From the human T2T-CHM13v2.0 reference genome, Homo sapiens: a stretch of 64,000 nucleotides of DNA. The stretch lies in the NCBI RefSeq assembly GCF_009914755.1, contig NC_060947.1; one strand, written 5' to 3'. Shown here piece by piece: positions 1 through 64,000 of this stretch; position 1 is the stretch's first letter, and each line of letters starts with the position of its first letter. The notes beneath the pieces were generated by a model. It saw only the letters and a list, made by a program, of their open reading frames with translations, did not search any database and had not been told where the DNA came from. The position numbers and the translations under genes were made by a program.

Positions 1-2354
1 ATTCTTATTACCCCAAAAAGAAACTCTGTACCCATTAGCAGTCACTTCTCCAAGGCCATGGAAACCACTAATCTACTTTCTGTTTCTATGAATTTGCCTG
101 TTCTGGTCATTTCATACAAATGGATTTATACAATATGTGTCCTTTTGTGTCGGGCTTCTTTCACTTTAACTTTTTGGGGAATTGTCAAACTTCTTTCCCA
201 AGTGGCTGCACCATTTTACATTTCCAGCAGCAAAGTATGAAAGTTCGAATTTCTTCACATCATCACTAACACTTACTATTGTCTGACTTTTTTATTATAG
301 CCATCCTGGTGGTGTAGTGTGGTATCACATTATGATTTTGATTTCTATTTCCTTGATGGCTAATTTGTTGAGTATCTTCTCATGGGCATATTGGCCATTT
401 TTATATGTTCCTTGAAGAAATGTCTGTTCAGACTGTTTTTTGACTGTTTTAAAATCGGATTGCTTGTCTTTCTATACAAGTCCTTTGTGAGCTAAGTGTT
501 TTGCATATATTTTATTATATTCTATGTGTTGTATTTTCACTTTTTTGAGGATGTAATTTTCTGTACAAAATTTTTAATTTTGATGAAGTCCAAATTATCT
601 ATTCATTGTTGATTGTGTTTTTGTTGACATACTTAAGCAATCATTGACAAATTGAAGGCCATGAAGATGTTCTTTTATGTTTTAAGAGTGTTGTAATTTT
701 AGCTGTTCTGTTTAGTTCTTTCATCCGTTTAAAGTTCATTTTGTATATAGTGCAAAATAAGGGTACAATTTCATTCTTTTGCATGTGGATATTAACTTGT
801 TATAACACCATTTGTTAAATAAACTCTTTTCCTCTATTGAAACTCTTTTTCTCTGTTGGCCCCCTTGTCAAAAATTAATTAATCATAAATGTGTGTGTTT
901 ATTTCTGGACTCCCAGTTCTGTTCCATTGGTATATATGTATACCTTCATGCCAGTACCATATGGTAATAATTACTCTAGCTTTATACTGTTTTGAAATTC
1001 AGATGTGTGAGTGCTTTAACTTTGTTGTTCTTTTTCATATTTTTTTTGGTTGTGCTGGGTCTCTTGCATTTTCATTTGAATTTTAGGGCAAAATTGTCAA
1101 TTTCTGTACAAAGGCCATCTGGGATTTTTGGTAAGAATTGCATTGAATCTGTAGGTCAAATTGGGGAGGATAGCCATCTTAACAATATCAAATCTGATTC
1201 ATGAACACAGGGTATCTTTAAATTTATTTAAGTCTTTAAAAATTTCCTTCAGTGATGTTTTATAGTTGTCAGAGTATGTTTTACATTGCTTTTGTTAAAT
1301 TCATTTCTAAGTATTCTGTTTTTATGCTATCTTATATAGCATTGTTTTCTTAATTTCATTTTGGATAGCTATTGATAGTGTACAGAGCAATTGATTTTCA
1401 TATACTGATTTTGTATTTTGCAACCTTGCTGAATTAATTTTATTATTTCTAATAATTATGGGATGATTCTTTAAGATTATATACATTATCATGTTATTTG
1501 TGATTAAAGATATTTTGCCCTTTTTCTTTCCATTCTGATGCCTTTTATTTTTTTTTCTTACCTATTTGATCTGGCAAGAACTTCCAGTACAATGATGAAT
1601 AGAAGTCACTAGAGTTAACATCATTGTCTTATTTTTAATTTTAGGGGTAAAACTTTAAGTCTCTCATAATTGAGTATAATGTCAAGTGTGGGTTTTTGTA
1701 GATTCCCCTTATCAGGTTGAGGATTTCTTTTTCTATTTCTATTTTATTGAGTGGTTTTATAATGAAAGCATATTGGATTTTGTCCATTGCTTTTTCTGCA
1801 TATATTGGGATTACCGTGTGGTTTCTGTCTTTTATTCTATTTATGCGGTATATTATGTTGATTGATTTTTGCATGTTAAACCAAACTTACATTTTTGGGA
1901 TAAATAATAATTGGTCATTTTACATAATCCTTCCTGGATTCAGGTTGCTTGTATTTTGCTGAGACATTTACAAACATATTCAGAAGATACATTGGCCTGT
2001 AGTATTCCTTTCTTGAGATACCTTTGTCTAGTTTTGGTATCAGGCTAATACTGGAGTCATAGAATGAGTTGGGAAGTGTTCCTTCCTTTTTTAGTTTTGA
2101 AAGTGTGTGAAAAATTAGTATTAATTCTTCTTTGAACATTAGGTAGAATTCATCAGTAAAACCAATCTTCTCCTGGGCTATTTTTTATGGGAAATTTTAA
2201 AAATTACTAATTTTTATAAGTATATTCAGATTTTCTATGGCTTCTTGAGTCAGTTTCAGTAGTTTGTGTCTAAGAATTTGTCAATTTCATCTATATTATC
2301 CAGTTTGTTACATATAGTTGTCCACAGTATTCTCTTATAACTATCTTTATTTCT
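1..2354 (-). mobile_element. Old L1M (L1MB/L1MC-like) 3' region and ORF2 remnant, part 1
   Basis: L1M 3' motifs (aaactctgtacccattagcagtcac, atctactttctgtttctatg); ORF2-like peptides at 1641..1874 and 1915..2139; resumes at 6782 after a younger L1. Confidence 0.85.
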
Positions 2355-6781
<4,427 letters not shown>

Positions 6782-9700
6782 TTATTTCTATAGAGTTAGC
6801 AATACCATTTCCTCTTTCTTCTTGATTTTAATAAGTTTCCCCTTTTTCTTCTTGGTCACTATGGCTAAAGACCTGTCAATTGTGTTGATCTGTTCAAAGA
6901 AACACCTTTTAGTTTCCTTGATTTTCTGTATTATTCTTGTATTCTCTCTGTGATTTACGTCTGATTTAATCTTTATTATTTGTTTCCTTCTGTTGGCTTT
7001 GGATTTAGTTCACTCTTCATTTTCTGGTGTCTTAAGCGGTAGGTTAGGTTATTGATTTGAGTTTTTTTTTTGATATAAGTGTCTACACCTATAAATTTCC
7101 CTGCAATTATTGCTTTAGCTGTACACATAAGTTTTGAATTTAGTTTTATCTTAACATATTTTTAAATTTCTCTGGTGAATTCTTTCTTGATTTATTGTTC
7201 ACTTAAGAGTGTGTTTAATTTCCCCATATTTGCAAATGTATCTAAATTTTAATCTATTTTGGCCCGAGAACATAATTTCAGGATTTAAGTTCATTTATGT
7301 GTATTGAGACTTGTTTTATGGACTAATATGCTGTCTCTTGCAGAGATTATTCAATGTGCACTTAAGAAGGATGTGTATTTTCCTGTTGTTGGATTCAGTA
7401 TTCCATAGCTAACTGTAAGGTCTGGCTGGGTTAAAGTGTTTTCCTTTTTTCTTTGTTATTATTATGCCTAGTTATTTCATCCAATATTAATGTAGTGTAT
7501 TGAAGTCTCCAACTACTATTTTCAAATTGTCTGTTTCTCTCTTCAATTCTGTCAGTTGTTACTTCATGTGTTTTTGAAGCTCTATTGTTAGGTGCATATA
7601 TGTTTGTAATTATATCTTCCTAGGAAATTGACACTTTAATCATTTTTAAACATCTTTCTTTGTCTCTAGTAACAATTTTTGTCTTAATGTCTATTTTGTC
7701 TGATATTAGTATAGTCATACAAGTTTTATTTGGATTACTATTTTTCTGGTATTTCACTTTTCATATTTTGCTTGCAACTTCTTTGTCTTTGAATCTAAAG
7801 TGTGTCTTTTATAGACAACATATAGTAATCCATTCTGTCATATCTAAATTTTGATTGGAATATTTAATCCATTTACATTTGTTTTTTCTATATTCTTTTT
7901 TCTCTTTTGTCTTTTCTATTTTTCTGTTTCTCCATTGCTGCTTTCTTTTGTGTTAATAGATATTTTCTGCTGTGCTGCCATTTTTTTGTTAACTTTTTTA
8001 CATATTCTTTGAGTTATTTTCTTAGTAGTTGAGATGGGGATTACAATTAATGTATTAATTTATAATAACCTAGTTTAGATTAATAACAAATTGATTTTTA
8101 GTAGTATATAACATTTTTGGTTCTATACAGCTTTGTTTCCCATACTTTGTTATTATTTTCATGAACTATATTTTTATACATTTTGTGCTTATCAACACAG
8201 ATACTATTATTGTTTTATGCAGTTAATTTTGAAATTAGGTGTGAGAAAAGAATGATATAAATAAATATACACATATACAGTAATTTTATTTACATATTTG
8301 TTTACCTTTACTGGTACGCCTTATTTCTTCATGTGTATTTGAGTCACTGTTTAGTGTCCTTATATTTCAGTCTTAAAGACTCTGCTTAAGAGTCTGTCTT
8401 TCTGGAAGGACAGATTTTCTAGTGATGAATTCCCTCAGTTTTTGTTTATCTGGAATTTTTAAAGTTATCCTTCATTTTTGAAAGCTAGTTTTGCTGGATT
8501 TATAATTCCTGGCTAATAGTCTGTCTTATTCTTACAATACATTGAATATGGATCTCATTGCCTTCTTGCCTGTATGGTTTTTACTGATAAATTATGTGTT
8601 GATCTTATTGAGAATCTCTTATGTGTGATGAGCTGTTTCTCTCATGCTGCTGTCAAGGTTTTCTTTGTCTTTAGCTTTCAACAGTTTGACTGTAATGTAT
8701 CTAGGTGTGGCTCTTCTGAGTTTATCTTACTTGGATTTTATTGAACTTCTTAGATGTGTACATTAATGATTTTCATCAAATTTGTGGAGTGTTTGGTTAT
8801 TATTTCTTCCAATATTATTTCAGTCCCTTTCTCTCTCTTCTCCCTTTGAACCCATTTACCTATTTTGGTATACTTTATGGTGTCCTGTAGTCCTCCATTC
8901 ATTTTTCCTTCATTAATTTTTATTACTGTTTTTCAGATTATATAATATCACTTAGCCTGTATTCAAGTTAACTGATTCTTTCTTCTGCCAGCTAAAATCT
9001 AATGTTGATCTGCTCTAGTGAATTTTTCACTTTTTATGTGTCATTTCAACCCAAAAGTCCTATTTTTAAAAATAATTTCTGTATCTTTATTGTTGTTCCC
9101 TATTTAATGAAACATTGTGATCATGCCTATCTTTAATTTTTTAGACATGGTTTCTTTTTATTCTTTGAGTTTATTTAGTATAATTCATTTAAAGTTTTTA
9201 TTAATAAGTCCAATATTTCAGCTTCCTCAGGAACAGTTTTTATTAACTGCTTCTTTACTCTGTGTATAGCCATACTCTCTTGGTTCTTTGCATGACTCAT
9301 TTTTTGTCATTGTTGTTGAAATCTGGCTATTTTCATAACATAATGTGGTAACTGTGGAAATCAGATTCTTCCTTTTCCTCAGATTTTTCTGTTGTTACCC
9401 TTTATTATTATCATAGTTCTTCTGTTTAGTGACTTCATTGAACTAATTCTGTAAAATCTATATTCTTTGTTATGTATGCCCTCTGAAATCTCTAGTTTAA
9501 TGATTAGCTAATGATTTGACAGGATTTCCTTATATTTCTTCCATTGAAAAGTCTCCTATCCTTTTCTGAGGGTCTCTGTATGTATCCTGGGCATGCCTTC
9601 AGTACTTCTAAAAGTGGTAGAGATTCTAGCCTTTTCTGAAGGGCTCTGTATTGTGTGTTGGGCATGCCTTCAGTACTTCTGAAAATGGTAGGCAACTCTG

Positions 9701-10470
9701 CCTTATCCTTAACTTCCTGCTTGGTTAGAGCTTCTAGGTCAGCCACAGGTGAGAGATGAGTGCCTTCTCCTATGTTACTTGACATATACACAGCCCTGCC
9801 CACACATGTTGCCTTCTAGATTCTCAGGATTTATATCAGAATTTTTCAAAACTTCTGTGGACATACTCTCTGCCTTTCATTATAAGTTTTTTTTTGGTCA
9901 ATTTCTTCTTTGTTTCAGCTGCTATCACTGACTCAGGCAGCTGTAACATTAAATAATTGCCACTGAACTGTTTCAGCAATTTCCTTGGCAAAAAAGGCTG
10001 TTCACTTTGAGCCAGCTCTGAGTCAGGTCAAATAGGTAAGCCCTGTGAGTGGAGGTTTCCGAGGGACTGTTAGATAAGTCAAATAGTGACAATTCTGTGT
10101 AGATATGGCTTTTTAGAACCTCAAAATTCATTCTCTTTTCTCCATTGGCTGTTAGGTTGATGGTTTTCACGGCTACCATGATTGCAAGGTTGTTGGTTTT
10201 GAGGGCCACTGTGGATTTGTTGAGAGGGAAATGGAAATAGGACAAATGTATATGGTACCAAGCTTGCTGTTCTTACTGAGATTCAGCTGTCAATGCATGC
10301 ACATTGGATAGTTTCAAGCTTTCTTTTAATTTCTAGAATTCTGAAAATTTTAATTTTGATACTTTTTGACAGTGTTCTTGGTGCTTTTATGAAGGAGCAT
10401 ATTTTTGTAATACCTTGGCTCACCATTCCGTAAGTCAGTTTCCCTTGGAATACTCTTGAATTTTCTAACC
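6782..10470 (-). mobile_element. Old L1M part 2 (ORF2 5' part, ORF1 and 5' region; L1M4/L1MC-like)
   Basis: Joins collinearly to position 2354 across the TSD; degenerate antisense L1 motifs (aagtctccaactact, gttttgctggattt). Confidence 0.7.
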
Positions 10471-10737
10471 TCACCTTCCCAGATCCACCCCACTATAAGA
10501 GGAAACTTATGGAGTAGAAATAATATATTATTGTTGGCTTCATACATAGGTATCTGCTCATCTCATATAATGTAAGGGTTTCTGAAGACTCCTTTTTGTC
10601 TGAAATAGCACCTCTATTTGATCAGACATCTTAAATGCTACCATTATAAATTGATTCATTTGAATTAAGGTATTATATAAGGTATGATATCTTTAGGGGT
10701 ATTTTAGAATTATTTTAACTGGACTAATCCTTTTAGA

Positions 10738-10986
<249 letters not shown>

Positions 10987-12029
10987 TTATCATTATGTAC
11001 ATTATGTATATAAATGGCTCATATGTCCAGGCAGATTTTGGCTCTGTAACAAGTATGCATATTATTAATTATGTGGCAACTTCATTTTAATTTTGACATT
11101 AAACTATTTAGGTATTCTCAATCCGGTTTGTTTCTCTTAAGGAATGAAAAAACGTTTTATCATTCTAAATTCAAATTGATCAAAACTTAGTGAAGTTACA
11201 ACAACTTATCAATTCACACCTGAATTTCTCAGCCAAGCATTCAAGATCCCTCAAGGGGTCACTTTGTGCAGTTTTGTCTTCTTCCTTCTCCCCGAAACAT
11301 CTGTTTCAACTAAATTCAGTGCTATATCAACCTTCCGATATATTGCAACTCCCACAAAAAACATCATAAAAATACAAATGTCTTTGGGGCTGAGAAGCAA
11401 CAGACTTCTGAGTGACAGGAGGCTGTGATAGTGTCAGGGTAGCTGATTCCAAAAAAGCTGGGCATTGGGCAGAAAGACATACTTGAATTTTTTCCCAGTT
11501 TTGGCTCTCTATGAAAAATGTCAGAAAGCAAAGGAAATCCAAAGTGTTTTTACTTTGTATTAAATACTTTATCCATGCTAATGAATATCCTCATTTTCAT
11601 TATTTCATTTGGGGAAAAAACTAAAAATATTACTAAACCAGTTGGTCACATTCCCCTAAATTACATGTGCAAATTGGAGTTCTAAACATTTAGAACAGAA
11701 GTATTTGTGTCCTAGAAACCAAGGAAAATAGCAGTTTGTTGCTAAGCTGAAAAAAAACTGCTCCATTTTGGCCACTTGGCATATAACACAACGCTTTGAA
11801 TTATTTCCCTTCTCCTTTTTATGTTCAGACATTTAAAATAAATCTTAGTGAGCTATTATATATTTGGTCTGTGATTCCCTTATTCAGGCAACAATGGCTT
11901 CTGTGAATTTTCTGACAGCCATCAGACAGAAATGAAAATAGGGATTCTCATAGTTTGGGTGGAATGAAACACTATGGGAAGGCTTTATAAACTCTCCAGT
12001 AACAAAGGACCTGAGTGGTAGTAACAATC

Positions 12030-12260
12030 CTTTATATTTGCATCACACTTTTCAGGTTTCCAGAAACTGCAATGAACATTATCTCACTTAATCTTCCCAA
12101 CAACCTTATGACAGGGAAGGTCTATTAGCTCCAGATTACTTATGAGGCAAACAAGGCATAAAGTTGGTTAAGGATCACAATTGTTCAAAATGCTCTACTT
12201 TGTGGTAGAGCTGAGGATCAAACCCAGTTCTCTAGCATTCTAGTCTAGCACTTTTAACCT
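12030..12260 (-). mobile_element. MIR
   Basis: atctcacttaatcttcccaacaaccttatg...tgaggcaaacaaggc...ggatcaaacccag resembles the MIR core in antisense. Confidence 0.7.
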
Positions 12261-12494
12261 AATTTCTTCATTGCAACAATATAAAATGAGCGGTTTTAAG
12301 ATATTGCGGTCTTTATTTATCTTTTTGTTTTTCCTTAGATTCCTTTTTTTTTCTTAAAATATTTAGTAACATTTACCTGCTTGAGAACTTTTAAAAATTG
12401 CTTAAACAGGTTCCATTTCTTCACAACTCATTCCCTTCAAAGATTACTCTAATTACTACTACCCAAAGCATATTTCATAAAGTTTACTCATGTT

Positions 12495-12595
12495 TTTTAA
12501 AAATTTTAATTTCATTTTATGTTTAACTTTAATTTTTAAATTTAATTTTTAAATTTTTAATTAAAAGCACATCACATAAAATCTACCATCTTAAC
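12495..12595 (-). mobile_element. L1MB extreme 3' end (continues at 19356)
   Basis: cacataaaatctaccatcttaac joins to ttaaccacttctaagtgtacagttcag at 19360, rebuilding the L1MB 3' motif. Confidence 0.75.
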
Positions 12596-12649
12596 TTTTT
12601 CTTTTTTATCATTAATTGTTCTATTTCAATAAATGGAAGATTTTTTTTT

Positions 12650-13745
12650 GCAGTAAAGGAAGCATTTAATTGATGCAAGACAAGCCACACCATGTGGGAG
12701 ATGGAGTTATTACTGAAATTAATCTCCCCAAATTCTTGGAGGTTAGGGGTTTTCAAGGACAGTTTGGTACATAAGGAACTAAGGAATGGGGACTGTAGCT
12801 TGTTTGGGAATGAAATCATAGGGGTATGGAAAACGGTCCTTGTGCACTGACTCAGCCTCCGGGTGAGGCTACAGGATCAAGTGAATCATGAGTCAGGAGT
12901 CTGGGTGGGGTCAGTCTGAATGACATCTCAAAAAATAATCTTAGGCTCTATAATAGTGACGGTATCTGTGAAACTCTAATATCTGAGACAGGTCTCAGTT
13001 AATTTGGAAAGTTTATTTTGCCAAAGTTGAAGACATGCCCCCGTGAAACAGCCTTAGGAGGTCCTGACAACATGTGCCCAAGGTGATCAGGGTGCAGCTT
13101 GGTTTTATACATTTTAGGGAGACATGAGACATCAATCAATGTAAGTAAGATGTACATCGGTTCTGTCCAGAAAAGTGGTGGGACAACTTGAATCAGGGAG
13201 GGGGCTTCCAGGTCACAGGCAGGTGAGAGAAAAATGGTTGCACTCTTTTAAGTATCTGATTAGCCTTTCCAAATGAGGCGATCAGATATGCATCTATCTC
13301 AGTGAGCAGAGAGATAACTGAATAGAATGGGAGGCAAGTTTACCCTAAGCAGTTCCAAGCATGACTTTTCCCTTTAGCTGGTTGATTTGGGGCCCCTAAG
13401 ATTTATTTTCCTTTCACTTATCTATAGGAGTAATTGAGGAAGTCACAAATATTGTGACCTCTGGCCACATGACTCCTGAGCAGTAAGGGGATTGTAGAAA
13501 CTATGCCCACATCATTGCATAATTCAAGCCCCTCTTATAATCCTAACCTTGTGGTCTTTCATTAATTTCATGAAGGTGGTTTAGTTTTGGGAAGGGTATT
13601 ATCATCCTTGTTTCAAGGTTAAACAATAAATTACATTTTGCCCCAAATCAGCTTGGTCCTACACCCGGGAATGACCAAAGATAGGTTAGAGATGGAGTCA
13701 AGTATGTTAAATTTCTTACTGTCTGAATTTTGCAAGGTAGTTTCA
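12650..13745 (-). mobile_element. LTR8/LTR8A-type ERV1 3' LTR, cut at its poly(A) site and interrupted by MER4A
   Basis: Minus strand starts tgaaactaccttgcaaaatt...gactccatct; preceded by a polypurine tract; ends ATTAAA + 15 nt + A9. Confidence 0.8.
12967..13418 (-). mobile_element. MER4A/MER4A1 solo LTR
   Basis: Minus strand starts gtgaaaggaaaataaatcttaggggcccc; 4-bp TSD tatc at 12963-12966 and 13419-13422. Confidence 0.85.
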
Positions 13746-16244
13746 ACCATCCCCCACCTTGGGTTTTAGCACACCTCAGTTCTGAGGTGTGAGCTACTAA
13801 GATGGGAAAAAGGACAATGACTACTCTAACTTCTTCCTGCTGATATGGGGCATAGTTAGGGTAGGGGTTGCCCCTAGGGAAGGAGAAGTGAAACCATCTG
13901 ACATTTTTCTGCATGTGTTCGCAGGTGCCTGGCTGAGGTCTCAGGGTCTGCATAATAAAAGTACTAGTACTTTTATCCACAGCTTTAGTATAGCACTTAA
14001 GTGAACAGCAGATTATAAGAGAAATAATAAGGCCTAAGATAAGGAATAAAAGTCTTTGCTTCAGTAGTTCCTGTAGAAATGACCAGAAGTCTTGAGGGAT
14101 CCAGGTGAATGACCCTGATAACCAATTAAATATTGGATCATCAGCAGAGACTCAAAAACAGTGAACAAAGTTGGAATCTAACAACAGGTATACTGTAGTT
14201 TTTCTGAAACAATTTTTCTCTCTTCAGTTCTCCATTTCTACCAAACACAAATCATAATTGGACCTTTTTTGGAAAATAAGTTTTACTCTTATTATAAATG
14301 GCCCAATTATTTGCATAAAGTACAGCAAAATAATTATTTGCCATGTAGCCTTTTTTTTTTAAATGGCTTTGCTGGAATTTTTTTTCTATAAGGAATATCA
14401 GATTAGGCCTTGTACAAGCCTTTTGAGAACAGCCAGGGATTTATCTGTGCCTGCATATGCCTGTGTTAATTGAGTGAATTCCTCTTTTCTCAAGGTCCCA
14501 AGATAACTTGGGGTTCCTGGGCCTGTCAGAAAGTAACTTTCTTTGCTTACCACAAGTTAAGAACCCTGTGAAGGACAAGATGTGAGGCAAGTTTTTCCAA
14601 AGGGCCGTTATCCTCTCTATAGGTCAACCTCAATTTTTCAAAGCAATCTGAAACTATGTCATTTTATTCAAAGCCTTGGTAAAGTAACCAGTGACTCTAT
14701 GTGTGCTGCCAGAAAATAAAACAGATTCTTATTGACCTTATGTAGATAACTACATTGCTACAAGCTAAGAATACTCACAAATAGTTTCCACATTTTGGAG
14801 AAATCAGGTAGAGAGAAATAAACATGATCCAAAGTTTGCTCACAGGTGTAATACATTACTCAATTGTTAAAAGCTGTAAATAGTCCAAAAGAGAAGTTGT
14901 TTGACTCTAAAAAAGATACAAAAAGTATCAGCAATGTTTCAAACAAAAAGTTATAAAAAGGTTATTTTAGTCTTTCATTAGTTCAGTCCATGCAATTAAC
15001 TCCTCTTCTGCTTGATATTCATGAATATATCAGCTTTCTGTGAGTGTCCTGGAAAATTTCCCCTTTATTCCAATAACATAATCTTCAAAGTTATTAGAAA
15101 CTTTTATTCAAGAGCACTTTTCATAGTCCTATAGCTGGATTATAAAGCCACTTTTTGAAAAAATCAAAGTAAACCAACAATTGTGGATGTCAGGAGTCTT
15201 AGGATAGCTACGGTTCAAGTCACACTTGTCAAGGACATTTGGTTAATTTTGTGGCATACAACAATTTAACATAACAATTATAATTACTGACATATACTAA
15301 GTCATATCATAATTATAGCATCTCACACAACTCTGGAACACACACAAATAGCACATTTATACAAATAGAATTTAAAGAAAACCAAACATCATCTTATACT
15401 TGATAATGCCTCCTGTTTGATTTCAACATACCACATAAGCAAAATGTCTCTTTTGAACTTCAGGTAGGCTAATATCTAAACAAGTTAATGAGGTCGAAGT
15501 ACTGAATGTAGAACTTAAAATTTTGATTTTGAAAAGTTTGTTAACTATCAAAAGTTTACAACATTTGATATCACAAAATATGATCACAGGGTTTTCACTT
15601 AGCTGAAACATTAACTCAAAAATTTCAAAAAGACAGAAATCTTTACAAGCTGATAGAAGACTCAGTTTTCTAAGCAACAAGACTCAATAAAAACAGCATG
15701 AGGCCACCTGAATCTGTCTCTTCTCTCTGCCTTTTTCCTTTTTTGCAGTTTACTTAAGAGCAAAGAAAAATATTTTATTGTCTCTCAATATTACACAAAA
15801 TTTATGTTCAAAAGAGAAAGCCAAATTTTACCTCTATGTTAGTATACTATTTATGTTAAACCCAGTTTTTAATAAAGCTTTATAAACAAATCTATCCAAT
15901 TTATCAGTTTGACCATGAGGTAAGATTTTAATAAACCCTCTATATCTTTTTTTAAATAATTTATTAAAGAGCAGATCATTGTTCTAAGGAAACCCTGTTA
16001 TTCTGACACATGGATCCAGATTCTGGCCATGCATCAGTGTGCTTTTTATTTTAATGTTTAATTTACAGGAAAATTAATCCTTAAAAGTTTGGCAAAGTTT
16101 CTTACACCCACAGAACTTCCATTACAAGATCTATATTTTTATAAATGTTTTACAACTTGCTAAAACCTTCAGTGTTGTTCTATCATTCATTTAACTTAGA
16201 ACAATCCTTAAAAACTTCTAAATTAGACAAAATTGCTTTCCCAT
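13746..16244 (-). mobile_element. ERV1 (MER4-group) internal sequence, 5'-truncated
   Basis: Minus-strand ccccatatcagcaggaagaagttagagtagtc motif typical of the ERV1 internal 3' end; contiguous with the LTR; no intact ORF. Confidence 0.7.
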
Positions 16245-16519
16245 TAAATGTAAGATTTTCATACAAAAAGGGGTTTGTAAGCCAATATTTAGATGAAATA
16301 ATAATATAATTTCTCCCTTATGTGCCTATATGCCTGTAGAGAAAACTAGGTCTGAAACATGAATTAAAACTTGGTTTCTAAAGGGTCATTATTTACTGTT
16401 TTCTTTAAGTGAATGGAAGAGTTTAACAAAAAAGGAGTTTTAAAGCCAATGTATACATAAAATTATTAGAAGTTTATTTCTTCTATATGCACCTCTAGGC
16501 CCATAAAGTGATATAGTTA

Positions 16520-19358
16520 TTTTAATAATTTCAACTTTTAGTTTAGATTGAGGGGTACAACATGTGCAGGTGTGTTACATGGGTATATTGTGTGATGCTG
16601 AGGTTTTGGGTACAATTGATCCCATCACCCTGGTACTGAGCATATGCACAGTAGTTTTTCAACCATTGGTACCTAATCCTCACTGTAGTAGCTCCAGTGT
16701 CTATCGTAGTCATCTGTATGTCCATGAGTACCCTTTTTTTTTAGCTTCCACATATAAATAAAAACATGCAGTATTTGGTTGTCTGTTTCTGCATTAACTG
16801 GCTTAGAATAATGGCCTCCAGCTGCATCCATGTTGCTGCAAAGGACACTATTTTTTTCCTTTTTATGGCTGTGTAGTATTCCCTGGTGTGGGTAACCCCA
16901 TTTCCTTCCCTATCCACCACTGATCGACACCTTGGTTGATTCCATGTCTTTGCTGTTGTGAACAGTGCTGTAATGAACATATGAGTGCATGTGTGAAAAA
17001 TTTATTTTCTTTTGGACATATATCCAGAAATGGGGTTGCTGGCTCAAATGGCAGTTTGGTTTTAAGTTTTTTGAGAAATCTCCAAGCTGTTTTTTTTACT
17101 GTGGCTGAACTAATTTACATTCCAAACAACAGTGTACATATTCCCTTTTCTCTGCAGCCTTACCAGTATCTGTTGTTTTTTGAATTATTAATATTAGCCA
17201 TTCTGACTGGTGTGAGATGGTATCTCATTGTGGTTTTGATTTACAGTTCTCTGATGATTAGTGATGTGGAGCATTTTTTCATGTTTGTTAGCTGCAAGCA
17301 TTTTTTTTTTTTTGAGAAGTTTCTGTTCATGTCTTTTGCCCATATTTAATGGGGTTGTTTTTTTGCTTGTTGAATTTTTGAGTTCCTTATAAATTCTGGA
17401 TATTAGACTTTTGTTGGATGCATAGTTTCTGAATATTTTATCCCATTCTGTAGGTTGTCTGTTTACTCTGTTGACAGCTTATTTTGCTGTGAAGAAACTG
17501 TTTAGTTTACTTAGGTCCCACTAGTCAATTTCTGTTTTTGTTGCAAATGTTTTTGAGGACTTAGTCATAAATTATTTCCCAAAGCTTATGTCCAGAATGG
17601 TGTTTCCTAGGTTTAATTCTAGGATTTCTGTAGTGTGAAATCTTATATTTTAATCTTTAATCTACCTTGAGTTAATTTTTGTATAAGATGAAATATAGGC
17701 GTCCATTTTCATTCTTCTGCATGTGGCTAGCCCAGTATCCCATCACAATTTATTGAATAAGGGGTCCCTTCACCATTGATTATTTTTGTTGACTTTGTTC
17801 AAGATCAAATGACTATAGGTGTGAGGTTTTATTTCTGGGTTCTCTATTATGTTTCGTTGGTCTATATGTCTTTTTTTGTACCAGTACCATGCTGTCTTGT
17901 TTACTGTAGCCTTATAGTGTAGTTTGAAGTTGGGTAGTGCAATGTCTCCAACTTTGTTCTTTTTGCTTAAAATTGCTTTGTCTATTTAGGCTTTTTTTTG
18001 GTTCCATGTGAAATTTAGAATAGCTTTTTGTAGTTATTTGAAAACTGATGTTGGTATCTTGATAGGAATAGATTGAATCTGTAGATTGCTCTGGGCAGTG
18101 TGTCCATTTTAACAGTATTGATTCTTCCAATCCATGAGGATGAAATGTTTTTCTTTTTGTTCGTATCATCTATGATTTATTTCGCAGTGTTTTGTAATTA
18201 TCCTTGTAGAGATCTTTCACCTCCACAGTTAGATGTATTCCTAGGTACTTTTTGTGTGCTGCTATTCCAAATGAGATTGTGTTATTGATTTGAGTCTCAG
18301 CTTGAATATTATTGTTGTATAGAAATTCCACTGATTTTTATACATTGATTTTGTATTCTAAAAGTTTATTGAATTCATTTCTTAGTTCCACAAGCCTTTT
18401 GGAGAAGTCTTTAGGGTTTTCTAGGTATAGAATTATATCATCAGCAAAGATGTAATTTGACTTCTTCTTTTCCTACTTGGATGTCTTTTATTTCTTTTTC
18501 TTGCCTGATTGCTCTGGAAAGGACTTCCTGATACCATGTTAAAGAGGAGTGGTGACAGTGGGCATCTTTGTCTTGTTTTAGTTCTCAAGGAAAATGCTTC
18601 TAGTATTTGCCCTTTCAGTTTAATGTTGGTTGTGGGTTTGTCATATATGGCTTTTATTATTTTTACATATGTTCTTTGTTACATAGTCTCTTAAGGATTT
18701 TTAGCATGAATGAATTTTAGATTTCATCAAAATTTTTTCCTGTGTATATTGAGACGATTGTATGATTTTTGTTTTTAATTCGGTTTATGTGGTGAATTAC
18801 ATTTGTTGATTGCATAAGTTGAATCAGCCTTGCATTCCAGGAATGAAGCCTTCCTGATCATAATGAATTCACTTTTTGATGTGCTGCTGAATTTTGTTTG
18901 CTAGTATTTCATTAAGGATTTTTGCATCTATGATTATCAGGGATATTGGCCTATAGTTTTCTTTTTTCATTGTGTCTTTGCCAAGTTTGGGTATCAGGGT
19001 GATGTTGGCTTCACAGAATGAGTTATGCAGGAGTTCCATCTCTTTGATTTTTTTGGAATAGCTTTAGAAAAATTGGTAATAGCTGTTCTTTGTATGTCTA
19101 ATAGAATTTGGCTGCAAATTCATCTGGTCCAGGGCTCTTTTTGTTAGTATATATTTTTATTACTGATTCAATTTTGGAATTAGATATTGATCTGTTTAGG
19201 ATTTCAATCTCTTCCCGATTCAAATTTGGGAGATTGCATTTCCAGGAATATATCTATTTTCTCTAGATTTTCTGTTTTGTGTGCATGAAGGTATTCATAA
19301 TAGTCTCTGAGGACTTTTTGTATTTCTGTGGGATTAGTTGTAATGTCACCTTTGTCAT
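16520..19358 (-). mobile_element. L1PA13-16-like L1, 5'-truncated (~2.8 kb)
   Basis: 3' UTR tcaacttttagtttagattgaggggtac...gatgctgaggttttgggtacaattgatccc; ORF2 C-terminal peptide at 16741..16980. Confidence 0.85.
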
Positions 19359-20818
19359 ATTAACCACTTCTAAGTGTACAGTTCAGTAGTGTTCACATTG
19401 TTGTGCACCATTCTCAAGAAATTTTCATCTTGTACAACTTGAATTCTATATCCATTAGACAAAAAATCTTAATTGTCTCTGCTCACCAGCCCTGGCAGAT
19501 ACCATTCTTTCTCTTTCTATAAATTTCATTACTCTAGATACCTCATATAAGTGGAAAATATAGTATTTGTCTTTTTTGACGGATTTATTTTACATAGCAT
19601 GTGTCCTCAAAGTTCATTCATGCTAACATTTGTCAGAATTTCCTTCCTTTTTAAGGCTGAATAATATTCCAGTATATGTATGTGCCACATTTTCTTTATC
19701 CATTTATCTGTCAAAGGATATTTGGGTTGCTTCCACATCTTAGCAACTGTGCATAGTGCTGCTATGAACATGGGTGTGAAAATATTTTTCCAAGAGCCCA
19801 CTTTCAACTCTTTTGTATATATACCCAGAAGCGGAATTTCTGGGTCATGTGGTAATTCTATTTAATTGTGTAAGCAACCATCATACTGTTTTTCATAGCA
19901 AGTAAACCATTTTAGGTTCTTCCCAACAGTGCACAAGGGTTCTAATTTTTCCACATCCTCCAAAACTTGTTACTTTCTGTTTTTTTTTTTTTAAATAGGC
20001 ATCCATCTTAATGGGCATGAGATGATATTTCATCTTTTCTTGATTTGCATTTCCCTAATAAGTGATGTTAAGCATTTTCATATGCTTGTTGCAATTATTA
20101 TATAATCTTTCAAAAATGTATATTCAAATGTTTTGCCTATTAAAAAAATCAAGTGATTTGATTTCTTGTTGTTGAGTTGTAAACGTTTTAAATTTTTCTG
20201 GATGTTAACTCTTTATTCAAATATATGGTGCACAAATATTTCATCCCATTCCATAAGTTTTTTACTCTGTTGATTGTTTCTTTTGATATACAGCAACTTT
20301 TTGTTTTAATGTAGTCCAGTTTGTCTATTTTTGCTTTTGGTACCTGTACTTTTGGTGTAATATTCAAGAAATCCTTACCAAATCCAATGTCATGAGGCTT
20401 TTCCTTAATATTTTCTTCTAGGATTTTTATAATTTTAAATATTAAATCTTTGTCTTTTATCCAAATTTAGTTATTTTTTGTGTATGTTGTAAGGTGAGGG
20501 TCCAACTTCATTATTTTGCATTTGGATTCAGTGTTTCCCAGCACTATTTGTTGAAGACACCATCCTTTTTCTATTGAATGGTCTTGACACCCTTGTCAAA
20601 AATCATTTCATCATATATGTGAAGGTCTATTTTTTGGACTTTCTATCCTACTACATTGGGCTATATGTATGACTTTATGCCACTACCATGCTATTTTGAT
20701 TATGGTAGTTTTATAATTTGGAATCAAGAAGTGTGAGACCTCTAACTTCATTTTTCTTTTTCAAGATATTTTCGGTTGTTCAGGGTCCCTTGAGATTCTA
20801 TATAGATTTTTGGATGAG
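19356..20818 (-). mobile_element. L1MB 3' region (continuation of 12495-12595)
   Basis: aagtgtacagttcagtagt...ctcatataagtggaa motif; ORF2 C-terminal peptide at 19607..19807. Confidence 0.85.
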
Positions 20819-20824
20819 TTACTA

Positions 20825-22181
20825 ATTTTTAAAAACAGCTTTATTGAGATATAATTCGCATACCATACAAACAACCCCTTTAAAATATATAATTTGATAT
20901 TTCTGGTATATTACAGGTACGTGCAAACATCACCACAGTCAATTTTAAAGCATTTCATCACCTCAAAAAGAAACCATGTATTCTTTAGATATCACCCCAG
21001 TAACAACCCATTTGCCTTCCTCCAACCCTAAACAACCACTAGTGTACTTTTTGTATCTATAAATTCCTCTGTTTTGGACTTTCATATGAATGGAATAATA
21101 CAATATCTGGCCTTTTGCGACAGGCTTTATTCACATAGCGTAATATTTTCAAGGTTCATTCATGTTGCATTTCAAGGTTCGTTCATGTAACATGTATTAG
21201 TACTTCAATTATTTTTATGGTCAAACTATTTTCCGTTGTATGAATGTACCACATTTTGTCCATCCATTCATCTATTGAGGAAGAATTTGAGTTGTTTTCA
21301 CCTTTCGACTGTTATAAAAAATGCTGTTATAAACACACATTACAAGTTTCTTTGTTGATATATGTTTTCATTTCTCAGGGTTTGGTATGTTTGAGTAGAA
21401 TTGCTAGGTCATATGGTAATTCTATGTTTACCTCATTGGGGAGTCTCCAAACTGTTTTCCACAGTGATTACATGGTTATATTTCCACCAGAAATGCAGTA
21501 GAATACCAATATTTGCACATACTCACCAACAATTAATTTTTCTTAATAGTAGCCATCTGTCTTAGTTCCTTCAGGCCACTTGAAGAAAATATCTTAGCCT
21601 GGGTAATTTATAAACAATACAATTTTATTTCTTACAGTGCTGTAGGCTGGGAAGTCCAAGGTCAAGTCATCTGCAGATTTGGTGTCTGGAGAGGGCCCAC
21701 TCACAGATAATGCCTTTTATGTGCCTTCACATAGTACAAGAGGAAAATAAACTCTTTCTGGCCTCTTTTATAAGGACACTAATCCCTTTCATAGGGGGCT
21801 GTAATTACTTTTTAAAGACCACACTTCTTAATACTATTGCACTGGGGAGTTAGGTTTCAACATGTGAGTCTTGGGTGGACACAAACACTCAGAATATAGC
21901 ACCATTCTAGTGGATATGAAGTGATAAATTGTGGTTTTGAGTTGCATTTTCCTAACAACTAATGATTTTGAACATCTTTTCATGTTCTTATTGGCTAATT
22001 GTATATCTTCTTTGGAGAAATGTCTGTTCAAATGTCTTTTGCCTATTTTTGAATTGTGTTGTTTTTTTGGTTGTTGTTGAGTTGCAGGAACACTTTACCT
22101 ATTCTGGATATTAATCCCTTATTAGGTATATTATTTGCATATATATATATTCTTCTTTTCTCTGTGCTATCTTTTTACTTT
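20825..22181 (-). mobile_element. Second L1MB (L1MB7/8-like), part 1; resumes at 33263
   Basis: aacagctttattgagatataattc 3'-end motif; interrupted by MLT1A and L1PB1. Confidence 0.75.
21558..21901 (-). mobile_element. MLT1A-type MaLR solo LTR
   Basis: tgtcttagttc...ggctgggaagtccaag...agaatatagca termini; 5-bp TSD ccatc/ccatt. Confidence 0.85.
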
Positions 22182-22793
22182 TGTAAAAAAATTTATTTCC
22201 ATACATTTTTGGGGAACAGATGATATTTTGTTACATAAGTAAGTTCTTTAGTGGTGATTTCTGAGATTTTGGTGCACCCATCAACTGAGCAGTACACACT
22301 GAGCCCAATTTATAGTCTTTTATCCTTCACCCCCCTTCACCCATCCCCCGAGTCCCCCAAGTCCACTGTATTATCCTTATGTCTTTGCATCCTCATAGCT
22401 TAGCTCCCATTATAAGTGAGAACATACAATGTTTGATTATTCATTCGTGAGTTACTTTACTTAGAATATTAGTCTCTAGTCCCATCAAAGTTGTTGTGAA
22501 TGCCATTATTTCGTTCCTTTTTATTGCTGAGTTGTATTCCATCATATATATATACACACACATATATACATATGTGTATACACATATACATACACATATA
22601 TATGTATCAAATTCTCTATCTACTCATTGATTGAAGGGCATATGGGCTGGTTCCATATTTTTGCAATTGCAAATTGTGCTGCTATAAATCTGCAGGTGCA
22701 GGTATCTTTTTCATATAATAAATTATTTTCTTCTAGGTAGATAACCAGTAGTGGGATTGGTGAATCAAATGGTAGTTCTACCTTTAGTTCTTT
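22182..22793 (-). mobile_element. L1PB1 3' end, part 1
   Basis: ttttggggaacag...aagttctttagtggtgatttctgagattttggtgcacccatc is diagnostic of L1PB; left TSD tctttttacttt at 22170-22181. Confidence 0.9.
22544..22605. repeat. (TA)n/(CA)n compound microsatellite
   Basis: tatatatatacacacacatatatacatatgtgtatac... Confidence 0.85.
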
Positions 22794-22798
22794 TTTTT

Positions 22799-22980
22799 AT
22801 GTAAATACGTGATATTCATTTCAGGTATGCTCTACAGGCAATCGGTTATGAAACAGAAATGCATATTCACAGGGGCTTAGCTATTATTACATCAGAAAGG
22901 TGACTTTCCAAGCCCAGCTGCTACAAACACTTTATAATATTTTTATCAATTATCCTGTATAATACACAATGTTGATAAAT
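22799..22980 (-). other. 3'-transduced unique sequence carried by the full-length L1
   Basis: Non-L1 sequence between two T-tracts, lying inside the TSD pair 22778-22793 / 29163-29178. Confidence 0.85.
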
Positions 22981-23208
22981 TTTCTTTATTTTATTTTATT
23001 ATTATTATACTTTAAGCTTTAGGGTACATGTTCACAATGTGCAGGTTAGTTACGTATGTATACATGTGCCATGTTGGTGTGCGGCACCCATTAACTCGTC
23101 ATTTAGCATTAGGTATATCTCCTAATGCTATCCCTACCCCCTTCCCCCACCCCACAACAGGCCCCGGAGTGTGATGTTCCCCTTCCTGTGCCCATGTGTT
23201 CTCATTGT

Positions 23209-27034
<3,826 letters not shown>

Positions 27035-27098
27035 TATGATGCCAGCTGGTTATTTTGGTCGTTAGTTGATGCACTTTTTGTCCTAGCCTTGATGGTTT

Positions 27099-28116
27099 TT
27101 ACATTTTCGCATGTTTTTGCAGTGGCTGGTACTGGTTGCTCCTTTCCATGTTTAGTGCTTCCTTCAGGAGCTCTTTTAGGGCAGGCCTGGTGGTGACAAA
27201 ATCTCTCAGCATTTGCTTGTCTGTAAAGTATTTTATTTCTCCTTCACTTATGAAGCTTAGTTTGGCTGGATATGAAATTCTGGGTTGAAAATTCTTTTTT
27301 TTAGGAATGTTGAATATCGGCCCCCACTCTCTTCTGGCTTGTAGAGTTTCTGCTGAGAGATCAGCTGTTAGTCTGATGGGCTTCCCTTTGTGGGTAACCC
27401 AACCTTTCTCTCTGGCTGCCCTTAACATTTTTTCCTTCATTTCAACTTTGGTGAATCTGACAATTATGTTTCTTGGAGTTGTTCTTCTCGAGGAGTTTCT
27501 TTGTGACATTCTCTGTGTTTCCTGAATCTGAATGTTGGCCTGCCTTGCTAGATTGGGGAAGTTCTCCTGGATAATATCCTGCAGAGTGTTTTCCAACTTG
27601 GTTCCATTCTCCCCATCACTTTCAGGTGCACCAATCAGATGTAGATTTGGTGTTTTCACATAGTCCCACATTTCTTGGAGGCTTTGTTCGTTTCTTTTTA
27701 TTCTTTTTTCTCTAAACTTCCCTTCTCACTTCATTTCATTCATTTCATCTTCCATCACTGATACCCTTTCTTCCAGTTGATCACATCGGCTCCTGAGGCT
27801 TCTGCATTCTTCACGTAGTTCTCAAACCTTGGCTTTCAGCTCCATCAGCTCCTTTAAAGACTTCTCTGCATTGGTTATTCTAGTTATCCATTCGTTCAAT
27901 TTTTTTTTCAAAGTTTTTAACTTCTTTGCCGTTGGTTTGAATTTCCTCCTGTAGCTCGTAGTAGTTTGATCGTTTGAAGCCTTCTTCTCTCAGCTTGTCA
28001 AAGTCATTCTTCATCCAGCTTTGTTCCATTGCTGGTGAGGAGCTGCATTCCTTTGGAGGAGGAGAGGCCCTCTGCTTTTTAGAGTTTCCAGTTTTTCTGA
28101 TCTGTTTTTTCCCCAT
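27099..28116 (-). pseudogene. Disrupted L1 ORF1 of copy B
   Basis: MGKKQIRKTGNSKKQ... frameshifts near the T-run at ~27900; C-terminal part ends ...QPLQKHAKM*. Confidence 0.95.
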
Positions 28117-29158
28117 CTTTGTGGCTTATCTACTTTTGGTCTTTGATGATGGTGACGTACAGAAGGGTTTTTGGTGTGGATGTCCTTTCTGTTTGTTAGT
28201 TTTCCTTCTAACAGACAGGACCCTCAGCTGCAGGTCTGTTGGAGCTTGCTAGAGGTCCACTCCATACCCTGTTTGCCTGGGCATCAGCAGTGGTGGCTGC
28301 AGAACAGTGGTGGCTGTAGAACAGTGCATCTTGGTGAACCACAAATGCTGCTGCCTGATTGTTCCTCTGGAAGTTTTGTCTCAGAGGAGTACCCGGCCGT
28401 GTGAGGTGTCAGTCTACCCCTACTGGGCGTGCCTCTCAGTTAGGCTGCTCGGGGGTCAAGGACCCACTTGAGGAGGCAATCTGCCCATTCTCAGATTTCC
28501 AGCTGTATGTTGGGAGAACCACTACTCTCTTCAAAGCTGTCAGACAGGGACATTTAAGTCTGCAGAGGTTACTGCTGTCTTTTTGTTTGTCTGTGCCCTG
28601 CCCCCAGAGGTGGAGCCTACAGAGGCAGGCAGGCCTCCTTGAGCTGTGTTGGGCTCCACCCAGTTCGAGCTTCCCAGCTGCTTTGTTTACCTAATCAAGC
28701 CTGGGCAATGGCAGGCGCCCCTCCCCCAGCCTCACTGCCACCTTGCAGTTTGATCTCAGACTGCTGTGCTAGCAATCAGCGAGACTCCATGGGCGTAGGA
28801 CCCTCTGAGCCAGGTGCGGCATATAATCTCCTGGTGTGCCAGTTTTTAAGCCCATTGGAAAAGCAGAGTATTAGGGTGGGAGTGACCCGATTTTCCAGGT
28901 GCCCTCTCTCACCCCTTTCTTTGACTAGGAAAGGGAACTCCCTGACCCCTTATGCTTCCCGAGTGAGGCAATGCCTCGCCCTGCTTCAGCTCGTGCACGG
29001 TGTGCTGCACCCACTGTCCTGCACCCACTGTCTGGCACTCCCTAGTGAGATGAGTCTAGTACCTCAGATGGAAATGCAGAAATCACCCATCTTCTGCGTC
29101 ACTCACACTGGGAGCTGTAGACCGGAGCTGTTCCTATTCGGCCATCTTGGCTCCACCC
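28117..29158 (-). promoter_or_regulatory. L1 5' UTR with internal sense and antisense promoters; YY1 site at ~29141-29149
   Basis: gccatcttg (CAAGATGGC on the minus strand) near the 5' end; many CpGs have decayed. Confidence 0.7.
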
Positions 29159-29172
29159 GATACTATTTTTAG
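28708..29172 (+). CDS. ORF0: L1 antisense ORF0, open and extended (154 aa); expression unknown
   Basis: MAGAPPPASLPPCSLISDCCASNQRDS matches the primate L1 ORF0 N-terminus; gcaATGg context; stop at 29170-29172. Confidence 0.55.
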   Translation: MAGAPPPASLPPCSLISDCCASNQRDSMGVGPSEPGAAYNLLVCQFLSPLEKQSIRVGVTRFSRCPLSPLSLTRKGNSLTPYASRVRQCLALLQLVHGVLHPLSCTHCLALPSEMSLVPQMEMQKSPIFCVTHTGSCRPELFLFGHLGSTRYYF

Positions 29173-32100
29173 TTCTTTAAGGAATCTTCACACTGTTTTC
29201 ATAGTGGTTGTACTTGTTTACATTCCCAACGGCAGTGTAGAAGTGTTCCCTTTTCACCATATCCACGACAAGATCTATTATTTTTTGATTTTTTGATTAT
29301 GGCCATTCTTGCAGAAGTAAGGTGACATTGCATTGTGGTTTTGATTTGCATTTTCCTGATCATTAATGATGTTTTGCATTTTTTTCATACATTCGTTGGC
29401 TATTTGTATATATTCTTTTGAGAATTGTCTATTCATGTCCTTAGTCTGCATTTTGATGGGATTGTTTGCTTTTTTCTTGCTAATTTGTTTGAGTTTCTTG
29501 AAGATTCTGCATATTAGTCCTTTGTTGCATGTATAGATTGTGAAGGTTTTCTCACACTCTGTGGGTGGTCTATTTACTCTGCTGACATTTTTTTTTTCCT
29601 GTGCAAAAGCTCTTTAGTTTAATTAAGTCCCAGCTATTTATTTTTGTTTTTGTTGCATTTGCTTTTGAGTTCTTGGTCATAATGTTTTTGCCTAACTCAA
29701 TATCTAGAAGGCTTTTTTCAATGTTATTTTCTAAAATTTTTACAGTTTCAGTTCTTAGATATAAGTCCTTGATCCATCCTGAGTTGATTTTTGTATAAGG
29801 TTAGAGATGAGGATCCAGTTTCATTCTCCTACATGGGGCTTGCCAATTATCTCAGCACCATTTGTTGAAAAGGGTGTCCTTTCCCCACTATATGTTTCAT
29901 TTGCTTTGTCGAACATCAGTTGGCTGTAAGTATTTGGCTTTATTTCTGGGTTCTGTCTTTGGTTCCATTGGTCTATGTGCCTATTTTTATGCAAGTACCA
30001 TGCTTTTTTTAAATGAATATGGCCTTATAGTATAGTTTGAAGTCGAGTATTGTGATACTTCCAGATTTATTCTTTTTGCTTAGTCTTGCCTTGGCTATGC
30101 AGGCTCTTTTTTGGTTCCATATTAATTTTAAGATTGTTTTTTCTAGTTCTATGAAGAAATGATTGTGATATTTTAATGGGAATTGCATTGAGTTTGTAGA
30201 TTGCTTTTGGCAGTATGATCATTTTCACAATGTTGATTCTACCCATCTATGAACATGGAAAGTGTTTTCATTTGTTTGTGTCATCTATGATTTCCTTCAG
30301 CAGTGTTTTGTAGTTTTTCTTGTAGAGGTCTTTCACCTCCTTGGTTAGGTATATTCCTAAGTATTTTATTTTAATTTTTTTGTAGCTATTGTAAAAGGGG
30401 TTTAGTTCTTTATTTGATTATCATTTTGGTCACTGCTGCAGTACAGCAGAGCTACTGATTTGTGTACATTAATTTTGTATCCTAAAATTTTGCTGAATTT
30501 ATGAGTGCTAGGAGCTTTTTGGATGAGTCTTTAGGGTTTTCTGTGTATGCAGTCAGATTATTAACAAGCAGACAGTTTGATTTTCTCTTTAGTTATTTGG
30601 ATTCCCTTTATTTATTTCTTCCTCTTGTCTGATTGCTCTGGCTAGGAATTCCAGTACTATGTTGAATAGAAGTGGTGAGAGTGAGCAGTCTTGTCTTGTT
30701 CCAATTCTCAGAGGGAATGTTTTCAACCTTACACCATTCAGTATTATGTTGAATGTGTGTTTATCATAGATAACTTTTATTACATTGAGGTATGTACCTT
30801 GTATGCTGATTTTCCTGAGGGTTGTAATCATAAAATGATGCTGGTTTTTGTCAAATGGTTTTTCTCCATCTATTGAGATGATCATGTGATTTTTACTTAT
30901 ATTTCTGTTTATGTGGTGTATCACATTTATTGAGTTTTGTATGTTAAAACATCCCTGCATCCCTGGTATAAAACTCACTTGATCATGGTGGATTATCCTT
31001 TCTATATGCTGTTGGATTTTGTTAGCTAGTATTTTATTGAAGCTTTTTGCATCTATGTTCATCAGAGATATTGGTCTGTAGTTTTCTCTTTTTGTTATGT
31101 CCTTTTCTGGTTTTGGTATTAGGGTAATACTGGCTCTGTAGAATGATTTAGGGAGGACTCCTTGTTCTACCTTGTGGAATAGTGTCAATAGGATTGGTAC
31201 CAATTCTTCTTTGAATGTTTGACAGATTTCAGTCGTGAATCCATCTGGAACCTTTTTTTATGGTAATTTTTTATTACCATTTCAATCTTGCTCCTTGTTA
31301 TTGGTCTGTTCAGGGTTTCTAATTCTTCCTGTTTTAAGCTAGGAGGGTTGTATATTTCCAGGAATTTATCCATCTCTTCTAGGTTATCTATCTTGTGTGC
31401 ATACAGGTGTGTTCATAGTAGCCTTGAATGATCTTTTCTATTTCTGTGGTATCACTTGTAATATCTCCCATTTCATTTCTAATTGAGCTTATTTGGATCT
31501 TCTCTCTTCTTTTTATGGTTAATCTTGCTAATGGTCTATAAATTTTATTTATCTTTTCAAAGAACCAGCTTTATGTTTCATTTATCTTTTGTGTCTTTTT
31601 TTCAATTCCATGTAGTTCTGCTCTGATCTTGGTTATTTCTTTTCTTCTGGTGGGTTTGGATTTGGTTTGCTCTTGTTTTTCCAGTTTGTTGCGGTGTGAC
31701 CTTGGATTGTCCATTTGTGCTCCTTCAGACTTTTTGAGGTAGGCATTGAAGGCTATGAACTTTCCTCTTAGCACATCCTTTGCTGTATCCCAGAGGTTTT
31801 GGTAGGCTGTGCCACTATTATTGTTAAGTTTGAAAAATTTTTAAATTTCCATCTTGATTTCGCTGTTGACCCAATGATCATTCAGAAGCAGGTTATTTAA
31901 TTTCCATGTAGTTGCATGGTTTTGAAGGTTTCTTTTGGAATTTGTTTTCAATTTTATTCCACTGTGTTCTGAGAAACAGTGTGATATAATTTAGATTTTC
32001 TTAAATTTATTAAAACTTGTTTTGTGGTGTATCATATGGTCTATCTTGGAGAACGTTCCATGCACTGATGAATAGAATGTATATTCTGCAGCTGTTGGGT

Positions 32101-33207
32101 AGAATGTTCTGTAAGTAACTGTTAAGTCCATTTGTTCTAGTGTATAGTTTAAATCCATTGTTTCTTTGCTAACTTTTTGTCTTGGTGACTGATCTAGTGC
32201 TGTCAGTGGAGTATTGAATTCCCCCACTATTATTGTGTTGCTGTCTATCTCATTTCTTAGGTCTAGTAGTAATTGTTTTGTAAATCTGGGAGCTCCAGTG
32301 TTAGGTGCATATATATTTAGGACTGTGATATTTTCCTCTTGGAAAAAGCCTTTTATCATTATATAATGTCCTCCTTTTTCTTTTTAGACTGCTGTTGCTT
32401 TGCTGTTTGTTTTGTTTAATATAAGAATAGCTACTCCTGCTCACTTTTGGTTACCATTTACATAGAATGTCTTTTTACACCTTTTTACCTTAAGTTTATG
32501 TGAGTCCTTATGTGTTACGTGAGTCTCTTGAAGACAGCAGATACTTGATTGGTTAATTCTTATCCATTCTGCCATTCTTTATTTTTTAAGTGGAACATTT
32601 AGGTCATTTACATTCAATGTTACTATTGAGATGTGAGATGCTATTCGTTTTGCTAATTGTTGCCTGAATACCTTGTTTTTTTATTCATTGTGTTATTTTT
32701 TATAGGCCCTGTGAGATTTATGCTTTAAGGAGGTTATGTTCTGGTGTATTTCAAGGATTTGTTTCAAGATTTAGAGCTGCTTTCAGCAGTTCTTATAATG
32801 CTGGCTTGGTAGTGGCAAATTCTCCTGGAATTTGTTTGTCTGAAAAAGTCTTTATCTTTTCTTCATTTATGAAGTTTAGTTTCACTGGATAGAAAATTCC
32901 TGGCTGATAATTGCTTTGTTTAAGAAGACTAAAGATAGAATCTGAATCCCTTCTGGCTTGTAGGATTTCTGCTGAGAAATCTGCAGTTAATCTGATAGAT
33001 TTTTCTTTATAGGTTACCTGATGCTTTTGGCTCACAGATCTCAAAATTCTTCCTTTTACCTTGACTTCAGATAACCTGATGACTATGTGGCTAGGTGATG
33101 TTGTTTTCATAATGAATTTTCCAGTTGTTCTTTGAGCTTCTTGTATTTGAATGTCTAGATCTCTAGCAAGCCCAAGGAAGTTTTCTTCAATTATTTTCCC
33201 AAATATG
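29163..33207 (-). mobile_element. L1PB1 part 2 (ORF2 and partial ORF1), 5'-truncated
   Basis: Continues 22793; peptides at 30589..31203, 31991..32359 and 32793..33110; right TSD tctttttacttt at 33263-33274. Confidence 0.9.
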
Positions 33208-33262
33208 GTTGCCGTCTGATGAGCCGTATCTGTCCCTTAAGAAAGAGCTGTGGTCAGTGGCC
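33208..33262 (-). pseudogene. FOLR1: 55-nt fragment resembling the FOLR1 mRNA 5' end, fused to L1PB1
   Basis: Minus strand GGCCACTGACCACAGCTCTTTCTTAAGGGACAGATACGGCTCATCAGACGGCAAC versus recalled FOLR1 GCCACTGACCACAGCTCTTTCTTCAGGGACAGACATGGCTCAGCGGATGACAAC (47/54 by manual alignment from memory). Confidence 0.7.
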
Positions 33263-34300
33263 TCTTTTTACTTTCTTGATGGTATCTTTTGATGCATAAA
33301 AGCTTCTGATTTTGATAAAGCTTATTTTTTATTGTTCATGTTTTTTATGTCCTGTCTAAGAGTCTTTTACCAAATCCTAGATCATAAAGATGTGTCCTTT
33401 TGTTTTCTTCTAATAATTTTATATTATTTTTACATTTAGGTAATTGAACCATCTTGATTTAGTAGTGTGAGGTAAGAGTTCAATTTCAATTTTTTACATA
33501 TGCCTGTTTAGTTGTCTCAGCACCATTTGTGGGTAAGACTGTTTCCCATTGAAAGGTATATTAATTTCCTAGGTCTACTATAACAAGTTACCACACACTA
33601 GATGGCTTAAACAGTTTATTGTCTTACAGTTCTGGAGGCCAGATGTTTCACGTTAAAGTGCTGCCAAGGCCATGCTCCCTTTGAATGGACTAGGAGAGGA
33701 TTTGTTCCAGGCTTCCCCTAGCTTCTGGTAGGAGGATTTTTCCTAGCTTTCTCATAGTTTCTGGTAGTTTTTTTGGCTTGTGGCAGCATAACTCCAATAT
33801 TCACATGGCATTCTCCCTGTATGTGTGTTTGTGTCCAAATTTATTTAAAAGTACACCTGTCATCTTGCAATAGAGATCCATCCTACTCCATTTTAACCTC
33901 ATCTTAACTAATTATATTGGAAACAACCATATTTCCAAATAAGGCCACATTTTGAGGCACTAGGGGGTTTGACTTCAACATATGAATTTCTGGGGAACAC
34001 AATTCATACCATAACAAAGTATCTTGGTACGCTTTTCTGAAATTAGCTGATCATAGATGTATGGGTTCATTTCTGGACTCTCAAATCTATTTCATTGATC
34101 TATCTGTCCATACTTGTGCTAGAACCACACTGTGATGATTACGTTTGCTTTGTAGTAAGATTTGAAATCAGTAAGTGTAAATTCTCTATTTTATTCTTTC
34201 TTTAAGTATTGTTTTAGCCATTCTGTGTTTCTTGTGACTCCATATGAATTTCAGAATCAGCTTGTCAATTATTACAAAAATGTCAGCTGAGATTTTGTTC
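33263..34300 (-). mobile_element. Second L1MB, part 2 (interrupted by MLT1B)
   Basis: Continues 22181 (ctttttactttcttgatggtatcttttgatgca). Confidence 0.75.
33557..34016 (-). mobile_element. MLT1B-type MaLR solo LTR
   Basis: tatattaatttcctagg...tcttacagttctggagg...acaattcataccataaca. Confidence 0.8.
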
Positions 34301-34463
34301 TTATTTTGGCTACAGATGTTTTACTACTTTCAAATCCAATGGAAAATTGTCAATTTTCTTATATCCCACAAATAAATCATTTCCATTGTAGAAAAACAGA
34401 AATACAAAAAGAAGAAAATTACAAAAGCATTTACAATCTCACCATGAAGAAAACTACTCTTTT

Positions 34464-36380
34464 TTTTTTTAAATTATACTTTAAGTTCTGGGATACATGT
34501 GCAGAACATGCAGGTATGTTTCATAGGTATACACATGCCATGGTGGTTTGCTGCACCCATCAACTCATTACCTACATAGTAGGTATTTCTCCTAATGCTA
34601 TCCCTCTGCTAACCTCCCACCCCCTGACAGGCCCCAGTGTGTGATGTTCCCTTCCCTGTGTCCGTGTGTTCTCATTGTTCAACTCCCACTTATGAGTGAG
34701 AACATGTGGTGTTTGGTTTTCTGTTCCTGTGTTAGTTTGCTGAGAATGATGGTTTCCAGCTTTATCCATGTCCCTTAAAAGGACATGAACTCATCCTTTC
34801 TGTGGCTGCATAGTATTCCATGGTGTATATGTACCACATTTTCTTTATCTAGTCTATCATTGATGGGCATTTGGGTTGGCTGCAAGTCTTTGCTATTGTG
34901 AACAGTGCTGCAATAAACATATGTGTGCATGTGTCTTTATAGTAGAATGATTTGTAATCCTTTGGGAATATACCCAGTAGTGGGATTGCTGGGTCAAATG
35001 GTATTTCTGGTTCTGGATCCTTGAGGAATTGCCACACTATCTTCCACAATGGTTGAACCAATTTACACTCCCACCAATAGTGTAAAAGCATTCCTATTTC
35101 TCCACATCCTCTCTGGCATGTGTTGTTTCCTGACTTTTTAATGATGGCCATTCTACCTGGCGTGAGATGGTATCTCATTGTGGTTTTGATTTGCATTTCT
35201 CTAATGACTAGTGATGATGAGCCTTTTTTTTTCATATGTTTGTTGGCCACATAAATGTCTTCTCTTGAGAAGTGTCTGTTCATATCCTTTGCCCATTCTT
35301 TGATGGGGTTGTTTTTTCTTGTAAATTTGTTTATTTCCCTTCTAGATTCTGGGTATTAGCCCTTTGTCAGATGGATACATTGCAAAAATTTTCTCCCATT
35401 CTATAGGTTGCCTGTTCATTCTGATGATAGTTTCTTTTGCTTTGCAGAAACTCTTTAGTTTAATTAGATCCCATTTGTCAATTTTGGCTTTTGTTGTCAT
35501 TGCTTTTGGTGTTTTAGTCATGAAGTCCTTGCCCACGCCTATGTCCTGAATGGTATTGCCTAAGTTTTCTTCTAGGGTTTTTATTGTTTTAGGTCTTATG
35601 TTTAAGTCTTTAATCCATCTTGAGTTAATTTTTGTATAAGGTGTAAGGAAGGGGTCCAGTTTCAGTTTTCTGCATATGCTATGGCTAGCTAGTTTTCCCA
35701 ACACCATTTATTAAATAGGGAATCCTCTTCCCATTGATTGTTTTTGTCAGGTTTGTCAAAGATCAGATGGTTGTAGCTGTGTGGCATTATTTCTGAGGCC
35801 TGTGTTCTGTTCCATTGGTCTATATATCCGTTTTGGTACCAGTACCATGCTGTTTTGGTTACTCGAAGCCTTGCAGTGTAGTTTGAGGTCAGGTAGCGTG
35901 ATGCCTTCAGCTTTGTTCTTTTTGCTTAGGATTGTCTGGCTACGTGGGCTCTTTTTGGTTCCATATAAACTTTAAAGTAGTTTTTTCTAATTCTGTGAAG
36001 AAAGTCAATGATAGATTGTTGGGGATAGCATTGAATCTATAAATTAGTTTGGGCATTGTGGCCATTTTTACAATATTCATTGTTCCTTTCCCTGAGCATG
36101 GAATGTTTTTCCATTTGTTTGTGTCCTATCTTATTTTCTTGAGCCGTGGTTTGTAGTTCTCTTTGAAGGGGTCCTTCACATCCCTTGTAAGTTGTATTCC
36201 TAGGTATTTTATTCTCTTTGTAACTATCGTGAATGGGAGTTCACTCATGATTTGGCTCTCTATTATTGGCGTATAGGAATGCGTGTGATTTTTGCACATT
36301 GATTTTGAATCCTGAGACTTTGCTGAAGATGCCCATCAGCTTAAGGAGATTTTGGGCTGAGGCAATGGGGTTTTCTAAAT
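34464..36380 (-). mobile_element. L1PA7-like L1, 5'-truncated (~1.9 kb)
   Basis: ttaagttctgggatacatgtgcagaac 3' end; 17-bp TSD aagaaaac(t/a)actctttt at 34447-34463 and 36381-36397, with a TTTT/AA nick site. Confidence 0.92.
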
Positions 36381-36415
36381 AAGAAAACAACTCTTTTAAT
36401 TTTTGATATATATCT

Positions 36416-36841
36416 TGTTGCAGGGGAGCAATGTCTATCAGTGCCAGTGGCACAGGGGTAAATGAATTAAAAGATAGTTTTAGGTAAAGAAAGGAGGATT
36501 TATTAGAGAAAGTAGCAAAATACATTGCAAAAAGGCAACAGGCAGGATCAGTAGAAGAGAAGCGAACTGTAAAGAAACAAAGGATTGCTGGGGATTTTAT
36601 AGAATAGTGTTTATACTGTATGCTGAATAGGGCTTTGTTGAGTACTGAAGATGCCAAAGTTGCAGTGAGCTAACTTGCAGGGGTCTGCTGATAGTTGAGT
36701 ACAGAAAGATTGTGAATTATTTGCAAAGGAGGGCTACGTGTTCTGGACCATGAAGAAAGGCAGACTTATAGCTTGTCTGCTTTCTCTTTATTCTTCCCTG
36801 GTCCCACCAGCCTGACTCCTTTCCCTTATTAGCACTCCATA
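36416..36841 (-). mobile_element. ERV1 solo LTR (LTR23-like)
   Basis: Minus strand begins tatggagtgctaataagggaaaggagtcaggctggtgggaccaggg and ends ...caaca; internal AATAAA. Confidence 0.7.
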
Positions 36842-37391
36842 TATATTTTCATGCTTTTTAAGCCTATACATGCAAAAAAACACCATTTTTCTTCCCTCAC
36901 ATTGAGAAATCTACAAATATTGCTACTGTTATCAATATTATTGAGACTCTTTCCTCATATGTTAATGAAAATGAGAAACCTTCAGAAGGACTTCACCCAT
37001 TGTTTTTTAATTTTTTAAATTTTATCATTAAAAATGCATACCCTTGAAGAAACTGGAACCCTCATACATTGCTGGTGGGAACATAAAATGATGCAGCCAC
37101 TGTAGAAACAATCTGGCAATTACTCAAAAAATTAAACATAGAATTAACATATGACGCAGAAATTCCACTCCTAAGTATATATCCAAAAGAACTAAAAACA
37201 GGGATTCAGACAGATACAAGTGTACTAATGTTCATAGCAGCATTATTCACAGTAGCCAAAAAGTGAAAACAACACATGTCCATCAAGAGATGAATGGGTA
37301 AACAAAGTGTGGTATATACATACAATAAAATATTATTCAGCCATAAAAGTGAGTAAAGTTCTGATACATGCTACAACATGGATGACTTTTT

Positions 37392-37696
37392 TCTTTCTTT
37401 CTTTTTTTTTTTTTTATACAAAGTCTTGCTCTGTCACCCAGGCTGGAGTGCAGTGGTGCGATCTTGGCTCACTGAAGCCTCCACTTCCTGGGTTCAAATG
37501 ATTCTCCTGCCTCAGTCTCCCAAGTAGCTGGGATTGCAGGTGCCTGCCATCATGCCTGGCTAATTTTTGTATTTTTAGTAGAGATAGGGTTTCACCCTCT
37601 TGGCCAGGCTGGTCTCGAACTCCTGACCTCAAGTGACCCACCCACCTCAGCCTCCCAAGGTGCTGGGATTACAGGCGTGAGCCACCACACCCAGCC
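37392..37696 (-). mobile_element. AluS (Sx/Sz-like)
   Basis: Full dimer in antisense; TSD gatga(c/a)ttttt at 37381-37391 and 37698-37708. Confidence 0.95.
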
Positions 37697-38000
37697 AGAT
37701 GAATTTTTAAAACATTATCTTAAGTGAAACAAGCCAGACATAAAAGCACAAATACTGTGTGATTTTACTTATCTGAAATATATAGAATAGGCAAATACTT
37801 GGAGATGGAAGTAGATTACAGGTTACCAGTAGATGGCAGAAAGGAGAATAGGGAGTTATGGGAGTTATGGTTTAATGAATACAGAGTTTCTGTTTGGGAT
37901 GATGAAAATTTTAGAAATAGTGGTTATGGTTGCACAACAATGTGAATGTAATTAATGCCACTGAATCATACACTTGGAAATGGATTAAATGGCCAATTTT

Positions 38001-38048
38001 ATTATATATATATGTGTATATATATATATATATATACACATATATATA
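38001..38048. repeat. (TA)n microsatellite
   Basis: attatatatatatgtgtatatatatatatatatatacacatatatata. Confidence 0.85.
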
Positions 38049-38139
38049 ACCACAATTAAAGAGTAGTAATATAAAATGCATTCCTATTTATCTTCCGATA
38101 AACTGCATTTGCCTTGGAAGAGATTAAAATATTCAATCA

Positions 38140-38462
<323 letters not shown>

Positions 38463-38739
38463 TCAATGTAGATTGAATAGGATATAAAGGACTTATAACA
38501 GTTCCTGGAACATAGTTAAATTCTCAAGAAATACTTAGGTATTACTCTTATTATTTAATATAATCCCATATTATTACTTTTTTCAATTGGTTATATTGTA
38601 AGCATTTTCCCACATCAATAAATATAGAAGTATGTCATAATTTCTAATAACTATATAATACTTAATATCACTTTTACCATGTTATTTAACAAATCTCTTA
38701 AATTTTAGTATTTATGTTACTTTGATATTATATCAATCT

Positions 38740-39495
38740 TTATCTTATGTGACATCCCTGGGACATTTGAAGCTTAATTACTCCCTTGTTGAAATTCTCC
38801 ATTCGTTGGTTTTCCATCACACCAGACTTTCTTCCTATCCTTCTGACTTATCTTTCTCTTTGCTGATTTCTCTTCCTCTGACTACCCCATAAATGAAGGA
38901 GTTCTATAGGATTCTTTTTTTTCATCCTTATTTCTTCTCTTTCTTCACCCTTTCTGTGAAGAAATGATTTACTTCCATGGATTGAACTAATACTTGTGTG
39001 GTGATGACTCCCCACGTTCTTACCTCTAGCTCAGAACCCTCTCCTGAGAATTAAAGCTTTATTTGTGGCTGCCTCCTGGATACTTGTTCCTAGATGTCTT
39101 ACAGGTATCTTAAACTCAATTTATTGTTATCTTCCGCCTACCCCACTACCTATATTCTCTCTCTCAAAGAAAGCCACTGCCATTCAAAATTTTCCAAGTT
39201 AGAAGCTTGGGGGAATCATCCTTAATTCTGTTCTCTCCTTCTCACCTTACTTGTAGCGTTTTTGTTTGTTTGTTTGTTTTGCCACTGAATATCGCTCAAA
39301 TCTACTTGGTCCTATCTAAGCCTAATTGTCCAAGTGAGGTCTCTTTAAATTTCTTACTTGATATATCATAATAGCTTTAAGGTTTATACATGATCTTATT
39401 AACTTCTTACCTTGCCCCACTTTACGTTTACCCTTGAATCAACTGAAAATCTGCATAATATCCTTAGTGAGTCACCACTGCCTACAAAACAAACT
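38740..39495 (+). mobile_element. L2 fragment
   Basis: Pyrimidine-rich L2 motifs (gatgactcccac...tctagctcagaaccctctcctgag...tgcctcctggatac...aggtatcttaaactcaa). Confidence 0.7.
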
Positions 39496-39497
39496 TT

Positions 39498-41441
39498 GAG
39501 TGAGATTTGGGTGGGTACACAGAGCCAAACCATATCATTCCACCCCAGTCCCCCTGAAATCTCATGTCCTCACATTTCAAAACTAATCATGTTTTCCCAA
39601 TAGTTCCCTGAAGTCTTAACTTATTTTACCATTAACTCAAAAGTCCACAGTCCAAAGTCTCATCTGAGACAAGGCAAGTCCCTTCCACCTACAAGCCTGT
39701 AAAATCACAAGCAAGTTAGTTACTTCTTAGATATAATGGGGGGTAGAGGCATTGGGTAAATACCCTCATTCCAACTGGGAGAAATAGGCCAAAAAGAAGG
39801 GGCTACAGGCCCCATGCAAGTCCAAAATTGAGCAGGACAGTCAAATCTTAAAGCTCCAAAATGATCTCCTTTGACTCCATGTCTCACATCCACATCATGC
39901 TAATGCAAGAGGTAGGCTCCTACAGCCTTGGGAAGCTCCACCCCTGTGGCTTTGCAGGATATAGCCCTCCCTCCTGGCTGCTTTCATAGGCTGGTGTTGA
40001 GTGTCTGTGGCTTTTCCAAGTGCATGGTGCAAGCTATTGGTGGATCTATTTTTCTGGGATCTGGAGGACAGTTACCCTCTTCTCACAGCTTCACTAGACA
40101 GTGTCCCAGTGGGGACTCGGTGGGGGTTCACACTCTACATTTCCCTTTCGCATTGCTCTAGCAGAGGTTTTCCATGAGGGCTCTGCCCCTGCAACACACC
40201 TCTGCCTATACATCCGGGCATTTCCATACATCCTCCGAAATCTAGGTGGAGGTTCCCAAACCTTAATTCTTGACTTCTGTGCACCCACCAGCTCAACACA
40301 ACATGGAAGCTGCCAAGGCTTGGGGTTTGCATCCTCTAAAGCCGTGGCCCAAACTGTACTTTGGCCCCTTTTAGCCTCTGCTGGAGTGGCTGGAATGCAG
40401 GGCACCAAGTCCCTAGACTGCACAGAGCAGAGAGTCCCTGGGCCCAGCCCATGAAACCATTTTTTCCTCCTAGGCTTGTGGGCCTGTGATGGGAGGGGCT
40501 GCTGTAAAGGTCTCTGACATTCCCTGGAGAAATTTTTCCCATTGTCTTGGTGGTTAACATTTGGCTCCTTGTTACTTATGCAAATTTCTGCAGCCAGCTT
40601 GATTTTCTCATCAGAAAATGGGTTTTTCTTTTCTATTGCATCATCAGACTGCAAATTTTCTAAAACTTTATGCTATTTCCCTTTTAAAACTGAATGCTTT
40701 TAATGGCACCCAAGTCACCTCTTGAATGCTTTGCTGCTTAGAAATTTCTTCTGCCAGATACCCTAAATCATCTCCCTCAAGTTCAAAGTTTCACAAATCT
40801 CTAGAGCAGGGGAAAAATGCTGCAAGTCTCTTTGCTAAAGCATAGCTAGAGTCACCTTTATTCCAGTTCCCAACAAGTTCCTCATCTCCATCTGAGATGA
40901 GAAGCATTTGGTCAAAGCCATTCAACAAGTCTCTAGGAAGTTCCAAATTTTTCACATCATCCATTCTTCCAAGCCTTCCAAACTGTTCCAACCTCTGCCT
41001 GTTACACAATTCCAAAGACATTTTCACATTTTTTGGGTATCTTTACAGCAGCATCCCACTCTACTGGTACCAATTATCTCTGTTAGTTTTTTCTTATGCC
41101 ATTAATAAAGACATACCCAAGACTGGGTAATTTATAAAGAAAAAAAGATTTAATGGACTCACAGTTCCACGTGGCTGGGGAGGCCTCACAATCATAGTGT
41201 GAGGCAAAGGAGGAGCAAAGTCATGTCTTACATGGCAGCAGGCAAGAGGGAGCGTGTGCAGGGGAACTCCCCTTTATAAAACCATCAGATCTCATGAGAC
41301 TTATTTACTACCAGAAGAACAGCACAGGGAAAACCCACCCCAATAATTCCATTACCTCCCACCAGGTCCCTCCCATGACACATGGGGATTATTACAATTC
41401 AAGGTGATATTTGTATGGGGACACAAAGCCAAACCATATCA
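39498..41441 (-). mobile_element. THE1 (THE1C-like) MaLR: full 5' LTR ~41079-41441, internal region, 3' LTR reduced to ~40 bp
   Basis: LTR start tgatatggtttggc on the minus strand at 41441 and at 39537; PBS-like ttggtaccagtagag; PPT ggggactggggtggaa; MaLR ORF remnant at 40094..40654. Confidence 0.9.
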
Positions 41442-41444
41442 GGT

Positions 41445-41708
41445 GTCTATTATCATTCTTTTTATACTGTATCTTCATTGTTTACTTATGTGTCTATCTC
41501 TTCACTAGGGCTCCTTGGGGGGTTATCTCTTATTCATTTATTAATTCTCTAAATCTCTAAATCCAATCTTACATCATGCATAATTGAGACACATTACATT
41601 ACATATTATTGTGACTCTTTTCTCATATATTAATGGAAGTGAGAAGCATAATATCCTTTATATGTATTTGAATATTAATAAATATTTGTCGAGCAAATGA
41701 ATAAATCA
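41445..41708 (+). mobile_element. L2 3' end
   Basis: tgtctatctcttcactagggctcc...aataaatatttgtcgagcaaatgaataaat. Confidence 0.6.
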
Positions 41709-42929
41709 ACTTAAAGCTGTTTATCTTTTAATACTTTTGAGCCTCAGGGGACATGATTAACTTTTGGGGTGTCATGGGTTTATTGGCTAGAGCTTCCACC
41801 CAGAAACTGAAAAACTCATGTCCTGACTAGCCAACCAAGATCAATTTCTCTCCAAGTTTACTATCCTTTGCAGAACAGTTGGAAGCTTTTATTAGACCAG
41901 ATATCAATCACTGCTGTGTCTATTGTGTAACAGTCAAGTCAGTTTAGCCTATTCCTAGCCAACTTTACCACCAGATATGGCCCAGTTTAGAGCCCTTTCT
42001 CCATACAGATGGCCTGTACCACCTCCTGCTAATAACAACAAAAAAAATCTCTATCTCCCTATGAGGGCCAGGTACAATACTATACTATGTCTATAAAGTC
42101 TCTGTTCCTCTCAGCTTGGCATATACCTATTGGCTACAAGTCCAAACTCTGGTTAGTCTGACAATCACAGGGCTTTCTTTCTCTGGGCTTTCTTCAAAGG
42201 GTCAGATTTTGGAATTACTGGAGTCCTGGTTTCTGTTGAGCTAATAGCACTTGGAGGCTGATTAAGATGTTAATGATCCAGGTAAATAATAAAATATTCC
42301 TACAATGTATCTTTGGTTGAGCCCAATACTTTCAAGATGAAGAGTGGAAATAAATATTGATAGAGAACTCAGAACTAACTCATTCCTCCAACTATTCCAT
42401 GGTAATAGAACAAGGTGTTTTTTTTTTTTTTTTTCTGAATGGGTCCAGACTTCACCTACTAGAAATTTGTGAAATTTGCTGAATTTCTTTACTAGATTAT
42501 GTCGATTGTCTAGAGATGCAGAAATGGAGCACATACACCGTAGCATAGCAAGAATTAAGGAATACTGCATTATATAGGCAAAGGAGACTGGGAAATTCTG
42601 TAAAGTAAGAGTCTTCCAGGGCTGGATATTGAATTAGTTTTCTGTTTTATCCATTTAAGAAGAAAAAATTCTATTTAACACGCATTAGATACACGGTTTC
42701 TCCATATTTTCCAAATATCATATTTTCATACCATGAACATTAAAACGATTGATATTTATAATTAAAGCAAAAGATCTAAGTGGAATATTTATTTCTATAT
42801 ACAGTTCAGAAAATGTAAGCTAATGCTACAATCTACTGTCCGTTTTATCTTTAATGTACACAGAGAAAAGCCTCCTGTTGACATGTAGAAAACCAAAAGG
42901 ACTTCATTTAAGTTACAGCCTCACTTTTT

Positions 42930-43085
42930 TTATTTGAGGGCCATTGAGCAAGTTAATGCACCTCTATGATTCAGTTTACTGCTTTTGTGAAGTAACAATG
43001 GTTATATCACCTATCTCTACTTCACAGAGCTGGTGCTGTCAAGGATCAAATGAGATTATGTATGTGAAATCACCTTGAAAAGGAT
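42930..43085 (+). mobile_element. MIR/MIR3
   Basis: ttgagcaagttaatgcacctct...cagtttac...cttcacagagctgg...aggatcaaatgagat. Confidence 0.65.
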
Positions 43086-43280
43086 TTCACAGATATAAGA
43101 TTTCACCACAGATATAAGACATTATTGCAGCTGCTGTGAAGCAAATTTTGGAACAATGGATAGATTCATTGTATAAAAGGTAAGGGACTATTAATTTGAG
43201 ATTGGTATTGGGATAACTTTTTATGCTCATTCAGTTTTCAGATATATCAGACTTTACATATTTGATAGAAAAATTATTAG

Positions 43281-44107
43281 TGAAATGGGAAAAGTTCCCT
43301 TGTTCTCCTCGCAGGATATGTGACAGGAGGAGTGGCTCACTTCTTTAGTGTCCTGCTGCTCAAACCTCTAGGGGAGCATACAGATGGGCAGTTTGTGGGG
43401 CTCTGACCCCACAGCAGCATCTAGGGGTGGATGTTTACAGCTCCTGAAGCTCCAGTGGGCTTGTGTTACAGGGTGTTCCTTAACTTTGCCATCTATAGGC
43501 GGCTTGTGTTAACCAGCTCAGTTAGACCCTCTAGCTTGTCACAAGGACAGAGGGCTTTCTGTATCCTGCGTTCTTGCCTTGGTGTACTGGAAGAATTGGA
43601 TCACACGTGGGCTTGGAGAATGAGTGCAAGGTTTTATTGAGTGGAAGTAGCTCTCAGCAGATAGGGGAGCCAGAAGAGAGATGGTTTTTCCCTAGAGTCA
43701 GGCCACTTGGTGGCCCGAGCACTCCTCTGATTGCCCCAGCCAAACTCCACATCTTTCTGCCAGTCAGTGGCCTGCTGGCATGCTGGTGCCTGTTGGTGCA
43801 TTCCTCTTGACATCTAGCCACTTGTGTGTTCCTCCATTGATGTGCTCCTCTCAACGTCCAGCCACTTCTATCTCTGTGTTCCTAGGGTCTCCATCTTTTA
43901 TAGGCACAGGTTGGGGGTTTGGCAGGTGAGGGTGGTCATGGGAATTGCAACATTTGGGCAGGAAAATGAAAATGCCTGTCCTCACCTAGGTCCACGGGGG
44001 GTGGAGCCCTAGCCAGGGACCAACCCTCCTCTACCCAGCGTTTTCCTTCCCCGCATCCGTATCATTTAAAAGGACCATGCTCTTCCCTTCCCAGCACTTC
44101 CGTATCA
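43281..44107 (-). mobile_element. LTR1-family (ERV1, HUERS-P2 type) solo LTR
   Basis: Minus strand starts tgatacggaagtgctgggaagggaag...ctagggctccacccc and ends ...cccatttca; 4-bp TSD ttag/ttac. Confidence 0.85.
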
Positions 44108-44421
44108 TTACTAAGTAAAATTTGTTAATGCGGTGATTATGCAGTTGCTGTAACTTATCCTGAAGTTTAAAAACTGCAGCAACCAAATGTATAACTTTGC
44201 TGCCTCTTGCTCTTGAGAGCGAATGCATGGAGAACTTCTGAATTGTTGGGAGGGTGAAATGAGAAAAAGTATAGAAATTATCTCACATAATACGTCTCAT
44301 TAAAAAATATTTCATATTCATTTTTTAATTGAACAGACATGTCTTTAGTTCTTTAGTACAAAATTAGCTAGATCCATAGTCTCCTAGATGTTGTGGAAAC
44401 CAAAGATGATTAAGAAAATAT

Positions 44422-44506
44422 CTGGATGATGAAATAATATATACAACAAATCCTCATGACAAGCGTGCACATGTACCCCTGAACATAAAATAAAAGTTTT
44501 AAAAAA
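44422..44506 (+). mobile_element. Short L1PA (PA8-13-like) 3' fragment
   Basis: gatgaaataatatatacaacaaatcctcatgac...tgcacatgtacccctgaacataaaataaaag. Confidence 0.65.
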
Positions 44507-45149
44507 GAAATCAGATACAGCAATCCCACTAAAGGGAATTTATCTAAAGGAAAGAAAATCATTATATTGAAGAGACATCTGTACCTGCATGTTCATTGCC
44601 ACTCTATTCACAATAGCCAAGATATGGAATTAACCTAAGTGTCCATCAATGGATAAATGAAGAAAGTAGGGTATATATTCACAATGGAATACTGTTAAGC
44701 CATTAAAACAAATGAAACCTTGTCATATGTGACAATATGGATGGAATTGGAGGATGTTACGTTGAGTGAAATAAGCCAGGAACAGATAGTTGATGGTGGC
44801 ATGTTCCCATTCATATGTGGAAGCTAAAAAATGTTTATCTCATAGAAATGAAAAGTAGAACAGAGGATACTAGAGGCTGGGAAGGGGAAAAGGAAAGGGA
44901 GAGATTTATTAAAGGATATGAAATTACAGCTAGATAGGGGGAGTAACTTCTAGTGTTCTATAGCACTGAAGGATGAAACAATAATATATAGTTTTGAATA
45001 GCTAGAAGGAGGAAAGGAGGATATTGAATGTTCCCAACACAAAGAAATGACAAGTATTTGAGATTATAGATATGTTAAGTACCCGGATCTGATCACTATA
45101 CATTATATGCATTTAAACATCACTATGTACTCCATGAATATGTACAATT
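44507..45149 (+). mobile_element. L1MA 3' end (last ~45 bp at 48570-48615)
   Basis: agcaatcccact...agacatctgtacctgcatgttc...aaattacagctagatagg...cactatgtactccatgaatatgtacaatt. Confidence 0.85.
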
Positions 45150-48569
<3,420 letters not shown>

Positions 48570-50399
48570 TGAATATGTACAATTATTATGTGTTCATTTA
48601 AGTAAATAAATAATAGTCAGATATCCCATCCTTAAAAAAAATTTAAAAAAAGTCTCTGTGCTTTCAAGAAGCCCACAGTCTGGTGGAGATTTTTTTGTTA
48701 GCTCTCTGAAAGCAAAGACTTTGGGAAATGGGATATAAAATAGGAGCTTATTGTGAGGTTGTACCAAAGATAGACTTCGCTAATTTTAAGTATAGAAATG
48801 TTATGTCTCTTATTCATCTTTGTACAATACGAGGTCTTAGCTCAGTAAATGTTTGTCAAACAAATAAACAAATGAAGGTTTGGAAAGTGGGTAAAGGCGA
48901 GGACAGTAGTGGTGTTTGGCCTTTTCAGATGAAAATACAGCCTATTAGTGGGCTATCTTTTCTGCTTCCGTTTCCTTGTTGGCTTCTTGGTAGAGTGACA
49001 AGCCAAATCAAACCAACAATGAAGACGCTGTTTTGAATGATACTTTTTGATTTTTTTTCTACTTAGCTGTAGCTACTGTTTCCAGAAGCTACCAGTGGCC
49101 CAGGTAAAGAACACCAGCAAGGGATTTACCTGAATGGGTCCCTTGGGGTAGCCTCACAGTCAGGGGTCTGATTCTGGGTATGGCTTTAATGCCATAATCA
49201 CAATGTGAGAATACAAGAGTTTTTAGTACTTCCAAATTCTTAAGCTAGGTCGGGAAACCACAGAGGGGAAGACAGTAGTCCCTTATCCTAGGCCTCCTGA
49301 AACAATCAGCAACTGAATCCATGCAGGAGAAGGCTTTCAGTACTTAAGGGTCATTTGGGGTGAGGTGTCCTAATTTTGTGGGGATACTAATTTTTGGGTA
49401 GTTTAAATAATTCTGGCAGAAGGGCAGTGCACAGTTTGGCATGAAGCTAGGGTTATAACAGGGCTCTGAAGACAAACTAATCTGTCTTGGTCAGCCTGAA
49501 TCAGGCTTAGGCGAGTAGCTACCGTTTTCTCCTTTACTTCTCAGACAGGGATACCCCAATACAACACTGACTTCCTGCTACTATTGTAACTGCAGCAGTC
49601 ACTCACTTTTAGAAGCAAATAATCATTCTTTCTATTACAATGCTTGTTCACTTGCTTAAAAAATTTCAGGAATGAGCCTTGAGATAAAACCAATGTTGTA
49701 AAACACTCTCCTGAAGAAAATGCTGAGCAACCACTTGTTAGTAGAACCAAATCCTTCCAAGGAAGATTTGGGAGATAGTCATAAACACCTGCATTTCCTA
49801 CTTTATGGGGCTGTTATAGAAAGCAACCAAGAACTTACATGAAAGGGCTTTGGGAACCCTAAACTGGAACCAAATGGAATATTTTATTATTATTATTTCA
49901 CAAACCTTTTCATTTTTTCTAAGTTAAAAATTTAACTTGTTTCTTATCAGAGCAAGCCCTTCTATTGGCAGAGAAAGTCTGAGAGTAAATGGCAGGATCT
50001 TAACTACACTTTGTCCCTCACCAACCTTGAGCATTTATTAGTACTCTCAAACTTCCTGTGAAGATTAACCTTTTGTTTTCTTTTCTGGTAGTTTTCATCT
50101 CAGACCCTCAGATGCAAATGATATATTGTTTCTCTACTTCCTTTAGAGGAGAGCCTGTGACCACATGAAGATTTTCAGGTTGTTCTATAATCTGATACTG
50201 AGAATGATGCAAAGTTTGTTTCTGTGTGTCAATGTGTATTTTGGTTGTTGCTGTTTTCTCTTTTCTGCATTCTACTTTTATCTCTAAGGCATTTGATTTT
50301 CCAAAACTCATTTGGTTCCCTGTCATGCCGAAATCGTGTTTTGGAATGATAATTTCAGGCTTTGCAGAGCCGTGGTTTACCTGCACTCTACTCAGCAGT

Positions 50400-50841
50400 T
50401 GTTATGGGTTGAATTGTATCCCCCCAAAAAGATATGTTAATGTGCTAACACTCAGAACTTCAGAATGTGACTATTTGGAAGAGGAGTTGTTAGAGATATA
50501 ATTAGTTAAGATAACTTTATAGTAGAGTAGGGTGGGCCCTTATTCCAATATGACAAATATTTTTATAACAAGAGGGACATTTGGATAAAGAGAGAAGATG
50601 ACTATGTGAAGATGGAGGCAGAGATTGGAGTAATGTAGCTACATGCCCAGAAATGGCTGGGGCTACCAGAAGCTAGAAAAGCCAAGAAAGAACCCTTCCC
50701 TAGAGCTTTTATAGAAACCATGGCCATTCCAAAATCTCGATTTCAAACTTTTAGCCCTAGAACTGTGAGACAATAAATTTCTGTTGTTTTAAGTGACCAT
50801 GTTTGTGGTACTTGTTACTGCAGCCCTAGGAAACTAATTCA
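50400..50841 (+). mobile_element. MLT1B/C-type MaLR solo LTR
   Basis: tgttatgggttgaattgtatcccccc...aactgtgagacaataaatttctgttg...gcagccctaggaaactaattca. Confidence 0.85.
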
Positions 50842-51685
50842 GTAATCAAGAGGATTTTTTTGAATTTATACCATCATTTTCTTTCTTCCACCTCCTTTCC
50901 CTTGCAATCTTCTGTAGATTCCTGAAAGAAAAAGCACATTCAGATGCACTTCAACAAAGCAAATACCTCTGGCCTAAAAACTCTCACTGTCCATGCATCT
51001 TGCTAGTCCCTTAGTTTCTCACCACTGCCCTACAAATATCTCGTAAGCCTCCATGTCATCATTGATTCTGTTTCCAATACCAAGAGTGTTCTTCCTTTCT
51101 CTACTGAATCTTACGACCTGACTACTACTCATTTTTGAGAGATTAATTGTGGTACTCCCACTACTTCAGTGAGGCTGCTCTTGATTCCTCTAGTTTGAAT
51201 TACTTTTTTCTGCTTCACCACAGATATTAGTTTGTACCACTGTTATGTTGCCGATTTTATTTTGTCTTTCATTATAATTAATTGCTTCTATGCTTGTCCT
51301 CCTGCATTCCAAAGGTTTGCACTTGATTGAAAGCTTTTTAATAGCAGAAAATGGTTCTAATTTTTCTCTTTCCTCCCCAGTATGAATTGTTCGGGCTCAT
51401 CCACACCAGGTCCTACGCTAGTGTTTATTAAGTTAGTCAATGTCTCTGTTTCGCTCCATTGTTTATCAAATACATGATTTTTGTTTAAAATATTTCAAAA
51501 CTTAACAAAACCAACCACATATGTTTGTTTTTTATCTTAAACTAAGCTTTTAAGCTTACTGTTATACATTAACCACCATTGGTGGGAGAGAAGGAGGGCC
51601 TCATAGAAATTTGACCAAGGTTCTTCAGCTTGTTTGCAAATGGTCACACATAAGAAATGGTCACATGTTAAGAAAGGGTTTTATC

Positions 51686-51969
<284 letters not shown>

Positions 51970-53012
51970 TAAGGTTTCTCGAAGACTATTTTAAAAATTT
52001 CCTCCTGGGTAAAAACTACCATGCAGTTAAGATTGGAGGATGATGATGGTGACAGGATATTGTGTATAGTATCAGTAATCTCATGACAAAAACATCTAGG
52101 AAAAACATTTCTAAGCCATTGAGAAGTTAAGGTGAAACTGAGAAAATGATTTTTGCTTTGAAAAAATTGCAAGCAAAAAAAAAAATCAAAGTGTTAGGAG
52201 GTCTGAGCTAATGGCATACAGCAATTGTCTAGGGCATGACTACTGGGAGATAATCTTTTAACTCCTCCATTCATGCTTACTCTGCTCTTGGTCATTCCTA
52301 AGTACAGCTGTGTATATGCCTACCTTATAGGATTTATCAGATAGAGAATTCACCTCCCCCAAACGTATATCTCCATTTACCCTCAAGGAGTGAAGCTTTT
52401 CTTCTTTTTTTCAGGGGTCATGATCTTTCCTTCCATAGAGAAGGATCAGGCCAAGATGCAGAGACAAGGGGCCTATGCTGTGAACTATTTCACAAGAAGG
52501 GGTCAGTTACTATAACAAGAGCTAGTGAAGGTGGGAGGGGGCAGTGGAATGATTATATTTAATAGAAACTGGAAAAGGGAAAAGGAGAAAAGAGGTTGAT
52601 TATTAGGTAAAGGCTGAAGAAGACAATAATCAGAGATGTCTTGAGCACTCATTTCCCTTTGTTCTGAGGAAGATTAAGCAATGTACTAAGTGATTTTTCC
52701 CCACTGTGCCTGTTTTTGTCTTTGCAGAATGGAGGCAGTGTATGGGCCACTCCTCGAGGGAAACAAGCATGAGGCAGGTCAGGAAAAGAAGGAAACAGGC
52801 AGAACTTCCAAAGAGCAGGCAAAAGGAGTTTTTATACAGAGAAGATAATACAGGACCCACAGAGAAGGGAAATAAAAGTGAGAGGAGCAAAAGAGGATCT
52901 GATGCATTGATGGGGAGGGAGAAAAAGCAACTGCAGAATATAAAATTAGAAGCCATAGGAGAATATCAACTGGAGGTTATTGTTGTTAGTGAAATGACAG
53001 AAAGAGAAATTT

Positions 53013-53265
53013 AAAAACCACATATTCTCACTTATAAGTGGGAGCTAAATAATGAATACAAATGGGCATATAGAATGGAGTAATTGACATTGGAGACTCC
53101 AAAAGGTGGAAATGTGGGAGGGGAGTGAAGGATAAAAAACTACCTGTTGGAGGCAATGTATACTACTCTGTTGACTGGTGCACTAAAATCCTAGGCTTCA
53201 TCACTACACAATATATCCATGTAATGAAGCTGCACTTGTACCCCTAAATCTATAAAATAAAAAAA
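53013..53265 (+). mobile_element. L1PB4-like 3' fragment
   Basis: ttctcacttataagtgggagctaa...gacattggagactc...ctgcacttgtacccctaaatctataaaataaaa. Confidence 0.8.
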
Positions 53266-54342
53266 TTAAAACAAACAGACAAATAAAAAATAAACAGAGG
53301 AGAATATCATAGACCAAGAGGAGGAAAAGGAGGATAAAAGCAAGGAAAAAAGCTAAAAAGTAAGGAGGGATATTTTAAATGGTAAGCTTCTCTGTAAGAA
53401 AGAATGAATAGACAGGATTAGAAAGGCTGAACAATCATGACTAAAGAATATTAGTCACTTACAAGAAAATACAAGTGAAAGATGAGGAAATACCGAAGGG
53501 TGGGAAGACTCAGAAATATGTGAATATATAGAGTTCAATTAACAGAGGAGTGGGAGATAGAAGTCCTGGAGTTCTCCTAGCAGTGAATTTCAAGGAGTTG
53601 GCACTAATCTGCCTTTATCCTACATTTTCTTTGCTCCGTTGCTTAAAATATGTGGGATCATTGATTCGCTTGCAAATTTTTCATTGCACAGATATTTTTT
53701 ATTTGTATTAGTTTTAGGTCTTGTCACCACAATATTAAAGAAATTTGCCTTAGATCCAAAATTCACGACCTTCTATTAAAAAATTCCTCAGTTAATAAAT
53801 ATAGAACTTTTCAATGCTGACAATATTATGAAGGATGCAGAGTAGCAGTATCAAATACAGCCTTTGTCCCAAAAGAGCATGTCTAGTGGCTAGAGCTCTA
53901 GCTCCTTGGCATATCAACTATGGGCTGTTTATGATATGCCAATATTTCTAATCTTACTTCCTGAATTGGCATATAGGCAGAATTTTGACAGGCAGAGATG
54001 GGGTAGGGTGAAGAAACATTTGAGTGGACAAACACAATGATCTAAAGGTAGGAAAATTGCAACCGATAAAGCAGATAGGTAGGTCATGACAAATTCATGG
54101 AAGGCACCAAATGTTAGGCTAAGGCATTACCAAATGAAACAATTTCTTGCTTCAGCCAGAGTTGACATCACCTTTGGGCAATGGCTCAGCATCTTGATTC
54201 CTATTGTCCAATAGAACTGAGGGCATAGGACATAAGGCTGAAAAGTTTGGGTAGGGGTAAGGTTTGAGTAGTGTTTATACTTAAGCTAATGCCTTGGGTA
54301 GAAGTATTGTAGAATGGATCCTGAGTTGCCCAAAGAAATGCT

Positions 54343-54552
54343 AATAACTATCATTTATTGATTTCTTACAGTGTGATGAGCCCGGGGCTAAGTATGTTAT
54401 ATGCTTTCATGTAGTTATATTATCTCTTGTAGTTTTCATTCTTACCTTATGTGGAAACAGAGACTCAGAGCATCTATGCCACTTGTCCAAGGTCACACAG
54501 ATACAAAATGACAAAACCAGGCAGTCTGACACAACAGCTTGCATTCTTAATG
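54343..54552 (-). mobile_element. MIR
   Basis: catttattg...ggaaacagagactcagag...acttgtccaaggtcacacag. Confidence 0.7.
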
Positions 54553-54661
54553 AGTACATTGTGAGTGTCACAGAGCAGGTACTACTAAATAAGGGTCCCT
54601 CATGAATTCTTTCATTTGGATCTGGCAAGAAGAGGTAGGGACCTCAAATAAAACTGCTCAG

Positions 54662-55000
54662 CAATGGAATGCTACCGTGTAATAAAAAAGAATGAACCAT
54701 TGATACACTCAACGACATGAATAACTCTCAAACTAATTATGCTGAATGAAAAAAGCTGGACAAAAATGAATACATTCTGTGTGATTCCATTGGCAGAAAA
54801 CTAGAAAATGAAAACTAACCTGTAGTGACAAAAAACAGGTCAGTGGTTTTCCTTATTACAAAGGTCCATGAGGAAACTTTGGGAGGAAGATGAATATGTT
54901 CATTATCTTGGTTGTAGTGATAGTTTCGTGGGTGTGTACATATGTTTTGTAAGATTGTGCACTTTAAATATGGGCAGTTTATTGTAGGTTAGTTGTATTG
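54662..55000 (+). mobile_element. L1MC/L1MD 3' fragment
   Basis: caatggaat...aaaaagaatgaac...attatgctgaatgaaaaaag...cattatcttggttgtagtgat...actttaaatatgggcagtttattg. Confidence 0.75.
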
Positions 55001-56257
55001 ATCTATGCATGTTATATTCCTCTATATACATATTATTTCCAGAAAAACATAATTTCCAGAAAAAACTGCTGAGCAACATAACACATAAACAGGCAATGGG
55101 CAAAGCTCTCAAGTGACTCTTCAATTAGTGACTATCTGACTCTTAGAGACATTTTGGGGACTAAGTTTCTTACTTGCTGCAATTATCAGCTCTGAAGAGA
55201 AAGATTGTGTTTTCACTGAGTTGTGAATACAGAAATCATATATTTGAAATCTTATGGCTATGACCCAGTGAATACAGTTCCTTTTTAAAAATTTTAATTT
55301 CATAAACTTTGGTCTGGTTACTAGACATAGGCTGCACAGTAAATCAAAACAAGAACATGTTCTGACTAGGTAGTTTTGTTATGGAGCTCTCAGTGCTGCT
55401 TCTGAAATTAAGATTCCATTCCATGTGAAAAGCAAGACTTTTGTTTTTCACACCTTCTAAACTGTTACTCCCATAATAGCTCTAGGCAATTTGGCTTAGG
55501 ATATCAACATCAAGGGAGCTTGGATATGACTGTGGATTAAAATTGGAAATTCTTTTATACAACTATGAAGCCATAAAGAAGACTGATATTTGTCATGGGG
55601 AATGTAAGGTGTTGTCAGCATGGTAGATGAATAGGTCAAGATGGTCTGCTTCACACTAATATTTCCATAATATCTAATATTTCATCATTTGGAATATAGG
55701 CCCTGTGTTAAGCAGTATCTTGCTTTGTCCTCTTTTAAAAGGAAACTTGCCCTAAGAGCATTAAAACCCTAGCAGTTCAATTTGAATAAATATAATGTTC
55801 ATTATTATTAGAAAATTGCTATTTTCACAGATTTCTCCCTATTATCCTAATTTTAGGCATTAATAGAGCCTTTACCTGTCTTAGATTGAATAGAGAAGCA
55901 ATTCCCACCAACCCTTGTAGTATCTTTGTACTCTTTTCCTGGGATCCTTATCAGTCCTCCTTAATCCTCCAACTTCAGGCCACTTGCTTTCTTCCTGACT
56001 CCATGCTCTTCATTACTCAGCAACTGTCAGTCTCTGCTTTGGAGAACTCCACTGAGTTCTAGAGGATAGCTAATAATATATGGTTGATCTGACCTTGCTC
56101 TGAAAAAAAAAAATGCCAGAGCCCAACCAGAGGCCAATTTGAAAAACAAGATATTTTAGGGACACTTTCATGGCCTCCTTTTCAATGACTGGGCCAGCAC
56201 CTCTGCTGTGCCTCATCTGGGACTGTGGTCCTGCCACCTCTGTTCCTGGCATCAGCT

Positions 56258-56410
56258 GCTATTTGTCCACAGTACTATGTGCCAAGTACTGAGCTAAACA
56301 TTTTACATTCCTTCAATTTACTCTCACAATGAATCTTTGAGGCTTTATCTCTACTCTACAGATGAGGAAACTGAGGCTCAAAGGGTTTTAATAACTTGCC
56401 AAAAGTCATT
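56258..56410 (-). mobile_element. MIR
   Basis: tactatgtgccaagtact...tacagatgaggaaactgaggctcaaag...aacttgccaaaagtca. Confidence 0.75.
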
Positions 56411-56844
56411 TAATAAACAGCACACTGGGTATTCAATAAGTTTCTCTGGCTCCTCATTGGAACTTCTCCTTCCCTCTTCTAAATTCCCCCTTCAAAAATT
56501 ACCTGCTCTGCACTATCTCATTCCTTCAAGACTTAGATTCTTCTGTTCAGGGACAGCCATGATTATTGTCCTTTCCTTTATACATGAAACAGCTCTATCC
56601 ACATACACTTTACCCCCATGTCTGCTTTAGTTGAATCTCCAAAACAGCTGGGGATCATTCTGAAGTCTTGGCTTTCTGTTTAGCCTTAACTATACCTTTC
56701 ACACACTTTCATTTAACATCCATTCAAAGTCTGACTGTATGTTTTCCAGTTCTTTAGTTCACATCAAGCCTCCAACCAAAGGAGAAAACATACAGGACTT
56801 CGAAAAAAGGGATGAAGAAATGGACATTTGCAAATTTGCAAAGT

Positions 56845-57112
56845 AACTGTTATGTGCTGAGGCTATGAGGAAAGCACTTTCACAAAGGCGATTTCATTTT
56901 ATCCTCCTAACCCTTGAGTTAGGTCTTATTATTATAATAGTATGGCAAAACCGCAATTACTTTTGCAGCAACCAAATATTATCCAAATTTGAGGCTCAAG
57001 AAATAGGAAAAGTTCTGAGAGGTTAGGAATTTTCTGAAATAACTTGCCCAAGACCACAAGCTAAAGTACTGGAACCAGGATTCAAACTCTGCTCTGTCTG
57101 GCTCCAAAGCCT
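56845..57112 (-). mobile_element. MIR interrupted by a MADE1 half
   Basis: aacttgcccaagaccacaagct...ggaaccaggattcaaactc...tctggctccaaagcc. Confidence 0.7.
56942..56977 (+). mobile_element. MADE1/Hsmar1 solo terminal inverted repeat
   Basis: atggcaaaaccgcaattacttttgcagcaaccaaa resembles the right half of MADE1 (...ATGGCAAAAACCGCAATTACTTTTGCACCAACCTAA). Confidence 0.8.
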
Positions 57113-57229
57113 GGATTATTTTTTTACAATGGTTGATAAAATATTGTCTCTTTATAATTAATCAAACTTGATTAATTGAGATGCTTTGGTAAGGGGAGGG
57201 TTTTGCAACTAAGGGTGCAAGCAGAAAAG

Positions 57230-57385
57230 CTTTGTAGGTGACCTGTGCCTTCTCCCTAGCTGTCTTTAAAATTTTTATTTTATTTCACCTCTGCTGAATC
57301 TGATGACTAAACCGTGGGAATGATTTTCTTGTATAGTATCTCACAAAGGTTCTCTGCATTTTCTGAATTTGAATGTTTGTCCTGT
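57230..57385 (-). mobile_element. Isolated L1 ORF1 fragment
   Basis: tttgtaggtgacctgtgccttctccctagctg...gaatctgatgact...ttctctgcattttctgaatttgaatg. Confidence 0.6.
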
Positions 57386-57494
57386 TACCCCTCAAGATTC
57401 AGAACCTGTTGTGCTAGAGGGGCCAAAGCGTTCCTGAACTGCTGGCCATAGCCTTCCAATGAGTGATGCCTATGAAGACACCTCATCAGGAGGT

Positions 57495-63686
<6,192 letters not shown>

Positions 63687-63717
63687 AGCTAAACCTTTCT
63701 TTTTAAAAGAACACATG

Positions 63718-64000
63718 GGAGAGGGAAAAAAAATGGCAGATAGGAGGCAGGACAGACTTGCAGCTCCCACATGGATGTTTGTTTCTTAATGCATGTGGAG
63801 ACTCACACTGTAAACTTTTGCTTCAAGAACTGTTGCAAGAACATACCAGGAAAGCCAAAATAATTCACAGACTCTTGGAAAGAAGTGGCTTGCTGCAGCA
63901 AACTCCATGAGAAAGCTGAAAAACTGTGAGTGCCCAAAGTGTGAGAGGGGAAATTCTGCCTCTGAATACAAATCCTCACTGGGAACCTGAAAATCCAGAT
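63718..64000 (+). mobile_element. L1PB (L1PBa-type) 5' UTR start, runs off the window
   Basis: atggcagataggaggcaggac...ttgcagctcccac...gtggagactcac...acataccaggaaagcc; preceded by a tttt/aaaa endonuclease site. Confidence 0.8.

What the first reader, a model, noticed from the sequence alone, without database searches (positions are those of the whole stretch)
12630..16259. L1-retroposed ('processed') LTR8-type ERV transcript
Seen: on the minus strand the LTR ends 15 nt after ATTAAA (12665-12670) and runs straight into A9 (12641-12649), with no U5. The internal region stops abruptly at ~16244 with no 5' LTR. The unit is flanked by a 15-bp repeat taaatg(g/t)aagatttt (12630-12644 / 16245-16259) ending in a T-run. 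Established: integrase makes 4-6-bp TSDs and complete LTRs, whereas poly(A), 5' truncation and ~15-bp TSDs at T-rich nicks mark L1 target-primed reverse transcription (as in HERV-W processed pseudogenes). Inference: an ERV1 RNA was mobilised in trans by L1, which also maps this LTR's R/U5 cleavage site.
Basis: partly seen in the sequence, partly recalled or inferred. Interest (0 to 1): 0.7.

Follow-up and report, generated by a model that had tools for sequence, protein, structure and literature searches.

The report
Old retrovirus RNA pasted by L1
This 3.6-kb stretch of the human X chromosome is a remnant of an ancient endogenous retrovirus that ends like a messenger RNA, with a poly(A) tail and a 15-base target duplication, so it was likely pasted in by the L1 retrotransposon; several relatives end the same way, which suggests this route, usually credited to HERV-W alone, likely also spread a second, older virus family.

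Summary
Confirmed. On the minus strand an ERV1-type internal region (16244-13746) and a U3-R LTR end 15 nt after ATTAAA in A9. A 14/15 direct repeat frames the unit and occurs nowhere else in the window. Both refutation tests failed to refute: 27 of 29 LTR relatives carry a U5 that is absent here, and 24 of 24 internal relatives continue past 16244. The element is not alone. A chr3 copy has the full R-U5-internal-U3-R-A-tail form, and an 80-nt R-only copy sits in an Alu. Together they place the start site about 78 nt before the cleavage site. Of 14 internal-bearing loci with a resolved 3' end, 5-6 stop at R (4-5 of 12 without query and this locus), but TSDs were not tested for four of them. 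The mechanism is known (HERV-W in bulk; HERV-H and HML-2 cases). A review calls HERV-W the sole group so mobilised. The family name (LTR8B-like) is recalled, not tested. New member of a known kind; interest 0.5.

The parts
16245..16259 (-). 5' target-site duplication copy. Preceded by TG in element sense (TG|AAAA, one base off the TT|AAAA L1 endonuclease motif).
   Evidence: motif as in PMC5537654
16245..16247 (-). 3-nt microhomology (TTA) between target and ERV RNA at the 5' truncation point
   Evidence: TTA directly upstream of the equivalent position in 15 of 22 relatives
13746..16244 (-). 3' part of an AT-rich ERV1 internal region, 5'-truncated, unspliced and not inverted. Ends in a polypurine tract (about 13746-13758). 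No Pfam match.
   Evidence: one 2,624-column alignment to the chr3 processed copy at 75%; colinear with a two-LTR copy
13423..13745 (-). U3, first part (LTR starts TGAAA at 13745)
13419..13422 (-). 4-bp TSD (GATA) of the nested LTR, upstream copy
12967..13418 (-). Nested younger solo LTR (MER4-type by recall), same orientation, with its own AATAAA at 13012-13017; inferred later integrase insertion
   Evidence: 39 other loci match query 64-514 at 83-87%; none carries the flanking host LTR
12963..12966 (-). 4-bp TSD (GATA) of the nested LTR, downstream copy
12728..12962 (-). U3, second part. Holds two AP-1 motifs (12848-12854, 12889-12895) and a TATA-like TTGAAAA (12750-12756), about 29 nt before the inferred start site.
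12650..12727 (-). R region, about 78 nt. Its 5' edge (plus or minus 2 nt) is inferred from the 5' ends of two other A-tailed copies.
12665..12670 (-). poly(A) signal ATTAAA
12641..12649 (-). A9 in place of U5: up to 2 A templated by the LTR, 4 shared with the TSD
12630..12644 (-). 3' target-site duplication copy

Best explanation
The element is a 5'-truncated ERV copy that ends at the LTR's poly(A) site in an A-tail and is framed by a 15-bp duplication, so it is likely a polyadenylated ERV RNA copied into the genome by L1 proteins acting in trans. Shown: U5, 5' LTR and leader are missing; tail, TSD, 3-nt microhomology and nested LTR are present; sister copies have the same 3' end; one sister starts at R and one consists of R alone. 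Inferred steps: (1) a provirus of this LTR8-type family was transcribed in the germ line from a start about 78 nt upstream of the cleavage site and was cleaved and polyadenylated after ...CTGC(A), 15 nt behind ATTAAA; (2) L1 ORF2p nicked TTTT/CA at 16259, primed on the tail and copied about 3.1 kb of an RNA of about 7.3 kb; (3) the cDNA joined the target through TTA, and a second nick 15 bp away gave the TSD; (4) later, a younger retrovirus integrated into U3 (4-bp TSD) and collapsed to a solo LTR. The age is likely about 40-55 million years (assumed rate). The copy has no upstream promoter and no recognisable protein, so it is likely inert apart from possible LTR enhancer motifs.
For: TSD 14/15, unique in the window and beyond the null. 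U5 in 27 of 29 relatives but nowhere in the window. Internal sequence continues in 24 of 24 relatives. Exact-pattern scan: 4 A-tailed ends (control 0) against 59 U5 ends (control 0). G000:C3:159605713-159613726 has R-U5-PBS-internal-U3-R-A-tail with no U3 upstream, the mRNA-colinear form defined for HERV-W pseudogenes (PMC5016936 passages); this shows that the family's own transcripts were retroposed. G000:C5:58029606 is R alone, with a 9/9 TSD after TT in an Alu linker whose two halves overlap by exactly 9 nt. The C5:70067906 insert interrupts an L1 whose halves overlap by 13 nt (TSD 13/14). The two-LTR copy at C3:40.57 Mb has a 4-bp TSD and complete LTRs, the contrasting integrase signature.
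Against: The strictly untemplated tail is only 3 or more A's. The nick site is TTTT/CA, not TTTT/AA. The empty site was not seen: no relatives are held, and the flanks match no held repeat. Two A-tailed sisters follow directly on an L1 3' tail (C11:23409057, C8:74362268) and one is a chimera with non-ERV upstream sequence (C5:70067906), so this poly(A) site was also used by read-through RNAs. The TSD of the full-length chr3 copy is only 7 exact bases, a score that 16 of 150 random pairs reach. No source provirus was found (best relatives 78-81%).
Confidence: 0.85

Rival explanations
1. Orphan 3' transduction or read-through: an L1 (or a host promoter) upstream of or inside a source provirus read through to the LTR poly(A) site, and 5' truncation removed the L1 part. 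The L1 machinery is the same, but the RNA would not be the ERV's own transcript.
For: Three sister inserts are of this chimeric type: L1 tail plus U3-R plus A-tail at C11:23409057 and C8:74362268, and a non-ERV 5' part at C5:70067906. A 5'-truncated copy holds no record of where its RNA began.
Against: No L1 sequence lies inside the TSDs here. The chr3 full-length copy and the R-only copy begin at the LTR's own start site, so the trans route is attested in this family.
Confidence: 0.09
2. An ordinary provirus that later lost its 5' part and its U5 by deletions or by a displacing insertion, with the 15-mer match and A-run being chance in AT-rich DNA.
For: The flanks are 65% AT. One relative (C9:89.24 Mb) has a 237-nt insertion exactly at this site that displaces U5, so a missing U5 alone can mislead.
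Against: No U5 in the whole window or in 14 kb beyond its start. The 14/15 repeat sits exactly at both junctions (P about 2.5e-4 after allowing for registers). The 3' end coincides with that of other A-tailed copies.
Confidence: 0.04
3. A DNA-level duplication of an older processed copy, or capture of ERV cDNA at a double-strand break without L1 endonuclease.
For: Microhomology at the 5' junction and a very short tail also fit end-joining (own knowledge).
Against: No near-identical second copy and no copy sharing the flanks among 40 scored candidates each. Endonuclease-independent insertions usually lack TSDs (own knowledge).
Confidence: 0.02

Closest known systems
HERV-W (HERV17/LTR17) processed pseudogenes (Pavlicek 2002, not held and not read; described in PMC5016936 and PMC5537654, passages read)
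   Same: 3' LTR cut to U3-R, 5' LTR cut to R-U5 or lost, poly(A) tail, TT/AAAA-type site, 5-15-bp TSD, frequent 5' truncation, short R (about 90 nt in HERV-W, about 78 nt here).
   Different: Different family: AT-rich internal region without a Pfam match in the 8 ORFs tested, likely older (LTR-LTR K2P 0.19). The processed share is estimated from 14 loci only, against 135 of 213 catalogued for HERV-W.
Single L1-retroposed HERV-K(HML-2) locus 2q32.1, and HERV-H spliced retrocopies cited there (PMC3590776, passages read)
   Same: ERV RNA inserted with poly(A) and a 13-bp TSD; shows that non-W cases are already in print.
   Different: Those are spliced RNAs and isolated cases; this copy is unspliced over its length and has several sisters.
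LTR8/LTR8A/LTR8B, listed with HUERS-P1 in Repbase (PMC5753468, table passage read); MER4-group internal sequences
   Same: LTR about 700 bp with TG...CA ends, 4-bp TSD in the proviral copy, proline-type PBS (recalled), AP-1 motifs as reported for active LTR8B (PMC10113160, passages read).
   Different: The assignment rests on recall; no consensus library was available. None of the searches found processed copies of this family described.

Membership tests
L1-processed ERV pseudogene | 3' LTR reduced to U3-R (no U5) | tested here: met
L1-processed ERV pseudogene | poly(A) tail at the cleavage site | tested here: met
   A9, of which 3 or more are untemplated; same site as sisters with A14-A18
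L1-processed ERV pseudogene | TSD of 5-15 bp | tested here: met
   15 bp, 14/15
L1-processed ERV pseudogene | TT/AAAA insertion motif | tested here: inconclusive
   TG|AAAA, 5 of 6 bases; perfect TT|AAAA in three sisters
L1-processed ERV pseudogene | 5' end at R-U5, or 5'-truncated | tested here: met
   5'-truncated here; R-U5 start in the chr3 sister
L1-processed ERV pseudogene | empty orthologous site in an outgroup | not testable with these tools
   no relatives held
Integrase-made provirus | two complete U3-R-U5 LTRs and a 4-6-bp TSD | tested here: not met
   absent here; present in the C3:40.57 Mb copy
LTR8B / LTR8 (Dfam, Repbase) | best match to the family consensus | not testable with these tools
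   no repeat library; name recalled; AP-1 motifs present are weak support only
HERV-W | LTR17 with R of about 90 nt and long U5, gag-pol-env internal region | tested here: not met
   U5 is about 66-70 nt in relatives, against LTR17 positions 327-780 (PMC5016936); 0 Pfam hits in 8 of 8 ORFs tested

The most novel reading that the evidence does not exclude
This LTR8-type ERV1 family is a second and older human ERV family that spread in bulk through L1: about a third of its internal-bearing copies are processed RNAs. Its LTRs also made roughly 80-nt polyadenylated R-only RNAs that were retroposed. HERV-W would then not be unique, and old retrocopies could be used genome-wide to map start and poly(A) sites of extinct LTR families to the base.
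Probability: 0.5. Interest if true: 0.65.

Novelty: new member of a known kind. Interest (0 to 1): 0.5.

Why it matters
PMC5537654 calls HERV-W the sole HERV group specifically mobilised by L1 and says that the determinants limiting this to HERV-W are unknown; PMC5775608 suggests an LTR17-specific signal. A second, unrelated family with a sizeable processed fraction would make that question testable by comparison: germ-line expression during a peak of L1 activity, a short R with a strong poly(A) site, or non-coding RNA free for ORF2p. The copies also give base-level U3/R/U5 boundaries for an LTR type now studied as a placental enhancer (if it is LTR8B). They warn that such loci are promoterless and should not be counted or dated as proviruses. 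The locus itself is likely inert.

Tried and rejected
A looser tail pattern gave 11 hits against 7 control hits and was not discriminating. Of 5 new hits, 1 was an Alu (C3:50104108). Of 12 loci, 5 were not LTR-like (control 5 rows), and 1 of the 4 newly fetched had a full U5 (C9:32280149). Two DNA searches meant to give a second estimate of the processed share were swamped by solo LTRs: none of 40 scored candidates began at R and even the known chr3 copy was not listed; none of 39 others held internal sequence or ran into the tail. They neither support nor contradict the estimate. No TSD above the null was found for C1:51329552, C23:84949732 or C2:238112676. Pfam: 0 families for 8 of 8 ORFs. 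The flanks match no held repeat, so no paralogous empty site could be read. The idea that the nested LTR was already in the source RNA was rejected: no other copy shares its flanks, it is younger (83-87% against 71-81%), and it carries its own sense poly(A) signal. Pavlicek 2002 is not held.

Full report
Observation. On the minus strand, ERV-like sequence starts at 16244 and ends at 12650, 15 nt after ATTAAA, and is followed by A9. The 15-mers at 12630-12644 and 16245-16259 differ at one base, and with at most one mismatch the motif occurs only there in 64 kb. The chance per register is 5.7e-7. A junction-TSD score of 12 exceeds all 150 random flank pairs (maximum 9). Four of the nine A's belong to the TSD and up to two are templated, so the strictly added tail is short.

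Refutation tests. A search with the LTR's 3' part gave 40 matches; 29 other loci were fetched. 26 of 29 have a U5 of about 66-70 nt right after the position where this copy turns to A. One more has it behind a 237-nt insertion, and two end earlier. No U5 lies in the window (best scores 39-41 against 50-136). A search with the 5' junction gave 42 matches; 29 other loci were fetched. 24 align to within 40 nt of the junction and all 24 run on into shared upstream sequence (scores 88-375, reference itself 600, against 37 for the window's flank); 5 start later. The 15-mer is not internal sequence. Only its last three bases (TTA) match, in 15 of 22 relatives, which is a microhomology.

Anatomy. The internal part (13746-16244, about 30-38% GC) aligns in one piece to a chr3 relative, so it is neither spliced nor inverted. 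None of 8 ORFs tested from this and two related copies matched Pfam. The LTR starts at 13745 behind a polypurine tract. It is interrupted by a 452-bp solo LTR with a GATA duplication (12967-13418). 39 other loci match that LTR at 83-87% and none shares its flanks, whereas relatives of the host element are 71-81% identical. It also has its own sense AATAAA. I infer that it inserted later. A two-LTR relative at G000:C3:40.57 Mb has complete LTRs, a PBS and a 4-bp TSD, the integrase signature. Its LTRs differ by K2P 0.186. At an assumed 0.2% per million years per lineage (recalled) this is about 45 million years. The two R copies of the chr3 processed element give 0.154 over only 72 nt. The insertion here is likely 40-55 million years old; this is an inference.

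Sister copies. An exact pattern found 4 A-tailed LTR ends (this one included; control 0) against 59 U5-continuing ends (control 0). Looser patterns added candidates. Of 12 other candidate 3' ends fetched stop at R in an A-rich tail and 2 were false (an Alu; a full LTR). The most informative are these. (a) C3:159605713-159613726 starts at R, continues through U5, PBS and about 7 kb of internal sequence, and ends U3-R-A-tail with no U3 upstream; its TSD is weak (7 exact bases after TT). (b) C5:58029606 is R alone, about 80 nt, with A9 and a 9/9 TSD in an Alu linker. (c) C8:131630453 is a 1.2-kb internal-U3-R-A14 with a degenerate TSD of about 11-13 bp (7 ungapped). (d) C23:66774535 is a 45-nt R fragment with A14 and a 10/10 TSD into which an Alu later inserted. 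Copies (a) and (b) were found by their 3' parts, yet begin at the same base within about 2 nt, about 29 nt behind a TATA-like motif. This places the start site and gives R of about 78 nt. Three further copies are chimeric (L1 tail or other sequence upstream), and three have no TSD above the null.

How common. A natural internal-plus-complete-LTR stretch was used as query (40 candidates scored, 74 rows). 24 loci had internal sequence. 8 have U5 (the query itself, six, one). 5 stop at R in an A-rich tail (this locus, C3:159.6, C6:93.4, C12:68.9, C8:80.7 Mb). 1 stops at R without a clear tail (C7:48.8 Mb). 10 are unresolved (3 with partial LTR, 7 with only a short internal match). That is 5-6 of 14 resolved, or 4-5 of 12 without the query and this locus. 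For C6, C12, C8:80.7 and C7 only 88-132 nt downstream were seen and TSDs were not tested, so a displaced U5 is not excluded. Two attempts at a second sample returned almost only solo LTRs and were uninformative. Among all LTR ends, solo LTRs included, the share is about 6% (4 of 63).

Mechanism. Shown: mRNA-type 3' end, tail, TSD, truncation with microhomology, and sisters with mRNA-type 5' ends. Inferred from established L1 biology (target-primed reverse transcription by ORF2p): nick at TTTT/CA, priming on poly(A), incomplete cDNA of about 3.1 of 7.3 kb, microhomology joining. I put 0.85 on trans mobilisation of the ERV's own RNA, 0.09 on orphan transduction or read-through, 0.04 on deletion of a provirus and 0.02 on other routes.

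Comparison with print. PMC5016936 and PMC5537654 (passages read) define HERV-W processed pseudogenes by the same marks and count 135 of 213 loci. PMC5537654 calls HERV-W the sole group so mobilised. PMC5775608 (passages) found none among 130 related ERV1-1 loci. PMC3590776 (passages) reports an L1-retroposed HML-2 locus and cites HERV-H cases, so the phenomenon outside HERV-W is known as isolated cases. PMC4724089 (passages) did not separate processed copies from proviruses. PMC5753468 (passages) lists LTR8/8A/8B with HUERS-P1. PMC10113160 and PMC12969887 (passages) treat LTR8B as a trophoblast enhancer. PMC10194239 and bioRxiv 10.64898/2026.04.29.721355 (passages) had nothing relevant. Seven full-text searches (listings seen) showed no paper describing processed copies of an LTR8 or MER4-group family. 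Pavlicek 2002 was not held; Costas 2002, Goodchild 1995 and Repbase/Dfam notes were not seen, no supplements were opened, and any of these may already mention such copies. The names LTR8B, MER4, MLT2 and the proline PBS are recalled and come from no call.

Verdict. Real, and correctly read by the first stage. The single locus is a new member of a known kind. The added value is the family-level hint that L1 spread a second ERV family in bulk, and the base-level map of R; this rests on small numbers. Interest 0.5.

Noticed in passing
L079:90-200 (G000:C5:58029606, -): R-only retrocopy of about 80 nt, from the inferred start site to the poly(A) site, with a 9/9 TSD in the A-rich linker of an Alu. 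Implies short polyadenylated RNAs from single LTRs and dates the event after that Alu.
   Followed up: partly
L070 (G000:C3:159605713-159613726, -): Full-length processed copy: R-U5-PBS-internal-U3-R-A-rich tail, with a later Alu and an insert in U3.
   Followed up: yes
L078:110-400 (G000:C3:128165780, +): About 230-bp chimeric insert in an L1: starts at the same R base, shortened R-U5, then pieces resembling other LTRs (recalled), framed by a 19/21 CAA-rich duplication; no clear tail.
   Followed up: partly
L074 (C11:23409057) and L080 (C8:74362268): L1 3' end with tail directly followed by a U3-truncated LTR ending at R with a second tail; transduction or template-switch chimeras.
   Followed up: partly
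L073 and L083 (C5:70067906): Chimeric insert (other LTR-like sequence, whole U3-R, A-rich tail) interrupting an L1 with a 13/14 TSD; the L1 halves overlap by 13 nt.
   Followed up: partly
L025 (C9:89.24 Mb): Solo LTR with a 237-nt insertion exactly at the cleavage site, displacing U5.
   Followed up: no
L069:8800-9215 (C2:238112676): A18 behind only about 30 nt of this R sequence, with unrelated sequence upstream; possibly a retrocopy of another RNA that uses this poly(A) signal.
   Followed up: no
L063:7716-9778 and L064:850-1512 (4-6 kb and 2.5-3 kb before the window start): A second, 72% identical internal remnant on the same strand with a different 3' part, and an LTR related to the nested one in the opposite orientation.
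   Followed up: partly
window 16265-16302 and 16429-16466: 38-nt direct repeat (79%) in the 5' flank, 164 nt apart; unexplained.
   Followed up: no
window 12540-12600: Short stretch resembling the 3' end of an old L1M element in reverse (recalled, untested), 30 nt from the 3' TSD.
   Followed up: no

What the first reader, a model, noticed from the sequence alone, without database searches (positions are those of the whole stretch)
33208..33274. Putative FOLR1 mRNA / L1PB1 template-switch chimera
Seen: a 55-nt GC-richer non-L1 insert lies between the 5'-truncation point of L1PB1 (33207) and its right TSD (tctttttacttt, 22170-22181 / 33263-33274), so it arrived with the insertion. In L1 orientation it reads G-GCCACTGACCACAGCTCTTTCTTAAGGGACAGAT-ACG-GCT-CAT-CAG-ACG-GCA-AC. 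From memory this matches the short 5' UTR and first codons (MAQRMT) of folate receptor alpha transcripts from the proximal P4 promoter at 47/54 nt, a divergence plausible for L1PB age. Established: L1 RT can switch templates to make 5' cellular-RNA/3' L1 chimeras (classically U6/L1), and it often copies the cap as an extra G. Inference: RT jumped onto a capped FOLR1 mRNA and the extra leading G may be the cap, recording FOLR1 expression and its start site in the ancestral germline or early embryo.
Basis: partly seen in the sequence, partly recalled or inferred. Interest (0 to 1): 0.8.

Follow-up and report, generated by a model that had tools for sequence, protein, structure and literature searches.

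The report
FOLR1 mRNA start fused to L1
A 54-base copy of the very beginning of the folate receptor alpha (FOLR1) message sits fused to the front of a truncated L1 retrotransposon on the X chromosome, a genuine but already known kind of accident of L1 copying that shows FOLR1 RNA was present in the germ line of an ancient primate.

Summary
Window 33208-33262 is non-L1 DNA lying between a 5'-truncated L1PB-like element and its right target-site duplication (TSD). Read in L1 sense, 54 of its 55 bases match one other place in the human genome, chr11:72118681-72118734, at 47/54 (E 1.3e-9). That place is the 34-base leader plus the first 20 coding bases of FOLR1 (56/56 residues identical to PDB folate receptor alpha). 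No FOLR paralogue matches.

Uninterrupted paralogous copies of the older L1 that was hit carry the 12-base TSD once, so 22182-33262 entered as one insertion. The FOLR1 piece is in sense with the L1. It joins bluntly inside ORF1 (the RRM domain), is not at a splice site, and is preceded by one unmatched G.

Best reading: an mRNA-5'-end/L1 chimera made at the RNA/cDNA level and integrated in one target-primed reverse transcription. The join was most likely an ORF2p template jump; RNA ligation beforehand is not excluded.

Two things could not be tested here: that the piece starts at the P4 transcription start, and that the G copies the cap. This is a new member of a known kind. It is absent by gene name from the 2026 Law and Burns catalogue of 17 mRNA/L1 chimeras. 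Interest is moderate to low.

The parts
33263..33274 (-). 5' (upstream, in L1 sense) copy of the 12-nt target-site duplication, AAAGTAAAAAGA in L1 sense
   Evidence: Identical to 22170-22181. Present once in 5 of 5 uninterrupted paralogous old-L1 copies that span the site.
33262..33262 (-). Extra G (L1 sense) between the TSD and the FOLR1 homology. It is unmatched in FOLR1 genomic DNA (T there) and in the left TSD flank (A at 22169).
   Evidence: Cap-derived origin is inferred, not shown.
33208..33261 (-). 54-nt copy of FOLR1: a 34-nt leader, the start codon (now ACG) and 17 further coding bases. It equals chr11:72118681-72118734 (L002 1501-1554).
   Evidence: 47/54 identical, E 1.3e-9, and the only other hit in the genome. 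The chr11 exon translates to MAQRMTT..., 56/56 identical to PDB 5izq_A folate receptor alpha. Folate_rec exons lie downstream. No hit in 9 kb upstream of each of 5 paralogues.
29161..33207 (-). 5' part of the 5'-truncated L1PB-like element. It begins inside ORF1 (RRM domain) and runs on through ORF2.
   Evidence: 29 related copies read ...GGAAAAC|ATATTTG across the point where this copy switches to FOLR1. The translation matches Pfam Transposase_22 (positions 26-98 of 98) and Tnp_22_dsRBD, and PDB LINE-1 ORF1p. It is collinear with a chr5 copy.
22791..29160 (-). Later nested insertion, not part of the chimera: a full-length younger L1 plus a 171-nt 3' transduction and an A tail, with its own TSD (29163-29175 / 22778-22790).
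22182..22790 (-). 3' part of the L1PB-like element. It ends ...GGAAATAAATTTTTTTACA with only a very short A tail.
   Evidence: One search shows collinearity. Searches show 86-91% identity to 39 other L1 3' ends. In one search, 5 of 8 related copies have the same T-run followed by a short A tail.
22170..22181 (-). 3' (downstream, in L1 sense) copy of the 12-nt TSD

Best explanation
This is a chimeric retrocopy made in a single L1 target-primed reverse transcription (TPRT) event in the germ line or early embryo of an anthropoid-age ancestor.

Proposed sequence of events:
1. ORF2p nicked an older L1 at ...TACTTT/CTTGATGG and primed on an L1PB-like RNA.
2. It copied about 4.66 kb of that RNA, up to a point inside ORF1.
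3. The cDNA then continued on a FOLR1 RNA from position +54 of the short-leader (intron-3/exon-4, 'P4-type') transcript to its 5' end, adding one C opposite the cap or as an untemplated base. This now reads as the extra G.
4. The product was joined to the upstream target end, creating the 12-nt TSD.

I favour an ORF2p template jump for the join between L1 and FOLR1 sequence. The join is blunt, has no visible microhomology, lies mid-exon, and fits an end-to-end jump onto the 3' end of a short FOLR1 5' fragment. Ligation of the two RNAs before reverse transcription would give the same product.

Shown: the FOLR1 origin, the orientation, the single insertion with TSD, the position of the junction, and the absence of splice sites. 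Inferred: the RNA intermediate, the jump, the cap origin of the G, and that the 5' end is a transcription start. The piece has no present function; both ATGs are now ACG.
For: - FOLR1 identity: the only second hit in 3.1 Gb, 47/54, E 1.3e-9. The exon is FOLR1. Paralogues gave no hit; the best chance match had E 0.49.
- One insertion: the 12-nt TSD brackets 22182-33262, and 5 of 5 spanning paralogous copies are uninterrupted there.
- Same sense as the L1.
- L1 truncation exactly at the junction: 29 of 29 related copies continue with L1 sequence upstream of ATATTTG.
- Not splicing: FOLR1 continues ACAGCT (no GT) and the L1 side is preceded by AAAAC (no AG). The exon's real donor lies 149 nt further on.
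- The copy includes 26 nt upstream of an internal tttcttcag|G acceptor-like site, so it is not from an upstream-exon-spliced mRNA (the role of that site is inferred).
- The copy starts at a pyrimidine-purine step (T|G) just downstream of GC/CACCC boxes.
- Divergence of 7/54 (13%, CI 5-25%) is compatible with the L1's own-branch estimate of 8.3%.
- No L1 lies in the held FOLR1 region, which argues against a cis read-through transcript.
- Precedent: Law and Burns 2026 (PMC13174262; passages and Table S5, parts 1-2 read) list 17 mRNA/lncRNA-L1 chimeras. 15 are in sense, and four carry untemplated 5' bases that include G: MAP3K13 G, CREM GGG, ZNF681 TGGG, PALLD GGT.
- FOLR1 is reported as upregulated in human PGC-like and naive ES cells (PMC9128956, one passage).
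Against: - All 54 nt lie within one genomic exon/intron stretch, so no splice junction proves an RNA origin.
- The P4 start site could not be located with the tools. A consensus initiator (GCCACT) would put +1 three bases inside the copy.
- The extra G has other explanations.
- The nick site CTTT/CT matches the L1 endonuclease preference (TTTT/AA, recalled) only in part.
- The A tail is nearly absent, although this is typical of the family.
- Template jump and prior RNA ligation cannot be told apart from the product.
- No orthologous empty or filled site in other primates could be examined.
Confidence: 0.8

Rival explanations
1. The chimeric RNA was made before reverse transcription. A cleaved 5' fragment of FOLR1 mRNA was ligated (RtcB-type ligation, as proposed for U6/L1) to a cleaved L1 RNA, and the joined RNA was then retrotransposed as one template.
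For: The junction is blunt, without microhomology, and at no splice site. Law and Burns name ligation as one of two routes for sense-oriented chimeras (passages).
Against: Ligation has been described for U6, whose 3' end carries a cyclic phosphate. There is no evidence here for such ends on an mRNA fragment. It needs two cleavages and a ligation, against one jump.
Confidence: 0.2
2. The template was an unspliced or intron-retaining FOLR1 pre-mRNA from the upstream promoter, and the 5' end of the piece is simply where reverse transcription stopped. In that case it marks no start site, and the G is an untemplated or mutated base.
For: The copy contains 26 nt that are intronic for upstream-promoter transcripts. 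Most L1-mediated copies are 5'-truncated at arbitrary points. The start site was not verified here.
Against: The copy starts at a T|G pyrimidine-purine step right after GC/CACCC boxes. The literature names a promoter (P4) in front of this exon (review passage; titles). An extra G appears at the end, as in other chimeras that begin at first exons.
Confidence: 0.12
3. DNA-level origin: chr11 DNA was captured as filler during repair of the 5' junction, or there was a later separate insertion of 55 nt precisely between the L1 and the TSD.
For: No splice junction in the piece proves an RNA intermediate.
Against: It would need a 54-nt piece of another chromosome that happens to start at a promoter-proximal position, in sense with the L1, and placed exactly inside the TSD. 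The divergence is the same as the L1's.
Confidence: 0.04
4. Retrotransposition of a read-through transcript from an L1 fragment that once sat in FOLR1 exon 4 (a cis chimera driven by the FOLR1 promoter).
For: Law and Burns describe promoter co-option by intronic L1s (RAP1GDS1; passages).
Against: No L1 sequence lies in the held FOLR1 region, C11:72110000-72120234 and 72120309-72123500. Such an allele would have destroyed the coding exon. The genome-wide search found no second copy of the junction.
Confidence: 0.03

Closest known systems
mRNA/lncRNA-LINE-1 5' chimeric insertions (Law and Burns, Cell Genomics 2026, PMC13174262; 17 loci in hg38)
   Same: A non-repetitive gene-derived piece from the start of a transcript, in sense, fused 5' of an L1 inside one TSD. 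Untemplated G(s) often sit at the extreme 5' end.
   Different: Most catalogued cases carry near-full-length L1s, and six end at splice donors, which the authors read as trans- or cis-splicing. Here the L1 is truncated by about 1.4 kb inside ORF1, and the junction is mid-exon with no donor or acceptor. FOLR1 does not occur in the paper's text or in its 4 readable spreadsheets. The three PDF supplements could not be read.
U6/L1 and other small-RNA/L1 chimeric retrogenes (Buzdin et al. 2002, 2003; seen only as reference-list entries, content recalled)
   Same: The 5' partner is complete at its own 5' end, the 3' partner is a 5'-truncated L1, and both share orientation, a common TSD and a blunt junction. 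They are explained by an RT template switch or by RNA ligation (passages).
   Different: The partner here is a capped pol II mRNA leader, not an abundant small nuclear RNA. Only its first 54 nt are present. It is a single copy in the genome.
L1 5' transduction
   Same: Extra non-L1 sequence lies at the 5' side of an L1, inside the TSD.
   Different: 5' transduction needs a full-length source L1 transcribed from an upstream promoter. Here the L1 is truncated in ORF1 at the junction, and the extra piece comes from a gene that holds no L1.

Membership tests
L1-mediated chimeric retrocopy (5' cellular RNA / 3' L1) | Both parts lie inside one target-site duplication | tested here: met
   12-nt TSD at 22170-22181 and 33263-33274. 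It is present once in 5 of 5 spanning paralogous copies.
L1-mediated chimeric retrocopy (5' cellular RNA / 3' L1) | The 5' part derives from a cellular transcript and has the same orientation as the L1 | tested here: met
   47/54 match to FOLR1 leader plus CDS, plus strand of the gene and sense of the L1. That the template was RNA rather than DNA is inferred.
L1-mediated chimeric retrocopy (5' cellular RNA / 3' L1) | The L1 part extends to the L1 3' end with a poly(A) tail next to the 3' TSD | tested here: inconclusive
   The L1 3' end is present, but the tail is only ACA before a TSD that starts AAAG. 5 of 8 related copies also have a T-run plus a short A tail.
L1-mediated chimeric retrocopy (5' cellular RNA / 3' L1) | The insertion site resembles the L1 endonuclease motif (TTTT/AA on the nicked strand; motif recalled, and given as TT/AAAA) | tested here: inconclusive
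   The nicked strand reads CTTT/CT. In L1 sense this is AG/AAAG, so 3 of the 4 TSD-side bases fit and the two upstream bases do not.
L1-mediated chimeric retrocopy (5' cellular RNA / 3' L1) | The 5' end of the cellular part coincides with the 5' end of the RNA (transcription start) | not testable with these tools
   No CAGE or transcript annotation for chr11 was available, and the primary promoter papers are not held. Indirect evidence only: a T|G start and upstream GC boxes.
Trans- or cis-spliced exon/L1 chimera (Law and Burns model) | The gene part ends at a splice donor and/or the L1 part starts at an acceptor | tested here: not met
   FOLR1 continues ACAGCT after the junction, and its donor is 149 nt downstream. 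The L1 is preceded by GGAAAAC, with no AG.
FOLR1 processed pseudogene | Spliced copy of most of the mRNA with its own poly(A) | tested here: not met
   Only 54 nt of one exon are present, followed directly by L1 ORF1 sequence.

The most novel reading that the evidence does not exclude
The acceptor template was not a full-length FOLR1 mRNA. It was a roughly 54-nt capped, promoter-proximal (paused or prematurely terminated) FOLR1 transcript present in the nucleus where TPRT takes place, and ORF2p jumped end-to-end onto its 3' end. The blunt, homology-free junction at +54 and the cap-like extra G would then record both ends of a short nuclear RNA. Chimeras of this type would be fossils of exact start sites and pause sites in ancestral germ cells.
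Probability: 0.12. Interest if true: 0.6.

Novelty: new member of a known kind. Interest (0 to 1): 0.35.

Why it matters
This is a clean, datable example of L1 reverse transcriptase joining its own RNA to the capped 5' end of a cellular mRNA. It has a mid-exon, splice-independent, homology-free junction, which makes it closer to the classical U6/L1 template-switch class than to the spliced exon/L1 chimeras that dominate the recent catalogue.

If the 5' end is confirmed as the P4 start, the locus is direct sequence evidence that the short-leader FOLR1 transcript was made in germ-line or early-embryo cells some tens of millions of years ago. This agrees with present-day FOLR1 expression in PGC-like and naive pluripotent cells.

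It also shows that MSA-based catalogues miss short (under 60 nt) 5' pieces. It has no functional consequence for the X-linked locus.

Tried and rejected
- Chance similarity is rejected: E 1.3e-9, and the only second hit in the genome.
- A FOLR paralogue or pseudogene as source is rejected. blastn-short against 9 kb upstream of the five other Folate_rec loci on chr11 gave nothing better than E 0.49. Their first coding exons align to FOLR1 only downstream of the copied stretch.
- A small structured RNA is rejected: 0 Rfam matches at E up to 1 in 33150-33330.
- The piece being part of the target is rejected by the paralogous empty sites.
- Microhomology at the junction: a first look suggested a 6-7 nt similar zone. 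In register, the join is blunt (FOLR1 ...CAAC | CATATTT... L1), and 21 of 29 related copies have the C.
- Locating the P4 start in print failed. Three searches gave only review sentences and reference titles. PMC1218689 and PMC169886 are not held.
- Searching the Law and Burns tables by coordinate failed for technical reasons: a positive control also returned 0, so say nothing. Only the gene-name search counts.
One 3.6-kb stretch was used instead.

Full report
**Observation.** On the plus strand the window reads ...caaatatg|gttgccgtctgatgagccgtatctgtcccttaagaaagagctgtggtcagtggcc|tctttttacttt|cttgatgg. The same 12 nt, tctttttacttt, lie at 22170-22181, followed by tgtaaaaaaatttatttcc.... The 55 nt at 33208-33262 have GC 0.545, against 0.346 for the adjacent L1 and 0.253 for the right flank.

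**What the 55 nt are.** The human assembly that holds the window can be searched. With window 33203-33267 (minus strand) as query, the whole 3.1-Gb genome gave 2 places at E up to 10: the window itself and C11:72118681-72118734, plus strand, at 87% over 54 nt, E 1.3e-9.
- The pairwise alignment shows 47/54 identities. The first base of the insert in L1 sense (G, window 33262) faces a T.
- The chr11 sequence continues as an open exon from an ATG 34 nt into the match. It translates to [56 protein letters not shown] and ends at a gt donor.
- This translation is 56/56 identical to PDB 5izq_A, 'Folate receptor alpha'. Folate_rec (PF03024) exons follow at C11:72121809-72122577.
- The same Pfam search located the other family loci on chr11. 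I fetched 9 kb upstream of each. blastn-short with the insert gave nothing better than E 0.49 there, and their first coding exons align with FOLR1 only downstream of the copied stretch.
- Rfam gives no match.

**It arrived with the L1.** Both flanks (up to 22181, and from 33263) belong to an older plus-strand L1. I searched the genome with the right flank and aligned both flanks to the 29 fetched paralogous copies.
- The left flank aligned in 10 of them. In the 5 where it reaches the site (L050, L037, L035, L046, L039), left and right flanks map to the same 12 nt.
- Those copies read ...GTCTTTTTACTTTCTTGATGG... without interruption.

Hence 22182-33262 is one insertion bracketed by a true 12-nt TSD, and the FOLR1 piece is inside it. 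The base before the TSD is A on the left (22169) and C on the right (33262), so the extra G is not part of the duplication as it stands today.

**The L1.** Read on the minus strand, 33206 downward translates as IFGKIIEENF...TTKPAL.
- This matches Pfam Transposase_22 (profile positions 26-98 of 98) and Tnp_22_dsRBD, and PDB LINE-1 ORF1p chains. The element is therefore cut inside the ORF1p RRM domain.
- Twenty-nine related genomic copies (85-87% identical) all continue upstream with L1 sequence...GTTTGGAAAAC|ATATTTGAGG. The chrX copy reads ...GACGGCAAC|CATATTTGGG.
- In register, FOLR1 supplies ...CAAC (to window 33208) and L1 supplies CATATTT (from 33207; 21 of 29 copies have that C). The join is therefore blunt, with no visible microhomology.
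- FOLR1 continues ACAGCT after the junction, and L1 is preceded by AAAAC. Neither a GT donor nor an AG acceptor is present, and the exon's real donor is 149 nt further on.
- Mapping against a chr5 copy shows the element is collinear over 33206-30807 and 30794-29163, then resumes at 22797-22614. The 3' end to 22182 matches 39 other L1 3' ends at 86-91%.
- The gap is a later, nested, full-length younger L1 with a 3' transduction. Without it the L1 part is about 4.66 kb.
- The A tail is almost absent (...AATAAATTTTTTTACA, then a TSD starting AAAG). However, 5 of 8 related copies that I fetched end in the same T-run followed by only 3-8 A.
- I could not verify the name L1PB1, because no repeat library is available.

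**Age.** Over about 1.5 kb, the chrX L1 differs from 20 related copies by 14.9% on average. Those copies differ among themselves by 13.2%, which gives an own-branch estimate of 8.3%. The FOLR1 piece differs from today's gene by 7/54, or 13% (95% CI 5-25%). That figure also contains change on the gene's side. The two values are compatible with simultaneous arrival.

**Mechanism.** The following together define an L1-mediated chimeric retrocopy made at the RNA/cDNA level:
- sense orientation;
- position inside the TSD;
- an L1 truncated exactly at the junction;
- a cellular partner represented only by its extreme 5' part;
- an unmatched G at the very end.

The copied stretch includes 26 nt upstream of a tttcttcag|G acceptor-like site. 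The template was therefore a transcript that started just upstream of this exon, or an unspliced one, and not an mRNA spliced from upstream exons.

A review states that FOLR1 has two TATA-less promoters, P1 and P4 (PMC8750473, one passage). The primary papers (Saikawa 1995; Elwood 1997) were seen only as titles. The sequence itself shows a T|G step at the start of the copy and GC/CACCC boxes within about 95 nt upstream. Against this, an initiator-like GCCACT would place +1 three bases inside the copy.

I favour an ORF2p template jump. Prior RNA ligation is named as the alternative for sense-oriented chimeras by Law and Burns (PMC13174262, passages), and it cannot be excluded from the product. 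Rivals that make the 5' end a random stop on a longer RNA, or that invoke DNA filler or a cis read-through transcript, are less likely. No L1 lies in the held FOLR1 region.

**Comparison with what is known.** Law and Burns (Cell Genomics 2026) catalogue 17 mRNA/lncRNA-L1 chimeras in hg38.
- 15 are in sense, most carry near-full-length L1s, and six end at splice donors (section read in the preprint version; passages).
- Their Table S5 (legend and 15 of the 17 rows read) has a column for 5' untemplated bases: G (MAP3K13), GGG (CREM), TGGG (ZNF681), GGT (PALLD), C (FHIT), T (RAP1GDS1, twice), and longer strings in two rows. An extra G therefore has precedent.
- 'FOLR1' and 'folate' occur 0 times in the main text, and 'FOLR1' 0 times in the 4 readable spreadsheets. 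Three PDF supplements could not be read.
- A library search for FOLR1 + retrotransposon + chimeric gave 7 papers (6 listed), none about such a locus by title or abstract.
- The older Buzdin lists are not held, so I cannot say the locus is unpublished, only that I found no record.

The present case differs from most catalogued mRNA chimeras by its deeply truncated L1 and its splice-independent mid-exon junction. It resembles the U6/L1 class in architecture.

**Biological reading.** If RNA-derived, a heritable insertion requires the FOLR1 transcript in germ-line or early-embryo cells of the ancestor. FOLR1 is listed among genes upregulated in both human PGC-like cells and naive ES cells (PMC9128956, one passage).

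**Verdict.** This is a new member of a known kind, of moderate to low interest.

Noticed in passing
window 22791-29160 (minus strand): A nested full-length younger L1 (5' end GGGTGGAGCCAAGATGG at 29158, first A-rich end near 22981) carries a 171-nt 3' transduction (22978-22808) and a second A tail. It is flanked by a roughly 13-nt TSD, GAACTAAA[AA/GG]TAG (29175-29163 and 22790-22778). The transduced piece matches one other place, C2:35161791-35161960, at 95%. No L1 lies upstream of it there in this assembly, so the source element is absent from the reference: an orphan source.
   Followed up: partly
window 33206-33228 (minus strand): The former FOLR1 start codon (now ACG) is in frame with the remaining ORF1 reading frame. 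At insertion this would have read M-A-x-x-M-T-T-I-F-G-K-I-I-E-E-N-F..., a potential FOLR1-leader/ORF1p C-terminal fusion ORF. This is a one-in-three chance, and no sign of use was seen.
   Followed up: no
window 33208-33228 versus L002 1535-1554: Two of the 7 differences turn FOLR1 ATG codons (Met1, Met5) into ACG in the copy, and codon 3 is CAT (His) against CAG (Gln). Without primate outgroups it cannot be told which side changed. Codons 3 and 5 could preserve an ancestral FOLR1 state.
   Followed up: no
window 22544-22607: An (AT/AC)n microsatellite lies inside the 3' region of the L1PB-like element (repeat finder family D13).
   Followed up: no
L005 and L026 (loci): In two of the 29 related L1 copies, the sequence upstream of the same ORF1 region is not L1. 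L026 shows the 3' end and poly(A) of another L1 about 50 nt upstream of the chrX junction's register, and L005 shows unrelated sequence. These are other truncations or nested insertions near the same part of ORF1.
   Followed up: no
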